Assembly (NCBI GenBank): GCA_977020255.1 | Contig: CDROCS010002866.1 | Location: 248,001-312,000 of the forward strand | Source of the DNA: Obrimoposthia wandeli | Lineage: Eukaryota | Direction: 5' to 3' | Length of the DNA: 64,000 bases | In this document: positions 1-64,000 of the stretch, in pieces | Position numbering within the stretch: position 1 is the stretch's first letter | How the letters are laid out: each line of letters starts with the position of its first letter | Program-made: the position numbers and the translations under genes | The notes under the pieces: generated by a model | The model's input: the letters and a program-made list of their open reading frames with translations, nothing else | What the model was told of the DNA's origin: nothing | Databases searched by the model: none

Positions 1-2
1 TG

Positions 3-137
3 TATGAGCTGTACGATGATAAAGCGGCCTTTGATGTGCACTTAGCGTCTAAGCATTTTGTAAATTTCGCATTTGAGACTCAAGAAATGGTGATGAACAA
101 AAAGTTGCACCTTTATTCAAAGGTCGTCCAGTACTGA
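3..137 (+). CDS. 3' end of a putative quinol monooxygenase / ABM-family protein (truncated by window edge)
   Basis: Manual translation YELYDDKAAFDVHLASKHF...VVQY* resembles the ABM-family YExYxDxxAFxxHxxxxHF motif; stop TGA at 135-137. Confidence 0.6.
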   Translation, partial: YELYDDKAAFDVHLASKHFVNFAFETQEMVMNKKLHLYSKVVQY

Positions 138-325
138 AAACGAGTACTAACGGCATCATATCTTGTCTGGGTCAATTAAAGCCTTAGACAGGAGAAAGCT
201 TGTTCCGACAATGAATTAATATCAACAAATACTAAGATGATGCGAGGTGACAATACGTGGAATTTCAGATCTCCTAACGATACCCACAGTTAACGTATTT
301 AACCTTTAGATTAGAGGAAAAATCA

Positions 326-1360
326 TTGAGTACGCAAAAAAAATTAAGAGTCGCTTGTGTTGGAACCGGTTACTTTAGCCAATTTCACTATGAAGCATGG
401 CAACGAATGGAAGACGTTGAAATCGTTGCTGTGTGCAATCGCGATATTAAAAGTGCAGAAGCCTTTGCTGAAGAGTATTCAATCGAGCAAAGCTTTAGCG
501 ATGTTAAAACAATGTTGGCAGAAATTGAAATTGATCTGCTAGACATAATTACACCGCCGATTACTCATCAAGCGGCAGTATCGGCAGCGATTGAATTTGG
601 TGTTAATGCTGTTTGTCAGAAACCTTTTGGCGAAAACTTAGCAGAGGCCGAAGCGTTGTGTGCAGCAGCGCAAACCGCAGGTATTGATCTGTGTATTCAC
701 GAAAACTTCCGTTTCATGCCGTGGATTAGGGAAATAGGTGCGATTATTCAACAGCAAACCTTAGGTGAGTTGATGAATGTTAGGTTTTCTTTGCGCACCG
801 GTGATGGACAAGGTAAGAATGCGTATTTAGCACGCCAACCTTATTTCCAACATATGCCAAAACTACTGATTCACGAAACAGGTGTTCATTATATAGATTG
901 CTTCCGTTTTATGTTGGGAGAACCTGAATCTTTATATGCCAGTTTAAAACGCTGTAATCCGGTGATTAAAGGTGAAGATGCAGGGCATATTCTTTTTGAG
1001 TACAAGCACGGATTAACCGCTGTCTTTGATGGCAACCGATTGTTAGACCATGCTTCCACCAATACCAGACGAACCTTCGGGGAAATGTCAGTTGAAGGTT
1101 CAAAGGGGAGTTTGAGATTGGATGGAGAGGCGAATATATTTATTCGCGCATTCGGTCAACAAACTGAACAATTACATCCATACGATTGGAACGATGAAGG
1201 CTTTGGTGGCGATTGTGTTTATCACTTAAATAGGCATGTCGCGGATCACTACTTGAAAGGTAGTGTGCTCGAAAATCGAGCGCAGGAGTATCTCAAAAAC
1301 ATCAAATTAGAAGAAGCTGTTTACTACTCAAATGAGCAAGGTCGTCGCGTAGATTTTTAA
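326..1360 (+). CDS. Gfo/Idh/MocA family NAD(P)-dependent oxidoreductase
   Basis: N-terminal Rossmann motif VACVGTGYFS, CQKPF motif, ENFRF, ETGVHYID. Confidence 0.9.
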   Translation: MSTQKKLRVACVGTGYFSQFHYEAWQRMEDVEIVAVCNRDIKSAEAFAEEYSIEQSFSDVKTMLAEIEIDLLDIITPPITHQAAVSAAIEFGVNAVCQKPFGENLAEAEALCAAAQTAGIDLCIHENFRFMPWIREIGAIIQQQTLGELMNVRFSLRTGDGQGKNAYLARQPYFQHMPKLLIHETGVHYIDCFRFMLGEPESLYASLKRCNPVIKGEDAGHILFEYKHGLTAVFDGNRLLDHASTNTRRTFGEMSVEGSKGSLRLDGEANIFIRAFGQQTEQLHPYDWNDEGFGGDCVYHLNRHVADHYLKGSVLENRAQEYLKNIKLEEAVYYSNEQGRRVDF

Positions 1361-1412
1361 GCAACGAACAGCGATTGAACGTAATAAGCACGTTATTGCT
1401 TAGGGAATTTAG

Positions 1413-2426
1413 ATGAATTTCAATAAAAAAAATATTACTTGGAAAGGCCAGTCGTTAGTTCGCCCAGAGTGTGTACTAGCAACGAAAGCGGGCTATTTAT
1501 ATGTGTCTGATTTTCGTGGCGGCGTAACAGAAATTTCCGCTAATGGAGAACAGCAATTTTTTGGTGGGCAGAAAGTTGAAGGTTTTGGTTTACTAAAACC
1601 CAATGGTATTGCGCTAATGGAAAACGGCGACTTTTTAATTGCTCATTTAGGCGACAGTGAAGGAGGGATTTTCCGTATTACTCGTGAAGGTCATTGCAGC
1701 GCTTTTATAACCGAAATTGATGGTAAACCGATACCACCAAGCAATTTTATTTACTTGGATCATCAAGGGCGTCTATGGATCACAGTGAGTACTCGTGTTA
1801 CTCCAAGAGCGGATGCCTATAGAAAAGATGTCGCTGACGGTTACATTGCCGTGATAGAAAACGGCAAAGCAAGAATTGTCGCTGATGGATTAGGTTATAC
1901 CAATGAAGTGTACGTTGATCCAGATGGTCAAAGTCTTTATGTGAATGCTACGTTTAGCCGTGAATTGATTAAATATAATTTAACAGCAAATGAGCAATAT
2001 ACAGATAGTACATTATCGAACCCTAAAGTATTGGCACGTTTTGGAGCGGGTACATTCCCAGACGGTTTAACTAGAGATCAGCAGGATAACTTTTGGGTGA
2101 CTAGCATTGTGAGCAACCGGGTGATTAAAGTGTCACCTACAGGCGAGCAGCAAATCGTTCTTGAAGATAACGATCCAAAACATATGGAATGGGTTGAAGA
2201 AGCGTTCCAAAAAGGTGAAATGGGTCGACCGCATTTAGATGATATTAAAAGCCAAAGTTTAAAAAGTACCTCTTCTCTAGCATTTAATGGCGAGACGTTA
2301 TCGACATTAAACTTAGGGTGCTTACTAGACAATAAAATTCCCAGTATCGAAAGCCAAAAAATATTACATGTTGATGTTTCAGGTGTCCCTCCCGCGCATT
2401 GGCATTTTGATAATAGCCGCCGCTAA
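1413..2426 (+). CDS. SMP-30/gluconolactonase/LRE family beta-propeller protein (putative lactonase)
   Basis: PE, PNG, SNF, YTNE and FPDG blade motifs typical of the family. Confidence 0.8.
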   Translation: MNFNKKNITWKGQSLVRPECVLATKAGYLYVSDFRGGVTEISANGEQQFFGGQKVEGFGLLKPNGIALMENGDFLIAHLGDSEGGIFRITREGHCSAFITEIDGKPIPPSNFIYLDHQGRLWITVSTRVTPRADAYRKDVADGYIAVIENGKARIVADGLGYTNEVYVDPDGQSLYVNATFSRELIKYNLTANEQYTDSTLSNPKVLARFGAGTFPDGLTRDQQDNFWVTSIVSNRVIKVSPTGEQQIVLEDNDPKHMEWVEEAFQKGEMGRPHLDDIKSQSLKSTSSLAFNGETLSTLNLGCLLDNKIPSIESQKILHVDVSGVPPAHWHFDNSRR

Positions 2427-2455
2427 ATTTAAAATAATGACAGACGAGTTAAGTT

Positions 2456-3541
2456 ATGAAAACGTTTAATATTGCAGTTTTGCCGGGTGACGGCATAGGA
2501 ACAGAAATAACACCTCCAGCAGTTGAGTTAGTAAAAGAAGCTGCACGCCAATGTGGAGTAGCACTAACATTTGATACATTAGAAGCAGGTGCACAGTATT
2601 ATTTAGATACAGGCAACGGTTTCCCAGAAGAAAATTTTGAAGTGGCTTCCAATGCCGATGCTATTTATTTAGCGGCGATGGGTTTACCTGATATTCGTTA
2701 CCCTGATGGTACAGAAGTAGGACCGCAACATGATTTGCGTAGAAGATTAAATTTGTATGCAGGGGTGCGCCCATGCAAAACGATGCCTAATTTACCGTTG
2801 CCATTGTCTGATTTGCGAAGCAAAGCGTTAGATTTTGTGATTGTTCGCGAATCAACTGAGGGGATTTTTGCAGAGCCTCGTGGTCATGCATTAGATACGG
2901 ATGATGCTGCACATAACCTTATTCGTGTCACTCGTGAAACATCAACAAAACTGTTTGATTACAGCTTTAAATTGGCCGAACGTCGTAAAAAACGTGGGAA
3001 AGCAGGCCTCGTGACCTGTTCAGATAAAGCCAATGTTTTATCTTCTCAATTCTTCTTTCGTAATGTTTTCTATGATGTTGCAAAAAACTATGCTGATAGC
3101 ATCCGAGCTGAACATCAGTACGTCGATGCAACTGCACTAGATTTAGTACGCTGTCCTTGGCGATATGATGTTGTTCCTACTGAGAATCAGTTCGGAGATA
3201 TTTTGTCAGATATTGCAGCTGCGTTAATGGGTGGAATGGGTATGTCATCATCCGGTGAAATTGGCGATAACAATGCAGTATTCCAGCCTTGTCACGGATC
3301 TGCACCAGATATTATGGGTCAGGGTAAAGCGAACCCAACAGGTATGATATTGTCTGGCGCTATCATGCTTGACTATTTAGGCGATAAATTTTCTTGTCCT
3401 GAATTAATTGAGGCATCAGCAAAACTAGAAGCTTCAGTGACTGCCGCTTACGGGACCGGACTACTACTTCCTTATGAGTTAGGCGGACAATCAGGTACTT
3501 ATGAAATTTCAGAATTGGTAGCTAAGAAGTTATCGATTTAA
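2456..3541 (+). CDS. Isocitrate/isopropylmalate/tartrate dehydrogenase family beta-decarboxylating dehydrogenase
   Basis: IAVLPGDGIG, VRESTEG, DKANV, NQFGDILSD and HGSAPDIMGQGKANP motifs; substrate not assignable. Confidence 0.88.
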   Translation: MKTFNIAVLPGDGIGTEITPPAVELVKEAARQCGVALTFDTLEAGAQYYLDTGNGFPEENFEVASNADAIYLAAMGLPDIRYPDGTEVGPQHDLRRRLNLYAGVRPCKTMPNLPLPLSDLRSKALDFVIVRESTEGIFAEPRGHALDTDDAAHNLIRVTRETSTKLFDYSFKLAERRKKRGKAGLVTCSDKANVLSSQFFFRNVFYDVAKNYADSIRAEHQYVDATALDLVRCPWRYDVVPTENQFGDILSDIAAALMGGMGMSSSGEIGDNNAVFQPCHGSAPDIMGQGKANPTGMILSGAIMLDYLGDKFSCPELIEASAKLEASVTAAYGTGLLLPYELGGQSGTYEISELVAKKLSI

Positions 3542-3631
3542 AGATGAAGGCCTGATTATAGGCTCTTTATAATATTGGTGACAAGGACGGCATTCAATTA
3601 AAGTTTTATGATTTTTAATAAGGTTATTTAT

Positions 3632-5482
3632 ATGAATTTTTTTCAAATGGGTTTTCAAACAAAACTTCGATTGGTAATGTTGTTAACTGTGGTCGGGTTT
3701 ACAATCGTCACGTACATCTCACTGTCATCGCTGCGTGATTTAGATGATGCTTCTGGTAAGGTGAGTAAACTCAACTCAGATGTAGCAGTGTTAAAAGACG
3801 TGCAGCTTCAAGTACTTTCTTTAAGCGGCAACCCGAATTTAGATTCCCTTCAGTCTCTTGCACAACAAGGGCAAGAAAGTCTCAATACTCTAATCGATAC
3901 ATTGCCCACCAAAGAAGCGATTCGTATAGAAACTATTAAAAACTCTTTAGTCGAATGGACAACTCTCAGACAAGCTTGGTTAAAACATCAAGATGTCATC
4001 GGTGCTGATATTCAGTCAGGCTTACGCGCCGAAGTGGAAAAAGCAGCTGAAAATCTAAAGAGTGGTTTATTTTCAAGCTTTTCCAAGGATTTCGGTATAT
4101 TAAAGAATAAGATTAATGTTTTTATCGATCAGCGCGGCGAACCACAACTTGCAGAGGTGACTGCCGCGGTGAAACTGCTGAATGATAACTCTAAAGACAT
4201 GGGACTTGAAGATAATGTCATTCCAAAATTAACGATATTAGACGATGTTATTACTCAAATTAGTAAAGCGATGTTCGAACAACAAAATGTCGCCCAAGAA
4301 ACAAGCTTATCTTATCAGAAGTTAGAACAGGTGATAGCTGAAGAGAGTGAAGGCTTTTCCGTGCAACTGAGCCAAGCACAAAATAATTCTGAGCTAGCCA
4401 GCTCAGAATCTAAATTCGAAGTATTGATCATTAGCATTGTTGTTGCCTCTATCGTGATGTTAATACTACTCAGTGTTAGTCACTCAGTTGTATCGTCTCT
4501 ATCTACAATGTCTAAAGTTTTGAAACAGCTATCGGGAGGAGATTTAACAAAACGTTTAACCGTTAATGTTGCAAGAAATGATGAATTGGACCAAGTAAGT
4601 AATGCCGTCAATGATATGGCTACTGCACTGAACAATGTATTGGTTAAAGTTGCGAAGAGTAGTGCTGATTTAGACAATGGGGCATTGAGCTTAAGGGATA
4701 ATTTAACATCAATGGTCTCCAGTAATGCGAGTACCAATGAACAGACGACCAATGTCGCATCTGCCATCGAGGAAGTTAGTTCGACAATGATCTCAATGTT
4801 GGAGTCCACCAATGAGGCATTACTTCAATCGCAAAGTGCTCAAAATTCGGCAGATGAAGGTGATATTGTTATTACTAATGCGGCGAGTAGTATGGTAAAG
4901 CTTACGTCTGTATTCGATGATTTAAACAATCAAGCGAATAATTTAGAGAAAGCTTCTGAGAAAATTGATAATGTCACTGATATGATTAATAGCCTCGCCG
5001 GTCAAACAAACCTACTTGCGTTAAATGCAGCAATTGAAGCGGCTCGAGCTGGTGAAGCAGGTCGTGGATTTTCAGTAGTTGCCGATGAAGTACGCTCATT
5101 AGCTGAACAAACGGTGAAAGCGACTCAAGATATCGATGATATTATTCGTTCGATGCACGATAGTATTAAATCTTTAGTTCAAGCGATGGAACAAGGTACG
5201 AGTTACGTCGTCACGGGAAGGGAACATGGTGAAGGCGCTGCTGAAGCAATTAGTAAAATTAAAGTGTTAGTGCATCAGGTAACTGGTAAAAACCAAGAGT
5301 TGACAGCTAATATTTCCGAGGCGTCTGACGCGACAGGTATTATTGCCCAAAGTATTGATAGTCTTGCAAGTAATGTGGAGAGCAATACACAACAAAGCTT
5401 AGAAGTGCAGAGCTATGTTGAGGAAGTCAGCAATAATGCTAGCGAATTGATGACTATGACTAAGCAGTTTACGTTTAAATAA
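3632..5482 (+). CDS. Methyl-accepting chemotaxis protein (2 TM, periplasmic sensor, HAMP, signalling domain)
   Basis: [31 protein letters not shown] signature; ORF track starts at 3608, ATG 3632 preferred. Confidence 0.95.
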
Positions 5483-5578
5483 CTATTGATTGGGTTATTA
5501 GCACAATCTGACACAATATAAACGAACACGTTGCCGTCTAAGTCTTCACAAAGAGGCAGCTAGTTAGTGCTTTTAGAG

Positions 5579-5925
5579 AGTTGTATCGCAAAGTTTTCCG
5601 AGTTGCTATAGAATATCTAATTTTATTGGTGAATTGCATAATTGATCGATTTTCAAGGGATGTGCTGTCCAAAAAAATCATCCTTTATGCAGCTTTCTGC
5701 TGCGCTAGATGTGCCATTTCTTATCGTGTTCTAGTGAGGATAATGTCTACCTGGCTACTCATAATCGACGGCTCGTGAGGCCCACACCCGTTGGAATAGC
5801 AAACAACAAACGGAAAAACACTTCTACGTTATCGCGTTAATGATGAAGCGTTTATTATCAAAGTAAAAGGGCCAAGTTTTTACTCGCTATAGAGCTACTG
5901 TCAAGTACGGCACTATTTTTGTTCG
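5579..5925 (+). pseudogene. Decayed IS6-family element: left-end-like sequence plus N-terminal half of transposase
   Basis: AGTTGTATCGCAAA (5579-5592) resembles IS6 ends. Translations IILYAAFCCARCAISYRVLVRIMS, RVNDEAFIIKVKG and YRATVKYGTIF resemble IS6 Tnp motifs (VILxAVxxYxRYxxSYRDLxEIM, RMDETYIKVKG, YRAVDKxGxTIDF), with frameshifts. Confidence 0.65.
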
Positions 5926-5969
5926 TAAATAAACCTTCTGTTAAAACTTTTTAATTTTTAGGGTTAGTA

Positions 5970-7775
5970 ATGATATTTGAAAAAGAAACTGATAACACCT
6001 ATATTATTTTTATGATTTTAGGTCTCTTTCCTTGGGGAGGTTATGCGTATTATCATTTTAAACACGGAGTATCCGATGTCGTTTGGTTCTGTATCTTTAA
6101 TCTTTTAATACTTTTTTTTTGCATTATTACAACATATCTCCAAGGATTTAAAAATTACCATAAAGAAATATTAACTTATTCTTTTGGGTTAGGAGTTGTG
6201 TACATTTCTTATTATTTTGATGTAAGGGGTATTGTTTATATTTATCCCTTCATAATAATAATGTATTACGGATACTCTGCCAATAAGGCTTTTGTTATAA
6301 CTTTAATTTTTTCTTTAGCCTCTCTATATGCTGTTAGTTTTAACCAAGTCACACGTATAGTTATTGGATTATGTGTTAGTATTTCTATAACGATTATAGC
6401 TTCGTACTTGTATTCAAAAATAATTAAAATGAATGAACAAAAGCTAACTGCCGATGCCAATAAAGACTATTTAACGGGCATTGGAAATAGAAGAAGTATC
6501 ATACACTGGATTAAATACCAGTTTAAGCATCTACAGCCTAATGAATCGCTAGTTGTGTATTATGTGGATATTGATAATTTCAAACATGTTAATGATACTT
6601 ATGGGCATAATATCGGCGATTTAGTTTTAATAGAAATCAGTAAAAAACTGATTAATTTTTTAGAGCAATCGAAACATAGTACTACGTTAAAGGACAGCAT
6701 TGCTTCTCGGATGGCGGGCGATGAATTCGTCCTCGCTATTAAAACATTCGATGGAAGCTATAATATTACTGCTGGTGTAAATCAGATTTTAACGTTGATA
6801 AATACACCGATTTATGTGGAGCGTAAAAAGTTTATTATTAGCGCTTGTATTGGTGTATCAACGGCTAATAATCGAGATTTTAAGCCGTTAAGCCTAATTA
6901 GAGATGCAGACCGGGCAATGTTTAAAGCTAAAAAATTAGGAAGTAATTTAATTGAATATTTTGGCGAAAAATTAGCTAGTGAAATTGCAATGAAAAATGA
7001 AATTATTATCGCTTTAGATCATGCGATAGAAAAGAAAACATTCTTTTTAAACTTCATGCCTGTTTATAATATCAGCGAGATGGTAGGTGTTGAAATCTTG
7101 ATCAGAAGTGCCGATATTACCTTAACTAAATGTGGACCTGATAAATATATTCCAATCGCTGAAGAAACAGGGCTTATATCTAAAATTGATTTAATCGTAA
7201 TTGAAAAAGCATTCATTGAAATTAAAACCTTATTACCTACTATTAAAAACAAGGAATTCTTTTTTGCTATAAACATATCCGCACTTGAACTGATCTCTGA
7301 TATCTTCATAAATAAAGTATTAAAGTTAACAGATAAATATAAAATACCGCCAGAAATAATAGAGTTTGAAATCACCGAAACTAGTTTAATAGATCGAGAA
7401 GAAACAACAATAAAAACTTTAGAATTTTTGAAGAGTAAAGGTTATAAATTATCACTAGATGATTTTGGAACCGGCTACACTGCTTTCAGTCAACTGCAAG
7501 ATTACCCTGTGGATACATTGAAAATTGACCGTAGCTTTGTAAATAGTATTAATATAAATAAAGACAATAATAACTCTATGGTAGAGGTGATTCTTTTACT
7601 AGCTAATTTATATGGATTGAATGTAATTGCTGAAGGTGTTGAAGAAGAGTTTCAATTAGATTACTTGAAGTCTCTCGGCTGTACATTATTCCAAGGGTAT
7701 CTTCTATCAAAACCTATAAGTATCGATGAGTTTAAACTAAAACTGGTTGCGTCTCAAAATATGCATATAACTTAA
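5970..7775 (+). CDS. Membrane-anchored diguanylate cyclase/phosphodiesterase (GGDEF-EAL)
   Basis: Hydrophobic N-terminus, DYLTGIGNRR, DIDNFKHVNDTYGHNIGD, AGDEF variant, EIL, DDFGTGY, LKIDRSF, IAEGVE; visibly more AT-rich than neighbours. Confidence 0.92.
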   Translation: MIFEKETDNTYIIFMILGLFPWGGYAYYHFKHGVSDVVWFCIFNLLILFFCIITTYLQGFKNYHKEILTYSFGLGVVYISYYFDVRGIVYIYPFIIIMYYGYSANKAFVITLIFSLASLYAVSFNQVTRIVIGLCVSISITIIASYLYSKIIKMNEQKLTADANKDYLTGIGNRRSIIHWIKYQFKHLQPNESLVVYYVDIDNFKHVNDTYGHNIGDLVLIEISKKLINFLEQSKHSTTLKDSIASRMAGDEFVLAIKTFDGSYNITAGVNQILTLINTPIYVERKKFIISACIGVSTANNRDFKPLSLIRDADRAMFKAKKLGSNLIEYFGEKLASEIAMKNEIIIALDHAIEKKTFFLNFMPVYNISEMVGVEILIRSADITLTKCGPDKYIPIAEETGLISKIDLIVIEKAFIEIKTLLPTIKNKEFFFAINISALELISDIFINKVLKLTDKYKIPPEIIEFEITETSLIDREETTIKTLEFLKSKGYKLSLDDFGTGYTAFSQLQDYPVDTLKIDRSFVNSININKDNNNSMVEVILLLANLYGLNVIAEGVEEEFQLDYLKSLGCTLFQGYLLSKPISIDEFKLKLVASQNMHIT

Positions 7776-7984
7776 AAATACTAATCAATGAAATCACTTA
7801 TACAGTGAATTCATTCTTACTTTTAAGTAGTTCTTTAGAATTATGCTTTCAACCTAAAGCACGACTATTATATCAAAATGAAAGGCTTTTCATAGAAAGC
7901 GGGTTATTGCTATCAGGAACCATTGACATGAGGGCGCTTCAACGGGTTTTTGATCAATCGTTATACGAGTGTTACAAGAACTTA

Positions 7985-8340
7985 ACTGATGAACGACACC
8001 GCAACTAGGCTCTTTAAGCACTCTATAGAAAAGAATGGTTGGTCGGATAAAGTTATCATCTATAAAACAGGTGCTAATTATGAGGGCTTTATAAATATCA
8101 ACACAATAGTATTTTTACAGGGTTAACATGTTTTTTTGATATACTCCAAGTCAAATATTTGAACAGCATAGCCGAGTAGGGTCATCATTTCACTATGAAA
8201 ATAACGAAGCCGATGATGAATTTATGTCATTACATTCAGCGTGCACAAATCTCCCTTGTATTGAACTGGTCGTATGAATCGAAAGAAACAGTTTAAAAGT
8301 AGCGATCCAACCGCTTACGACAGTTTTTGTAACTCGCTCC
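7985..8340 (+). pseudogene. Decayed IS6-family element: C-terminal half of transposase and weak right-end-like sequence
   Basis: Translations RLFKHSIEKNGWSDKVIIYKTGANYEG, ILQVKYLNSIAE*GHHFTMKITKPMM and MNRKKQ resemble the IS6 Tnp C-terminus (KVxIDKSGAN, QVKYLNNIVEQDHRFIKxITxPMxGF, MxRKxQ). Confidence 0.7.
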
Positions 8341-8546
8341 ATAATATAGTTTAGCGATTAGTGTTTTGCGTAATATGCAAAGTTTGCAGCTCTATCACTG
8401 TTTTAAGCTACGCTGCTTAAAAAATAACTGGTAGTTCTGGGAGAATAACCGATTAGAGTTTTACTAGAATATATCGTGGATGAAGGGCTCAGACTATTAT
8501 TCGCGTAGACTAAGCATAATCTATAACTCAGCTTTGTATTAAGTAA

Positions 8547-9221
8547 TTATTGATTCAATAATTCTAACAAGCTAGTCAACTCATCTGATGCTCTTGAGCG
8601 ATGCATTGAGTTGATTTTAATTGCCGCTTCAAGGTCTTGTTTTTTTAATGCATCAATTACTTCACGGTGCTCTTGCGACGACCGCACAGGAGGTTTACGA
8701 ATGCGCAACGTTAACATACGCGCACGGTTGGTTTTTTCCCAGTAACTGTTTACCAAACTTATTAGTTCTGAATTATTTGATAAGCCTACTAAAATCTGAT
8801 GAAAGAGTGTGTCATTTTCAGCCCAAGCATCCAAGTCTGCACTTTCAACAGCCACCATCATGTTATCTACTACTTCCTCTAACTCAGTGATTTTTTTATC
8901 ACTCACACCTTGCTGACACGCTATTGATATTGCAGCAGTTTCAAGCCATGACAACACTTGATAAATCTCTGCCATCTCGGGAGCCAAAATTGGTTTGATG
9001 AATATGCCGCGTCGAGGTACTATTTCAACCAAACCTTCTTGTTCTAGGCGAATTGCCGCTTCACGAAGAGGAGTTCTGGAGGAGCCTAATTGCTCTGCCA
9101 ATTGCCCCTCTAAATAGTAACGCCCCACCTTTAATTCGTCTGCCAATACCATCCGACGAAAACTTTGAAAAACCTGATTTGATAGTTTAGATTTTTTATC
9201 CATAGTATGAGACCTTTTCAA
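8547..9221 (-). CDS. GntR family (FadR/FCD subfamily) transcriptional regulator
   Basis: wHTH LAEQLGSSRTPLREA...PRRG followed by FCD domain; possible start at 9203. Confidence 0.92.
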   Translation of the reverse strand: MKRSHTMDKKSKLSNQVFQSFRRMVLADELKVGRYYLEGQLAEQLGSSRTPLREAAIRLEQEGLVEIVPRRGIFIKPILAPEMAEIYQVLSWLETAAISIACQQGVSDKKITELEEVVDNMMVAVESADLDAWAENDTLFHQILVGLSNNSELISLVNSYWEKTNRARMLTLRIRKPPVRSSQEHREVIDALKKQDLEAAIKINSMHRSRASDELTSLLELLNQ

Positions 9222-9254
9222 ATATTGCTATTTTCCAAAAAATTATGTATTTTA

Positions 9255-9268
9255 TAATGTATACATTA
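9255..9268. promoter_or_regulatory. Putative GntR/FadR operator
   Basis: Perfect palindrome TAATGTATACATTA between divergent gntR and otnK; fits the TnGTATACnA-type GntR consensus. Confidence 0.55.
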
Positions 9269-9310
9269 AATCTAGTATTAAAAAATTATAACACATTATG
9301 GAGTAACCCT

Positions 9311-10573
9311 ATGTCTGAATTACGCATTGGCTGTGTAGCTGATGATTTTACCGGTGCCAGCGACATGGCCTCTTTTCTTGTAAAAGGAGGACTCAATACT
9401 GAAATCTATGACGGAATACCGGATAAAAATTGGAAACCTTCAGCGAACACCCAAGCACTGGTAATTGCTTTAAAATCGAGAACGGAGCCTACAGAACAGG
9501 CAGTAGAGCAATCACTAGCATGCTTTACATGGCTTTTTACCGAACTTAAAGTCAAACAATTGTACTTTAAATACTGTTCCACATTTGATTCCACCAAGGA
9601 GGGTAATATCGGGCCTGTTATCGATGCCGTTTTAAGTGCTCTCAATTTAGATAACGCTATTATTAGTCCAGCTTTACCGATTAACGGACGTACAGTCTAT
9701 CAAGGCCACTTGTTTGTCAATGGTATCCCGCTCGAGCATTCTAGTATGCGTGATCACCCTCTGACACCGATGAAAAACTCTAATATTTTACAGCTTATTG
9801 AACAACAAGGCCAAGGAAAGGCTATTTCAATCAACCACGAATCATTAGAGAAAGGCGCCGTATCAGTTAAGAATCAGCTGCCTAAACTGAAAGTTTACCA
9901 GTATCTTGTACTGGATCATTTCAATGATTCACATGCACAAACTATAGCGGATACTTTTGCCAATCATCCATTTTTATCCGGTAGCTCTGGCTTAGCTGAA
10001 CCTTTAGCGAAAATACATAGTAATAATAACACGAAGAACACGCCATTATCGATATCATCGGGTAGCGCACCCACTTTGATTTTAGCCGGCAGCTGCTCTG
10101 TCGCCACTCGAGAGCAAATAGATATTTTTTCAAAAAAATACCCTAGCTATAAAATAGATCCTAGCCAGTTAGCAAGCGCTGAAGTGACCAGTGAAAGTAT
10201 ATGGCAATGGGTACAAAGCCAACAGGGAAAACCTTGCTTAATTTATAGCTCCGACAAACCAGAAGTGGTGTCTAAACTTCAAAATAATATTGGTAATAAT
10301 GTTGCGCAACTCCTAGAGCAAGTGTTTGCAAAAATAGCTACAAAGGCAGTCGCTTGCGGGGTATTCAGATTAATAGTAGCCGGTGGCGAAACCTCTGGCG
10401 CAGTAATTCAAGCACTCGGGCATAAAAACTTTTTTGTCGGACCTTCCATTGCTCCAGGCGTACCTATAATCCAACCTAGAGAATTTCCGGAACTGTTGTT
10501 AACGCTTAAGTCAGGTAACTTTGGCGATAGTCAGTTTTTCTTGAAAGCTCTTAATATAATGAACATAGAATAA
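9311..10573 (+). CDS. otnK: 3-oxo-tetronate kinase (four-carbon acid sugar kinase family)
   Basis: IGCVADDFTGASD, ALKSRT, YFKYCSTFDST, GNIGPV, AGGETSG, LKSGNFG; GGAG RBS before ATG 9311. Confidence 0.88.
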   Translation: MSELRIGCVADDFTGASDMASFLVKGGLNTEIYDGIPDKNWKPSANTQALVIALKSRTEPTEQAVEQSLACFTWLFTELKVKQLYFKYCSTFDSTKEGNIGPVIDAVLSALNLDNAIISPALPINGRTVYQGHLFVNGIPLEHSSMRDHPLTPMKNSNILQLIEQQGQGKAISINHESLEKGAVSVKNQLPKLKVYQYLVLDHFNDSHAQTIADTFANHPFLSGSSGLAEPLAKIHSNNNTKNTPLSISSGSAPTLILAGSCSVATREQIDIFSKKYPSYKIDPSQLASAEVTSESIWQWVQSQQGKPCLIYSSDKPEVVSKLQNNIGNNVAQLLEQVFAKIATKAVACGVFRLIVAGGETSGAVIQALGHKNFFVGPSIAPGVPIIQPREFPELLLTLKSGNFGDSQFFLKALNIMNIE

Positions 10574-10590
10574 CATACAGAGGTTAAACA

Positions 10591-11235
10591 ATGGCTTACG
10601 AAGAACAACAAGCAATAAATGAATTAGTCCGCTACGGCCGCTCGATGTTTGAAAGAGGCCTCACTGGTGGGGCCTCAGCTAATATCAGTATTCGTACAGA
10701 AGAAGGCTTTATAATATCCCCTACTAATTCATGTATCGGTTTTTTAGAGCTGCATGAATTGTCGATTTTGGATAAAGCGGGAAACTGGTTACGTGGCGAA
10801 AAGCCCTCAAAAGAGTTTGCCTTACACAAAGCCTTTTACGACGAACGCCCCCAAGACAATGCAGTGGTGCACTTGCACAGTACTTACGCCACAGCCCTCT
10901 CTTGCTTAGATATATCTGAAGCAGAAATGTTTCCTCCTCTCACCCCTTATCTCTATATCCGTTTGGGTAGAGTAGCCAAAGTACCTTATTTTTCCCCTGG
11001 AGACTTATCTCTGGCTAAAGCCGTACAGGCTGTAACTGCTGATACAGCAGGCGTTTTAATGGCCAATCATGGACCTATAGTTTCTGGAACTAATTTTTGC
11101 AACGCTATGTACGCAATTGAAGAACTTGAAGAGAGTGCTAAAATTGCACTGTTATTAAGGAATCAACAATGTGTGTTTCTATCTCCAGAAAATATTGATG
11201 ATTTGTTAATAAAGTACGGACATAAACCTAGTTAA
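10591..11235 (+). CDS. otnC: Class II aldolase family, probable 3-oxo-tetronate 4-phosphate decarboxylase
   Basis: GNIS-like ANIS, KPSKE, VVHLHSTYA, ANHGP, ELEE motifs; immediately after otnK. Confidence 0.8.
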   Translation: MAYEEQQAINELVRYGRSMFERGLTGGASANISIRTEEGFIISPTNSCIGFLELHELSILDKAGNWLRGEKPSKEFALHKAFYDERPQDNAVVHLHSTYATALSCLDISEAEMFPPLTPYLYIRLGRVAKVPYFSPGDLSLAKAVQAVTADTAGVLMANHGPIVSGTNFCNAMYAIEELEESAKIALLLRNQQCVFLSPENIDDLLIKYGHKPS

Positions 11236-11400
11236 CTTTATAACGCATATCGCATATCGCATATCGCTTCATTAAAAAATGAATATTATTTTCATTAGTA
11301 AACCTATATATCAAAATTTAAAAATAACTTTACCCCTATAATGCTAATGAGCTAATAGTGATAGCAAAAATTTTTCTTCACTTCCGCTCTGGAATTCCAC

Positions 11401-11862
11401 ATGCAGAACAAAGCCACTAGAAAAATGAGACCCAGCAAAACTATTGCACTTGTTGCTCATGACAATATGAAGAAAATTTTGGTTGAATGGAGTATTAAGC
11501 ATCAAAAACAGCTAGTGAAACACAAATTGGTCGCCACAGGGACTACTGGAATATTATTGGAAAAAGCGTTGAATACCAGCATTCAACGCTATTTAAGTGG
11601 GCCTATGGGTGGAGATCAGCAAATTGGCTCCAATATAGCAGAAGCAAATATCAATATACTCGTGTTCTTTTGGGACCCACTATCACCTCAGCCACACGAC
11701 CCTGATATTAAAGCACTGCTTCGTTTGGCAGCTGTTTGGAATATACCGGTTGCTTGCACTCCATCTTCGGCGGATTTTATGTTTCATTCAGACTTGATTG
11801 ATAAAGAGTACTCTTTTTCAGTTCCTGATTATGAAAGCTATATGAATGATAGGAAACCATGA
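11401..11862 (+). CDS. mgsA: Methylglyoxal synthase
   Basis: IALVAHD, ATGTTG, SGPMGGDQQIG, FWDPL, PHDPDIKALLRLA. Confidence 0.97.
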   Translation: MQNKATRKMRPSKTIALVAHDNMKKILVEWSIKHQKQLVKHKLVATGTTGILLEKALNTSIQRYLSGPMGGDQQIGSNIAEANINILVFFWDPLSPQPHDPDIKALLRLAAVWNIPVACTPSSADFMFHSDLIDKEYSFSVPDYESYMNDRKP

Positions 11863-12202
11863 GAAATTAGCGAATAAATATCCATTATTTTTGGGTGATA
11901 TCGCATAATAATACGTTGATATGGCAACTAAGCCCCACGGACAAAATTCATAAAGCTTGGTAAAAAATGGTTGTTTGGCGAAGTTTACATATAACGAAAA
12001 AACCGATCATCGTTATTAGAGACACCAGAGAAGGTGATATAAGCTTAAATTTTATTCAGAACAGTGCGTTTCTTGTTCATGAAGCGTCGATTGTGTGCCA
12101 GTGAATGGAGCAGAAAATCGACAGCCTGCATATGAACAAGAACTTAACAGCCTGTTCGAGCAGTAAAGTAAAGCCAAAAAAATGTTAACGGCTAGTACCT
12201 TG

Positions 12203-12622
12203 TTAGGAATATCGACTGCAATATAGTTCGGTATGTTCGATGCAATACTCACCTGCTAGCTCTAATTGTATTGCCGATACATCCAACATTTCTTTTGGCT
12301 TACCATAAGCTAATACATTGAAAGTATCACCGGAATCTAAACAGGTGACTTCAATTGAAACTCTACAGTAACCATCTGGCTCATTGACCCTTTCCAATAT
12401 ATCCATAGCCGATAAAGCATCATTCGTTACTTCAAAGACTTGCCCTTTAACAGGGTAGCCTTTACCTGGATTCAAAATAAGCCAAGGGGAATAACGCTCA
12501 CCAACTAAATAGAGAGGATAATTTTCCTTAGTCGTAAAATTATTTCGAAAGCGTGCACCTTTATTTATTATAAAGTTTGGAAAGCCTTCTTTCAAAGTTC
12601 CAAATACAAAAACCTTGTGCAC
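12203..12622 (-). CDS. Gamma-glutamylcyclotransferase (AIG2-like) family protein, in an integron-cassette-like context
   Basis: VFVFGTLKEG motif, GQVFEV, LDILE-like MDILE; GTG start at 12622 with AAGGAG RBS (ORF track extension to 12697 is unlikely). Confidence 0.8.
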   Translation of the reverse strand: MHKVFVFGTLKEGFPNFIINKGARFRNNFTTKENYPLYLVGERYSPWLILNPGKGYPVKGQVFEVTNDALSAMDILERVNEPDGYCRVSIEVTCLDSGDTFNVLAYGKPKEMLDVSAIQLELAGEYCIEHTELYCSRYS

Positions 12623-12636
12623 TATATTCTCCTTAC

Positions 12637-12738
12637 TCCTAACGCCGCCGGCAACTGCAAAAAAGTGAACGGGTGTTTTTTTGCGGTTTTTTAGCAAAAA
12701 TGAAGAAAATTTTCGGTGTCAAATTGATCGGCCTTCTG
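12637..12738 (-). mobile_element. Degenerate attC-like site upstream of the GGCT gene
   Basis: On minus: GGCCGATCAATTTG...CAGTTGCCGGCGGCGTTAGGA, an imperfect stem ending in a GTT core just before the RBS; the matching inverse core TCCTAAC overlaps the gene stop codon (plus 12202-12208). Confidence 0.6.
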
Positions 12739-13039
12739 CGCGCTCTGCATGGGCATGAACTAATGAGATGAAAGCCCTTTGTAGGAAATCACCGTTGATT
12801 TAACGAACAGTTATTAAACGTTAACTACTAACGAATGGCAAGATGTTGATCAAAAGTATATTTAGGAGTACCGAAAGGGCTGATTAGCCATTAACTCCCC
12901 ATATTCAAGCATTATGAAACAGCTGGGAGCTTCCATAGAGCACTCGTTTAAGCACGCACTCCAATACTAGCCTGTTAGTACATTATGTGTTTTTAGTATT
13001 TAACCATAACATCTTCAATTCAATCAGGGCGTAACACAG

Positions 13040-13448
13040 TTACTTTTTAGCCGCAGGCTTAGCTCTTTTCATAGTTGCTTTTCACTTCACAAATTTCTTA
13101 CCCATACCCTTCATACCTGAAAAACTCACGCTCCCAACTTCATCTATCAAGCCACTTAGCCCTTCTGTCAAAGGCTTCATGAATTGGTCATACTTCATGT
13201 TTTTCTCACTGATAGCTACCAGCTAGATCTCCCAATGGCCGGTCATGTCTGATAAAAGCATTTGTTCAGAAAACTAGCTCACGCCCTACTTCTATCGCGC
13301 ATATTTCTTAACCTTTACGGTTTAAAAACTCTCGTTTAAAATACAACTCAGTAATTCCAGCACGTGTTACTTCTATACCAAGTCCATTAGTTTCACTAAG
13401 GTTTTTTATCATCTCAGGATTAGATACATATCGAACAATAACTGTGAT
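13040..13448 (-). pseudogene. Decayed, divergent second copy of the topB 3' end (about 130 codons)
   Basis: Translation ITVIVRYVSNPEMIKNLSETNGLGIEVTRAGITELYFKREFLNRKG*...DMTGHWE...KYDQFM...AAKK* aligns with intact TopB MTGISRFVQDSELKKVLKDTDGIGTEATRAGIIELLFKRLFLCREGK...DMTALWE...KYQQFM; stops and frameshifts present. Confidence 0.85.
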
Positions 13449-15463
13449 TACTTTTTAAACGCTTTCTTGACTGGTGTTTTTCGAGTAGCGGTCTTACGAG
13501 CAGTTTTACTCGTCGCAGCTGTTTTGCTCCCCGCACCGTTTGTCGCAGCTTTAGTCATACGTTTTTTAAAGCCAGTTTTGTTATAACTCGGTTTCTTGCC
13601 TTCTCCACTTAAACTCGTGAAAGCGGCCGGGTTTACCTGATTAGATAAATCGTTGATCACTAATTCTAAATCGTGCATGAACTGTTGGTATTTAAATTGG
13701 CGCTCGGCCATTAATGACAAGCGTGATTCCCATAAAGCTGTCATATCTGGGGTGGTTGCCATTGTCGGTAAACTGGCGACCAGTTTTTTTCCTATTAAAG
13801 TCGATTTAATCAGCTTGCCTTCGCGGCATAAAAACAAACGCTTAAATAGCAATTCGATAATGCCGGCGCGTGTTGCTTCAGTGCCTATGCCATCAGTGTC
13901 TTTTAAAACTTTTTTGAGCTCGCTATCTTGTACAAAACGACTGATACCTGTCATGGCGGCAAGCAGTGTTGCATCGTTAAAGTATGCAGGGGGGCTGGTT
14001 AGCTTATCGTCAATGCGGGCATCAACACAGTTTACCTGCTCGCCTTTTATTAGATTAGGAAGTGTCTCGGAATCTGGCGTATCTGCCTTTTTACTCACCC
14101 CCATCAACACTTTCCAACCTTCATCGGTGGTTTGTTTTGATTTTGCTGAAAACTTACCACCCGCAATATCAACGGCTAATTCTCTTTCATCGTAACGAAA
14201 TGGTGGGTAAAACTGATATAAGTATTGCCTAGCTATTTGCTGGTAAATCCGCGCTTCATCACTGGTTAAGCTGCCACTACTTTTTGCGGTGGGAATAATC
14301 GCGTGATGAGCATCTACTTTGCTATCATTCCACGCTTTTGATTGCAGTGCTAGGTTAGCGTTTTCAACGCCTTTTTTTAAGCTGGCATCTACTTTTGCTA
14401 TCGCTTGTGTGACTTGCGATGCTTGTGAAAAGTGTTCTTTAGGCAGATAACGGCTATCGGATCTTGGGTAGGTAATTAACTTGTGGCGTTCATACAACGC
14501 TTGGCAAATTTCTAATACTTTTTTAGCGCTAAAACCAAAGCGTTTTGCAGCATCTATCTGTAAAGATGACAAACTATAAGGTAATGGCGGCGCTTGTTGT
14601 TTGCCTTTATTTTGGCAATGTAGCACTGTTCCCAATTGCCCTTTAATACGCGAGACGACATTTTCTGCTAAAGCGCGCACTAGCACTCGCCCTTCTTCAT
14701 CTTGATAAGGTGCGCAGCTTTCACTTGGAAGCCACTTTAGCGAAAAAGGAATATTATTGTTGGTAGCATTAGTGGTTACAAGTTGCGCCCAAACTTCATA
14801 AAATGGTTTACTGACAAAATTCTCAATTTCTTCATCTCTGCGCACGACTAATCCTAACAGCGGAGTTTGTACGCGCCCTACTGATAACACGCCTTGGAAA
14901 CCTGCCTTACCCCCCAAAATAGTACACAGGCGGGTCATATTCATGCCGTATAGCCAGTCCGCTCTTGAACGGGCTAATGCGGAGGTGGAAAGCGGAATAA
15001 ATTCAGCGTTATCTCTTAAGTTTGCCAGTGATTTTTTTATGGCGGGCAAATTGAGATCACTAATCAAACAACGTTGCGCTGCATTGCGTTTGCGCACACC
15101 CACTTTTAGATGCACTAATACTTCGTCAACCAATAATTGGCCTTCACGATCGGGGTCTCCAGCATGTACGATATGATCCGCTTGCTTTAATAATTGGCGC
15201 AGTACCGTGAGCTGTTTGCTGGTTTCCTTTTTGGCTTTGAGTTGCCACTGGTCAGGAATAATCGGTAAATGTTCAAGCTTCCATTGCTTATATTTTACAT
15301 CGTAAGCATCGGGCTCTGCTTGCTCTAATAAATGACCAATGCACCAACTAACAACATTGCCCCCAGCTACTTCGATATATCCTTGTTGCTTTTTATGTGG
15401 TTTAGGCAATGCATCGGCAATGGCTCTACCTAGGCTTGGTTTTTCTGCAATGTACAAAATCAT
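13448..15463 (-). CDS. topB: DNA topoisomerase III (type IA)
   Basis: LYIAEKPS, WCIGH, DPDREG, GRVQTP, ITYPRSD, GIGTEATRAGIIE. Confidence 0.96.
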   Translation of the reverse strand: MILYIAEKPSLGRAIADALPKPHKKQQGYIEVAGGNVVSWCIGHLLEQAEPDAYDVKYKQWKLEHLPIIPDQWQLKAKKETSKQLTVLRQLLKQADHIVHAGDPDREGQLLVDEVLVHLKVGVRKRNAAQRCLISDLNLPAIKKSLANLRDNAEFIPLSTSALARSRADWLYGMNMTRLCTILGGKAGFQGVLSVGRVQTPLLGLVVRRDEEIENFVSKPFYEVWAQLVTTNATNNNIPFSLKWLPSESCAPYQDEEGRVLVRALAENVVSRIKGQLGTVLHCQNKGKQQAPPLPYSLSSLQIDAAKRFGFSAKKVLEICQALYERHKLITYPRSDSRYLPKEHFSQASQVTQAIAKVDASLKKGVENANLALQSKAWNDSKVDAHHAIIPTAKSSGSLTSDEARIYQQIARQYLYQFYPPFRYDERELAVDIAGGKFSAKSKQTTDEGWKVLMGVSKKADTPDSETLPNLIKGEQVNCVDARIDDKLTSPPAYFNDATLLAAMTGISRFVQDSELKKVLKDTDGIGTEATRAGIIELLFKRLFLCREGKLIKSTLIGKKLVASLPTMATTPDMTALWESRLSLMAERQFKYQQFMHDLELVINDLSNQVNPAAFTSLSGEGKKPSYNKTGFKKRMTKAATNGAGSKTAATSKTARKTATRKTPVKKAFKK

Positions 15464-16698
15464 TAGTTATTTAAAGCCTGTGCCACTTGAAAGCGATAGT
15501 TAACCGGCATTTTTTTATTAATCAGCAACACAAAAGCTTGCCACTGTTGTTGCTTATCTAAAAAGTAACCGGCGAGTGAATGGTTGTCTGATAAAGTGCC
15601 TGTTTTAGCTTTTAAGCCTTTGCGTCGCTCGGGTAATAAATCAATCCAAGGCCTAAAGACTTCTAGCACTTTAAGTAATTGTTGGGCACTAATTTGATTA
15701 AGCCTTGAAAGGCCAGCCCCATCGACAAAACTTGCACCTTGGAAAGCAAATTCTTGTTCCAAAAGCTGCGTATAATTTTTTTGTGCAGCCACCACATTCA
15801 GCTCTGCTTGGTTTTCACTGGTTGGCGGTAGCATCAAAAATAATTGATTGGCGATAAAGTTATTCGAGTATTTTAGCATTGCGCTCAGTAGGTCTTCTAA
15901 ATTGCGGGTATTATAATGGCGGTACACAAACCGCGCGCTTTTAGAGAGCTTAGCGATAGAGACAGGAAGATTGCGTTTAAAATGTAATTTTGCATACACT
16001 TCACCAAAATACTGTGCGGCCATATCTCTGCCACCAGGAAGGGATATACGTTTTTTCTCGAAACCAATATTAACCGCTAAACTTTTAGCCAAAGGGGTTA
16101 TTGGCGTTTGAGCCTCAGCACTTAGCACCGCTGATTCACGCTTTTCAATAAACACAGTATTAAAATTCACTACCAATGCAGCATTGCCAGCATCATACGG
16201 ATTATCGCTGTCACCGCGGCCATCTAAGCGTAGTTCCGGGAAATAACTATGATCAACCTTGATGTTTTTGATTTTTCCTAATTTGAGCTTTTTTATCTCT
16301 CTCGTCATCAAAGCAATTTCTTCTGAGGTGATATACGGATCGCCAAAACCTTTGATCCATAACGTACCATTATCATAGTAAAAATCGGTATAAAATTGAT
16401 GTTCCAATCCCCAGCGCTTAATCGCTAAATAGGCAGTCACTACTTTTAAGGTGGATGCTGGAACCAGTAATTGTTGTGGCCGAATACTAACCCCAGCTAC
16501 TTGGGAATTTTGTGCTAACAATAGCGCGGCTTTGGGTATTTTGTGCAGTATTTTATTATGCTTATCTATAGCCGCCCCATAACTGAAACTACTAACGCAG
16601 AAACTCATTACAACGAGCAAGAAAACTCGCTGCATTTTTGAGCGAAAAAGAGAGTTACTCATCGTCATCCATATTCCTTTAATTGACTGAAAACACAC
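15463..16698 (-). CDS. dacB: D-Ala-D-Ala carboxypeptidase/endopeptidase (peptidase S13, PBP4)
   Basis: PASTLK (SxxK), SNN, KTGTL motifs and DGAGLSR; likely start near 16668. Confidence 0.88.
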   Translation of the reverse strand: MCFQSIKGIWMTMSNSLFRSKMQRVFLLVVMSFCVSSFSYGAAIDKHNKILHKIPKAALLLAQNSQVAGVSIRPQQLLVPASTLKVVTAYLAIKRWGLEHQFYTDFYYDNGTLWIKGFGDPYITSEEIALMTREIKKLKLGKIKNIKVDHSYFPELRLDGRGDSDNPYDAGNAALVVNFNTVFIEKRESAVLSAEAQTPITPLAKSLAVNIGFEKKRISLPGGRDMAAQYFGEVYAKLHFKRNLPVSIAKLSKSARFVYRHYNTRNLEDLLSAMLKYSNNFIANQLFLMLPPTSENQAELNVVAAQKNYTQLLEQEFAFQGASFVDGAGLSRLNQISAQQLLKVLEVFRPWIDLLPERRKGLKAKTGTLSDNHSLAGYFLDKQQQWQAFVLLINKKMPVNYRFQVAQALNN

Positions 16699-17139
16699 TA
16701 TTTAAGGGTAGATTATGCGACATTACTGATCTTTATAAAAATATATTTATTCATCTAAAGATGATTTTTTTTGTAAAAAACATATCAAACTCATAAAAAT
16801 TATAATTTTTTATATAAAATTTAAATAGTTATGCTTATTAAATACTTCTTAAAAACCAATTAAAGTTAACCTAAGCAGTTGTTTTTATATTTTTTCAGCT
16901 AATATATTGTTTGTTTAGTTTCTGTTAAGATTTTACTGCTTATTATTGGTCAATGTAGATTTCAAGTGTCACTATTTACTTGTTATCACAATTTACTTGG
17001 TATAAATATTGCTTATTTATTAAGCAGTATAGGAGTGATTAATATTTGAACAGTTTCTTAATATCGTAATAACTGTAAATACATACTTGCAAGTTTCGCT
17101 ATCTAAAAATGGACTTATTTTAACTATAGGGAACAGCAC

Positions 17140-17784
17140 ATGGCATTACTTATTTTTAATAACGGCACAGCTTCTTCAGCTGCATCGAACAACACAAAAA
17201 GCAGTTATTTCTCAGGCAACTCTTCGCTTAGGCAGTTGGATTTTTCGAATTCAAGTGAAAGCAAAGATCTCTATTCTAATGATAAACCGCAACAGCAAAG
17301 TATTAATCAAAAAAATCCAGTTATAGCCTCACCAGGTCAAAAACTAAGCTATATTAATACCGGAAAAACAACTGACTCACTGGATAACCGACGCCGCCTA
17401 AAAGCTTCTCATGTAATGACATCACCGGTTTTAACTGCGATGCCTCACGATTTAGTTGATAGTGCTAAGTTATTGATGCAGGAGAATAAGGTATCTCATT
17501 TAGTTGTTGTTGATGAAAATAACACGCCTTTAGGTCTTATCAATTCAAAAGATTTGCTGGCAGTTAGCTCCCCAGAAAGTGTGTTTATTCAAAGTATTTT
17601 AAATACTAGCCTTTTAGCAGTATCAGAGGATACCTTAGTTAGAGATATCGCTTTAACTTTTATGGAGTATAAAGCGACTGCTATCTCTGTGGTGAATAAT
17701 AATCATCAGTTAACCGGTATTATCAGCCGCAGTGATTTATTGAGTTTGTTAGTCAGTAGTCCAAATCAGCAAATTAAAGCGTAA
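17140..17784 (+). CDS. CBS-domain protein with a low-complexity N-terminal extension
   Basis: Paired CBS motifs (VMTSPV...HLVVVD...LGLI; LTGIISRSDLL). Confidence 0.8.
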   Translation: MALLIFNNGTASSAASNNTKSSYFSGNSSLRQLDFSNSSESKDLYSNDKPQQQSINQKNPVIASPGQKLSYINTGKTTDSLDNRRRLKASHVMTSPVLTAMPHDLVDSAKLLMQENKVSHLVVVDENNTPLGLINSKDLLAVSSPESVFIQSILNTSLLAVSEDTLVRDIALTFMEYKATAISVVNNNHQLTGIISRSDLLSLLVSSPNQQIKA

Positions 17785-17790
17785 TGATAT

Positions 17791-18324
17791 TTAAAGTAAT
17801 TTGGTTAAGTTTAAAGTTAACTCTTTTTCACCTGCATTTATATAGAGTTCACCTGCGCTTATAGAAATAGTTAGTTGCATTTTACGTTCGACAAAGTCGG
17901 CAAGTTTTGCCACTTGTTTATGATCAAATGCAAGCACTTCAATATGCGGCAAAGCTCTAAAGGCGCTGGCAGATTTTTGCCACCAAACCGCCGTTTCACT
18001 GCCATATGCGTATAAAAATACTTTTGGAGATCGGCTAATGCCTTTACGCATTCTCTCCGGACTGGCTTGGCCTACTTCGATCCATTTTTCAACTTGTAAA
18101 CTGGGAGAGATTTGCCATATATCTGGCTCATCTTGTGAAGAGAGCCCTTTAGTAAATTGCAAATCACCATGATAGTTGAGTGCGTAAACCATCAATCTAA
18201 CCATCATTCTGATTTGTGTTTCTGAAGGGTGCTGAGTTAAGGTAAATTTGCAACTATCATAGACATCTCTATCTGTATCAACTAGCTGCAAATCAATTTT
18301 ATATAGTGTTGGTTTTAAAGCCAT
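17791..18324 (-). CDS. yaeQ: YaeQ family protein
   Basis: MALKPTLYK, QHPSET, RMMVRL, FTKGLS..DEPDIW, WIEVGQ. Confidence 0.9.
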   Translation of the reverse strand: MALKPTLYKIDLQLVDTDRDVYDSCKFTLTQHPSETQIRMMVRLMVYALNYHGDLQFTKGLSSQDEPDIWQISPSLQVEKWIEVGQASPERMRKGISRSPKVFLYAYGSETAVWWQKSASAFRALPHIEVLAFDHKQVAKLADFVERKMQLTISISAGELYINAGEKELTLNLTKLL

Positions 18325-18581
18325 TAAGAGGTGGTATCCAACTTGGCTGGTGTAGTTAAAATAGTGTTTAAGCTGGAGAGGTGTTCTGCTGCATCTTTAC
18401 CTAGATCTGTTAAATAACCACCATCAAACCGTGTCACTAAACCTTTTTCAAATAACCTTTTAGCAGCGGCTATCAAATTTTCTGATGCATCACCATGAAC
18501 CTTAATTCCCTCTAGTGAAGAGCTTAAACGAAATTGAGATAACATAGTTAATTCATCGACGAGATCTGTATTAAATTTCAT
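18324..18581 (-). CDS. TIGR02647 family small conserved protein
   Basis: EL..L..F.L.S..EGIKVH...A..RLFEKGL....DGGYLT pattern. Confidence 0.7.
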   Translation of the reverse strand: MKFNTDLVDELTMLSQFRLSSSLEGIKVHGDASENLIAAAKRLFEKGLVTRFDGGYLTDLGKDAAEHLSSLNTILTTPAKLDTTS

Positions 18582-18748
18582 ATTTATTATCCTTTTACGA
18601 TTTTCTTGATCTGCAAAAGTACCTTACTCCGCTACGGGCTTTTTGTCCAGAAGCGAGCGGCTCACAGCAAGGTTTATTTATTTTTAATTTGAAAAATTCT
18701 CTTTCAAAGGTGCGATACAAAACCTTTGCTTTTAGACATTTTAATTAG

Positions 18749-19210
18749 CTAATGGCAAGGCAACTCAACTTGCCGAACTTTTACTGTTTTTAATTGAATT
18801 AGGTGTTCTACATCAATATATAATTGTGCAATTAATTCAGTTCCCCACGCTTGTTCTATTAATTGGTACTGTTGCTTTATCAAAGGCAGAATTTTTGCTG
18901 CCAACGCTTCGCTTTTAGGTGTTAAAAAGATCAGAACTCGGCGCTTATCCCCTGTTATCGCTTTGCGATTAACTAATCCCATTTCTCCTAATCGTTTTAA
19001 TATGCCAGCCATGCTTGGGCTTAATATATCGCAAGACTCACACAAGTAACGAGGCTCTACTTCGCCTTCCTCTACTAAAATTCGCAGTACTCTCCACTGT
19101 TGCTCTGTCAAACCAAAGTGTTTAAGAATAGGTCTAAATTGAGAAATAATCGTCTCTCTCGCTTTGGAAAGTAGTAGAGGAAGGTTTCGCTGAGAGATGT
19201 GTTGATCCAT
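18749..19210 (-). CDS. hpaR: Homoprotocatechuate degradation operon repressor (MarR family)
   Basis: RNLPLLLSKARE...FRPIL...GLTEQQWRVLR; divergent from hpaG. Start moved to ATG 19210 because the ORF-track extension overlaps the hpaG promoter. Confidence 0.9.
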   Translation of the reverse strand: MDQHISQRNLPLLLSKARETIISQFRPILKHFGLTEQQWRVLRILVEEGEVEPRYLCESCDILSPSMAGILKRLGEMGLVNRKAITGDKRRVLIFLTPKSEALAAKILPLIKQQYQLIEQAWGTELIAQLYIDVEHLIQLKTVKVRQVELPCH

Positions 19211-19272
19211 AAATAAGTACCCAATTACCAGAAAAAAATATACGCAGTTTATTGCCAAAATAATTTTACCAG

Positions 19273-19320
19273 TTGACAAGTTAACATGTTAGCGAATATA
19301 TTACTAACATATTAGTAATA
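19273..19320 (+). promoter_or_regulatory. hpaG promoter with two palindromic putative HpaR operators
   Basis: TTGACA at 19273-19278; GTTAACATGTTAGC (19280-19293) and TATTACTAA-CATA-TTAGTAATA (19299-19320) share a TAACATRTTA core. Confidence 0.6.
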
Positions 19321-19350
19321 TACAAATAACCATCGCAATAGGAGTTTAAA

Positions 19351-20070
19351 ATGCCCTTGCTTGATATTCAACTTCAGCAGCAAACCTTATTTGAGGTTAT
19401 GCAAATCAATAACAGCGCCGTGTACGGCGTGGTATTAAATGACCATGATTCATTAGCATCATTGGCTTCTCAGTTAGAGCAAGTTCCCTATAAAGCAGCC
19501 CCTATTGCTCCTGTTTTGTATATAAAGCCAAAGAATACTTTTACGGCGGACAATACAATCGTCACGCTTCCTAGTAAAGCGACAAGTGTTGAAATTGGCG
19601 CGACACTGGCATTGGTCATAAAAAAACGAGCAACTCGTGTCAACGCTAATCAGGCACTTTCTCATATAGCAGGCGTTGGGTTGGTCGCTGATCTTTCATT
19701 GCCACACGATAGTTACTATCGCCCAGCAATAAGGGAAAAGTGCTTTGATGGCGCACTAGCTATTGGCGACCAGTTAGTCGCGATAGAGAGTTTAGGCGAC
19801 ATTGAAAACTTAGCAATACAGGTACTAATCAATGATCGATTAGTAGCCACTAAATCTTTTACTTCGCTAGTGCGAAAGGCTGATCAGCTTATAGCAGATG
19901 TTACTGACTATATGACCTTGCGTGCTGCAGATGTTTTATTACTAGGGGTTAGTTATCAAGCTGAGCAAGCCACTGATGGCGATAAAGTATCATTGGCTTT
20001 AATTGACAGAACAACAGGTCAGCAACAGGCGCACTTATCTTTTGAAGTCCAGACGGGAGATTGCAAATGA
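19351..20070 (+). CDS. hpaG: HpaG isomerase/decarboxylase, N-terminal subunit (FAH family)
   Basis: VYGVVLND, YKAAPIAPVLYIKPKNT, SYYRPAIREKCFDG. Confidence 0.85.
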   Translation: MPLLDIQLQQQTLFEVMQINNSAVYGVVLNDHDSLASLASQLEQVPYKAAPIAPVLYIKPKNTFTADNTIVTLPSKATSVEIGATLALVIKKRATRVNANQALSHIAGVGLVADLSLPHDSYYRPAIREKCFDGALAIGDQLVAIESLGDIENLAIQVLINDRLVATKSFTSLVRKADQLIADVTDYMTLRAADVLLLGVSYQAEQATDGDKVSLALIDRTTGQQQAHLSFEVQTGDCK

Positions 20071-20828
20071 AACAAGGTCGTATATTCCACAATGGCAGCA
20101 TTCAAGATGTTTGTGAAGAACAAGGTAAAGTTAAACTGGGTAGCGGATTATTGCTTGAGGAAACACAAGTGCAATGGCTACCTCCTGTTGAAGCTGGCAC
20201 CATTTTCGCGCTAGGGTTAAATTATGCAGATCACGCCGCTGAACTTGCTTTTAAAGCACCAGAGAAACCTTTGGTATTTCTAAAAGGCGCAAATGCAATT
20301 ACCGGACATAGAGCCACCACACACAGACCTGCTGATGTCACTTATATGCATTATGAATGCGAGTTAGCGGTAGTAATAGGCAAACAAGGTAAAAACATTA
20401 GCCGTGAAAATGCCTATGATTACGTTGCAGGCTACACCATTGCCAATGATTATGCGTTTAGAGATTATTTAGAAAATTATTACCGACCCAATTTACGCGT
20501 TAAAAACCGCGATCATTGTACACCACTAGGCCCTTGGCTAATTGATCGTGACGATATTAAAGATCCGATGAACTTAAGCCTTAGTACTTACATCAACGGT
20601 GAGAAAACCCAATTTGGATCCACTAAAGATATGGTGTTTGATATCCCAGAGCTGATCGTTTATCTGTCTGAATTCATGACCTTAAATCCAGGTGACATCA
20701 TTTTAACCGGCACTCCAACGGGCATCGCAGATACTAAAGTTGGCGATGTAATTACCACTGAAATTGAAGGTTTAGGACAACTGGTTAACACAGTTGTTAG
20801 TAGCGAAACCTGGCATGCGAGTAACTAA
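20067..20828 (+). CDS. hpaG: HpaG isomerase/decarboxylase, C-terminal subunit (FAH family)
   Basis: FALGLNYADH, HYECEL, YLENYYRPNLRVK, ILTGTP; ATGA overlap with the upstream gene. Confidence 0.9.
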   Translation: MKQGRIFHNGSIQDVCEEQGKVKLGSGLLLEETQVQWLPPVEAGTIFALGLNYADHAAELAFKAPEKPLVFLKGANAITGHRATTHRPADVTYMHYECELAVVIGKQGKNISRENAYDYVAGYTIANDYAFRDYLENYYRPNLRVKNRDHCTPLGPWLIDRDDIKDPMNLSLSTYINGEKTQFGSTKDMVFDIPELIVYLSEFMTLNPGDIILTGTPTGIADTKVGDVITTEIEGLGQLVNTVVSSETWHASN

Positions 20829-20830
20829 TA

Positions 20831-22282
20831 ATGATTAAGCATATTATAAATGGTGAAAAAGTTGCCAGCAGTGCAACCTTCAACACTATCAACCCAGCCA
20901 CAGGTAAAGTAATTACCCAAGTCGCCTTAGGTGGCAAAGTAGAGATAGACGCGGCCGTTGCTGCTGCAAAAGCTGCCTTTCCTGCTTGGTCTAAACGCCC
21001 TAGTGCAGAACGTGCGGCATTAATGCGCAAATTAGGCGAACTTATTGATCAGCATGTACCTGAAATTGCTGCGATGGAAACGCAAGATTGTGGGCAAACG
21101 ATTCATACAACTGCCAATGTGCTTATCCCCAGAGCTTCGCATAATTTCAATTTCTTTGCCGAAATTTGTACCCATGTTGATGGCGAATGCTACCCCACTG
21201 ACGATCATCTGAACTTTACTACCTTTGAGCCTGTCGGCGTTTGTGCATTAGTTTCACCTTGGAACGTGCCTTTCATGACGGCAACTTGGAAAGTTGCACC
21301 TTGCCTAGCGCTGGGCAATACAGCAGTGCTTAAAATGTCTGAACTGTCACCATTAACTGCGAACCGTTTAGGAGAGCTAGCACTTGAAGCAGGCATCCCA
21401 GCTGGCGTATTAAATGTAGTGCACGGTTATGGCAGCGATGCGGGTGATGCTCTCGTTACCCATCGTGATGTACGGGCTATCTCTTTTACCGGCAGCACGG
21501 TAACCGGTAATACTATTATGGCGCGTGCAGGCCTCAAGAAATATTCCATGGAGTTAGGCGGAAAATCTCCAGTGATTGTTTTTGAAGATGCGCACCCTGA
21601 GCGCGCAATGGATGCTGCTTTATTTGGTGTTTTTTCAGTCAATGGCGAACGCTGTACCGCTGGTTCTCGTATTTTAGTGCAACGCTCTATTTACGATAAA
21701 TTTGTGAATGAATTTGTAGAACGCACTAAAAAAATAAAAGTGGGCGACCCTACCGATCTAAGTACTAAAATCGGCCCGATGATCTCAAAAGAGCATTTAG
21801 CGAAAGTACAAAGCTATATTACATTAGGCCAAGAAGAAGGTGCTCGGTTGATGACAGGCGGTGGTACTCCTGAACTTACCGGTGAGCTAGCTAATGGATA
21901 CTTTGTAGAACCGACTGTTTTCGCCGATGTTGATAATAATATGCGCATTGCCCAAGAAGAAATTTTTGGTCCAGTAGCTTGTTTAATCCCCTTTGAAGAT
22001 GAAGCAGATGCTATTCGTATTGCCAATGAGAGTAATTTTGGGCTCTCTTCTTACATTTGGACTGAAAATAACGCTAAAGCATTACGTGTTTCTAAAGCTA
22101 TAGAAGCTGGCATGGTGTTTGTTAACAGCCAAAATGTGCGCGATTTAAGACAGCCTTTTGGCGGTACTAAAGATTCTGGAACAGGCCGCGAGGGCGGCCA
22201 TTGGAGCTTTGATGTGTTCTGCAATCCTAAATTTGTTTGTATGAGCTTAGGCGAGCATCGCATTCCTAAATGGGGTGTGTAA
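20831..22282 (+). CDS. hpaE: 5-carboxymethyl-2-hydroxymuconate semialdehyde dehydrogenase
   Basis: ALDH motifs PWNVPF, FTGST, MELGGKSP, GERCTAGSR, EEIFGP; C-terminal HRIPKWGV; operon context. Confidence 0.93.
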   Translation: MIKHIINGEKVASSATFNTINPATGKVITQVALGGKVEIDAAVAAAKAAFPAWSKRPSAERAALMRKLGELIDQHVPEIAAMETQDCGQTIHTTANVLIPRASHNFNFFAEICTHVDGECYPTDDHLNFTTFEPVGVCALVSPWNVPFMTATWKVAPCLALGNTAVLKMSELSPLTANRLGELALEAGIPAGVLNVVHGYGSDAGDALVTHRDVRAISFTGSTVTGNTIMARAGLKKYSMELGGKSPVIVFEDAHPERAMDAALFGVFSVNGERCTAGSRILVQRSIYDKFVNEFVERTKKIKVGDPTDLSTKIGPMISKEHLAKVQSYITLGQEEGARLMTGGGTPELTGELANGYFVEPTVFADVDNNMRIAQEEIFGPVACLIPFEDEADAIRIANESNFGLSSYIWTENNAKALRVSKAIEAGMVFVNSQNVRDLRQPFGGTKDSGTGREGGHWSFDVFCNPKFVCMSLGEHRIPKWGV

Positions 22283-22369
22283 ATAAACTGTATAGAGATT
22301 GTAGCTGCTGTTAGTTGATGAACAGCGGCTATTTACAGCAAGATATAGAAAGTTAACTGGAGAGATAAC

Positions 22370-23221
22370 ATGGGCACTCTTGCCTTAGCTGCAAAAATAA
22401 CACATGTACCTTCAATGTATTTATCAGAAATGGAAGGGCCACACAAAGGATGTCGTGCCGCCGCTATTGCTGGGCATAAAGAAATACGCCGTCGCTGCAT
22501 TGAACTTGGGGTTGATACACTGGTTGTATTCGATACTCACTGGCTAGTAAATTCAGGTTTTCATATTAATAATGCAGCTAGCTTCTCTGGCGTTTACACC
22601 AGCAATGAACTGCCACACTTTATCAAAAATATGCCTTATGAATATCAAGGCAATGTTGAACTGGGCGATATTATCGCTAATGCCGCCTCAGATGCAGGTG
22701 TGTTTACACGGGCACACAGCGATACTACTTTAGCACTTGAATATGGCACGTTAGTGCCAATGCGTTATATGAACGAAGACAACCGATTTAAAGTAGTATC
22801 CATCGCCGCTTTTTTAACAGTACACGATTTACAGGACAGCGCAAAATTTGGCGCAGCGCTGCGCACAGCCATTGAGCAACAATATGATGGAACGGTGGCG
22901 ATATTAGCTTCAGGTTCTTTGTCACATCGCTTTGCTCAAAACGGCGTATCGGAACAATACTTACATAAAGTGTGGTCACCCTTTTTACAGCAAACGGATG
23001 ATAGTGTTGTACAAATGTGGGAAAACGGTGAGTGGGAAACGTTCACTCAAATGCTTGATGAATATGCAGTAAAGTGCCATGGCGAAGGTAATATGCATGA
23101 TACTGCCATGTTATTAGGCGCTTTAGGTTGGGATAAATACCAGGGAAAAGTTGAGGTAGTAACACCCTACTTTGGAAGCTCTGGCACTGGCCAAATCAAC
23201 GCTATTTTTCCTGTCCAATAA
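22370..23221 (+). CDS. hpaD: 3,4-dihydroxyphenylacetate 2,3-dioxygenase
   Basis: MGTLALAAKITHVPSMYLSE, VFDTHWLVN, SGSLSHRF, GEGNMHDT. Confidence 0.95.
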   Translation: MGTLALAAKITHVPSMYLSEMEGPHKGCRAAAIAGHKEIRRRCIELGVDTLVVFDTHWLVNSGFHINNAASFSGVYTSNELPHFIKNMPYEYQGNVELGDIIANAASDAGVFTRAHSDTTLALEYGTLVPMRYMNEDNRFKVVSIAAFLTVHDLQDSAKFGAALRTAIEQQYDGTVAILASGSLSHRFAQNGVSEQYLHKVWSPFLQQTDDSVVQMWENGEWETFTQMLDEYAVKCHGEGNMHDTAMLLGALGWDKYQGKVEVVTPYFGSSGTGQINAIFPVQ

Positions 23222-23244
23222 ATTGTTTGTCACAAAGGTTTTTT

Positions 23245-23631
23245 ATGCCGCATTTTACTGTTGAATATACTGATAATATAAAAGATGAAGTAGATATTAG
23301 AGCGATGCTTGCCAAAGCCAATAAAATTTTAATTGCGCAAAAAGGAGTATTTCCTATTGGCGGCATTCGTTCTCGCGCCATTGAATTAAAAGACTATGTC
23401 ATGAGCGATGACGAGGAAGATTACGCTTTTGTTCACGCCTCTCTCAAAGTTGGCTCTGGCCGTTCTCAGGAACAGCTTGATACTGCTTGTAATGCACTAT
23501 TTGAAATGATGAAAGCGCATTTAGCAACACAGTTTGAGCAAAGATACATCGCGTTATCAATGGAGTTTTCGCAGTTTAGTGAAGCTGGTACTTATAAACA
23601 TAATAATGTACATGCACGCTTTAAAAAATAA
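23245..23631 (+). CDS. hpaF: 5-carboxymethyl-2-hydroxymuconate delta-isomerase
   Basis: MPHFTVEYTDNI, FPIGGIRSRA, KHNNVHARF. Confidence 0.93.
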   Translation: MPHFTVEYTDNIKDEVDIRAMLAKANKILIAQKGVFPIGGIRSRAIELKDYVMSDDEEDYAFVHASLKVGSGRSQEQLDTACNALFEMMKAHLATQFEQRYIALSMEFSQFSEAGTYKHNNVHARFKK

Positions 23632-23666
23632 CGTTTTAGTTAATAGCAAATACATGTGGGATAAAT

Positions 23667-24470
23667 ATGATTGATTTAAATACTGCAAAAAAAATTGCAC
23701 AAGAGCTACACCAAGCTGAAATAAGTGGCGAGCAAGTCTCTCAAATATCGCTGCGCTACCCAGATATAACCATTGAAGAAGCTTATGCCATTCAAAAGCA
23801 ATGGGTGGGTATCAAACTTGGCGAAGGGCAAGTGATTAAAGGGCACAAAATAGGCCTTACCTCGCGTGCTATGCAAATGTCATCGCAAATCACTGAACCA
23901 GATTACGGTACCTTACTAGATGAAATGTTTTATGAAGATGGTAAAGAAATCGCCATCAGCCGTTTCATCGATCCCAAAGTAGAAGTTGAACTGGCTTTTA
24001 TTTTAGGCAAAGAGCTTAAAGGCGAAAATGTAACCATTTTTGACGTGCTAGCTGCTACTGATTACGTTACCCCCGCAGTAGAAATAATCGACGCAAGAGT
24101 ACAGCGAGTAGATCCAAGTAATGGTCGAATGCGAAAAGTAATGGACACCATTGCAGATAACGCCGCCAATGCTGGTATTATTTTAGGCGGGCGACCGGTG
24201 AAAGTAGATGCAATAGATTTGCGCTGGGTAAGTGCCCTGCTTTATAAAAATGCGGTGATTGAAGAAACAGGAGTCGCTGCGGGCGTATTAAATCATCCCG
24301 CTAATGGTGTTGCATGGCTAGCCAAAAAGTTTGCACCACACAACATCGCATTACAACCTGGTCAAGTAATATTAGCAGGCTCGTTTACTCGCCCTGTTGC
24401 AGTCAGCGCTGGCGATACGATACAAGTAGATTACGGTCCGCTGGGCAATATTAGTTGTCGTTTTGTCTAA
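23667..24470 (+). CDS. hpaH: 2-oxo-hept-4-ene-1,7-dioate hydratase
   Basis: [38 protein letters not shown]. Confidence 0.93.
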
Positions 24471-24541
24471 TTTTTATTGAAAACAATTGAGTAGTGTTGC
24501 CAGCAGTGCTGGCCTCCTGCTTTGAAACAGTGAGAAACGTA

Positions 24542-25345
24542 ATGAGCACACCGAAGAATCAGTTTAAAACAGCGTTGAGTAATGGGCAAACCCAATGGGG
24601 ATTTTGGCTAGGTCTAGCTTCACCTTATTGCGCTGAAATTTCAGCAGGTGCCGGATTTGATTGGTTGCTGATTGATGGCGAGCATGCGCCAAATTCATTA
24701 CAAAGCACACTCAGCCAGTTACAAGCGATTGCTCCCTATCCTGTTGCCTGTGTGGTGAGGCCTGTTGAAGGCACTACTGCCGGTATCAAACAGTTGCTCG
24801 ATATAGGCGCGCAAAGCTTACTCATTCCGATGGTTGAGTCTGCACAACAAGCTAGAGATTTGGTGAGTGCTTGTCGCTACCCACCACAAGGTGTACGCGG
24901 CGTGGGGACCGTTTTAGCAAGAGCTGCACAGTGGGGGCGTCATCAGGATTATCTAGCTACAGCAAATAATGAGATATGCTTATTATTGCAAGTTGAATCT
25001 AAAGCAGGGTTAGTCGCACTCGATGAGATTGTTAACACTGAAGGTGTGGACGGTGTTTTTATCGGTCCAGCAGATTTAGCCGCTTCTTTAGGCTATTTAG
25101 GTGAACCTACTCATCCAGAAGTAACTAGTAAAATTGAACAGGCAATAGTCACTATTAAAGAAGCGGGCAAAGCACCGGGCATATTAGCAACTGATAAAGC
25201 CCTTGCTGAGCATTATAATCATTGTGGCGCTCAGTTTATTGCAATCGGTGTGGATACTTTAGTGTTAGCCAACGGGGCATCAGCATTGGCTGCTTCAGTG
25301 AAAAGTAGTGCGCAGGCACCCGCAAAATCAAATGGCGCTTACTAG
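24542..25345 (+). CDS. hpaI: 4-hydroxy-2-oxoheptanedioate aldolase
   Basis: [38 protein letters not shown]. Confidence 0.92.
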
Positions 25346-25366
25346 ATCTAAAACCCAAAAATATGG

Positions 25367-25783
25367 CTAAGTAGATGGTACTTGTGCGGGGATTGAATAA
25401 GTCCCTACCACATGTGCCACTGCACGATCGTCCCCTTCACTATATAAACTTACTTCCCCCACCGCTAAAGATTTGCCTACTTTTAGTAATTTACACTGGG
25501 CGATAATATCGCGATCTGCAGTAGGTTTTCTTAAAAAGTTAATCGTTAAAGAAACCGTCACTGTCATTTTAACTAAACCAATCTCACCCAGAATAGCCAC
25601 GTAGAGTGCTACATCTGCGACGGTCATCATCACAGGGCCCGAAACCGTTCCCCCGGGTCTTAATTCTGCTTCGCCAATTGGATGGCGTACTGTCGCAGCA
25701 AAATCTCCTACTTCTTCAACCTGACATTTAGTTTGTGGAAATTCTGCATCCAAAAACGCGATAATTTTATTTTTATTGGCCAT
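25367..25783 (-). CDS. PaaI family thioesterase
   Basis: LRPGGTVSGPVMMTVAD, SLTINFLRKP hot-dog fold motifs; start moved from ORF-track 25909. Confidence 0.85.
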   Translation of the reverse strand: MANKNKIIAFLDAEFPQTKCQVEEVGDFAATVRHPIGEAELRPGGTVSGPVMMTVADVALYVAILGEIGLVKMTVTVSLTINFLRKPTADRDIIAQCKLLKVGKSLAVGEVSLYSEGDDRAVAHVVGTYSIPAQVPST

Positions 25784-25957
25784 CGTTTTACCTCTTAAAT
25801 TCAAGAAATAACATTCACTCATACAGTTTTTATCGGTAGCAATTATAGCTGTCTCACAAAACCTAAAATATTCAATACTTAGCTGCCGTAAATCTATCGT
25901 AGGTACCACTACTAATACTACAAAAAAAGCTCCACTAGCACAAAATTATAAGTTATA

Positions 25958-25991
25958 TTGACAATCGCGGCGAAACTGTATAAAAAATCAG
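25958..25991 (+). promoter_or_regulatory. Promoter with LexA (SOS) box
   Basis: TTGACA at 25958-25963; CTGTATAAAAAATCAG (CTG-N10-CAG, 25976-25991, followed by TA) overlaps the expected -10 region. Confidence 0.7.
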
Positions 25992-26016
25992 TACACACTG
26001 AATATATTGGTGATTT

Positions 26017-26901
26017 ATGCAAGAAAATCAACAGACAGCTCTCACTCAAGCGTTTGAAGAAATGAGCCAAGCTTTAATCAATTTTGAACGCTTGTTACAA
26101 GCATCGAATTTACCTATTTGGCTACCACTGACCGATAGCGAACAAGCAGCGGGTTTAACCATGTTGAAAAAAGCTGCAAACCTCTATAGCAGCGTTTGGC
26201 ACAATGGAGATCAAGATGGCAGGCTAACGGTGCATTGCCATGGTTTGATTGGAGCTGATTCAGCATTACTCGAAGCGGGTAAAAACTTGAATGCTTCTAA
26301 AAAATCCTTTCAAAGCGCTTTAGTCAGTTTGAGTAATAAAGACCCTCAATTTATCAATAAAACCTTACACACTAGAGCAGGGACTTTAGCAAAGGCATTA
26401 AAATTAGAGGGTTTATCAAGATTACACTTAAAGCAATGTTATCGACAAATTCCTATTTTAAGCGCGCAGTGCCTAAAAGTGCGCTTTAGCTGGTATAGCA
26501 GTGGAAAAAGTATTGTGCGTATTAGCCAGCAAGAGAGCTTACAAAAGCTATTACTGCTAAATCAGGCAAGCCCACACATTCAAATTCAGTTAGAGCAACT
26601 AGGGAACTTGCGACCTGATACGCGATTAGCCCAAGTACAGCAGCAAGTGCCAGTAATGCGGGCGAATGCAGTGTGGCAGGAAACGGATGCGCAACGAAAA
26701 AAAGAGCAAAAATGGCAACGCAAAGCGCGCAATGCTCCGCTACCTTTTTTAGTGCCGCTAACCAAAGGGCAAGAACTGCCTGAGTTCAATCAACCGCCTC
26801 TGGTCGCACCCAAAACACGCATAAGAGCCATACGCAAAGATGCAATGTTAGAAAGCAGCCCGTTACTGCCAAGTTTGCGCATTTATTGTTATAAGCTATA
26901 G
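26017..26901 (+). CDS. DNA replication terminus site-binding (Tus/Ter-like) family protein
   Basis: Recognised by eye from DGR..CHGLIG, LN..K..F, RLHLKQCYRQIP, VRFSW and R.R..RKD segments and ~300 aa size; not confirmed by an HMM search. Confidence 0.55.
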   Translation: MQENQQTALTQAFEEMSQALINFERLLQASNLPIWLPLTDSEQAAGLTMLKKAANLYSSVWHNGDQDGRLTVHCHGLIGADSALLEAGKNLNASKKSFQSALVSLSNKDPQFINKTLHTRAGTLAKALKLEGLSRLHLKQCYRQIPILSAQCLKVRFSWYSSGKSIVRISQQESLQKLLLLNQASPHIQIQLEQLGNLRPDTRLAQVQQQVPVMRANAVWQETDAQRKKEQKWQRKARNAPLPFLVPLTKGQELPEFNQPPLVAPKTRIRAIRKDAMLESSPLLPSLRIYCYKL

Positions 26902-26904
26902 GCC

Positions 26905-26935
26905 AAAAAAATCCCCGCTAGAGCGAGGATTTTTT
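26905..26935. terminator. Bidirectional intrinsic terminator
   Basis: AAAAAAATCC-CCGC-TAGA-GCGA-GGATTTTTT between the convergent Tus-like gene and sthA. Confidence 0.75.
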
Positions 26936-26972
26936 AACAGCTAAGCTTTTATTAGTACTATCAATGTCACCG

Positions 26973-28373
26973 TTACAAGTGCTGGATACGGTTTAAGCCA
27001 GCGATTGCAGCAACCCGATAGGCCTCTGCCATTGTTGGGTAGTTAAAAGTGGTATTCACGAAATAGTTTAAAGTATTTCCTTCACCCTTTTGGCCCATAA
27101 TAGCTTGCCCAATATGGATGATTTCTGAAGCTTGATCACCAAAACAATGCAAACCTAAAATCTTTAAAGATTCTGGATCAAACAATATTTTTAACATGCC
27201 TACTGGCTGGCTGGTAATTTGCGCTCTTGCAGTATCCTTAAAAAAGGCTTGCCCCACTTCATATGGCACACATTCAGCAGTTAACTCTTCTTCAGTTTTT
27301 CCAAGCGAGCTGATTTCAGGAATAGTATAAATACCGGTAGGCACTTCATCTATAAAGCGAAAATCAACATTACCGATAATATCTGAAGCGGTAGAACGCC
27401 CTTGGTCAATGGCTGCTGAAGCCAAACTTGGCCAACCGATAACATCACCGACCGCTGAAATACCCTCAACTGATGTACGATATCTATCATCTATTTCAAG
27501 TTGTCCACGGCTGTTAGCTGCCAGGCCTGCATTTTCTAAGTTAAGTTCTGCTGTGTTACCAGTGCGCCCGTTACACCAAAGAAAAGCATCGGCGCGAATT
27601 TTCTTGCCCGATTGAAGGCATAAAGTAATGCCTCTTTCATCGCCTGTTACACTAGCATAATCTTCATTATGGCGAATTTTAACGGCTGTGTTACGTAAGT
27701 GGTAGCTTAGGGCGTCTGATATTTCACCATCTAGGAAAGACAGTAAGCGACCGCGAGTATCAATGAGATCAACTTTTACGCCTAAACCACTAAAGATAGA
27801 TGCATACTCACAACCAATAACCCCCGCACCAAAAATAACAATCGTACGTGGAGTATGATTCAGCTTAAGAATGGTATCAGAGTTATAAATACGTTTGTGG
27901 GTAAAATCAATGTCCGGTGGGCAATAAGGGCTAGAACCTGTAGCGATAACAATGTTTTCAGCTCTAAGTGTTTCGTCGCCTTTAATCGTACCTTTTACCA
28001 ATAGTGTCTTTGCATCTTTAAATTCTGCTTTACCAAAAAATACATCAACACGGTTTCTTGCATAAAAATTGGTGCGCAACATGACTTGATTCGCCATGAC
28101 TTTTTCCGCACGCTCTAATACTTTTTGAAATGAGAACCAACGTGGTTCTCCAATTTCGCGGAACATCGGGTTGGTATTAAATTCGACAATTTGCTTAACT
28201 GAGTGGCGTAGTGCCTTAGAAGGGATTGTGCCTTTGTGAGTACAGTTACCACCCACGGCTTGTTGCTCTTCAATAATCGCAACTTTTTTACCGTGCTTGG
28301 CAGCATTCATCGCTGCACCTTCGCCAGCAGGCCCCGATCCAATCACTACTACATCATAATCATATTCAGCCAT
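26973..28373 (-). CDS. sthA: Soluble pyridine nucleotide transhydrogenase
   Basis: [47 protein letters not shown]. Confidence 0.97.
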
Positions 28374-28645
28374 TCACAACCTCTTTAAAAGCACTTTGTT
28401 TAAATTTTTTAAGCTAGTTTATTGTAAAACCAGTATAGGAGAGTTAACACTATGTAAGCTAGTGACAACCGCTCAATTTACTATTTAGTGTCCATCCAGA
28501 AACGAATGTCTACTGCGAACGCCTCACTGACACAATCTACTCACCACTAGATAGAGTTGTTTGGAATAACCAAACGCCCCTATCTAGTAGTACGTATCTT
28601 GAATCATTGAGTCGCTCTGGGGATGAGCCCGTTTCAGGATGAACA

Positions 28646-28885
28646 CTATTTAATTTCGTAACCTAAATCTGCTTGCTTTGATTCAAGTGCTACTCGAGCC
28701 ACTCTCTCATTTTCATCTTCACAAATTTGCTTATCGCCCGCACAGATATCACAAGCGGTATCCATACCTAATGCCGCCATGCCACCGCAAGAGCCTGCAA
28801 TAGGTTTTCCGCCTAAAAGCACCCCCACTGACATAGCCACAACAACTGATAATAATACGACAAATACGACTAGAAACGTTCCCAT
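28646..28885 (-). CDS. nqrM: Na+-NQR maturation protein
   Basis: TM helix followed by IAGSCGG...CDIC; directly after apbE. Confidence 0.88.
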   Translation of the reverse strand: MGTFLVVFVVLLSVVVAMSVGVLLGGKPIAGSCGGMAALGMDTACDICAGDKQICEDENERVARVALESKQADLGYEIK

Positions 28886-28953
28886 AATAACCTCTTTAGA
28901 TGTAACGGTAAGTGACGCCGTTGCTTAATTTAAAATTCTATATTTAACTGTTC

Positions 28954-30009
28954 TTACTTAACAATGCGCTTGGCAAAACCAGGTGTCATTGTCTCAACAA
29001 AGCCTTGTTTGCTCTTGCTAATAAAAAAAGCTTCGATGGCGTTGTCTTTAGCATATTGGAATGACTTTTCTAAACCCATCGCTAAAAAAGTAGTTGCCAG
29101 CGCATCTGCCTGAGCACAGTTATCTGCTAAAACAGTCACCGACGCTAAATTGTGTGCAATTGGCCGCCCTGTCTTGGTATCTATTATATGGGAGTATCTC
29201 ACTCCATCTTCTTCAAAATAGATACGATAATCGCCAGATGTTGCGACCGCCACATCATTAACAGTGACAATACGTTGAATTACACGCCCAGCAGTTGGGC
29301 TTTCAACGGCAATACGCCATGGTTCGTTATTAGGTTTGCTACCTTTGGCGATTAACTCGCCACCAATTTCTACTAAATAGGCAGCGTAACCTAAGTCATT
29401 GATCAACTTTGCCACTTGATCAACACCATATCCTTTAGCTATTGACGATAAATCGATGTAAAGGTCTGCGGTTTTTTTGATGCGATTATCACCCAATAGT
29501 TCCAGGTATTGATAACCTACACGCTGACGCACACTGTCTATTTGTGCGTCATTCGGTGCTTTGATAACCCTTTTATTAGGCCCAAAACCCCATAAATTAA
29601 TTAGCGGCCCTACCGTAACATCATAGGCACCTGCTGAACTTTCACTAATTTGCTTTGCTTTAACTAAAAGCTCATACAAAGGCGCTGATACTTGCTGCTC
29701 GCTGCCTTCCGGCATTTGATTAAAAAGTGATAACTCTGAATCTTTAATGTAAGTAGACATCGCTTGATTAATAACGACTAACAATTCATCTACTTGTTTT
29801 TTAACTTGCTGAATTTTCGCGGGCGTTTCTGAGTCTTTAGCTATCCATTTAACATGATAACGAGTACCCATCGTGCCGCCTTCAATCGCTTGCACTACAT
29901 CACTTGCTTGAGCGCTGACTGATGGAAAGATTACTACAAAAACGGCCAGCAGTATAACTGCTAGCCGTTGAGAGGTGCGCATTAGCGCACCTGATAGAGA
30001 CTTAAACAT
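28954..30009 (-). CDS. apbE: FAD:protein FMN transferase
   Basis: TMGT, DLSSIAKGYGVD, VEIGGE, ATSGDY, ADALAT. Confidence 0.95.
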   Translation of the reverse strand: MFKSLSGALMRTSQRLAVILLAVFVVIFPSVSAQASDVVQAIEGGTMGTRYHVKWIAKDSETPAKIQQVKKQVDELLVVINQAMSTYIKDSELSLFNQMPEGSEQQVSAPLYELLVKAKQISESSAGAYDVTVGPLINLWGFGPNKRVIKAPNDAQIDSVRQRVGYQYLELLGDNRIKKTADLYIDLSSIAKGYGVDQVAKLINDLGYAAYLVEIGGELIAKGSKPNNEPWRIAVESPTAGRVIQRIVTVNDVAVATSGDYRIYFEEDGVRYSHIIDTKTGRPIAHNLASVTVLADNCAQADALATTFLAMGLEKSFQYAKDNAIEAFFISKSKQGFVETMTPGFAKRIVK

Positions 30010-30068
30010 CGTGTTTAACCATCTGTTTATACTATCTGTTCGAACCGTCTGTTTACAAGACTGCTATG

Positions 30069-31298
30069 TTAGCCGCCGAAATCATCCAACAGGATATTTT
30101 CTGGCTCTACACCAAGATCTTCAAGCAACTTAATTACCGCTGCATTCATCATTGGTGGTCCACACATGTAGTATTCACAATCTTCAGGCGCTTCATGATC
30201 GCGTAAGTAGTTTTCAAACAATACATTATGAATGAAACCTGTCATCCCCTCCCAGTTATCTTCTGGTTGTGGATCAGATAGCGCCAAGTGCCAATCAAAG
30301 TTCTCGTTCTCTGCCGCTAGCTGATCATACTCTTCAGAGTAAAAAGCTTCACGCAGCGAACGTGCACCATACCAGAAAGAAATCTTACGCGTAGAATTAA
30401 GACGCTTAAGCTGATCAAAGATATGCGAGCGCATTGGCGCCATACCAGCACCACCGCCAACAAAGACCATTTCTGCATCAGTATCTTTAGCGAAGAATTC
30501 ACCAAATGGACCGTATACATCAATCTTATCACCCGGCTTTAGGTTAAATACAAACGAAGACATAATCCCCGGCGGTATTCCCTGACTGCCAGGAGGTGGG
30601 GAAGCGATACGAATATTGAATTTAACAATACCCTTCTCACCTGGATAGTTAGCCATAGAGTAAGCACGAATCGTTGGCTCTGTAACCGTTGAAACATTGT
30701 TCCAAACGTTAAACTTGTCCCAATCACCGCGATACTCTTCTTCAATATCAAAGGTCTTATAATCAACAGTATGTGCTGGGCACTCAAGCTGTACATAACC
30801 ACCAGCACGGAAATTAACATCTTCTCCGTCGGGAATTCGCAACGTTAGCTCTTTGATGAAAGTTGCAACGTTCGGGTTAGATTCAACCGTACAAGTCCAC
30901 TTCTTAACACCGAAGATTTCTTCTTCAAGATCAAGTTCCATGTCTTCTTTAACAGCAACTTGACAAGCTAAACGCCAGCCTTCTTTCGCTTCACGCATCG
31001 TAAAATGTGATTCTTCAGTTGGCAGCATAGAACCGCCTCCTGATACAACCTGACATTTACACTGCGCACAAGTACCACCACCACCACAAGCTGATGGAAT
31101 GAAAACACCCATTTCAGCCAGTGTTTGCAGCAACTTGCCGCCAGCAGGCACTGTGACTTTTTTATCAGGATCGTTATTGATGTTAATCGATACATCACCT
31201 GAACTTACTAATTTAGAACGCGCCGCCAAAATTACCGCGACCAGTGCAAGCACTACCACGGTAAACATGACAACACCGAGAATTATTTCAGCATTCAT
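30069..31298 (-). CDS. nqrF: Na+-translocating NADH:quinone reductase subunit F
   Basis: [10 protein letters not shown] 2Fe-2S motif, [29 protein letters not shown]. Confidence 0.98.
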
Positions 31299-31330
31299 GG
31301 GCTTAATATTCCTTTGTTAATTATCATGTA

Positions 31331-31939
31331 TTAAAGCTGCACGCCTGAGAAAGACATAAATCCAAGTGCCATAAGACCTACTGAAACAAAGGTAATACCT
31401 AAGCCTTGTAGACCTGCTGGAACGTCCGAGTATTTAAGTTTTTCACGAATACCTGCAAGTGTTGCAATAGCAAGTGCCCATCCAAGACCAGCACCAACAC
31501 CGTAAACAACTGATTCACCAAAGTTATAGTCACGTTCAACCATAAATAGTGCTGCACCCATAATGGCACAGTTAACAGTGATCAACGGTAGAAAAACACC
31601 TAAAGCGTTATAAAGCGCTGGAAAGTATTTATCTAACACCATCTCTAAGATTTGTACGATTGCTGCGATTACACCAATATATGAAATATAACCTAAGAAG
31701 CTAAGATCAACGTCCGGATAACCTGCCCAAGCAAGCGCTCCTTCTTTTAGTAATAGGTTGAACAATAAGTTGTTCACAGGCGTTGTAATTGCAAGTACTA
31801 CAATTACTGCCACACCTAAACCAATCGCTGTCTGTACCTTTTTAGATATCGCTAAGAAAGTACACATCCCTAAGAAAAAGGACAGTGCCATGTTTTCAAC
31901 GAAAACGGCTTTAACAAACAGACTAATATACTGTTCCAT
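31331..31939 (-). CDS. nqrE: Na+-NQR subunit E
   Basis: [28 protein letters not shown]. Confidence 0.97.
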
Positions 31940-32598
31940 TATATCGCCTCCTTCTTAGAGTTACTGCAAATAACAAAGTCGGGCTTTTCAACTTGGCTGG
32001 TGTCGTAAGATCGAATAAGCCAAATCATCATACCAATGATGAAGAAAGCACTTGGTGGCAATAGTAATAAACCATTGCTCATGTACCAACCATCATTAGT
32101 GGCAAGCGGTAAAATTTCGATACCGAACAAACTACCCGATCCAAATAGCTCACGAATAAAGCCAACAAACATTAATACTGCGCCGTAACCTAAACCGTTT
32201 CCAATACCATCTAAGAATGATGGGATAGGCTCGTTCTTCATCGCGAATGCTTCTGCGCGACCCATAACGATACAGTTAGTAATGATTAGACCAACAAAAA
32301 CCGATAACTGCTTTGAAGTATCATAAGCAACCGCTTTGAGTATTTGGTCAACAACGATTACCAGTGATGCAATAATAGTCATTTGGCAGATGATGCGAAT
32401 AGAGCTCGGCATATGGTTACGTATCATTGATACGAACATACTTGAGAACGCTGTTACTACCATTACTGCTAAGGTCATAACCAAAGCTGTTTTAAGGTTT
32501 GATGTTACCGCTAAAGCTGAACAAACACCCAATATTTGCAATGCAATTGGGTTATTTGAAATGATAGGCTTAACGATCATATCTCTAGTTTCAGACAT
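31939..32598 (-). CDS. nqrD: Na+-NQR subunit D
   Basis: [29 protein letters not shown]. Confidence 0.97.
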
Positions 32599-32601
32599 CG
32601 T

Positions 32602-33381
32602 TTAACTCTCCCCTGCTTTTAGATTGGTTAAGTAGGTCGCAAAACCATTAGAACCCATCCAGAACTGCACTAATTTAGTCACACCGTTACTGGTTATAGT
32701 AGCACCCGAAAGCGCGTCTACTTTAAACTCAGATCCAGCAGCGCCAGGCACTACCGCAGTTTTGACTAAGCCAATCTTAGGCTCCATTGAACCCGCTGCA
32801 TAAATTTTCTTACCCGGCCAAAGTGCTTTCCACTTAGGGTTATCAACTTCACCTCCAAGACCTGGAGTCTCAGCATGTGAGTAAAAACCAAAGCCTACAA
32901 CAGTATTCAAGTCATTTTCTATTGCCAAGAAACCGTACAAAGTTGACCACAAACCATAACCATGCACGGGCAAAATCACTTTATCAAGCTGATCTGCTTC
33001 ATTAACTAAGTACACAGGCATAACATTCGCCGTGCGCTTAATAGAAGCAATATCTTGCTTACGTGGAAGCGCAGTTGAAAGTGCAGGATCTTTCGATGCA
33101 CGTTTTGAATCTTTATAGCCTGCAGGTTTTTCTACGTATTTACCTGTTTTCAAATCAACATACTTAGGTATGATTTTTTCTTTGAAAAGAGCAATTACAT
33201 CCTTACCTTGATAATCAATTTTAGCCGCCGCAAGGATATTACTTTGTCTATCCAATTCTTTATTGGCGATTTGCTGTGGTTTCAAAAGCACTGCTGCTGC
33301 TGAAACGATGACCGAGCAAACTACACAAAGTAATACAGTTACAGTAACTGTTCTACCTATCGTATCGTTATTAGCTGCCAT
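32602..33381 (-). CDS. nqrC: Na+-NQR subunit C
   Basis: [22 protein letters not shown]-attachment motif. Confidence 0.96.
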
Positions 33382-34579
33382 GACGTAATAACCTCCGCTT
33401 AATATTTGCTTGAACTACGAAGTTATCAATTAGCGGGGCAAATAGATTACCGAATAGGATTGCTAACATCATCCCCTCTGGGAACGCTGGGTTAACAACA
33501 CGAATCAATATCACCATTACTCCAATAAGAGCACCAAAGTACCATTTACCAGTATCTGTCATAGAAGCTGAGATAGGATCCGTGGCCATAAAGAACAAGC
33601 CGAAGGCAAAGCCACCTAAAACAAAGTGCCAGTAGAAAGGCATATCAAACATTGGGTTAGTATCAGATCCAATCATGTTAAAGATGACACTCATAACGAC
33701 CATGCCTGCAATAACACCTGCGACAATACGCCATGCGGCTATTCTCATCGCAACTAACAATCCACCACCTAGTAAGATAGCCAGCGTCGATACTTCACCA
33801 ACAGAGCCTGGAATAGTACCGATGAAGGCGTCCATCCAAGTAATGTTCTGTGCAATAACAGCATCTAAGCCGCCAGTAGCTGCTAGTCCTAATGGAGTTG
33901 CACCGGTGAAACCATCAACGGCTGTCCAAACTGCATCACCTGACATTTGTGCAGGATAAGCAAAGAACAAGAAAGCACGTCCGGTAAGCGCTGGGTTAAG
34001 GAAGTTTTTACCTGTACCACCAAACACTTCTTTACCAATCACAACACCAAAGCTGATACCTAAGGCAACTTGCCATAATGGGGTATCAGGCGGTAATGTT
34101 AGTGCGAACAAAATAGAAGTAACAAAGAAACCTTCGTTCACTTCGTGCCCGCGCTTCATGGCAAACAATACTTCCCAGAATCCACCAACAATAAATGTTG
34201 TTGCATAAATAGGTAGCCAGAAAATAGCACCGTAAGCTAGGTTATCCCAGATGCTGTTGACATCAAAACTTGTCAACGCACCGGCTAATGCACCGCGCCA
34301 ACCTGCTACTTCTGATACACCCAGTACATCTAATGCAGTATTCGCTTGTAAACCTAAGTTATACATACCAAAGAACATAGCTGGGAAAGTACATGCCCAA
34401 ACCAAGATCATCATGCGCTTCAAGTCAATACCATCACGTACGTGAGATGCTGCTTTAGTCACCTGACCTGGTGTGTAGAAAATAGTATCAGCAGCTTCAT
34501 AAAGTGCGTACCAGTTTTCGTATTTGCCACCTTTGTGAAAGTGTGGCTCCATTTTATCAAGAATATTTCTCAAACTCAT
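33371..34579 (-). CDS. nqrB: Na+-NQR subunit B
   Basis: [34 protein letters not shown]. Confidence 0.97.
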
Positions 34580-34583
34580 GACA

Positions 34584-35933
34584 TTAAGCCTCTCTCTCGA
34601 TGCGTGTTAAATTATCGCGAAGAATTGGGCCGTATTCGTACTTACCTGGGCAGGCAAAAGTACAAAGAGCTAAATCTTCTTCATCGAGTTCTAAAGCACC
34701 TAATTCCATCGCAGCGACAATATCACCCGTTACAATGGCACGTAGCAATTGTGTCGGTAAAATATCTAAAGGTACTAATTTTTCAAACTGGCCCACTGGT
34801 AGCATCGCTCTTTCAGAGCCATTAGTGGTGGTTGTAAAATTAAACTTTTTAGCTTTGTTTAGCGCTGATGTAAAAACGTTAAGTACTGAGAATTGATTTG
34901 CGCCAGGCACTGCCCAACCCATGAATTCACGTTTATCACCTTGCTTTAGTACAGTTACTTGGTTGGCATAACGCCCTAAGTAATCAAGTGCTCCTGCAGC
35001 TGTTCGTCCATTCCAAACTGATCCGGAAATAACACGATTACCCGCTACATCTGCAATACCTGCGATTAAATCGCTGATTTTGGCACCCACTCTGGTTTTA
35101 ACCAGCTTAGGACTATCTACAACGGGTCCTGCTATAGAAATAAAGCGTTCTACTGATAGTTTACCTTCAGTGAACAATTTACCAATAGCGACCACATCTT
35201 GATAACCAATCGTCCAAACGATGTGTTTGCGTGAAACAGGATCTAAATAATTGATATGTGTACCTGCGTTACCCGCAGGGTGCATACCAGAAAACTCTTC
35301 TACTGTTACGCCATCGGCTGTTGGAATATCAGCACCGCTAGCTTTACATAGAAAAACTTTACCTGTTGTCATTTTAGTAAGAATGCTAAGGCCATTACTA
35401 AAATCTGCACTATTTTGTGCAATCACCAGCGCTGGATCAGCGGCTAATGGATTAGTATCAATAGCCGTTACAAAAATTGACTTGGCGCTTGTTCCACTAG
35501 CAGGTACTTTAGAAAAAGGGCGGGTACGCAAAGCGCTCCACAATCCTGATGCCTGTAACTGCTCTGCTATTTTTTGCGAAGTTAGCTGCGCTAAATCACC
35601 AATAGAGTATTTATCAAACTCTACCGACTCTTCAGTTTCATCCACTTCAATTACTACAGAGAGCAACGCACGTCGCTCTCCCCGGTTTATCTCTTTTACA
35701 GTTCCAGCGGCTGGTGCTGTAAAATGGACACCTTCTGTTTTCTTGTCAGAAAAGATCACTTGACCGAGTTTAACTCGGTCCCCCACCTTGACGGCCATCG
35801 TTGGTTTACAACCAACGTAGTCAGGGCCACTCACGGCGACCGAACGCACTTGCGAAGACACAGAAACTTCCTGTGCCGCAGTGCCTAAAATCGGCAGATC
35901 TAGACCTTTGTTGATCTTGATCATACACTTCAC
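34584..35933 (-). CDS. nqrA: Na+-NQR subunit A
   Basis: [38 protein letters not shown]. Confidence 0.97.
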
Positions 35934-36268
35934 CCAATCACGATTATAAATTTAGAGAAACTGTTGCTGTGTGCTTGGTTCATAAAAACCTTTAGCACGA
36001 CGTGTTTATTAATTATACGACAACGAATTTTCCCACCAAAAAACTTGTCGATTATACATGAGCTTAGAGGTTCTATCATAGACGGCTTAGCCAGAAACCT
36101 GCCAAAAATACAAAAAAAACACCTTATTCACCTAAAATCTACCTTTTCAACAGCTAGAATAATTCTTATTATCAATAAAACTGGCAGCTTTTAACCTAGC
36201 TGTTTACAGATAATTAAAACAACCCTTTTTACCCGTTTGAGCACTATCACTTTGGCTATATAACAGGC

Positions 36269-36295
36269 AAAAAAAAGCCTAGTACACACTAGGCC
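36269..36295 (-). terminator. Intrinsic terminator after aspS
   Basis: Minus strand GCCTAGT-GTGT-ACTAGGC followed by a T-run. Confidence 0.7.
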
Positions 36296-36375
36296 TTAAA
36301 CTAATCTTCTAAAATCAACTCTACCCATAGCTAAGCTATATCTAACAAGCTCAGCTTCGGTTTCTGTTCAAGAGT

Positions 36376-38145
36376 TTAGACTTTAATTTTTTCACGCAGT
36401 TTAATATGCAATTCTTTCAACTGCTCTTTGCTGACTATCCCCGGCGCATTTGTCAAAGGACAAGCCGCTGTCTGAGTCTTCGGAAAGGCAATGACCTCAC
36501 GAATCGATTCAGTACCACACATCAACATAATAAGACGATCTAAACCGAACGCTAACCCGCCGTGCGGTGGTGCACCATACTTCAAACCATTAAGTAAAAA
36601 GCCAAATTTCTCTTCTGCTTCTTCATCAGAAATACCCAAACAGCGGAAAACTGCTTTTTGCATTTCACTATCATGAATACGAATAGATCCACCACCGAGC
36701 TCACAGCCATTAAGCACCATATCGTATGCATCTGATTGCGCAGTTAGTGGGCTTGCCTCAAGTTCTTCTACAGAGCAACTAGGAGAGGTAAATGGATGAT
36801 GGATAGCAGTAATCCCACCATCTGATGTCTTTTCAAACATTGGCCAATCAACCACCCAAAGTGGCGCCCATTCACAGGTAAGCATATCTAAATCAACACC
36901 GACTTTATTACGTAACGCACCTAACGCTTCGTTTACAACGTTGGTTTTATCAGCACCAAAGAAGACTAAATCGCCATCTTTTGCGCCTAAACGCTCCATA
37001 ATTTGTAGCGCAACTTCTTCACCTAAGAACTTAACGATAGGTGACTGTAAACCTTCAGCGCCTTTAGCTAGATCGTTAACTTTGATCCATGCTAAGCCAC
37101 GTGCACCATAGATGCTTACGAACTTAGTGTATTCATCAATTAACTTACGCGTTAACGAAGCGCCGCCGGGCACTTTAAGTGCAGCAACACGCGAATCAGC
37201 ATCGTTCGCAGGACCTGCAAACACCTTAAACTCGATATTTGCCATTAAGTCACCAACGTCAACTAGCTCCATTGGGTTACGTAAATCAGGCTTATCAGAT
37301 CCAAAGCGTAACATTGCATCGGCATATGTCATGCGCGGGAATTCGCCCAAATCAACATTGATCTTTTCTTGGAACAAACCTGTAATCATTTTCTCAGTCA
37401 CGGCCATGATTTCATCTTGGCTCATGAATGACATTTCTATATCAATCTGAGTAAATTCTGGCTGGCGATCTGCACGCAAATCTTCATCCCGAAAACATCT
37501 CGCAATCTGATAGTAGCGATCAAACCCTGAAACCATTAACAACTGTTTAAAAAGCTGTGGAGATTGCGGTAATGCAAAAAAACTGCCTTCATGCGTACGC
37601 GATGGCACGATGTAATCACGCGCACCTTCAGGAGTCGCTCGCGTTAAAATAGGTGTTTCTATATCTAGGAAACCATTATCATCTAAGTAGTTGCGAATAT
37701 ACGAACTAACTTTTGCACGTAAACGCAGCTTTTGCTGCATTTCAGGCCGGCGCAAATCCATGAAACGATTCTTTAAACGAACTTCTTCACTTACTTGCTG
37801 ATGATCATCTAACTGGAATGGTGGCGTCTCAGATTTATTGAGAATAACCAACTCTTTACCTAAAACTTCGATTTCACCTGTACCCATATCTGGGTTAACA
37901 GTCCCTTGAGGACGATTTCGAACCAGACCTTTAATTTCGATAACGAATTCATTACGCACAGCATTAGCAATCGCGAAACTAGCTTCTCTATCTGGATCAA
38001 ATACGACTTGTACTATTCCTTCGCGATCACGTACATCTAAAAATATAACTCCACCGTGATCTCGACGACGATGAACCCAGCCGACTAGTGTAACTTCTTC
38101 ATCTACTTGCTGTAATCGCAAGTCACCGCAATAATGGCTGCGCAT
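36376..38145 (-). CDS. aspS: Aspartate--tRNA ligase
   Basis: [52 protein letters not shown]. Confidence 0.99.
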
Positions 38146-38334
38146 AATTTATTCCTATTGAAATTGTCTAATAAAAAAATATTTAATGTACTACTAGGCA
38201 TGTGCATATCTAAAATCCACTCTACCGAGTACTCTTGAAAGCTTGTATTGTGATCTTACTCGCCGCTTTCACTTAAATAAATTCACAGCGGTTTAAGGCG
38301 TTTATTTATTAAGTGTATATCTCGCATTTTTAAA

Positions 38335-38592
38335 CTAATCTGCAGGCTTGTCAGCAGTTTTTGCTGGAGCGCTGGCTTTTTCCTCAGCACCGGCAAGGTT
38401 TTTCTTTTTGCCTGTTTTAAAATCAGTTTCGTACCAGCCACTTCCCGCTAATCTAAAAGCAGGCGCTGACATTTGTTTAGTTACTTGATCGCTATCACAA
38501 GTAATACAATTAGGTGCAGGCGCATCACTTTTCATTACTAACTTTTCAAACTCGTGACCGCATTTTCCGCACGCATAATCAAAAATAGGCAT
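38335..38592 (-). CDS. FmdB family zinc-ribbon protein
   Basis: MPIFDYACGKCGH...CITC...GSGWYETDF. Confidence 0.9.
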   Translation of the reverse strand: MPIFDYACGKCGHEFEKLVMKSDAPAPNCITCDSDQVTKQMSAPAFRLAGSGWYETDFKTGKKKNLAGAEEKASAPAKTADKPAD

Positions 38593-38805
38593 CGTTGTGT
38601 CCAAAATAATCAAAGCGGCGAATTATACCTCAATATTTTGCATTTGTGTGTGGAAAAACCGATTATTCCTAGATTGATTTAACTGCTGCTCTTAATTAAC
38701 ACTTATTCGCTCTACATTGAAACTTTCACAGTGATCGCCCATAGATAATGCTGCTCATAATTAAAAACTTACTGCCTGTATTTAAATAACTTTTTGCAGA
38801 AGCAC

Positions 38806-39261
38806 TCAAGTAATAGGCACAAATCCCAGTTTTGACTCTAACAACAAAGCTACTCTTTCACGAATAGCTACAATTTCTGATGCTTCATACGCAACAGCTG
38901 GCTGCTTACCCCAAATAGGCGCAGGCCATGCGATATCTGTTTCATAGCGAACCACATGATGCACGTGCAATTGCTTAACCACATTGCCTAGTGCGGCAAC
39001 ATTCATTTTTTTAGCGCTAAACCCGTCAGCCAGTGCCGCGCTTAAATCGCACGATTCGATCATCATTTGCGCTCGATCTTCGAGTGACAAATGATACATT
39101 TCGCAGACCCCCTCCCTGCGCGGCACTAACACAAACCATGGAAATTGACTGTCATTGATCAGCAGTAATCTACATAACGGCATTTCACCTAAAAAAACAC
39201 TATCACTAGCTAACTGTGCATCTAACTCAAACCCAAGCTCTAATTTATTCATCACAACCAC
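38806..39261 (-). CDS. HIT family protein
   Basis: LLINDSQFPW, LGNVVKQLHVHHV histidine triad. Confidence 0.9.
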   Translation of the reverse strand: MVVMNKLELGFELDAQLASDSVFLGEMPLCRLLLINDSQFPWFVLVPRREGVCEMYHLSLEDRAQMMIESCDLSAALADGFSAKKMNVAALGNVVKQLHVHHVVRYETDIAWPAPIWGKQPAVAYEASEIVAIRERVALLLESKLGFVPIT

Positions 39262-39588
39262 CTCAATTTATATTAAAAATACTATGACAATTAGCCGTTG
39301 CCCTAGCAATGAATTTATAGCAACACAATTAAAGACATAACATTCACAAAATCTAAGGATTAACTTTTAGTCATTAGTTTATATGCAGAGCCTCATACTC
39401 ACCTAGCTACCTAATATTGAAATCAAACACTCAGGCTCTACCAAATAAGAACCGATAATCACTGCAGTTTCTAATACAACTTGTTAAAATCAAACAATAC
39501 TAATATAAACAAAAGCCTGTTTAGCTAGCATGGTAAAACATTGCGCGATAGTGCCTCAATAAAACACATCAAAAGATACTTGCTAACT

Positions 39589-40740
39589 ATGAGCTTTGAA
39601 TTAAAATTATTAAACAGCATTCACCAACTAAAAGCCCAACAATGGAACCAATTAAGCGGTGATCATTATCCATTTTTGCGCCATGAATTCTTTAGTGCAT
39701 TAGAAGATAGCAAATGTACTAGCCTTAAAACAGGCTGGCAACCTGCTCATGTCGCTGTTTACCAGCACACTAAGCTTATTTGTATAATGCCCATGTATCA
39801 AAAAACTAACTCGAACGGTGAGTACGTATTTGATTGGGACTGGGCTAATGCCTATGAAAGCCACCAGCTAGATTATTATCCCAAATTGCTTACGGCTATT
39901 CCTTTTAGCCCTTGTTACGGGCCGCGCATTGCAAGTAGTATCCCCTTAGCTGAAATACTTCCTTTTATCATTGAGCAGCTAAAACAGTTATGTACTGAAT
40001 TCGGTTTTTCTGGATGGCATGGATTATTCTTTAGCAGCGCTGATGCTGCTCTTTTAAGCAATCAGTCATTACTAACGCGCGAAGGTATTCAGTATCACTG
40101 GCAAAATAAAAACTATCTTGATTTTAACCATTATCTGGCGAGCTTTAACTCACGAAAACGCAAAAACATTAATCGTGAACGACGCATTGTAAGTGAACAA
40201 AAGGTGGTAATAAAAGCAATTGAAGGCGCTGATATTTCACCCCAATTACTAACAGAATTTTATTACTGCTACCATTTAACCTACCTCAAGCGCGGCCGCC
40301 AAGGCTATTTAAACCTTGAATTCTTCCAATTATTACTAGCAAAACTAGCACAACATATAGTGCTGTTCGTCGCGAGCCATGAAGGAAAAACCGTGGCTTG
40401 CGCATGGTGCTTTAAAAGCACTGATCCCCAGAACTCTGTACTCTATGGCCGCTACTGGGGGTGTTTAGATAATTTCGACAGCCTGCATTTCGAAACTTGT
40501 TACTATCAAGGCATAGAGTATTGTATAGCGAACAACATTCAACGATTTGATCCAGGCGCACAGGGCGAGCATAAAATTCAGCGCGGCTTCGAGCCCATTA
40601 CAACTTACTCAAATCACTATATTGCACACCCCCAATTTAGCGATGCTATTGAAGACTTCCTAGAAAGAGAGCGCGCTGCAATACAAGAACACAAACAACA
40701 CCTCACTACACTACTACCTTTTAAACAAGAGCAGCCTTAA
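39589..40740 (+). CDS. GNAT/FemAB-like acyltransferase (DUF482-type)
   Basis: [44 protein letters not shown]. Confidence 0.88.
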
Positions 40741-41726
40741 CTCACATTAGTAGCTTCTATAATTTGTACTGGGTTTGCTCTAGGTTTGCTGATATTCACC
40801 TGGTGAGTATCAGAGTATTCATACTGAGTACGCTCAGCGTTTCTATCAATGCTCAAATTCTCAAAATCAAATAATGCGCGATCAGACATTTGACTCGGTG
40901 CAATATTTTGCATAGCACCAAAAATACTTTCGATACGACCAGGGCTATCTACTTCCCACTCATGCAACATTGCTTTAATATTCTGACGCTGCAAATTTTC
41001 TTGCGAGCCGCACAAGTTACAAGGAATTATTGGAAACCCTTTATGCTCGGCATATTCAATAATATCTTTCTCTCGCGCATACGCTAATGGCCGTATTACG
41101 ATATTTCGACCATCATCAGAGCGTAATTTCGGTGGCATACCCGCCATTCTGCCACCATGAAACATATTTAAAAACAGCGTTTCAATAATGTCATCTTTGT
41201 GGTGACCTAAAGCAATTTTGTTAGCGCCAATTTCTTCGGCAAACGAATACAAAGTGCCGCGGCGTAATCTTGAGCAAAGCCCACAGGTCTTTCTACCTTC
41301 AGGTACTTTACTGCGCACTACTGAATAAGTATCGCGCTCAACAATATAATATTCTATTGCTAGCTTTTCCAAATACTCAGGCAAAATATGCTCTGGAAAA
41401 CCCGGCTGCTTTTGATCAAGGTTTACGGCGATCAATTCAAAATCCACTGGCGCATTACGCTGCAAACTCAGCAGTAAATCAAGCATCACAAAAGAATCTT
41501 TCCCACCAGAAAGGCACACCATAATGCGATCCCCCTGGGCTATCATTTTGTAATCAATAACTGCACGACCCACTTCTCGGCGTAACTTGCGCTGAATTTT
41601 ATTTAGCAATGCACTATTGCTTTTCGCGCTTTCACCTTTAGCTGTATTTGCAGCTTCATCTGTAAGGACATCTGCTGATTCACAAGTAACTGGCGCTGGG
41701 TTTGATTGCTTCATTTTGCTCTGCAT
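40737..41726 (-). CDS. ttcA: tRNA 2-thiocytidine(32) synthetase
   Basis: SGGKDS PP-loop, [20 protein letters not shown]. Confidence 0.96.
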
Positions 41727-41779
41727 TTAAAAATCTGCCAGTTAAAAGTAAAAATATTGATAGCTAAAAAATGATCTAC

Positions 41780-42409
41780 TTATAGGTCGGGTTCGCTAGT
41801 AGCACTCAAAACAGGTATACCGCTATGAAAACGAAACTCATCATCATCACTTAGAATTAACTGTTCTTCTAATTTTCGAAACTCTTCTATACGCGCATCG
41901 ATAGGTTCATCTGCGTATGATTGCGCTAGCTGTAAGTAATCTTGGTAATGACGCCCTTCTGATTTTAATAGCGAAGTATAAAAGCGCTCTAATTCAGGAT
42001 CTAAAAACGGCGCTAGTTTTGCAAAGCGTTCACAAGAGCGCGCTTCTACGAAAGCACCTATGATTAAGATATCAATCAACCTTTGAGGCTCGTGCGTTTT
42101 AACAATCTTACGCAACCCTGCTGCATACCGAGAAGCATTTAAATGTACATATTCAATACCTCTATCTTCCATCAATGCCAATACTTGCTCAAAGTGGATT
42201 AACTCTTCACGCGCTAGACGTGACATTTTCTTTAACAAATCAGGCCTATCTACATAACGAAACATCAGTGTCATTGCAGTAGAGGCTGCTTTTTTTTCAC
42301 AATGTGCATGGTCAATTAACATCAATGATTGCTGTGTTAAAGCGACATCAATCCATGCCTGTGGAGTTTCACAAGGCAGAAAACGTTTAATTTCATCTAG
42401 GGCGGTCAT
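41780..42409 (-). CDS. miaE: tRNA-(ms2io6A)-hydroxylase
   Basis: DHAHCEKKAA, LAREELIHF, EARSCERF, SEGRHY, RFHSG. Confidence 0.95.
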   Translation of the reverse strand: MTALDEIKRFLPCETPQAWIDVALTQQSLMLIDHAHCEKKAASTAMTLMFRYVDRPDLLKKMSRLAREELIHFEQVLALMEDRGIEYVHLNASRYAAGLRKIVKTHEPQRLIDILIIGAFVEARSCERFAKLAPFLDPELERFYTSLLKSEGRHYQDYLQLAQSYADEPIDARIEEFRKLEEQLILSDDDEFRFHSGIPVLSATSEPDL

Positions 42410-42536
42410 GATCTATCCTTATTTAGAAGGCCGCTATTATACGCCCACCGTGCCCAGAGTCCAAGCGTCATTGCGCTGCTTTAAGCCTATGATAGCAATT
42501 GCTATAAAAGTGCTTTAAGAGATAAAAATATATCCG

Positions 42537-43304
42537 TTAGTTCATCCCCCCTGATACATTAATACTATCGCCTGTGCTAAAGGAAGAAAGTGACGAGACC
42601 AGCCAATAAATAGCTTGTGCAACTTCCTCAGGCTCTCCACCTCGCCCTAAAGGTAGATTCTCTTTTACTCTATCAACCCTGCTAGGCTCACCCCCATCTG
42701 CATGCATATCTGTATAAATCAAGCCTGGGCGCACACCGTTTACTCTTATGCCTTCTCGGCTCACTTCTTTAGCTAAACCACGTGTTAATGTGTCAATTGC
42801 TCCTTTACTCGCTGCGTAATCCAGATATTCATTTGGCGAGCCTGTTAAAGCAGCCAAAGAAGATACATTTACAATACTGCCACCGCGCCCTCCATGCTTA
42901 AAGGCCATACGTAATACAGCTTCTCTAGCACACAGGAAATAGCTAGTGATGTTAGTACTAAACATTTTATTAAGCCGTGCTTGGCTGACATCTTCTATGC
43001 TTAATTGAGGCAGCATAAGCGCAGCATTGTTGACTAATGCTGTAACCACACCCAACTCAACATCGACTTGTGCAAACATAGCCACAACCTGCTCCTCTTG
43101 CGCCATATCACCTTTAAATAGCATGCAACGACGACCAAGCGCGTGTGCCCCGTGCTGAGCTATTTTCGCCGCACCATCATTAGCAATATAGTTGATACAT
43201 AAATCATAACCGTGACGAGCTAATAGCAGGGAAGTTGCAAGACCTATTCCGCGGCTACCGCCCGTCACAATCGCAATTTTTGGTGAGTTTGTAGCAATAG
43301 TCAT
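42537..43304 (-). CDS. Short-chain dehydrogenase/reductase
   Basis: TGGSRGIG, VNNAA, VNVSS, YAASKGA. Confidence 0.93.
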   Translation of the reverse strand: MTIATNSPKIAIVTGGSRGIGLATSLLLARHGYDLCINYIANDGAAKIAQHGAHALGRRCMLFKGDMAQEEQVVAMFAQVDVELGVVTALVNNAALMLPQLSIEDVSQARLNKMFSTNITSYFLCAREAVLRMAFKHGGRGGSIVNVSSLAALTGSPNEYLDYAASKGAIDTLTRGLAKEVSREGIRVNGVRPGLIYTDMHADGGEPSRVDRVKENLPLGRGGEPEEVAQAIYWLVSSLSSFSTGDSINVSGGMN

Positions 43305-43503
43305 ATGTATATCTCTTAGTTAGGCTCGCACAAAGCTAAAGCCTTTTAATATAAAGATAGCCGCTGAATAATTAAGATGCTTTATAGCCAGCTGAGCGAA
43401 TTAAGTAGCCGTAGCATGAATAGCAAGCGCTCTGCCTCAATATTAGATCTGTAAAGCAAGGGTTATAATAAAGCCGTAAAGTAGAATGTTAGCTAAGCGC
43501 TAA

Positions 43504-44103
43504 TCAATTCAAGCAATTAAGCTTTACTAGCTCTTCTTTGCATTGGGCGGGATACTTAAAGAGTAACGGCGTAATACCAAACTTAGCCGCAGCCTCTACA
43601 TTTTCATGCATATCATCAATGAAAATAGATTGCTGTGGATCAAGCTTATACGTTGATAGAATGTGCTCAAAGATAATGGCGTCTGGCTTAACTTGCTTAA
43701 TATCACACGAAAATACTGTGCCTTTAAAATGATGCCAAAAATCATAATGGTGCAACAAATGCTCTTTTGCAGCGCTATGCATATTTGATAACACATATAG
43801 GTGATGATCAGTGTCCGCTAAATCTTCTATCAGCTGAACCGTATCAGGCTTTGGCAACAATGCGCCTGGCAGCGCATCCAGCAAAGGCGCAACTTGCGAT
43901 TCAAGTAAGCCGCTACGTTGCGCGCAACGCTTTATAGCGGTACTTTTATCTAAAGTACCTCGATCAAGCTCTAGCCAATCTGAATGCTGTAACAGCTCTT
44001 TTTTTACAAGTTCTCGTACAGAGGCATTACCGTAAACTGATTTGATAAATACATCTGGCGCCCAATCAAAAACAACACCACCGAGATCAAAAATAATATT
44101 CAT
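43504..44103 (-). CDS. HAD family phosphatase
   Basis: FDLGGV, LSN, KPD, FIDD motifs. Confidence 0.9.
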   Translation of the reverse strand: MNIIFDLGGVVFDWAPDVFIKSVYGNASVRELVKKELLQHSDWLELDRGTLDKSTAIKRCAQRSGLLESQVAPLLDALPGALLPKPDTVQLIEDLADTDHHLYVLSNMHSAAKEHLLHHYDFWHHFKGTVFSCDIKQVKPDAIIFEHILSTYKLDPQQSIFIDDMHENVEAAAKFGITPLLFKYPAQCKEELVKLNCLN

Positions 44104-44154
44104 TAATGCAAATCCTTTTGTATGCGCCCTTAAACTCAACTAAAGAGGAATCGC

Positions 44155-45078
44155 TTAAGACTCCTCTTCGCCGTCTAAATCATATGGCGTAATTTGATAT
44201 ACGTAATAATTCAACCAATTACCAAACAGTAAACTGGCATGAGAGCGCCAAGTGCTGCAAGGCTTGCTATTAGGATCGTCATCTGGAAAGTAACCACTAG
44301 GGACTTGAGTCTCGCTATCTACTTCAAGATCACGCCAATATTCTTGAGACAAAGTGTCTGCATCATACTCAGGGTGACCTGTCACAAACACTTTCTTGCG
44401 ATCATTACTTGCCATTAAATACACACCAGCCTCTTCTGAGCTGGCCAATATATTTAAATCAGTATGACTTTTAATAACATTTACTGGATAATCAGCAAAG
44501 CGTGAATGCGGCGCTTTAAAGTAATCATCAAACCCGCGAGTTAATGTTTCATGCTTATGACTGGTTTTATGCTGATAAATACCCGAAAGTTTTTGATCTC
44601 GTAGCTTTTTTGGCAAATCATAAAATAAGTTTAAAGCCGCTTCTACCGCCCAACATAAAAACATGGTTGAAGTAACATGATCTTGCGACCAATGAATAAT
44701 TTCAGCAACTTCATCTTTATAACGCACTTCCTCCCAAGGTACTTTGCCTAAGGGCGCTCCCGTCACAATTAGCCCGTCATAATGATCGTTTTTGATATCT
44801 TCAAAATCACGATAAAAACTATTTAGATGCGCAATAGGGGTATTCTTACTTTCTGCATTATCAATACGTAATAACTCAAAATCTATCTGTAGCGGGCTGT
44901 TAGCGAGCATTCTGATTAGCTGGTTTTCTGTCTCTATCTTTTTAGGCATTAAATTAAGAAGCAATACTTTAAGGGGGCGAACATCTTGATGCGCCGCTCT
45001 TGTTTCGGTCATCACAAAAACGTTCTCACCGTTTAACAAGTCAACAGCGGGTAATAAATCTGGAATTCTAATTGGCAT
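44155..45078 (-). CDS. metA: Homoserine O-succinyltransferase
   Basis: [28 protein letters not shown]. Confidence 0.95.
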
Positions 45079-45257
45079 AGCAACCTCTACTTCTACTTAA
45101 TATTCTTACTTTAATCGATGACTTTAAAATTAAAGGGATTCAAATATCCATTTATTTTTTCATTAACATCTACCATCGTTCTTTAAATTACTGCTTTTAT
45201 TGCGCTATTTTAATAGGTAAAAACTTTTATACACTGCCTCCCCATCATTAATACATA

Positions 45258-46433
45258 TTACAGAACAGCATCACTTTTTAAGAATTCGCCTTGCATCACC
45301 TTACTTGGTTCATTTAGCTCTAACATGACAGTACTGGTTGGAAAAGCAATCTGCGCATTATGCTGCTCAACAATAGCCGCCACTTTAAACAGCACATCTT
45401 CTTTTATTCGATGATAGCGCTCCCAATTGGTGGTTTTGGTAAAGGTGTAAATAAAAAACTCTAACGAAGAATCCGCCATTTTATTAAAATTAACCATTAA
45501 CGTCTGCTCTAAATCGATATCTTTATGCTCGTTTAGCATAATTCGAACATCTGCTAAAATAGCACTCAATGTTGCTATATCGGAGTAACGAACACCTATC
45601 GTTTCGTAAATTCTGCGATTGCTCATACGTGAAGGATTTTCAACGGAGATACTAGTAAAGGTAGCATTTGGCACATATAGCGGCCTTTGTTCAAAAGTGC
45701 GAATGCGCGTTAATCGCCACCCAATATCTTCCACCACACCTTCAATATTTTTATCTGGAGAGCGAACCCAATCTCCAACTTTGAAAGGCCTATCCATATA
45801 AATCATCAGCCCACCAAAAAAATTTGCCAACAAATCTTTTGCAGCAAAGCCGATAGCAATACCACCTATGCCACCAAACGCTAACACCCCAGATACGCTA
45901 TATCCTAAAGTTTGCAACACCACCAAAGACACAGTAATAATAATTGAAAGGCGTAGTAGCTTACCAAAAGCACTGACAGTAGTGTGATCTAAAGTGGTAT
46001 CGATGCCAGCTGGGTCTATCAACTTGATTTCAGCCAAGCGTATAAAGCGAATGAAGAACCAAGCGACTAGTAAGATAACGCCAACTTTGCGCAAAGGGCT
46101 CACTATATTTAGTAAAACATTGCTAGCATCACTACCTAAATCATTGAGCACTACATGGCCTGAAAAGATAGCTAATGACCCACCTAGCAGCCAGATCATA
46201 AATATAATAGGCCTGCGAACTGCATGCAGCAATATATCATCCCAATGGTTTTTAGTTTTTACTAATTGCAGCTCTAATCTGTTAAAGAAAATTCTTGTAA
46301 AGAAGGCACAAACCAGTGTCAAAAATATAATGCTAAAAACAGCTACCAACCAAACACCTTCTGAACCAAGCGCTAAATATTCAGATAACCATTTTTCTAT
46401 ATCTAAAACTTCTTGCTTTAACTCGTCTTGCAC
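45258..46433 (-). CDS. Mechanosensitive ion channel, MscS family
   Basis: GIAIGFAAKDLLANFFGG, RPFKVGDW, IGWRLT, VPNA; GTG 46433 with GAGGA RBS preferred over ORF-track 46505. Confidence 0.92.
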   Translation of the reverse strand: MQDELKQEVLDIEKWLSEYLALGSEGVWLVAVFSIIFLTLVCAFFTRIFFNRLELQLVKTKNHWDDILLHAVRRPIIFMIWLLGGSLAIFSGHVVLNDLGSDASNVLLNIVSPLRKVGVILLVAWFFIRFIRLAEIKLIDPAGIDTTLDHTTVSAFGKLLRLSIIITVSLVVLQTLGYSVSGVLAFGGIGGIAIGFAAKDLLANFFGGLMIYMDRPFKVGDWVRSPDKNIEGVVEDIGWRLTRIRTFEQRPLYVPNATFTSISVENPSRMSNRRIYETIGVRYSDIATLSAILADVRIMLNEHKDIDLEQTLMVNFNKMADSSLEFFIYTFTKTTNWERYHRIKEDVLFKVAAIVEQHNAQIAFPTSTVMLELNEPSKVMQGEFLKSDAVL

Positions 46434-46455
46434 TGCGTTTTCCTCTTTTTCTACA

Positions 46456-47478
46456 TCACTGACAAAATAACTGCAAATCACTTGCCACATGACAAGCTTT
46501 CTCAAATCGTTGCGCGTCCGTTGCCACTACATTTCGCCTCATTCGACCAAGACATTGCGATTTTTCAACTTGCTGTTTATTTAAATAATCTAACACTTCA
46601 ATTGCAGCATTTGGGTTATTGCACACTAAAGCAGTATCGCAACCAGCTTCAAGCGCTGCTTTAGCTCTATCTGAAAATCCAGCAGCGTTGCCTTGGGCAA
46701 AACTAGCCGCCTCCATACATAGGTCATCACTAAAAATAACCCCTTCAAACTGCAATTCATTGCGCAGTATATTTTGCAACCAAAAAGCTGAAAAACCCGC
46801 GGGATTAGGGTCTACTTGCGAATAGATAACATGCGCTGGCATTAGTGCATCTAATCCTGCTTTAATCAATGCTGAAAATGGCTGTAAATCATCTTGCTGA
46901 ATAGCTTCAAAACTACGCTCATCTACTGCAGCTTGTAGATGTGAATCAGCCGTTGCCCAGCCGTGCCCAGGAAAATGCTTACCAGTCGATTTCATACCGG
47001 CTTGACGCATGCCTTGAATAAAGCAGGTAGTTAACGCACTCACTTGAGCATGAGATGCGCCAAAAGAGCGGCTTCCTATCACTTGACTATGGGCCCAATG
47101 CAAATCAAGTACGGGAGCAAAGCTTATATCAATATCCATCGCTGTTATTTCACTGGCCATTAACCAACCCATTTCGGTTGCTTGCAGTAACGCGCGCTCT
47201 GGATTTTGTTGATAGGATAAATGAAGTGAAAACATAGCAGGCAAACTGACGAAATCATCGCGAAAACGCTGCACCCTACCCCCCTCTTGATCAACAGCGA
47301 TAACAATTTTCGAATTTTGTTGGCGTATATCTGATATTAGATCAGCTAACTGTATTCGAGAGCGGTAATTGCGTGAGAATAATATTAAACCGCCGACTTG
47401 ATCTTGTTGAATAACTTCGCGCTCATTCGCGGTTAATGTTAAACCAGCGACATCTAACATTAGTCGTCCGTATGGCAT
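46456..47478 (-). CDS. nagZ: Beta-N-acetylhexosaminidase
   Basis: VDQEGGRVQR, APVLD, KHFPGHG..TADSH, SDDL. Confidence 0.96.
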   Translation of the reverse strand: MPYGRLMLDVAGLTLTANEREVIQQDQVGGLILFSRNYRSRIQLADLISDIRQQNSKIVIAVDQEGGRVQRFRDDFVSLPAMFSLHLSYQQNPERALLQATEMGWLMASEITAMDIDISFAPVLDLHWAHSQVIGSRSFGASHAQVSALTTCFIQGMRQAGMKSTGKHFPGHGWATADSHLQAAVDERSFEAIQQDDLQPFSALIKAGLDALMPAHVIYSQVDPNPAGFSAFWLQNILRNELQFEGVIFSDDLCMEAASFAQGNAAGFSDRAKAALEAGCDTALVCNNPNAAIEVLDYLNKQQVEKSQCLGRMRRNVVATDAQRFEKACHVASDLQLFCQ

Positions 47479-47517
47479 GGGAATCCTTAAAACTGGAGAG
47501 ATTTTGATAAAAGAACA

Positions 47518-48177
47518 TTAAATACGGCTAAAATATAGTTTGTCACCGCGAGCTTGCATACCCGCACTCAGCACAGGTATCATTCTATGTAAAATACGTT
47601 CAATTTCAGCTACAGAGTTAAACTTATCTTTTTCAATTTCCGCGAGCATCGTATAGTTTGACAAAGTAAAAATAACCGAGCCCATTACAAAATGTAAGCG
47701 CCAAAAAAATTCATCATCTTCCATCATAGCACTTTGAGTACGCATCAAATCAATAAAAGGCTTTAGCTTGGAGCCATAGCGCCCCACAATAAACTGTCGT
47801 AAGTCGCCCTGATTTTTCATATAAGCCAATTCTAACAAGCGGGTAAACATAAGTAATGCGTGCGTATTTTCTTGATCTACATGCAATAAGGCGCGCATTA
47901 ATAGCTCAAGTAACTCCTCCGTATTTAAAGATCTATCTTCCAAAACAACAGATTGCTGCACGACTGATTTTTCTATGTACTCAGAAAACGGGCGCAAAAA
48001 ATGCTCCGCAACTGATTGTATAAGTCCTTGCTTAGAACCAAAATGGTAATTAATAGCTGCCAGATTAACATTAGCTTCTTTGGTAATCTGGCGCATAGTC
48101 GTTTCAATAAAACCTTGCTCTGCAAAAAGTGTTTCCGCTGCGTCAAGTATTTGCTTTGCTGTTTTAGATTGAGCCAT
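47518..48177 (-). CDS. psrA: TetR family regulator, PsrA-like
   Basis: TMRQIT..ANVNLAAINYHFGSK, FFWRLHF; directly upstream of nagZ as in Pseudomonas. Confidence 0.8.
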   Translation of the reverse strand: MAQSKTAKQILDAAETLFAEQGFIETTMRQITKEANVNLAAINYHFGSKQGLIQSVAEHFLRPFSEYIEKSVVQQSVVLEDRSLNTEELLELLMRALLHVDQENTHALLMFTRLLELAYMKNQGDLRQFIVGRYGSKLKPFIDLMRTQSAMMEDDEFFWRLHFVMGSVIFTLSNYTMLAEIEKDKFNSVAEIERILHRMIPVLSAGMQARGDKLYFSRI

Positions 48178-48216
48178 TCAACCACCGTTTTAAAATTATG
48201 AATCATAACGAGGCAT

Positions 48217-48234
48217 TTCAAGCGCCTGTTTAAA
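48217..48234. promoter_or_regulatory. Putative PsrA autoregulatory site
   Basis: TTCAAGCGCCTGTTTAAA, near-palindrome resembling TTCAAAC-N4-GTTTGAA (2 mismatches), 40 bp upstream of psrA. Confidence 0.45.
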
Positions 48235-48271
48235 ACATTAACGATACTACAAGCTAATGGTTTTTAACACG

Positions 48272-49450
48272 TTAACGTAAGAAGTTTGCTGATCTAGTTA
48301 TTTTTTGTAGTATCGCCCCTACTACATTACCGCTTGTTTTAACCGTTAGATCACTGAGCTTTTCACCAAAAGTTTTTTTCATTTCGTAGCGCACTTGATA
48401 TACGTCTGCACTTTGACAAATATTCATCAAATGATCGTCAGAGGTATTTAGCTCATCGACTAAATTATGTTCAATTGCACGTTTACCAAACCACACTTCA
48501 CCCGTCGCTATTTTATCTATATCCACGCTTGGACGAGCTTCAGATACAAACTCTTTGAATAACAAATGCGTATCTTGAATCTCTTCTATAAACTTCTCTT
48601 TACCTTTTTCGGTATTTTCACCAAACATTGTTACTGTGCGCTTATATTCTCCAGCAGTAAATGTTTCATAATCAACCCCATGCTTCTTTAACACGCGATT
48701 AAAGTTTGGTAATTGCGCGACTACACCAATGGAGCCGAGTATCGCAAAAGGTGCTGCAATCAACTTATCAGCAAGACAAGCCATCATATAACCACCTGAT
48801 GCTGCAACTTCATCAACACAAATGGTTAATTTAATATTCGCTGATTTAATTCGCTCTAACTGTGAAGCCGCTAAACCATAGGTATGAACCATTCCACCGG
48901 AACTATCTAAACGCAGTACCACTTCATCAGTATGTGAAGCAAAAGAGAGCACTGCGGAAATCTCTTCGCGAAGCAAGCTAACTTCTGAGGCGCGGATATC
49001 CCCATCGAAATCTAACACAAAAATTCTTTTTCGCTCTTGATCAAAGTCTTCGCCATCCTCATCTTTAACCATGTCATTCGACTGCGAATTAGATTCGCCA
49101 CTTTCTTGATGCGCCTTACCTTCATTCGCTGAACTTTTTAAAGCCTTTTCAGCAAGCTTAGCTTCAACTTTAGCCAGCTTCTTTTTTTCTTTCGCTTCCT
49201 TCTTCTCTTTTTTATGCAACGCCTTCATTTGCTGTTTATAAACTTCACCATCAATTACCACAGACTCTATGGCGTCTTTCATTTCTTCAAAGCTATCGTT
49301 AAGCGACACTAAGCTTATTTCACCTTGCGAATTATCTTTCTTACTTCTGGAACTAATAACCAAAATGCCAACTAGCACTATAAAAATGGTTAGTATTACT
49401 GTTATAGCTTTAGCTAAAAACATTCCATATTCAAACAAAAAATTAACCAA
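48272..49450 (-). CDS. sohB: Protease SohB (S49)
   Basis: FLFEYGMFLAK, FDGDIRAS, SSGGMVHTYGLAASQL, AASGGYMMAC. Confidence 0.95.
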   Translation of the reverse strand: MVNFLFEYGMFLAKAITVILTIFIVLVGILVISSRSKKDNSQGEISLVSLNDSFEEMKDAIESVVIDGEVYKQQMKALHKKEKKEAKEKKKLAKVEAKLAEKALKSSANEGKAHQESGESNSQSNDMVKDEDGEDFDQERKRIFVLDFDGDIRASEVSLLREEISAVLSFASHTDEVVLRLDSSGGMVHTYGLAASQLERIKSANIKLTICVDEVAASGGYMMACLADKLIAAPFAILGSIGVVAQLPNFNRVLKKHGVDYETFTAGEYKRTVTMFGENTEKGKEKFIEEIQDTHLLFKEFVSEARPSVDIDKIATGEVWFGKRAIEHNLVDELNTSDDHLMNICQSADVYQVRYEMKKTFGEKLSDLTVKTSGNVVGAILQKITRSANFLR

Positions 49451-49550
49451 TCTAAATCTCCAAAATTCCGTTACTCAAGCAAGGCTTTAATGTACCATAA
49501 TTCCTTTATTAAACAATTTTTTCTAAAGCATTTCGACAGGTTCAAAACAA

Positions 49551-49916
49551 ATGTCTGATAGCGTTACAACAAAAATAACGACTGAGCAAATTATAGCTAA
49601 ATTACCTTCAAGATTTCAAAGTGATCAAGCCATAGATATGCAAGCAGTATTTCAGTTTAATCTCTCTAGCGGGCTATCTTTTTACATTGAAATATTGGAG
49701 CAAAAATGCAGCATCGTTATGCAGGAACACGAAGATCCCAATATTACATTAGTCATGGACGAAGAGACTTTTATCGCTTTAATGCTAGGTGAAATTGACG
49801 GCATGTCCGCTTTCATGAAAGGTCGTTTAAAAGCGCAAGGCAATGTTATCCTAGCGACTTCACTAGGTAAATTGTTCAAAAAAAGAACAGGAGACAATCA
49901 AAAACTTAGCGGATAA
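49551..49916 (+). CDS. SCP2 sterol/lipid-binding domain protein
   Basis: FQF...AFMKGRLKAQGN pattern. Confidence 0.88.
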   Translation: MSDSVTTKITTEQIIAKLPSRFQSDQAIDMQAVFQFNLSSGLSFYIEILEQKCSIVMQEHEDPNITLVMDEETFIALMLGEIDGMSAFMKGRLKAQGNVILATSLGKLFKKRTGDNQKLSG

Positions 49917-50365
49917 TTATTTTTCTATTAGATATACCCGTTATCAGGCACTTTATTGATACTAATGCTTAAATTACTATCTTAATACCACTATAATGTT
50001 ACAGATTTTAAAATCTGTATTTTATAATTTTTTGTTTTGATAACGAACACGTTTAAAGCAATTGTTTTTAATGCTTAGTATTGCGCCTAATGCATAACTA
50101 TTATTAGAAACAATAAATAGTGGAAATAACATGATGGATAGCAATAATTGCATTTTTTAGTTTGTATTCTCACTAATTGACTGCTACCCATCATCTAATA
50201 AAACTTTTCAAAACGCGAACACAAATGTTTAAGCTGCTAAACTTCTACAAAAAGCTCAACAGCTAGTAAGATAAAACAACTTAAAACGGACTGTGAATTG
50301 ACGCTACCTAAATTTTCACTGTGCTAATAACAAAAATTTTACTCACTTTAAAGGACATATTTAAT

Positions 50366-51865
50366 ATGACCACCTCAATACCTCAAGCAATATTTAAAAA
50401 CTTCTTAGGCAATTCGCCGGTTTGGTACAAACAGGCTATTATCGCTTTTTTGATTATTAACCCGTTTCTATTATGGATTGCAGGACCTACTGTAGCGGGC
50501 TGGGTTTTAATCTTTGAATTCATCTTCACTTTAGCTTTAGCGCTCAAGTGTTATCCATTACAGCCTGGTGGCTTGCTCGCGATAGAAGCAATTATATGTA
50601 ATTTAGCCACGCCTGCTACTGTCTATAAAGAAGTAGAGAGTAACTTAGAAGTTATTTTACTATTAATGTTTATGGTTGCCGGCATTTACTTCATGCAGTC
50701 AATGCTGTTGTGGGTTTTTACAAAATTACTTGTTTCCGTTCGTTCAAAGATAGCCTTATCCCTGCTGTTCTCTATTGTTGCGGCAGTTCTTTCAGCTTTC
50801 CTTGATGCATTGACTGTTACAGCAGTACTTATTAGTGTCGGTGTCGGTTTTTATTCGGTTTACCACAAGGTTGCTTCAGGTAGCAAACATGACAACCATG
50901 ATCATACCAACGATAACGTGCTTGACGACGGACGTCGTGATGACTTATTAAAGTTTAGATCTTTTTTACGCAGTTTGATTATGCACGGCGCGGTTGGTAC
51001 TGCACTAGGTGGTGTTTCTACTTTAGTTGGCGAACCACAGAACTTGTTAATTGCAGAAAAAATGGGCTGGGACTTTATAACCTTCTTCGTAAAAATGGCA
51101 CCTGTTTCAATTCCAGTGTTATTTGCGGGCCTACTGACTTGTGTGGCATTAGAGAAATACAAAATTCTGGATTACGGTACTTTGCTGCCGGAGTCAGTAC
51201 GTGAAATATTAGAAGAATTTAATCGCAAAGAAGAAGCAAAACGCGACCGAAGAGATAAAGTTAAATTAGGCGTACAAATTTTAGTCGCTATTTTCTTGGT
51301 ATTTGCGTTGGCATTCCACTGGGCTGCTGTCGGTTTAATTGGCTTGTCTGTTATTATCTTGCTTACAGCATTCAACGGTATCGTTGAAGAGCACCAAATT
51401 GGTAAAGCATTTGAAGAAGCATTGCCTTTCACAGCTTTACTCGTGGTATTTTTCGTCATTGTTTCAGTGATTCACGAGCAACACCTATTCAGCCCAATTA
51501 TAAACTATGTACTAACAATGCCGAGAGAGGCGCAACCAGGTATGTTCTTTATTGCCAACGGTGTGCTATCAGCTATCAGTGATAATGTTTTTGTTGCGAC
51601 TGTTTACATCAATGAAGTTGCCGCTGCCTTTAAAAATGGCACTATAGATCGTGCACAGTTTGAATCACTTGCTATTGCGATCAACACAGGTACTAACTTA
51701 CCTAGTGTCGCGACGCCTAATGGACAAGCTGCCTTTTTATTCTTGTTAACATCTGCTTTAGCTCCACTAATTAGATTGTCATACGGAAAAATGGTACTTA
51801 TGGCACTGCCGTACACTATCGTACTTAGTATCATTGGTTTCCTTGCAGTTACTTACAATTTGTAA
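50366..51865 (+). CDS. nhaB: Na+/H+ antiporter NhaB
   Basis: [53 protein letters not shown]. Confidence 0.97.
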
Positions 51866-51894
51866 TTATTTGCACCGTTAATCTTAGCGGTAAC

Positions 51895-51934
51895 ACCGAT
51901 TCATGACCTAAACCATATTAGGACATGAATCGGT
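51895..51934 (+). terminator. Long stem-loop downstream of nhaB
   Basis: ACCGATTCATG-ACCTAA-accata-TTAGG-ACATGAATCGGT followed by TT. Confidence 0.5.
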
Positions 51935-52418
51935 TTACATCCCTACTTTCTTCACTTAAACACCTTCCCTCCTTATAATAGCCGTCGCAAAAAAACATTC
52001 TTTTTTACATTTTTCAGGCGCTATCTGCAATAACCCATATTTAAGTACTTGCTTACTTTTGATCTTTTGTGTAATTATAAATCAGGAACTTATACAAACG
52101 CTATCAGTCATATTTTGTATAAAGCTTGTTTTATCACTTTGCATCTATCTATATCTTTCACAATCAGCGCGTATTATTTTTGAAACTTAAAACCAGCTTT
52201 ATACTGGCTGTAATTACTACACTTAAATTGATTTTAAACTGCTAACGACAGGCAAACGATTGAAGGGTACGTATTCCTCCTCTCTATATGTCGTCATAAA
52301 TTATTCGATTTACTTAATTTCAAAACTGTTTTAGATATTGATGAATTTAATTTTCATTTATTTGAATAGCACTAAAAAGGCTTACCCACGTAACAGAAAC
52401 CAACTAAGAAGGTGATCA

Positions 52419-54344
52419 ATGATGAGTATCTTCGCACGCTATCAAACACGTTTTTTATCTACAACTCAGGAAGAAATGACGCTGCAAGAATACCTGCAGC
52501 TGTGTAGAGATAAACCCGAAACCTATGCCAGCGCCGCTGAGCGTTTATTAAAAGCGATAGGGGAACCTGAACTTGTCGATACTGCACAGGATCCTATTTT
52601 AAGTAGGATATTTTCCAACAAAGTGATTAAACGCTATCCCGCCTTCGATCAATTTTATGGCGCTGAAGATGCTATCGAGAACATTGTTGCTTACTTTAAA
52701 CACGCTGCCCAAGGATTAGAAGAGCGTAAGCAAATCCTCTATTTGCTAGGTCCTGTTGGAGGCGGAAAATCATCTATCGCTGAAAAAATTAAAGACTTAA
52801 TGCAAGCGATACCTTTTTATGCAATTAAAGGCTCTCCAGTATTCGAGTCTCCATTAGGTTTATTCGATCCAAATGAAGATGCAGAGATTCTCAGGCAAGA
52901 ATACGGCATTCCAGAGCGCTATATAAAAGGCATTATCTCCCCTTGGGCAGTAAAAAGATTAAATGAATATTCTGGAGACATCGAACAGTTCAAAGTCGTT
53001 AAACTCTACCCTTCTATTCTCAACCAGATTGCAATCGCCAAAACAGAACCTGGCGATGATAACAACCAAGATATTTCGAGCTTAGTAGGTAAAGTCGATA
53101 TTCGAAAACTCGAAGAATATCCTCAACAAGATCCTGATGCTTATAGCTTTTCAGGTGCTCTTTGCCGAGCTAATCAAGGCTTAATGGAATTTGTGGAGAT
53201 GTTCAAAGCCCCGATTAAAGTGCTGCATCCGCTTTTAACCGCTACTCAGGAGGGGAATTACAATAGTACTGAAGGCATGGGGTCTATCCCATTTAACGGT
53301 ATCATTTTAGCCCACTCTAATGAATCTGAGTGGCAATCGTTTAAAAACAATAAAACTAATGAAGCGTTTATTGATCGTGTCAATATCGTTAAAATACCTT
53401 ATTGTTTACGTATTTCTGAAGAAATAAAAATTTATGAAAAGCTATTACGCGATAGCTCCCTTTCACAGGCACCTTGCGCTCCTGACACATTAAAAATGCT
53501 CGCTCAGTTTTCGGTTCTCTCTCGCTTAAAAGAGCCCGAAAACTCAAACGTTTACTCTAAGATGCGTATTTATAATGGCGAAAACTTAAAAGATACTGAT
53601 CCTAAAGCTAAACCTATTCAAGAATACAAAGATTATGCGGGTGTCGATGAAGGCATGAATGGTTTATCTACGCGTTTCGCTTTTAAAATATTATCTAAAG
53701 TTTTTAATTTCGATCCATCAGAAGTTGCGGCCAACCCCGTTCATTTAATGTATGTCTTAGAGAAGGAAATAGAACAACAGCAATTCTCTAAGGAAGTGCA
53801 AGACAAGTACATTGGTTTTATCAAAGAGTACATTTCACCCAAATATATCGAACTTTTAGGCAAAGAAATTCAAACTGCTTATTTGGAATCTTATTCAGAG
53901 TACGGGCAAAACGTATTTGACCGATATGTCATATATGCAGATTTTTGGATCCAAGATCAAGAATACCGCGACCCGCAAACAGGCGATATGCTCAATCGTC
54001 AATCTATCAACGACGAATTGGAAAAAATTGAAAAACCGGCAGGCATCAGCAATCCTAAAGATTTTCGCCATGAAATTGTTAATTTTGTATTACGCGCAAA
54101 AGCGAATAATGATGGCAAGAATCCTTCTTGGATGAGTTTTGAAAAAATGCGCTCCGTCATTGAAAAGAAGATGTTTTCCAATACAGAAGATTTACTACCC
54201 GTCATTTCATTTAACACTAGAGCCTCATCTGAAGATAACGATAAACATGCAGAGTTTGTTAAACGCATGATCAAGCGCGGCTACACTGAAAAGCAAGTAA
54301 GACTCCTGTCTGAATGGTATATCAGGGTGCGAAAATCTCAATAA
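52419..54344 (+). CDS. prkA: PrkA family serine protein kinase / AAA ATPase
   Basis: LLGPVGGGKSS, KTEPGDDNNQDISSLVGKVD, ANQGLMEFVEMFKAP. Confidence 0.96.
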   Translation: MMSIFARYQTRFLSTTQEEMTLQEYLQLCRDKPETYASAAERLLKAIGEPELVDTAQDPILSRIFSNKVIKRYPAFDQFYGAEDAIENIVAYFKHAAQGLEERKQILYLLGPVGGGKSSIAEKIKDLMQAIPFYAIKGSPVFESPLGLFDPNEDAEILRQEYGIPERYIKGIISPWAVKRLNEYSGDIEQFKVVKLYPSILNQIAIAKTEPGDDNNQDISSLVGKVDIRKLEEYPQQDPDAYSFSGALCRANQGLMEFVEMFKAPIKVLHPLLTATQEGNYNSTEGMGSIPFNGIILAHSNESEWQSFKNNKTNEAFIDRVNIVKIPYCLRISEEIKIYEKLLRDSSLSQAPCAPDTLKMLAQFSVLSRLKEPENSNVYSKMRIYNGENLKDTDPKAKPIQEYKDYAGVDEGMNGLSTRFAFKILSKVFNFDPSEVAANPVHLMYVLEKEIEQQQFSKEVQDKYIGFIKEYISPKYIELLGKEIQTAYLESYSEYGQNVFDRYVIYADFWIQDQEYRDPQTGDMLNRQSINDELEKIEKPAGISNPKDFRHEIVNFVLRAKANNDGKNPSWMSFEKMRSVIEKKMFSNTEDLLPVISFNTRASSEDNDKHAEFVKRMIKRGYTEKQVRLLSEWYIRVRKSQ

Positions 54345-54410
54345 CCTGATTTACACAACGCAATTATATTCGCTTTATTCAGCACACCCTTCAACATAGG
54401 AAAACGGAAT

Positions 54411-55694
54411 ATGAGTTTTATCATCGACCGTCGCCTAAATAGTAAGAAAAAAAGTACCGTCAATAGACAGCGTTTTATAAAACGTTATCGTCGCCAAATT
54501 AAAAGAGCGGTAGAAGACTCACTGAAAGAGCGCTCTATTCAAGATATTGACCGTGGCGGGCAAGTCACTATTGCTCGCGATAATACCAGCGAGCCTTTTT
54601 TTCAACACGGCATAGGCGGTAGCCAAACTAAAGTTTTCCCTGGCAATAAAGAGTTTATTACCGGTGATGAATTCGAACGCCCTAAAGGCTCTGGTGCAGG
54701 AGGCCCGGGGGACGGAAGTGCCAGCAATAGTGGTGGCGGTGAGGACGATTTTACTTTTCACATTAGCCAAGATGAGTTTCTTGATTTTATGTTTGAAGGG
54801 CTAGAATTGCCAAACTTAGTTAAAAAACAGCTGAAGAGCACTGTCAATTTTGAAACACGCCAAGCAGGCTTTACCAGTTATAGCTCTCCAGATAAATTGC
54901 ATTTAATCCGCTCATTACGCGCGGCATATGCTAGAAGAATTGCATTATCAGGCAGTGATGGGAGCGACGTTTCTAATCTAAAAAAGCGCCTTTGGCAGCT
55001 TGAAGACAAACTTATTAATACAGACGTCAGTTGCGAAATAAATACCCTCAGAGCACAAATAAAAACGCTATCTAAAAAGAAGAAACACATTCCATTTTTG
55101 GATACTTATGATCTGCGCTATCGCAATTATATACGTACCCCTCTGCCTTCTACAAAAGCGGTAATCGTTTGCATCATGGATGTTTCGGGCTCCATGACGC
55201 AAAGTGTTAAAGAGTTGGCTAAACGCTTCTTTACACTTTTATATTTATTTATAAGACGCAATTATCAAAAAACTGAAGTCGTGTTTATCCGCCACCACAC
55301 AAGGGCAACAGAGGTAGATGAGCAAGAGTTTTTCTACTCTAGAGAAACAGGAGGTACCATCGTTTCTAGCGCATTAGAGCTAACCTCCCAAGTAATCACC
55401 GAGCGCTATCCCCAAGATCAATATAACGTTTATGTCGCGCAAGCGTCCGATGGCGATAATTGGGATAACGATTCTGAGTTATGTAGCCAACTGTTGAAGA
55501 AGAAAATTTTACCGATGATTCAATATTTTGCCTATGTAGAGATAACATCTGGAGTGCATCAAAACCTCTGGCATGAATACACTCATTTACAGCAGCGCTA
55601 TCCAACAGAGTTTGCCATGCAGCAAGTAAGGGAAAGTGCTGATATCTACCCTGTTTTTAGAAAGCTCTTTGCTTCAAAGATTGACGAACATTGA
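54411..55694 (+). CDS. yeaH: YeaH/YhbH family vWA-domain protein
   Basis: IIDRRLN..KS.VNRQRF, CIMDVSGSM, ETGGTIVSSAL, QASDGDNW. Confidence 0.93.
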   Translation: MSFIIDRRLNSKKKSTVNRQRFIKRYRRQIKRAVEDSLKERSIQDIDRGGQVTIARDNTSEPFFQHGIGGSQTKVFPGNKEFITGDEFERPKGSGAGGPGDGSASNSGGGEDDFTFHISQDEFLDFMFEGLELPNLVKKQLKSTVNFETRQAGFTSYSSPDKLHLIRSLRAAYARRIALSGSDGSDVSNLKKRLWQLEDKLINTDVSCEINTLRAQIKTLSKKKKHIPFLDTYDLRYRNYIRTPLPSTKAVIVCIMDVSGSMTQSVKELAKRFFTLLYLFIRRNYQKTEVVFIRHHTRATEVDEQEFFYSRETGGTIVSSALELTSQVITERYPQDQYNVYVAQASDGDNWDNDSELCSQLLKKKILPMIQYFAYVEITSGVHQNLWHEYTHLQQRYPTEFAMQQVRESADIYPVFRKLFASKIDEH

Positions 55695-55702
55695 GGTAAA
55701 CT

Positions 55703-57205
55703 ATGAAAAAATTACCGATTTCCAGCGATGCACAATGGACTTTTGCATTAATTGAACAATATGATTGCGAAATTGCACGCATTGCCGCCAGCTTTAAACT
55801 AGACACCTACCCTAATCAAATAGAAATTATAAACTCAGAACAAATGATGGATGCATACGCTTCTGTGGGTATGCCACTACATTACAACCATTGGTCATAT
55901 GGAAAACGTTTTTTAGATACTAGTCAGAACTATCAACAAGGAAAAATGGGCCTTGCTTATGAAATTGTGATTAATTCTGATCCATGCATCGCTTATTTAA
56001 TGGAAGAAAACAGCATGACGATGCAAGCTTTAGTGATTGCTCATGCTTGCTACGGTCATAACTCTTTTTTCAAAGGGAACTACCTCTTTCGCACTTGGAC
56101 TGACGCGTCATCTATTGTGGACTATTTAGTTTTTGCTAAAAACTATATCAGTAAATGTGAAGAACGCTACGGCATTGAAGCAGTAGAATTAATGCTAGAT
56201 TCTTGTCATAGTTTAATGAACCTTGGTGTTAACCGCTACATTCGCCCTCCTTCATTAACGCCTGAGCAAGAAAGCAAGAATATAGCTGAACGTGAGGAAT
56301 ATATTCAGCAGCATATTAATACATTATGGACTAGCATCCCGCACAAGGATGACCTACAAGCCTCTAAAGAAGAAGTTAACTTCCCTCAAGAGCCGGAGGA
56401 AAACTTACTCTATTTTATTGAAAAAAATGCGCCATTATTAAAACCATGGCAGCGAGAAATCATTCGAATTGTACGAAAAATGGCACAATATTATTACCCG
56501 CAAAAACAAACCCAAGTAATGAACGAAGGCTGGGCATGTTTCTGGCATTACAACATTCTAAATCAAATGCACGCTGAAGGCTTAGTCACTGATGGGTTTA
56601 TAATGGAGTTTCTTCAATCTCATACTAGCGTCATTTACCAACCCGCTTTTGATAGCCCTTATTATAATGGTATAAACCCTTATACATTAGGCTTTCACAT
56701 GATGATGGACATTCAACGAATTTGCCAAAAGCCCACGAATGAGGATAAAGAGTGGTTCCCAGAAATAGCAGGGACACCTTGGTTAGATGCAATCCACTAT
56801 GCAATGAAAAACTTTAAAGATGAAAGTTTTATTCAGCAGTACTTATCACCACATCTAATGCGTGAGTTAAAACTCTTTGCCATTTTAGATAACACCAGTA
56901 AACCCAGTTTAGTAGTATCCTCAATTCACGATGAGTCAGGCTACAAACAGCTGAGAGAAAACCTTGCAAACCAATATAATTTAGGTTTTTTAGAGCCTAA
57001 TATTCAAATTTATAACGTCGCCGTTCGAGGAGATAGGTCGTTAACACTTCGTCACTTTATTCATCAAGACAGGCCTCTAGCTGACTCAGTAACAGATGTT
57101 TTATCACACTTACACAAGCTTTGGGGTTTCAATATAAAACTAGAATCCATTAACGATGCAGGAGAAGTACTCAAAAAATACCATTTCCCACAGCACCAAA
57201 CTTAA
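55703..57205 (+). CDS. SpoVR family protein (YcgB)
   Basis: HWSYGK, GLAYEIVINSDPCIAYLME, HACYGHNSFF, MNEGWA; prkA-yeaH-spoVR operon. Confidence 0.95.
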   Translation: MKKLPISSDAQWTFALIEQYDCEIARIAASFKLDTYPNQIEIINSEQMMDAYASVGMPLHYNHWSYGKRFLDTSQNYQQGKMGLAYEIVINSDPCIAYLMEENSMTMQALVIAHACYGHNSFFKGNYLFRTWTDASSIVDYLVFAKNYISKCEERYGIEAVELMLDSCHSLMNLGVNRYIRPPSLTPEQESKNIAEREEYIQQHINTLWTSIPHKDDLQASKEEVNFPQEPEENLLYFIEKNAPLLKPWQREIIRIVRKMAQYYYPQKQTQVMNEGWACFWHYNILNQMHAEGLVTDGFIMEFLQSHTSVIYQPAFDSPYYNGINPYTLGFHMMMDIQRICQKPTNEDKEWFPEIAGTPWLDAIHYAMKNFKDESFIQQYLSPHLMRELKLFAILDNTSKPSLVVSSIHDESGYKQLRENLANQYNLGFLEPNIQIYNVAVRGDRSLTLRHFIHQDRPLADSVTDVLSHLHKLWGFNIKLESINDAGEVLKKYHFPQHQT

Positions 57206-57298
57206 ACTTTCTAATCATTCAAATTATGGTAAGCGATGTATGGACTCCACCACCTCACATACGTAGGCTGATGTGTACGTAAACAAAGGAGTTCATAC

Positions 57299-58333
57299 AT
57301 GAATAATTTTAATGTTAGAAGCCTAGATTTAGCAAAGAACGTGATTCAAGTTTGTAAGATAACGAAACATGGTGAGCTTATTTCAAATAAACCACTGACG
57401 CCTCAAAAGCTTAAAGAATTATTGGTCAATACCTCACCCTCTATTATCGCAATGGAAGGCTGTGGCAGCTGTCACTTCTGGGGCCGGTTAGCAAAATCAT
57501 ATGGTCATGAAGTTATAATTATTACTCCTAAAAGAGTTAAGGCATACCTGCAAGGGCAAAAAACGAATGCTAATGATGCTTTAGCCATCGCCGCGGCGGC
57601 AGCCCAAATTGGCGTACGTTTTTGCCCCATAAAAAATATTGAGCAGCAATCGTTACAAACACTGGAAACAAGCAGAGAGTTCTTAAGTCTAGACCAAACA
57701 GCTCTGAGTAACCATATTCGTGCGTACCTTTATGAGTATGGTATTACAATTAATAAAGGAAAAAAGAGCTTGAGAGAAGCGGTTATAACTATATTGGATG
57801 ATAACGATACACTGCTTCCTTCATCTTTGAAACACACATTACTGTTACTTTGGGAGCGTTATCAATTGACCGATGACCAACTAAATCAAATCAATAGAGA
57901 TAAAGCATCACTAGTGAAACAGATTGAACCTTGTAAAAGATTAATGGATTTAGAAGGGGTAGGTGAAGTATGTGCATCAATGCTTTATGCCAGTTTAGGT
58001 GATGGTAGAGAATTCAAAAATGGCCGACTGGCATCCGTTTACATTGGATTAACACCGAAGCAGCATAGCTCAGGAGGTAAAGTGTATATGATTGGCATTG
58101 ATAAAAAAGGGGAAAATAAAGATCTACGAGCCGCTTTGTATCAAGGTGCATTATCAGTGATCTCTCGATTACCCACAGAAGCTAAAACAATTAAACAATC
58201 TTGGTTGATAACACTTATTGAACGTGTTGGATTGAAGCGAGCCTGTATTGCTCTTGCAAATAAAACCGTTCGAACTGCCTGGGCTATATTAAATACAGGT
58301 AAGCCGTATCAACCTGTGCTAATAACTAGATGA
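57299..58333 (+). CDS. IS110 family DEDD recombinase/transposase
   Basis: LDLAKN, AMEGCG, KTNANDA, GVGEV, GLTPKQHSSGGK, IALANKTVR; third catalytic Asp appears as Asn (N90). Confidence 0.95.
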   Translation: MNNFNVRSLDLAKNVIQVCKITKHGELISNKPLTPQKLKELLVNTSPSIIAMEGCGSCHFWGRLAKSYGHEVIIITPKRVKAYLQGQKTNANDALAIAAAAAQIGVRFCPIKNIEQQSLQTLETSREFLSLDQTALSNHIRAYLYEYGITINKGKKSLREAVITILDDNDTLLPSSLKHTLLLLWERYQLTDDQLNQINRDKASLVKQIEPCKRLMDLEGVGEVCASMLYASLGDGREFKNGRLASVYIGLTPKQHSSGGKVYMIGIDKKGENKDLRAALYQGALSVISRLPTEAKTIKQSWLITLIERVGLKRACIALANKTVRTAWAILNTGKPYQPVLITR

Positions 58334-58394
58334 TTAATGTACTTTCAAATTTTCTTAATCTTAATAAAACAAATTCTACGACGATAACGTGACA

Positions 58395-58545
58395 TAAAAG
58401 GTAAGACCAACCTGCCAAAAACCTGTGTTGAGCGACAGCCAAATAAGGCTTTGTAAGCGAAAAGGATGGTAGGTGCGCAAACATCAAAGACTAGAGGGTC
58501 GCTCTCTCAATAAGAAGCCGTATATACGCAAGCAGTTTACATTTT
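58395..58545 (+). ncRNA. Putative bridge/seek RNA (boundaries approximate)
   Basis: Contains 7-nt matches to both target flanks (TTGAGCG 58428-34, GTAAGCG 58453-59) either side of a hairpin inside an ACCTGCC/GGTAGGT stem, then matches to the donor junction (ACATC 58481-85, ATATACG 58522-28). Confidence 0.7.
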
Positions 58546-58898
58546 CATGTTAAATTTAACGTTGTAAAATAGGTGGAGTCCATATACGCTCAATATACCC
58601 CATCTAATAATTTGCAGCTGTAAGCATTAGGCTAGTCCCAAATTCATCAATTTGGAGACAAACATATCTAAAGCTAAATACTGGCAGCAACGCATGGCCA
58701 AACACTAGATAAAAGAAAACCCTAAATCATTACTGAACTGAGGTTTCTCGTTTTTCCATGCAAACTCTTAAGGCAGAGTCCGAGGCTACTAACTCCGAGA
58801 ATTGTTCACCTTTATAATGCTTTAAATGCTTTAAATGCTTTTAGCTAATCATGATTTCATGACGCGTATGTTTGCTAATATCCTATATCTAAAAAATA

Positions 58899-61379
58899 TT
58901 ATGCAAGTATGAAATCAGCAGCAACCATTAAAGCAGTACCATTAAATGTACCTACCAATAGAATTTCATCGGCGTAAAAATAGCTATCACCATCAATATC
59001 ATTCGCTGAATATACATAGGTATTTCCACTTTGGCTAGCAACTAAGTAAGCCGAATCATTGGGTCTGTTCGTATAAATCATAGTATATAAATCATCAGCA
59101 GCTCCACTTGATAGAGTTTTGAATAACTCAGTACCATCAGTTGCTATTGATAGATCACCAAGGTGAAGGTCACCAACAGCACCAGTCGTATTCAGCAAAA
59201 TGACATCACTCCTAAGTGTATTCGCTCCAAAAATAAAGTAAGTACCTTCAACACCTTCAACACCTTCACCATCTTCACCACGATCAAAACCATCAGGTAA
59301 TCTGTCAGCTTCAACAGTAGCCACACCAGCCACGCCAGCCGAAGTAAGCCCCGCGCTTAGAGTCACTTTATCAGTTCCAGACACGAAATTATTTATCGTA
59401 TCACGGTCAACGGCTGCTGCCACTGTAGTAAGAATGACATTGTCAATTGAACCTATTCCAACGTTAATTGTATCAATACCCGCACCGCCAGTAATCGTAT
59501 CAGCTCCCGCACCACCAGTAATCGTATCAGCCTGCGCACCACCAGTAATAATATCAGCCTGCGCGCTGCCATTAATAGTTACTCCTGCATCTCCTGAGAT
59601 AATATTATTACCCGCGACATTATCTAAGTTGATTGTTGTGTATTGATTAGCAGCTGTTCCAACAGCAGTCTCATCAAGTGTTAACGTCACAGCATTACCT
59701 TCATGTGTGAAGTCATTATTAGCATCGCCAGCATAGGTATTCGCTTCATCTACTGAACCTGTCACAGCTATAACAGACGTCGATGTAATGGTACCCGTAG
59801 TTTTTACCGCTAATGCATTTAAATCAGCAAGATTTGCTCCAATGGTATCTGTTAATGTCATCGATAATGCATCAGTTGTTGCTCCGTTTGTAAGAGCAGT
59901 GTTGATGTTGGTTGCTGTATCATCCGTTAATGTTGCTGTAACGACGCCTGTCGTCTTTCCTAGAATTGTATTAACCGTGGCATTATTTGCATTGGTGTCA
60001 AAAAGTGTTGCAGCATAATCAGGCGACAGAGTGATTCCCCTTGCTCCTGCGACGGCCGCGACATCCGCTGCAGTTCCGGTAACCGTTTTAACTGTTTGTG
60101 CATTTAATGTCCCAGCAACTATTCCATCAAGTGCGATAAGCACACCGGCATTCAGATTAGTCTCTGAAAGTGTTGTAGTATAATCAGCCGACAAAGTGAT
60201 TCTCCCTGTCGCTGCTAAGGCTGCTAAGGCTGCGAAATCCGCGACAGTTCCGGTCACCGTTTTAACTGTTGCTGCATTTAATATCCCAGCAACTGTTCCA
60301 TCAAGTGCTATAAGTACACCGATCTCCAGGCTAGCGTCAGTCAATTTGACCGTCCCAGCAGCACCTTTGATAGTCACCCCCGCCAAGTTTTCTGCTGAAG
60401 CTATTAATGTTTCAGTGCCCAGTCTAATACCGGCTGTAATGTTAGAAACCGTCTCATATGAAATACCACCACGCATGAATGTGACAGTGCCTGCATTAAC
60501 ACCGCCGTTCCAAGAAGTCAGCGTTATGTCTCCGGTTGCTGGGCCACCAAAACCGATGACCGAATCAGTGACTTGTAAGACAAAAAATATATCAGGATCA
60601 AATGTCTGCGTCAGTCCATCTTTAATTTCAGGATCAACGGTCGGCACCAGTCCATCTTTAATTACAGTATTAACACCGGTTAGTCGTGTCGCTAAATCGA
60701 GTGTTCCGGTATTTATATTTGTACCCACTGATGCTAAGTAAGCCGCTAAGTTAGTTAACGCATCACTACTACCTGCATCAGCAATGGCTTTAACATTATC
60801 TATAATACTTGAAAGTGTACTTTGTATCTCTGCAGAGACGGTACCGGTCGGCATAAGACCTACGAGTGCTTTTGCTGCACTAACACTCTGCGCATCCAGC
60901 GTGACAGCGGTTAACACTTTAGCCGATAAATCACTGTATGCAACCCCGCGATCAGAGACGGCTTTTGCAACACTTGCTTTATTGTCAAGTAGCTTAGCCG
61001 TATCATTAAACAAGGGGTCTCTGGCGATTATGCTTGACAAATAACTAGATGCCGCGAGTAACGTCTCAGCCTGAGGAACACCATTTTCTATCGATTGTAA
61101 AAAAAACGCATAAGCCACGCTGCCAGCACTACCGGCAACATTATCGTTTGTTAGGCCAAAACGCTGTAGCATTGATTCAGCCTGCGCTTCATTTGATAAA
61201 CCTTTAAACTGGGCCTTAAAGATTTCAGTTGTGCCTAGTTGTGCTGCAAGAAAACTGAGATCATTACCATTGGCGACAAAGAGCTTTTCTATCTCTTGGA
61301 ATAAATTTGCCGATGAGGTATTAAACATACTCACGAGTAACGTGTTGATGCCTGTTTCTTCTGATAGAGATAGTGCCAT
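58899..61379 (-). CDS. Large Cys-free, T1SS-type secreted RTX/S-layer-like protein
   Basis: Helical N-terminal region resembling S-layer anchor domains; Thr/Ala/Gly-rich beta region; four GGxGxD-like nonapeptides; C-terminal DFILA; no signal peptide. ORF track starts at 61403. Confidence 0.7.
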   Translation of the reverse strand: MALSLSEETGINTLLVSMFNTSSANLFQEIEKLFVANGNDLSFLAAQLGTTEIFKAQFKGLSNEAQAESMLQRFGLTNDNVAGSAGSVAYAFFLQSIENGVPQAETLLAASSYLSSIIARDPLFNDTAKLLDNKASVAKAVSDRGVAYSDLSAKVLTAVTLDAQSVSAAKALVGLMPTGTVSAEIQSTLSSIIDNVKAIADAGSSDALTNLAAYLASVGTNINTGTLDLATRLTGVNTVIKDGLVPTVDPEIKDGLTQTFDPDIFFVLQVTDSVIGFGGPATGDITLTSWNGGVNAGTVTFMRGGISYETVSNITAGIRLGTETLIASAENLAGVTIKGAAGTVKLTDASLEIGVLIALDGTVAGILNAATVKTVTGTVADFAALAALAATGRITLSADYTTTLSETNLNAGVLIALDGIVAGTLNAQTVKTVTGTAADVAAVAGARGITLSPDYAATLFDTNANNATVNTILGKTTGVVTATLTDDTATNINTALTNGATTDALSMTLTDTIGANLADLNALAVKTTGTITSTSVIAVTGSVDEANTYAGDANNDFTHEGNAVTLTLDETAVGTAANQYTTINLDNVAGNNIISGDAGVTINGSAQADIITGGAQADTITGGAGADTITGGAGIDTINVGIGSIDNVILTTVAAAVDRDTINNFVSGTDKVTLSAGLTSAGVAGVATVEADRLPDGFDRGEDGEGVEGVEGTYFIFGANTLRSDVILLNTTGAVGDLHLGDLSIATDGTELFKTLSSGAADDLYTMIYTNRPNDSAYLVASQSGNTYVYSANDIDGDSYFYADEILLVGTFNGTALMVAADFILA
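59463..59570 (-). repeat. Four tandem 27-nt RTX-like nonapeptide repeats
   Basis: GSAQADIIT GGAQADTIT GGAGADTIT GGAGIDTIN. Confidence 0.85.
59990..60320 (-). repeat. Internal tandem duplication, 174-nt (58-aa) period
   Basis: GVLIALDG.VAG.LNA.TVKTVTGT...ITLS.DY occurs twice; TCAAGTGC at 60127 and 60301. Confidence 0.85.
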
Positions 61380-61655
61380 GATATTATATTCCTTTATAAA
61401 CATCTGATTTATATGTAAGTCGAAAATAATACACTAGGTTGGTGTGTAAGTAAGTAATCCATTAGATACATATTTGACACAAACGACTGATTAGAATATA
61501 TAAGAGTACATCAAATAATCAGGAAAACCTTACGACACAACCCTGTGTTGGTTTGCAAGCTAAAGATTTTTAGCTAAAAAATATGAGTTATTTATGATCT
61601 TTTAACCCCTTTATAGAGGCTATGTTTGAGAGAATTGTTGAAACTGTATATAATA

Positions 61656-62701
61656 AAGGGGTATCCCCTTAGCTCCATTAGAGGATGTTTTACTTATTAT
61701 CCAATAATATCAGTGTACGTTACAGGCTTTGTAATCACAGCTTGTTGCAATAGGCGATAGAAGAGCAAACCTCTCGATTTGGACGACCTACGGTTAAACC
61801 GAAATACGTATTCGTCTAGGTAGTAATCTAGCTGATTTGGCTGAATAGAACCATGGTGTGTTCCTAGTAGCCAGCGTTGTAATAGTGACGCTACTCGATG
61901 AATGGCAGGCATTGATTTATGGGCGGGTATGTCAGATCCTAAATGAACCGTTTTCTTATGTTTGAAATCTAATTCTTCAAGTTTATTATAAGCAGCAGAA
62001 CCATCTGTATGGACAATAGATTTAGGTGATATGTTGTCTTCAATAAAAGGTATTAAGTGGTGTGAATCGCCTTTATCTATTCTTCTTATTCAAACTCTTC
62101 CAAACCCTTTAGGCGAGTTGCACTTCAACAGCAATAACGACAAGTATTTTCTTAGTGTTACTTTTTCTTCCCTTTGGTGACAAGGGATCTAGACGATCAG
62201 TTAACGCTAAATACGTTTCATCAACCTCGACAAGACCTGATAGTAAACTCCGATTAGCCTGCATCATAGACTGCCTTAGTTTGTGAAGCATAGTCCAAAC
62301 TGTCTCATAGCTGCCAAGGCCTAAAACTCTCTGTAATCCTAAAGCACTAATCCCATTTTTCTGATTAGTAATATACCAAATAGCTGCGAACCAAATGCGT
62401 AACTCTGTACGTGTTTTATTGAAGATAGTCCCAGCTGTCACTGTCGCTTGATATTTGCAGGAACGGCAAATAAATCTAGCTCTACTAGACTTGTTCGTGC
62501 TGTCGGTTAGCCTGCATTTTGGGCAAGTAAACCCAGTCGGCCATCTCAGGTTTTCTAAGTAGTTACGACATAATTCTTCAGAGTGAAACCAATCGAGAAA
62601 CTGGCTCCAAGTAGTGGGGTAATCGACACCAGCAATAGGCATTTTTTTAGAAGAGGTCATTCAATGATTTTAATCGTTTTGGAGCTAAGGGGATACCCCT
62701 T
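61656..62701 (-). mobile_element. Inner IS1595-family element (ISSod11-like), 1046 bp
   Basis: Perfect 22-bp IRs AAGGGGTATCCCCTTAGCTCCA (61656-77) and TGGAGCTAAGGGGATACCCCTT (62680-701); 8-bp duplication ATATAATA at 61648-55 and 62702-09. Confidence 0.9.
61697..62660 (-). pseudogene. IS1595 transposase pseudogene (inner element)
   Basis: Zn-ribbon CPKC..CRSC, VEVDETY, HTDG, YLDEYVFRFNRR; +1 frameshift near 62118 and in-frame TGA at 62090-92 split it into the ORF-track pieces 62109-62660 and 61697-61912. Confidence 0.9.
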
Positions 62702-62715
62702 ATATAATATCAGTA

Positions 62716-63693
62716 ATGATTGCATATACAGAATTACGTATCATGAAAATATTTGATTTTAACAAGTTAAAACAAACGATTAGTGAACTCTCTCCTAGAC
62801 AAAAGAATGATCTAGAAAAGCACTTGCTAAATCCCGAATCCCAACCTGAAGTACTTAAATTACTTGAAAAAGCGTTAAGTGGATGCCCTCATTGCCAGCA
62901 TAATTATTCCTATAAATGGGGCACATCTAAAAGGCGTCAACGGTATCGTTGTAAGTCATGTTCAAAAACCTATAATGCGCTTACTGGTTCGCAATTGAGT
63001 GGGCTACATAAACCTGAACGGTGGGAGCAATACTGCCAAACGATGGTGGACTCAAAAACACTACGCGTTGCTGCAAAAGAGTGTCAAATTAATCTGACTA
63101 CTGCCTTCATGTGGCGTCATAAATTTCTAAAATTGGCAGATTTACTCATGAGTGAACAGCTTGAAGGCATTGTCGAAATAGATGAAACATGGTTCAAGTA
63201 TTCTGAAAAAGGCAGCCGTCATTTGACCGCCGAAAAGCCACGTAAACGTGGTAATGACAAGGCTTCTAAGGTAAAGGCTGTGATTGGTATCGATCGGAGT
63301 GGACACGTTGAAAATCAGGTTGTCGTTAGCTTTACGCTGTCTCAACTGAAAGCTGACTTTTTACCTAAGCTGGCTGAAGATCTTGTCCTCTGTACAGATG
63401 GTCATATCAATTATGAATACCTAGCGAAACAGGAAAAAATCAATCACGTGGTATTAAATCAAAGCCTTGGTGAGCGCGTAAAAGACAAAGTTTTTCATAT
63501 TCAAATCGTCAATGCATATCATATGAGATTAAAGCGATGGTTGACGCGTTTTTATGGCGTTGCAACGAAAAATTTGCAGAAATATATAGGGTGGTTTCGT
63601 TGGTTTGAGCTTAATAAACAGGTCGAAATATCGTCAGCAAGCTTCATGAAGGATATGTTGTGCACTGCGTTTCAACAAACTTCCCGAACATAG
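62716..63693 (+). CDS. IS1595 family transposase (outer element), ORF intact
   Basis: CPHC...QRYRCKSC, TAFMWRHKFL, EIDETW, LCTDG, HIQIVNAYH, GVATKNL; stop codon lies inside the right IR; alternative start 62743. Confidence 0.92.
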   Translation: MIAYTELRIMKIFDFNKLKQTISELSPRQKNDLEKHLLNPESQPEVLKLLEKALSGCPHCQHNYSYKWGTSKRRQRYRCKSCSKTYNALTGSQLSGLHKPERWEQYCQTMVDSKTLRVAAKECQINLTTAFMWRHKFLKLADLLMSEQLEGIVEIDETWFKYSEKGSRHLTAEKPRKRGNDKASKVKAVIGIDRSGHVENQVVVSFTLSQLKADFLPKLAEDLVLCTDGHINYEYLAKQEKINHVVLNQSLGERVKDKVFHIQIVNAYHMRLKRWLTRFYGVATKNLQKYIGWFRWFELNKQVEISSASFMKDMLCTAFQQTSRT

Positions 63694-63836
63694 CTTTTAT
63701 AGAGATGTTTAATCTAATAGTCTGTCTTCTAACGTTTTCTCTTCTTTAGGCTTTTCCATGCGGTTGCTTTAGCGACTCTTTCTGATTGCAAAACCGCTTT
63801 CTTACAGATTTAAAAGACTGCGATATCTAAAGGATA

Positions 63837-63862
63837 TATATGGACGCTCCCTAGATGTCAAG
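63837..63862 (-). mobile_element. Isolated right end of a second IS1111-like element
   Basis: Minus strand CTTGACATCTAGGGAGCGTCCATATA has the same layout as the right end at 58562-58586 (-35 box, 17 nt containing the IR ...GTCCATA, then TA). Confidence 0.4.
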
Positions 63863-64000
63863 GTGCTGCTCTGCCTTCAGTGCTTTTATCACTGATTATT
63901 TTCTCTCTGTTCATCTGTCAATTGCTCTAAAGGCTTAGTCTAAAAGTTATCAGTACCAACATATAGACAGGCTCAATGTTAGAAATGATTTAACATTTCT

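What the first reader, a model, noticed from the sequence alone, without database searches (positions are those of the whole stretch)
58334..58588. Readable bridge/seek RNA: guide segments match this element's own target and donor junction
Removing the IS at the shared CG gives the target ...GGTAAG-CG-CTCAAT... The right non-coding end contains TTGAGCG (58428-34, reverse complement of CGCTCAA at 58587-93) and GTAAGCG (58453-59, identical to 57229-35). They flank an AGCC/GGCT hairpin inside an ACCTGCC/GGTAGGT stem. A second loop in the same order has ACATC (58481-85, reverse complement of GATGT at the left end) and ATATACG (58522-28, identical to the right end 58582-88) around an AGAG/CTCT hairpin. 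Known: IS110/IS1111 recombinases use such RNAs. This instance gives a candidate programmable recombinase with a CG core and a predicted target GTAAGCGCTCAA.
Basis: partly seen in the sequence, partly recalled or inferred. Interest (0 to 1): 0.85.

Follow-up and report, generated by a model that had tools for sequence, protein, structure and literature searches.

The report
IS1111 element with readable guide RNA

Summary

**What it is.** Window 57236-58588 is a 1353-bp IS1111-type insertion sequence. It has a 344-aa DEDD transposase, 13-bp subterminal inverted repeats, a short left end and a 255-nt right non-coding end.

**The RNA.** The right end encodes a two-lobed structured RNA. In 42 relatives, 97.8% of predicted pairs form, and 14 pairs show compensatory changes.

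**The guides.**
- Target lobe: GTTGAGCG (58427-34) is complementary to the right flank CGCTCAAT. GTAAGCG (58453-59) is identical to the left flank.
- Across 37 related insertions with 30 distinct guide pairs, the guides change together with the flanks. The footprint is 5 + CG + 6.
- Donor lobe: ACATC and ATATACG match the element's two ends. These guides covary with the ends in a distant clade.

The guide order (top-strand match first) and the downstream position are those published for IS1111 seekRNAs/bridge RNAs in 2024. This is a new member of a known kind, not a new mechanism. The same scan has noted others on other DNA of this assembly.

**Caveats.**
- The transposase has Asn at the third DEDD position, which is Asp in 120 of 120 homologues.
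- The donor lobe has one broken conserved pair.
- The only other copy is a 99-nt stump.
- RNA expression could not be tested.

The copy is probably inactive.

The parts
57229..57235 (+). Left half of the target (GTAAG) plus the shared CG core, directly left of the element
   Evidence: Read. It is identical to guide 2 at 58453-59. The truncated second copy in the assembly has the same 7 bases at its left junction.
57236..57298 (+). Left end of the IS (63 nt), with the left subterminal inverted repeat TATGGACTCCACC at 57239-51
   Evidence: The inverted repeat is 13 nt and 100% complementary to 58572-84. The left-end 16-mer, within 3 mismatches and mostly exact, is found in 61 related loci.
57299..58333 (+). 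Transposase gene, 344 aa, of the IS110/IS1111 DEDD type. The GLTPKQHSSG motif is present.
   Evidence: Pfam PF01548 and PF02371. NCBIfam NF033542, 251.5 bits against a cut-off of 140. Homologues reach up to 79% identity in the protein database and 90% in a metagenome contig.
57566..57568 (+). Codon AAT = Asn90 at the third DEDD position, which is Asp in all relatives
   Evidence: 120 of 120 homologues and all 6 genome relatives have Asp here. A profile alignment places it on the KTDAVDA motif of ISCro4, equivalent to IS621 D102. Mutating D102 abolishes IS621 recombination (PMC11208158). An independently assembled contig of run X1 shows the same letters.
58373..58383 (+). 5' strand of a long-range closing stem that encloses the whole RNA
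   Evidence: It pairs with 58560-70. In 33 relatives 93.6% of cells pair, against 32-57% when the partner is slid; 24 cells have changes on both sides, against 9.2 in shuffles.
58400..58408 (+). Small 5' hairpin GGUAAGACC
   Evidence: Nearly invariant in 42 relatives, so there is no covariation to test.
58410..58474 (+). Target-binding lobe. Outer stem 58410-17 with 58467-74; CCU 58422-24 with AGG 58463-65; hairpin AGCC 58437-40 with GGCU 58447-50. The guides lie in the internal loop between these stems.
   Evidence: 7 of the 8 outer-stem pairs and 2 of the 4 hairpin pairs show compensatory changes. Frequent G-U pairs fit the + strand as the RNA sense.
58427..58434 (+). Guide 1 (GUUGAGCG): pairs with the top strand of the core plus the right target half, CGCTCAAT (58587-94). 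The last pair is a G·T wobble.
   Evidence: Across 37 loci the 8 positions match the right flank in 89-100% of loci. The next two positions drop to 14% and 5%.
58453..58459 (+). Guide 2 (GUAAGCG): identical to the left target half plus core, so it pairs with the bottom strand
   Evidence: Across 37 loci 7 positions match the left flank in 78-100% of loci, then 43% and 8%.
58475..58533 (+). Donor-binding lobe. Base pairs GC 58475-76 with GC 58532-33; stem 58489-92 with 58516-19; hairpin GAGGG 58494-98 with CUCUC 58504-08.
   Evidence: Compensatory changes are seen in 5 pairs. A58490 opposite C58518 is the only break among 42 sequences of a G-C pair that the other 41 keep.
58481..58485 (+). Donor guide on the 5' side (ACAUC): complementary to GATGT, that is the core G plus the first four bases of the left end
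   Evidence: Read. Many relatives (17 of the 42 aligned) extend it to ACAUCG. In a distant clade this segment changes to (A/U)UYCCAUC while the left end changes to ATGGRAT.
58522..58528 (+). Donor guide on the 3' side (AUAUACG): identical to the last five bases of the right end plus the core
   Evidence: Read. Five variants (ATATACG, ATATATG, ATCTATG, ATGTATG, ACATAAG) each match their own right end 7 of 7 in distant relatives.
58560..58570 (+). 3' strand of the closing stem. It contains TTGTAA (58562-67), a possible -35 box.
   Evidence: Stem support is. The promoter reading is inference: TTGTAA, then 17 nt, then TACG plus AT would form only when the ends are joined in a circle. Such a junction promoter is reported for IS1111 elements (PMC11187229).
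58572..58588 (+). Right subterminal inverted repeat (58572-84), the terminal ATA, and the CG core (58587-88)
   Evidence: A contig of a relative in run X2 stops matching at 58587.
58589..58594 (+). Right half of the target (CTCAAT)
   Evidence: Complementary to guide 1.

Best explanation
Window 57236-58588 is an IS1111-type insertion sequence.

**The RNA.** Its 255-nt right end encodes a structured RNA of about 140-200 nt, a bridge RNA or 'long seekRNA', with two lobes.
- In the first lobe, an internal loop presents two guides. One pairs with the top strand of CG+CTCAA(T). The other pairs with the bottom strand of GTAAG+CG. Together they specify the 13-bp site GTAAG-CG-CTCAAT, which is where the element sits.
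- In the second lobe, two guides pair in the same way with the joined ends of the element (…CCATATA-CG-ATGTATGG…).

**How it would work.** By analogy with tested relatives, the transposase binds this RNA. The RNA brings the circular form of the element and the target together, and strands are exchanged at the CG. In tested relatives the RNA is transcribed with the transposase from a promoter that forms only when the ends are joined.

**What is shown and what is inferred.**
- Shown here: the anatomy, the conserved structure, and the co-variation of guides with flanks and with ends.
- Inferred from the family: that the molecule is an RNA, that the protein binds it, and that it drives recombination.

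**State of this copy.** It is most likely no longer able to move by itself. Its transposase has Asn in place of the invariant third catalytic Asp. It departs from six other near-invariant positions. Its donor lobe has one broken conserved pair.
For: **Family.**
- Pfam PF01548 and PF02371; NCBIfam NF033542.
- 13-bp subterminal repeats.
- A 63-nt left end against a 255-nt right end.
- The GL-P----SG motif.

**Structure.**
- 29 pairs form in 97.8% of cells, against 33-52% when the partners are slid.
- 14 pairs have compensatory changes, and 0 of 500 shuffles reach the observed values.
- A closing stem is supported separately.
- The covariance model finds this site at 147 bits and no other significant site (next best E 0.11) in the window.

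**Target guides.**
- 37 loci with 30 distinct guide pairs.
- Own-flank matches of 5.57 and 4.76 out of 6, against 2.79±0.21 and 2.68±0.20 when loci are permuted.
- Sharp edges at 6 and 5 bases beyond the core.
- The nearest relative (92% nt identity) keeps the left guide and left flank. It has TTAGGCG instead of TTGAGCG, and its right flank is CGCCTAA instead of CGCTCAA.
- The truncated second copy has GTAAGCG at its left junction.

**Donor guides.** Five right-end variants and several left-end variants are mirrored in the second lobe of distant relatives.

**Guide order and position.** They match the published IS1111 seekRNA: the top-strand match lies 5' of the bottom-strand match, and the non-coding region is downstream of tnp (PMC11187229).

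**Inactivity.**
- N90 against D in 120 of 120 homologues, and six other departures from columns at least 97% conserved.
- Alignment of N90 to the DEDD motif.
- D102 mutants of IS621 are dead.
- The A·C mismatch is unique among 42 sequences.
Against: - No RNA data exist for this sample, so expression and the RNA's ends are unknown.
- The fold of the single sequence is no more stable than shuffles.
- No Rfam family matches.
- No empty target site was found, so the pre-insertion sequence is inferred from the two junctions.
- The 5' donor guide is only 5 bases in this copy.
- Asp-to-Asn at this position has not been tested in any IS1111 enzyme; the published mutants are in IS621 and the substitution was not to Asn.
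- Most relatives are short metagenome contigs. Some are the same insertion seen twice; exact duplicates were removed only from the RNA alignment.
Confidence: 0.9

Rival explanations
1. The short matches are chance, or are leftovers of how the element ends were formed, and have no guiding role.
For: - The segments are only 5-8 bases long.
- The 5-mer ACATC is expected often by chance.
- The fold energy is unremarkable.
Against: - Both target 7-mers occur together in 0.025% of shuffles, and all three 7-mers in none of 20,000.
- In relatives the same loop positions change whenever the flanks change, with sharp footprint edges.
Confidence: 0.01
2. The guides act as DNA, not RNA. Single-stranded or hairpin DNA at the element's end would pair with the target, as in the IS200/IS605 family.
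For:
- Sequence co-variation alone cannot tell an RNA strand from a DNA strand of the same sense.
Against: - The protein is of the IS110/IS1111 family, not an HUH transposase.
- For four IS1111 members, RNA from this same region co-purifies with the enzyme and is required and reprogrammable (PMC11187229).
- The many G-U pairs in the stems fit an RNA of + sense.
Confidence: 0.03
3. The element is fully active. Asn90 is tolerated, and the single A·C mismatch is harmless.
For: - The reading frame is intact at full length and the guides match the site perfectly.
- In IS621 the third DEDD residue mainly hydrogen-bonds the serine loop rather than binding metal (PMC11208158), and Asn could keep a hydrogen bond.
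- The ends and repeats are intact.
Against: - Asp is invariant in 120 of 120 homologues.
- Mutation of the equivalent residue abolishes IS621 recombination.
- This copy departs from six more near-invariant positions.
- The assembly holds only this copy and a 99-nt stump.
Confidence: 0.25

Closest known systems
IS1111-family seekRNA elements ISEc11, ISPa11, ISKpn4 and ISPst6 (Siddiquee et al. 2024, PMC11187229)
   Same: - A transposase of about 340 aa with the DEDD and GL-P----SG motifs.
- Subterminal inverted repeats.
- A long non-coding region downstream of tnp.
- Two short target matches that overlap at the insertion point, with the top-strand match 5' of the bottom-strand match.
- Natural re-direction between close relatives by change of the guide bases.
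- The first lobe here (about 78 nt) is the size of their short seekRNA (70-100 nt).
   Different: - A different subgroup: the nearest database protein is 79% identical, and plasmid-borne relatives are below 60%.
- The target is a unique intergenic 13-mer, not an attC site, a REP or a transposon end.
- Nothing was tested at the bench.
- This copy carries Asn at a catalytic Asp.
IS621 bridge RNA of the IS110 group (Durrant et al. 2024, PMC11208160; Hiraizumi et al. 2024, PMC11208158)
   Same: - Two internal loops, one for the target and one for the donor.
- Each loop pairs with both DNA strands around a 2-base core.
- A composite DEDD plus serine active site.
   Different: - The RNA lies in the right end, not the left.
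- The order of the two guides is reversed.
- The core is CG, not CT.
- The subterminal repeats are long.
- Protein similarity is detectable only in the C-terminal domain and weakly in the RuvC domain.
Predicted bridge RNAs of IS1111 elements catalogued in ISfinder (Durrant et al. 2024, Fig. 6)
   Same: That study predicted a bridge RNA in the right end of 93% of IS1111 elements. This element fits that pattern.
   Different: I could not check whether this element or its subgroup is in ISfinder. Rfam 15 gave no match.

Membership tests
IS1111 group of the IS110 family | Transposase with the RuvC-like DEDD domain (PF01548) and the Tnp domain (PF02371) | tested here: met
   Both domains score above the gathering cut-off. 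NCBIfam NF033542 scores 251.5 bits against a cut-off of 140.
IS1111 group of the IS110 family | All four DEDD residues present | tested here: not met
   D10, E53 and D93 are present. Position 90 is Asn, where 120 of 120 homologues have Asp. This argues against activity of this copy, not against its descent from the family.
IS1111 group of the IS110 family | GL-P----S(T)G motif in the C-terminal domain | tested here: met
   GLTPKQHSSG at residues 250-259. G250, P253, S258 and G259 are invariant in 120 homologues. The motif is as defined in PMC11187229.
IS1111 group of the IS110 family | Subterminal inverted repeats of 7-17 bp, set in a few bases from the ends | tested here: met
   A perfect 13-bp repeat, 3 bases from the left end and 2 bases plus the core from the right end.
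IS1111 group of the IS110 family | The longer non-coding region lies downstream of tnp | tested here: met
   63 nt upstream and 255 nt downstream.
IS1111 group of the IS110 family | Insertion at one specific sequence, in one orientation | tested here: inconclusive
   There are only two copies. Both have GTAAGCG at the left junction, but the second copy lacks its right end. Relatives with the same guides sit at the same flank words.
seekRNA / bridge RNA | [quoted passage not shown] | tested here: met
   58427-34 and 58453-59. They are in the IS1111 order.
seekRNA / bridge RNA | Guides change together with the target among relatives | tested here: met
   Permutation test on 37 loci. The nearest relative differs in one guide and in the matching flank.
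seekRNA / bridge RNA | Conserved secondary structure supported by compensatory changes | tested here: met
seekRNA / bridge RNA | A second loop that pairs with the joined ends of the element (the donor) | tested here: met
   The 3' side matches 7 of 7. The 5' side matches 5 bases and misses the core C in this copy. Co-variation with the ends is seen in distant relatives.
seekRNA / bridge RNA | The RNA is made and is bound by the transposase | not testable with these tools
   No RNA run holds the stretch.
seekRNA / bridge RNA | Changing the guides changes the site used | not testable with these tools
   This needs a bench assay. Only natural variation was examined.

The most novel reading that the evidence does not exclude
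The copy is not a decaying fossil but a retained, catalytically silent RNA-guided DNA-binding module. An intact full-length protein with Asn at the catalytic Asp, plus a guide RNA still matched to its own site, might for example hold or mark the site, or act only with an active partner elsewhere.

A second, smaller novelty would be that in this subgroup the second core base can differ between the two junctions and is read separately by the two guides, as seen in several relatives.
Probability: 0.05. Interest if true: 0.6.

Novelty: new member of a known kind. Interest (0 to 1): 0.3.

Why it matters
As biology it is routine. It adds one more IS1111 element whose guide RNA can be read from sequence, in line with the two 2024 reports.

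Its practical value lies in the subgroup rather than in this copy. About 40 relatives share the same ends and the same RNA scaffold but carry some 30 different guide pairs, with a clean 5 + CG + 6 footprint. That is a natural reprogramming series, and it could guide the choice of an intact relative for recombinase engineering.

It also shows that a reader can decode such elements from raw sequence. The enzyme's catalytic residues must still be checked before a copy is called a candidate tool.

Tried and rejected
- **Rfam 15.** A scan of 57100-58800 at E up to 1 gave only a chance hit to the MS2 operator.
- **Single-sequence folding.** It gave no signal (z = -0.06). It pairs the two guides with each other through the palindromic GCGC, and I do not take that as real.
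- **Promoter and terminator scan.** It gave chance-level hits and no terminator. I propose no promoter inside the integrated element.
- **RNA runs.** The search found none. Laying contigs of four DNA runs confirmed the letters but showed no empty site. The one joint (57356 to 57557) has a 29-letter side in a mixed sample, and I disregard it.
- **Unoccupied targets.** There is no exact copy in the window, and four matches with up to 2 mismatches against 6.5 expected. The assembly has 21 exact 13-mers against 17 for the reversed control. The target is therefore not a repeated element.
- **Minus-strand ORF.** I considered that the 53-aa ORF at 58326-58487 might explain the conservation. I rejected this because the variation is compensatory in stems and tracks the flanks.
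- **Not run.** I did not fold the protein or run a complex prediction; neither would change the verdict.

Full report
**1. What is in the sequence**

The stretch 57236-58588 is a compact mobile element. It begins ATGTATGGACTCCACC and ends GGTGGAGTCCATATACG. A perfect 13-bp inverted repeat, TATGGACTCCACC, lies at 57239-51 and 58572-84, set in a few bases from each end. A CG stands on both junctions, at 57234-35 and 58587-88.

Between the ends lies one gene, 57299-58333, for a 344-aa protein. The protein carries both domains of the IS110 family, PF01548 and PF02371. It passes NCBI's model NF033542, 'IS110 family RNA-guided transposase'.

The left non-coding end is 63 nt and the right one is 255 nt. 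The element sits between convergent genes: 30 bases after the stop codon of a SpoVR-like gene, and upstream of the end of an RTX-repeat gene on the other strand.

**2. Family features**

The features that set IS1111 elements apart from the rest of the IS110 family are all present, as listed by Siddiquee et al. (PMC11187229) and Durrant et al. (PMC11208160):
- subterminal repeats of 7-17 bp;
- the long non-coding region downstream of the gene;
- a 330-350 aa transposase;
- a GL-P----S(T)G motif, here GLTPKQHSSG.

**3. The RNA structure**

Relatives came from two searches:
- A genome-collection search gave six full-length relatives at 61-73% protein identity. They come from marine gammaproteobacteria, several of them Colwellia.
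- A metagenome scan gave 80 more loci.

An alignment of 42 distinct right ends folds into a consensus with two lobes. Each lobe is a stem, an internal loop and a capping hairpin.

Counted on that alignment:
- 97.8% of pair cells are standard pairs, against 33-52% when the 3' partners are slid by one to three columns.
- 14 of 29 pairs show changes on both sides.
- None of 500 shuffles reaches the observed values.

Frequent G-U pairs fit an RNA of the + sense.

A longer alignment adds a closing stem, 58373-83 with 58560-70. It pairs in 93.6% of cells against 32-57% when slid. The structured RNA may therefore span about 198 nt.

A covariance model built from the alignment finds the window's site at 147 bits. 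The next-best sites there score E 0.11 and 0.52, so nothing else is significant.

**4. The target guides**

In the first lobe, the 5' side of the internal loop reads GTTGAGCG (58427-34). The 3' side reads TTGTAAGCG (58451-59).
- The first is complementary to the right junction CGCTCAAT. The outermost pair is a G·T wobble.
- The last seven bases of the second equal the left junction GTAAGCG.

In shuffles of the non-coding end, the two 7-mers occur together 0.025% of the time.

The stronger test is comparison with relatives. In 37 related insertions with both flanks readable, there are 23 different first guides, 26 different second guides and 30 different pairs.

| | Own-flank matches (of 6 variable positions) | After permuting loci |
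|---|---|---|
| Guide 1 | 5.57 | 2.79 ± 0.21 |
| Guide 2 | 4.76 | 2.68 ± 0.20 |

- Matching holds at 89-100% for eight positions of guide 1, then falls to 14% and 5%.
- Matching holds at 78-100% for seven positions of guide 2, then falls to 43% and 8%.
- The family footprint is therefore 5 bases, a 2-base core and 6 bases.

The nearest relative is 92% identical over the whole element and 90% in protein. It keeps the left guide and sits after …CGTAAGCG. Its right guide is TTAGGCG, and its right flank is CGCCTAA. This is natural reprogramming of one arm.

The assembly's only other copy is a 99-nt left-end stump that abuts an Rhs-repeat gene fragment. It also follows GTAAGCG, in an otherwise unrelated flank.

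The order of the guides, top-strand match first, is the one reported for IS1111 seekRNAs and is the reverse of the IS110 type.

**5. The donor guides**

In the second lobe, ACATC (58481-85) is complementary to the core G plus ATGT of the left end. ATATACG (58522-28) equals the last five bases of the right end plus the core.

Within the close subgroup the ends never vary, so there is nothing to test there. In relatives at 36-40% protein identity, which the covariance model still recognises at 49-75 bits, the ends do differ and the loop follows:
- Right ends ATATACG, ATATATG, ATCTATG, ATGTATG and ACATAAG each recur 7 of 7 in their own second lobe.
- The 5' side changes from ACATC to UYCCAUC where the left end changes from ATGT… to ATGGRAT.

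In this copy the 5' donor guide stops one base short of the core: ACATCA, where many relatives have ACATCG.

**6. How it most likely works**

By analogy with ISEc11, ISPa11 and ISKpn4, the transposase binds the RNA. For those elements, RNAs of about 80 and about 150 nt from this region co-purify with the enzyme, are required, and can be reprogrammed.

The RNA would pair with both strands of the target and of the joined ends, and strands would be exchanged at the CG.

[quoted passage not shown] Here a conserved TTGTAA at 58562-67 lies 17 nt before TACG. Joined to the AT of the left end, that would give a -10-like TACGAT. This is inference only, and the same bases also form the closing stem.

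Nothing about expression could be tested, because no RNA run holds the stretch.

**7. The state of this copy**

Residue 90 is Asn (codon AAT, 57566-68). The evidence that this matters:
- All six genome relatives, the 90% relative and 120 of 120 database homologues have Asp.
- A profile alignment puts this residue on the KTDAVDA motif of the solved ISCro4 and IS621 enzymes. That makes it the third DEDD residue, D102 of IS621.
- D102 stabilises the catalytic serine loop, and its mutation abolishes recombination (PMC11208158).

The copy also shows other signs of decay:
- It departs from six other columns that are at least 97% conserved.
- In the RNA, A58490 breaks a G-C pair kept in the other 41 sequences.

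An independently assembled contig of a public run shows the same letters across 57279-58863, so this is not a slip of the assembly. That run may, however, be the source sample.

The target 13-mer is not repeated in the window or beyond chance in the assembly, and there is no second full copy.

I read the element as a stranded, probably inactive copy, with about 0.7 confidence. Its guide RNA gene is still almost intact.

**8. Comparison with what is known, and novelty**

The mechanism, the position of the RNA and the order of the guides were published in 2024, and NCBI's annotation model already names the protein as RNA-guided. The element is a new member of a known kind.
- Its nearest database protein is 79% identical.
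- Plasmid-borne relatives are below 60% identical.
- Rfam has no family for it.

Other notes of this scan describe further IS1111 and IS110 guide RNAs on other pieces of the same assembly. The covariance model finds five more distant members there. The assembly is 1.35 Gb in 6912 contigs and evidently holds many organisms.

What may be useful is the subgroup: identical ends, one scaffold and about 30 natural guide pairs.

**9. Verdict**

| | Verdict |
|---|---|
| Observation | Confirmed |
| Novelty | New member of a known kind |
| Interest | 0.3 |

Noticed in passing
L048, L071, L075 (left junction CG, right junction CC); L030, L065 (right CA); L006 (right TG); L035: In several relatives the two junction dinucleotides differ. 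Guide 1 follows the right junction (for example CCGGAATC) and guide 2 follows the left (…GAGCG). The second core base therefore seems to be read separately by the two guides, or the crossover lies between the two core bases.
   Followed up: partly
L006, L007, L008, L043 (Colwellia and relatives); L035: These relatives sit inside short palindromes, for example ATTCCCGA…TCGGGAAT and ATCTTCGA…TCGAAGAT. In L035 the 14 bases either side of the element are perfect reverse complements of each other. Their targets look like REP-type hairpins, unlike the window's unique site.
   Followed up: no
L051 against L007; L005, L023, L024: These are damaged relatives. L051 is the L007 insertion with an internal deletion that removes the 5' half of the target lobe. 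L005, L023 and L024 are one insertion whose right end is replaced after the donor lobe.
   Followed up: no
L002 1501-1599 (G000 contig C3817:62530-62628): A 99-nt stump of the same IS, 94% identical, ends abruptly against the end of an Rhs-repeat ORF on the other strand. The same junction is present in contigs of run X1.
   Followed up: partly
G000 contigs C122:763579-763712, C253:2286508-2286644 and 4484271-4484404, C985:2693-2828, C5358:9903-10053: There are five further matches to the covariance model, at 49-64 bits, on other contigs of the assembly. For three of them (on C122, C985 and one on C253), guide 1 and the 3' donor guide match their own right flank and right end.
   Followed up: partly
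window 58800-58830: The 9-base unit AATGCTTTA is repeated in tandem here. A contig of run X1 carries one more unit than the window.
   Followed up: no
window 56900-57230: Run X1 holds contigs 86-97% identical to the end of the SpoVR-like gene that then diverge at 57184 or 57228. Related strains or species are therefore present in the same sample, and none showed the empty target site.
   Followed up: no
L076-L090 (distant clade, 36-40% protein identity): In this clade all four guides specify a TG core and the right junction reads TG. The left junction reads TA before a conserved ATGG. This is another case of junction dinucleotides that differ.
   Followed up: partly

What the first reader, a model, noticed from the sequence alone, without database searches (positions are those of the whole stretch)
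61626..62713. Outer IS1595 had a LexA-repressed transposase promoter, and the inner IS landed in the SOS box
Removing the inner IS and one TSD copy restores TTGAGA (61626-31, inside the left IR), a 17-nt spacer, and TATAAT (61649-54). It also restores aaCTGTATATAATATCAGta, a near-consensus CTG-N10-CAG LexA box centred on that -10 (CTG 61644-46, CAG 62711-13). This suggests an IS1595 whose transposition is wired to the host SOS response, which I do not know to be described for this family. The insertion splits the operator, and neither half now has both CTG and CAG.
Basis: partly seen in the sequence, partly recalled or inferred. Interest (0 to 1): 0.75.

Follow-up and report, generated by a model that had tools for sequence, protein, structure and literature searches.

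The report
SOS-switched IS1595 element, split by another IS
A small jumping gene in a marine bacterium carries, over its own promoter, the binding site of the DNA-damage repressor LexA; relatives down to 56% protein identity keep that site, so this group of IS1595 elements is probably switched on by DNA damage, and in this copy a second jumping gene has landed in the switch and broken it.

Summary
Observation confirmed; interpretation supported by comparison, not by experiment. The window holds a 1,024-bp IS1595-family element (61618-63695, TSD TTTATAGA). A 1,046-bp IS1595-family element (61656-62701, TSD ATATAATA) interrupts it. An uninterrupted 96% copy in the same assembly has exactly the reconstructed sequence: TTGAGA, 17 nt, TATAAT, with CTGTATATAATATCAG over the -10.

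The host contig encodes an intact lexA-sulA pair, and its operators are of the same CTGT-N8-ACAG type. A matrix built from 15 lexA operators scores the IS box 13.6 bits; only 5 sites in 264 kb of host DNA reach that.

The box sits at the same place in 9 of 12 lineages of the clade (56-96% protein identity, 11.4-21.0 bits). The leader further downstream (nt 61-71) has diverged to 34% identity. Several lineages carry a second box 2 nt downstream, the layout of the host's own lexA promoter. The right end has no box.

The 80% relative lacks the box. Its genome has no lexA and holds six near-identical copies. ISAma5-like elements of Alteromonas, Vibrio, Shewanella and Pseudoalteromonas also carry strong boxes. 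ISOar1, from an alphaproteobacterium, carries GAAC-N7-GAAC.

I found no paper linking LexA and IS1595. The closest precedent is ISCR1/2/8 (2026). This is a new member of a known kind.

The parts
61610..61617 (.). left target-site duplication of the outer IS (TTTATAGA)
   Evidence: repeated at 63696-63703; 8-bp duplications also in relatives
61618..61643 (+). left inverted repeat (IRL, 26 nt) of the outer IS1595-family element
   Evidence: matches the reverse complement of 63670-63695 (I1); the second copy has 22 of 26 IRL/IRR identity
61626..61631 (+). -35 hexamer TTGAGA of the transposase promoter, inside IRL
   Evidence: promoter scan, 11 of 12 matches with a 17-nt spacer
61644..61655 (+). 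left 12 nt of LexA box 1 (CTGT half-site plus AT core), including the first copy of the -10 TATAAT (61649-54)
61648..61655 (.). left target-site duplication of the inner IS (ATATAATA)
   Evidence: repeated at 62702-62709
61656..62701 (-). inner IS1595-family element, 1,046 bp, with perfect 22-nt terminal inverted repeats. Its transposase gene is broken into pieces (62660-62109 and 61912-61697). It is single-copy in the assembly.
   Evidence: (I2); run X2 holds a 97% copy with one base fewer at 62118
62702..62709 (.). right target-site duplication of the inner IS; holds the second copy of TATAAT (62703-08)
62710..62713 (+). right 4 nt of LexA box 1 (TCAG)
62716..62731 (+). degenerate remnant of LexA box 2 (ATG..CAG, 4.8 bits); intact in relatives L057-L060
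62743..63693 (+). outer IS transposase gene, 316 aa, intact (zinc ribbon plus DDE_Tnp_IS1595); the start is the ATG conserved 72 nt from the tip in all relatives
63670..63695 (-). right inverted repeat (IRR) of the outer IS; no LexA box beside it
63696..63703 (.). right target-site duplication of the outer IS (TTTATAGA)

Best explanation
The outer element belongs to a clade of 1,024-bp IS1595-family insertion sequences of marine Gammaproteobacteria. Their transposase promoter has its -35 inside the left inverted repeat and a TATAAT -10 at nt 32-37 from the tip. A canonical LexA operator lies over the -10 at nt 27-42. Ancestrally a second operator follows 2 nt downstream, at nt 45-60, over the transcription start region. 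The host's own lexA promoter has the same two-box layout. Inferred mechanism: in undamaged cells LexA dimers occupy the boxes and block RNA polymerase. DNA damage activates RecA, LexA cleaves itself, the promoter opens and transposase is made, so transposition is coupled to the SOS response. In the window copy a second IS1595-family element inserted into the AT-rich core of box 1. That leaves the CTGT half with the -35 and one -10 copy on the left, and the TCAG half with the other -10 copy and the gene on the right. Operator and promoter are therefore both disrupted for this copy. Shown here: the anatomy, the intact sister copy, the match to host LexA operators, conservation across relatives, and the presence of an intact host lexA. 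Inferred: LexA binding, repression and SOS inducibility.
For: 1. Reconstruction. It is verified by an intact 96% copy and by reads.
2. Host SOS system. The host contig C2866 encodes LexA with its cleavage site and Ser/Lys residues, followed by a SulA-like gene. Upstream are three boxes: L025:1395, 1436 and 1454. The last two are 2 nt apart, and the first of that pair holds TATAAT.
3. Matrix scores. A matrix built from 15 lexA-upstream boxes scores the IS box 13.6 bits. Five sites in 264 kb reach that. The top site, at 20.0 bits, lies directly upstream of a DinB-like polymerase gene.
4. Box 1 in relatives. It is at the same offset in L053, L050, L057, L058, L060, L064, L065 and L066 (11.4-21.0 bits). 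Box 2 is present in L057-L060 (14.2-20.5 bits).
5. Conservation. Mean pairwise identity in the 12 ingroup lineages is 0.76 for CTGT, 0.78 for CAG and 0.76 for the IR, against 0.34 for leader nt 61-71.
6. Phylogeny. The box is present in all three deep branches of the 99/100-supported clade.
7. Left end only. IRL/IRR similarity stops at nt 26, and the right end has no box.
8. Loss without LexA. The box-less 80% relative lives in genome G001, where a lexA family search finds only umuD next to umuC. That genome carries six 99-100% identical copies.
9. Other clades. Boxes of 16.8-19.6 bits sit directly after IRL in ISAma5 (Alteromonas), Vibrio alginolyticus pVb1762, Shewanella decolorationis pNi1-3 and Pseudoalteromonas KG3.
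10. Host-matched motif. ISOar1 of the alphaproteobacterium Octadecabacter has GAAC-N7-GAAC at L096:187-201. That is the alphaproteobacterial LexA motif, GTTC-N7-GTTC, read on the other strand (PMC3323433).
11. Precedent. LexA boxes over the -10 of the ISCR1/2/8 transposase promoters bind LexA in gel-shift assays, and ISCR1 and ISCR8 are SOS-regulated (PMC13393415).
Against: - No binding or expression data exist; no RNA run holds the locus.
- The window's own sub-lineage (window, L002, L057) has the weakest box 1: 13.6 bits, below the training range of 14.7-21.6. Window and L002 have also lost box 2.
- At 13.6 bits most host sites are probably false. Of the five sites at or above that score, one is intragenic in a 2-oxoacid dehydrogenase gene and another lies inside a GGDEF-EAL gene.
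- Two ingroup lineages (L015 group, L063) and the 46% outgroup lack the box. Several other IS1595 branches also lack it: Aeromonas, ISAchd1, Azotobacter, and the betaproteobacterial copies.
- TATAAT conservation is explained by the promoter alone, so only CTG(T) and CAG are LexA-specific.
- The matrix sites were picked by pattern upstream of lexA genes.
- The relatives are related by descent, so lineage counts are not independent events.
- The lexA-less correlation is n=1, and so is the alpha-type box.
Confidence: 0.82

Rival explanations
1. The motif is conserved for a reason other than LexA. It could be part of the promoter (extended -10 or discriminator), a left-end-specific transposase or host-factor site (IHF, Fis), or the operator of some other palindrome-binding repressor.
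For: The box overlaps TATAAT, which is conserved for promoter function, and it abuts IRL. IS left ends often carry extra regulatory sites.
Against: - TG lies 2 nt before the hexamer, not 1, so it is not an extended -10.
- The scores equal those of genuine lexA operators.
- A second box with the same 2-nt spacing as in the host lexA promoter has no promoter role.
- Nothing comparable sits at IRR.
- The motif is lost in a lexA-less genome.
- An alphaproteobacterial relative carries the alpha-type LexA motif instead.
Confidence: 0.08
2. The operator is real in the clade, but in this particular sub-lineage (window copy, L002, L057) it is decaying, so LexA control was already weak or lost before the inner IS arrived.
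For: Box 1 scores 13.6 bits with T before CAG. Box 2 is reduced to ATG..CAG at 4.8 bits in window and L002. The close relative L053 has 18.8 bits.
Against: CTGT and CAG are both intact. From my own memory, unchecked, TCAG occurs in functional E. coli operators. L057 keeps a 14.2-bit box 2. A single box over the -10 suffices in ISCR1/8 (PMC13393415).
Confidence: 0.2
3. The box is a chance AT-rich look-alike: a TATAAT promoter that happens to be flanked by CTG and CAG.
For: Plain CTG-N10-CAG is not enriched in the window. The finding was made post hoc in a large scan.
Against: The motif is at the same position in more than 10 diverged lineages, while the leader at nt 61-71 is randomised. Only 2 sites in 264 kb of host DNA reach 16 bits. 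Six lineages of the clade and four of the ISAma5 clade have at least 16 bits within about 50 nt.
Confidence: 0.02
4. The nested arrangement is an assembly artefact that joins two repeats.
For: IS copies often cause chimeric assemblies. The metagenomic contigs of relatives show unmatched flanks.
Against: Both elements have perfect 8-bp duplications. The inner IS is single-copy. An independent short-read contig of X1 spans 61626-62730 across both junctions.
Confidence: 0.02

Closest known systems
ISCR1, ISCR2 and ISCR8 (IS91-related, rolling-circle transposases), J Bacteriol 2026, PMC13393415
   Same: A CTGT-N8-ACAG LexA box overlaps the -10 of the transposase promoter near one end of the element. 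LexA represses and SOS derepresses.
   Different: ISCR elements are HUH rolling-circle elements with a single box, and they have been tested by gel shift and lacZ fusions. Here the element is a DDE IS1595-family IS. Ancestrally it has two tandem boxes. The -35 lies in the inverted repeat. The operator is conserved across a whole clade. Nothing has been tested experimentally.
IS50 / Tn5 transposase promoter (Kuan and Tessman 1991, cited in PMC13393415)
   Same: A LexA site at a DDE transposase promoter has been claimed to repress transcription.
   Different: The IS50 site is weak and its role is disputed: SOS induction has been reported both to raise and to inhibit transposition. The boxes in this IS1595 clade are near-consensus and phylogenetically conserved.
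Integron integrase promoters (intI) under LexA control, cited in PMC3323433
   Same: A mobile-element recombinase promoter is overlapped by a LexA box. The box is conserved across many elements and lost in some lineages.
   Different: Those encode a tyrosine recombinase of a gene-capture platform, not an autonomous IS.
Host lexA autoregulated promoter (L025:1436-1469; Oceanospirillales MAG-10, L069)
   Same: Box 1 contains TATAAT, a TA linker follows, and then comes box 2. The first 11 nt of box 1 are identical to the IS box.
   Different: It is a chromosomal gene with a third upstream box. The similarity may be convergence on the consensus rather than capture.
ISAma5, ISMsa1, ISOar1 and ISBwe1 (named IS1595-like elements in RefSeq annotation)
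   Same: They share the family, the IR start GGCT, about 1.02-1.05 kb in length and an 8-bp duplication (all but ISBwe1 were measured). ISAma5 has a 19.6-bit box directly after IRL.
   Different: They are only 38-42% identical in protein to the window element where this was measured (ISAma5, ISMsa1, ISOar1). ISOar1 has the alpha-type motif. ISMsa1 and ISBwe1 have only imperfect or ambiguous box-like sequences.

Membership tests
IS1595 family of insertion sequences | DDE transposase with the DDE_Tnp_IS1595 (ISXO2-like) domain | tested here: met
   Outer: PF12762 at 8e-13 and NF033547 at 3.7e-49, 167.5 bits against a cut-off of 75. Inner: NF033547 at 91.5 bits on the first fragment, and PF12762 on both fragments.
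IS1595 family of insertion sequences | N-terminal zinc-ribbon DNA-binding domain | tested here: met
   Outer: NF050000 IS1/IS1595 Zn domain, 37.5 bits (cut-off 28). Inner: PF12760, 45.8 bits.
IS1595 family of insertion sequences | about 1 kb, a single ORF, terminal inverted repeats and an 8-bp target duplication | tested here: met
   Outer: 1,024 bp without the insert, 26-nt IR, TSD TTTATAGA. Inner: 1,046 bp, 22-nt perfect IR, TSD ATATAATA.
LexA (SOS) regulon member, gammaproteobacterial type | Sequence matching the host's LexA-binding motif CTGT-N8-ACAG | tested here: met
   13.6 bits on a matrix from 15 lexA operators. Relatives score 11.4-21.0 bits. Only 5 sites in 264 kb of host DNA reach 13.6.
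LexA (SOS) regulon member, gammaproteobacterial type | Box placed so that it occludes the promoter | tested here: met
   The box spans the predicted -10, with TTGAGA-17-TATAAT matching 11 of 12. The promoter itself is predicted, not mapped.
LexA (SOS) regulon member, gammaproteobacterial type | Host encodes a cleavable LexA | tested here: met
   TIGR00498 at 260.7 bits on the same contig (C2866:528452-529045). The 207-aa ORF has the AG cleavage site and the Ser and Lys residues, and a SulA-like gene follows.
LexA (SOS) regulon member, gammaproteobacterial type | Box conserved in orthologous promoters | tested here: met
   Present in 9 of 12 ingroup lineages and in 4 of 4 ISAma5-clade elements sampled. 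The leader at nt 61-71 is saturated.
LexA (SOS) regulon member, gammaproteobacterial type | LexA binds the site in vitro or in vivo | not testable with these tools
   Needs a gel shift, footprint or ChIP.
LexA (SOS) regulon member, gammaproteobacterial type | Transcription induced by DNA damage in a recA- and lexA-dependent way | not testable with these tools
   No RNA run holds the locus. Needs reporter assays or RNA-seq with mitomycin C.

The most novel reading that the evidence does not exclude
SOS wiring is an old trait of a large branch of the IS1595 family, and it is re-tuned to whichever LexA motif the current host uses. Alteromonas, Vibrio, Shewanella and Oceanospirillales lineages carry CTGT-N8-ACAG. 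ISOar1 of a Roseobacter-group alphaproteobacterium carries GTTC-N7-GTTC. ISBwe1 of Bacillus may carry a one-mismatch Cheo-like box. The operator decays when the host loses lexA, and that loss goes with IS expansion (six identical copies in a 2.2-Mb lexA-less genome). The two-box promoter may even have been copied from a host lexA promoter.
Probability: 0.3. Interest if true: 0.75.

Novelty: new member of a known kind. Interest (0 to 1): 0.6.

Why it matters
Direct LexA control of an insertion sequence's transposase has been shown for very few elements. IS50 is disputed, and ISCR1/8 were reported only in 2026. Here a whole clade of a different IS family, using DDE chemistry, shows a conserved and often double LexA operator. 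Named elements such as ISAma5, carried on large, in several cases conjugative, plasmids of Alteromonas, Vibrio and Shewanella, show one too. If confirmed, DNA-damaging stress such as UV or antibiotics would trigger bursts of IS1595 transposition in marine bacteria. That gives a concrete, testable case of stress-induced transposition. The loss of the box in a lexA-less, IS-rich reduced genome offers a natural experiment on how host repressor loss relates to IS expansion.

Tried and rejected
Explanations considered and rejected:
- Extended -10 as the reason for CTG conservation. The TG is 2 nt, not 1 nt, before TATAAT.
- The box as part of the transposase-binding inverted repeat. IRL/IRR similarity ends at nt 26, and nt 27-45 match at chance level, 5-9 of 19.
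- A new hybrid promoter made by the inner IS end (TTGGAG 62679-84, 18 nt, TATAAT 62703-08). It has only 3 of 6 in the -35 and the scan does not call it.
- The inner IS carrying its own LexA box. It has none.
- A target consensus that would explain landing in a LexA box. The 8-bp duplications are AT-biased but varied.

Steps that failed or gave little:
- Fetching the whole 548-kb host contig.
- A class-level search of 401 genomes gave only distant relatives at 35-42%.
- DNA for P0001 and P0025 was not available.
- Searching for more alphaproteobacterial relatives of ISOar1. The plasmid set holds two Octadecabacter copies (the second truncated at its 5' end, with no box found) and one broken Azospirillum copy without a box.
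- Five literature searches for LexA with IS1595, transposases, ISAma5 or ISSod11 gave nothing on this family.

Full report
**Anatomy**

The region holds two nested IS1595-family elements.

The outer one runs from 61618 to 63695.
- It has 26-nt inverted repeats starting GGCT and an 8-bp duplication TTTATAGA (61610-17 and 63696-703).
- Its transposase gene is intact at 316 aa (62743-63693).
- The gene matches NF033547 (167.5 bits), PF12762 and the IS1/IS1595 zinc domain.

The inner one runs from 61656 to 62701.
- It has perfect 22-nt inverted repeats and the duplication ATATAATA (61648-55 and 62702-09).
- Its transposase gene, on the minus strand, is broken into pieces.
- It occurs only once in the 1.35-Gb assembly.

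**The reconstruction is real**

- A second, uninterrupted copy of the outer element lies at G000:C4529 (L002, 96% identical).
- The promoter scan gives 11 of 12 matches.
- A contig from run X1 (1,105 nt) bridges both junctions of the nested form.
- A joint that skips exactly 1,054 nt, the uninterrupted form, is seen in X1 and in a seawater metagenome, X3.
- Marine and ice metagenomes hold further variants of the left end.

The nesting is therefore not an assembly artefact.

**The host has a LexA of the matching type**

G000 is a very large multi-organism assembly with at least seven lexA genes. One lies on the window's own contig, at C2866:528452-529045. It encodes a 207-aa LexA with the cleavage-site and catalytic residues, and a SulA-like gene follows it. 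The protein is 87% identical to LexA of an Oceanospirillales MAG.

Upstream of this gene are three CTG-N10-(C/A)AG boxes.
- The last two are separated by TA.
- The first of that pair contains TATAAT.

I built a position matrix from 15 such boxes found upstream of seven lexA genes. None of them lies in an IS.
- The reconstructed IS box scores 13.6 bits. The training sites range from 14.7 to 21.6.
- In 264 kb of the host contig only five positions reach 13.6.
- The best of these, at 20.0 bits, lies directly upstream of a DinB-like polymerase gene, so the matrix does find real SOS operators.
- Some of the other high-scoring sites lie inside genes. The single-site score alone would therefore be weak evidence.

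I collected left ends without reference to the box, in three ways:
- a degenerate IRL pattern searched in metagenomes;
- genome loci encoding close relatives;
- the contigs encoding a graded series of homologues at 86, 77, 75, 71, 64, 57, 57 and 56% identity.

All these elements are about 1,024-1,029 bp, and the conserved ATG lies 71-72 nt from the tip, so the leaders align almost without gaps.

Results:
- Box 1 sits at nt 26/27-41/42 in L053, L050, L057, L058, L060-62, L064, L065 and L066-68, at 11.4-21.0 bits.
- L059 has CAG changed to TAG in box 1 but carries a 20.5-bit second box.
- A second box 2 nt downstream is present in L057, L058, L059 and L060 (14.2-20.5 bits). It is degenerate in the window lineage.
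- Mean pairwise identity over the 12 ingroup lineages is 0.76 for CTGT, 0.78 for CAG and 0.76 for the inverted repeat. It is 0.34 for leader nt 61-71, which is close to random.
- On the transposase tree the box occurs in all three deep branches of a clade with 99/100 support. It is therefore ancestral to that clade.
- The 46% outgroup (L086, L087) lacks it.
- IRL/IRR similarity stops at nt 26 and the right ends have no box. That argues against a transposase-binding role.

**Losses**

Two ingroup lineages lack the box: L063 and the L015 group (79-80% identity).

The L015 group comes from a complete 2.2-Mb gammaproteobacterial MAG chromosome.
- A search of that genome with the lexA family finds only a UmuD-like protein next to a UmuC-like gene. 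No LexA is found.
- The genome carries six 99-100% identical copies of the box-less element, plus an older 88-93% copy that also lacks the box.

This fits operator decay once the repressor is gone, but it is a single case.

**Beyond the clade**

Among annotated plasmids, strong boxes lie directly after IRL in four elements that are only about 42% identical in protein:
- ISAma5 of Alteromonas mediterranea (19.6 bits);
- Vibrio alginolyticus pVb1762 (16.8 bits);
- Shewanella decolorationis pNi1-3 (17.9 bits);
- Pseudoalteromonas sp. KG3 (19.4 bits).

No box was found in the Aeromonas, ISAchd1, Azotobacter, Acidovorax, Burkholderia, Ralstonia, Catenovulum or Azospirillum copies.

ISOar1, from the alphaproteobacterium Octadecabacter arcticus, carries GAAC-N7-GAAC just downstream of a -10-like sequence (L096:187-201). 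This is the alphaproteobacterial LexA motif, GTTC-N7-GTTC, read on the other strand (PMC3323433). The chance of an exact match in 150 nt is about 0.005, but it is one element.

ISBwe1 of Bacillus has a one-mismatch GAAC-N4-GTTC-like sequence after its TATAAT (L105:243-254). I give this little weight.

**Mechanism**

The best reading is a LexA-repressed transposase promoter.
- The -35 lies in IRL.
- Box 1 lies over the -10.
- Box 2 lies over the start region.

This layout mirrors the host lexA promoter. SOS induction would derepress it. The anatomy, conservation and host context are shown here. Binding and induction are inferred.

In the window copy the operator is split, with 9.0 and 2.7 bits at the two junctions. 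The gene keeps only a -10 copy. The full promoter now points into the inner element. Whether it reads through to the transposase gene is speculation. Both inverted repeats of the outer element are intact, so the 2,078-bp composite could still be moved by transposase supplied from the sister copy.

**Literature and novelty**

- No open-access paper links LexA or the SOS response to the IS1595 family. ISAma5 appears in no paper at all, and none of the six papers naming ISSod11 concerns this subject.
- A 2026 paper shows LexA boxes over the -10 of the ISCR1/2/8 transposase promoters, with gel shifts and reporter fusions. It states that only a few reports link the SOS system to IS regulation: IS10, and the disputed IS50 (PMC13393415).

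The finding is therefore a new member of a known kind. The principle is the same, but the IS family is different, and here the support is clade-wide conservation rather than a single element.

**Limits**

- The matrix sites were chosen by pattern.
- The lineages are related by descent, so the counts are not independent events.
- Many relatives come from short metagenomic contigs of unknown host.
- The window's own sub-lineage has the weakest operator.
- The lexA-loss and alpha-motif observations are single cases.
- Only 264 kb of the 549-kb host contig could be scanned.

Noticed in passing
L091 (Marinobacter salarius plasmid NZ_CP021334.1, 85628-87036 reverse complement), IRL at 169: ISMsa1 (IS1595 family) sits inside the LexA box of the neighbouring umuD gene. 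Removing the IS and one copy of its duplication (ATGGATGA) restores a perfect CTGT-N8-ACAG box. This is a second independent case of an IS1595-family element landing in a LexA box.
   Followed up: partly
window 25958-26901: CTGTATAAAAAATCAG (12.5 bits) overlaps a TTGACA-type promoter upstream of a 294-aa ORF with no Pfam hit. The sequence around the box resembles the IS operator.
   Followed up: partly
L045:9139-9154 (G000:C2866 about 361139): The best LexA box in the sampled host DNA (20.0 bits) lies directly upstream of a 361-aa DinB-like Y-family polymerase gene.
   Followed up: yes
L025:1395-2636 (G000:C2866:528346-529587): The host has a lexA-sulA-like operon with three LexA boxes. The proximal pair is separated by only 2 nt, and the Oceanospirillales MAG-10 has the same layout (L069).
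   Followed up: partly
G001 (MAG chromosome OZ255726.1), L070 and L108-L114: This 2.2-Mb gammaproteobacterial genome has no detectable lexA but keeps umuD-umuC. It carries six 99-100% identical copies of the box-less IS variant, which suggests recent expansion.
   Followed up: partly
L096:187-201 (Octadecabacter arcticus pOA238_118, ISOar1): An alphaproteobacterial-type LexA box (GAAC-N7-GAAC) lies between a -10-like sequence and the ribosome-binding site of the transposase gene.
   Followed up: partly
L105:243-254 (Bacillus mycoides pBWB401, ISBwe1): A GAAC-N4-ATTC sequence, one mismatch from the Gram-positive LexA box, lies just downstream of TATAAT in front of the transposase gene.
   Followed up: no
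window 62118 (inner IS): Run X2, from another organism, holds a 97% copy of the inner IS with one base fewer at 62118, next to where the 183-aa ORF ends. The window copy probably carries a +1 frameshift there.
   Followed up: no
window 61656-61670 and 62687-62701: Each tip of the inner IS is itself a 15-nt palindrome (AAGGGG, 3 nt, CCCCTT) and could form a hairpin. The scan calls it terminator-like on the minus strand.
   Followed up: no
loose end in run X3 at window 61654: A seawater variant of the IS left end continues with TCAAGTACT. That makes about 21 nt identical to the host lexA operator (L025:1435-1455). It hints that the IS promoter-operator could derive from a lexA promoter.
   Followed up: no
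window 58899-61403: An 834-aa protein with RTX calcium-binding repeats is encoded on the minus strand immediately left of the IS.
   Followed up: no
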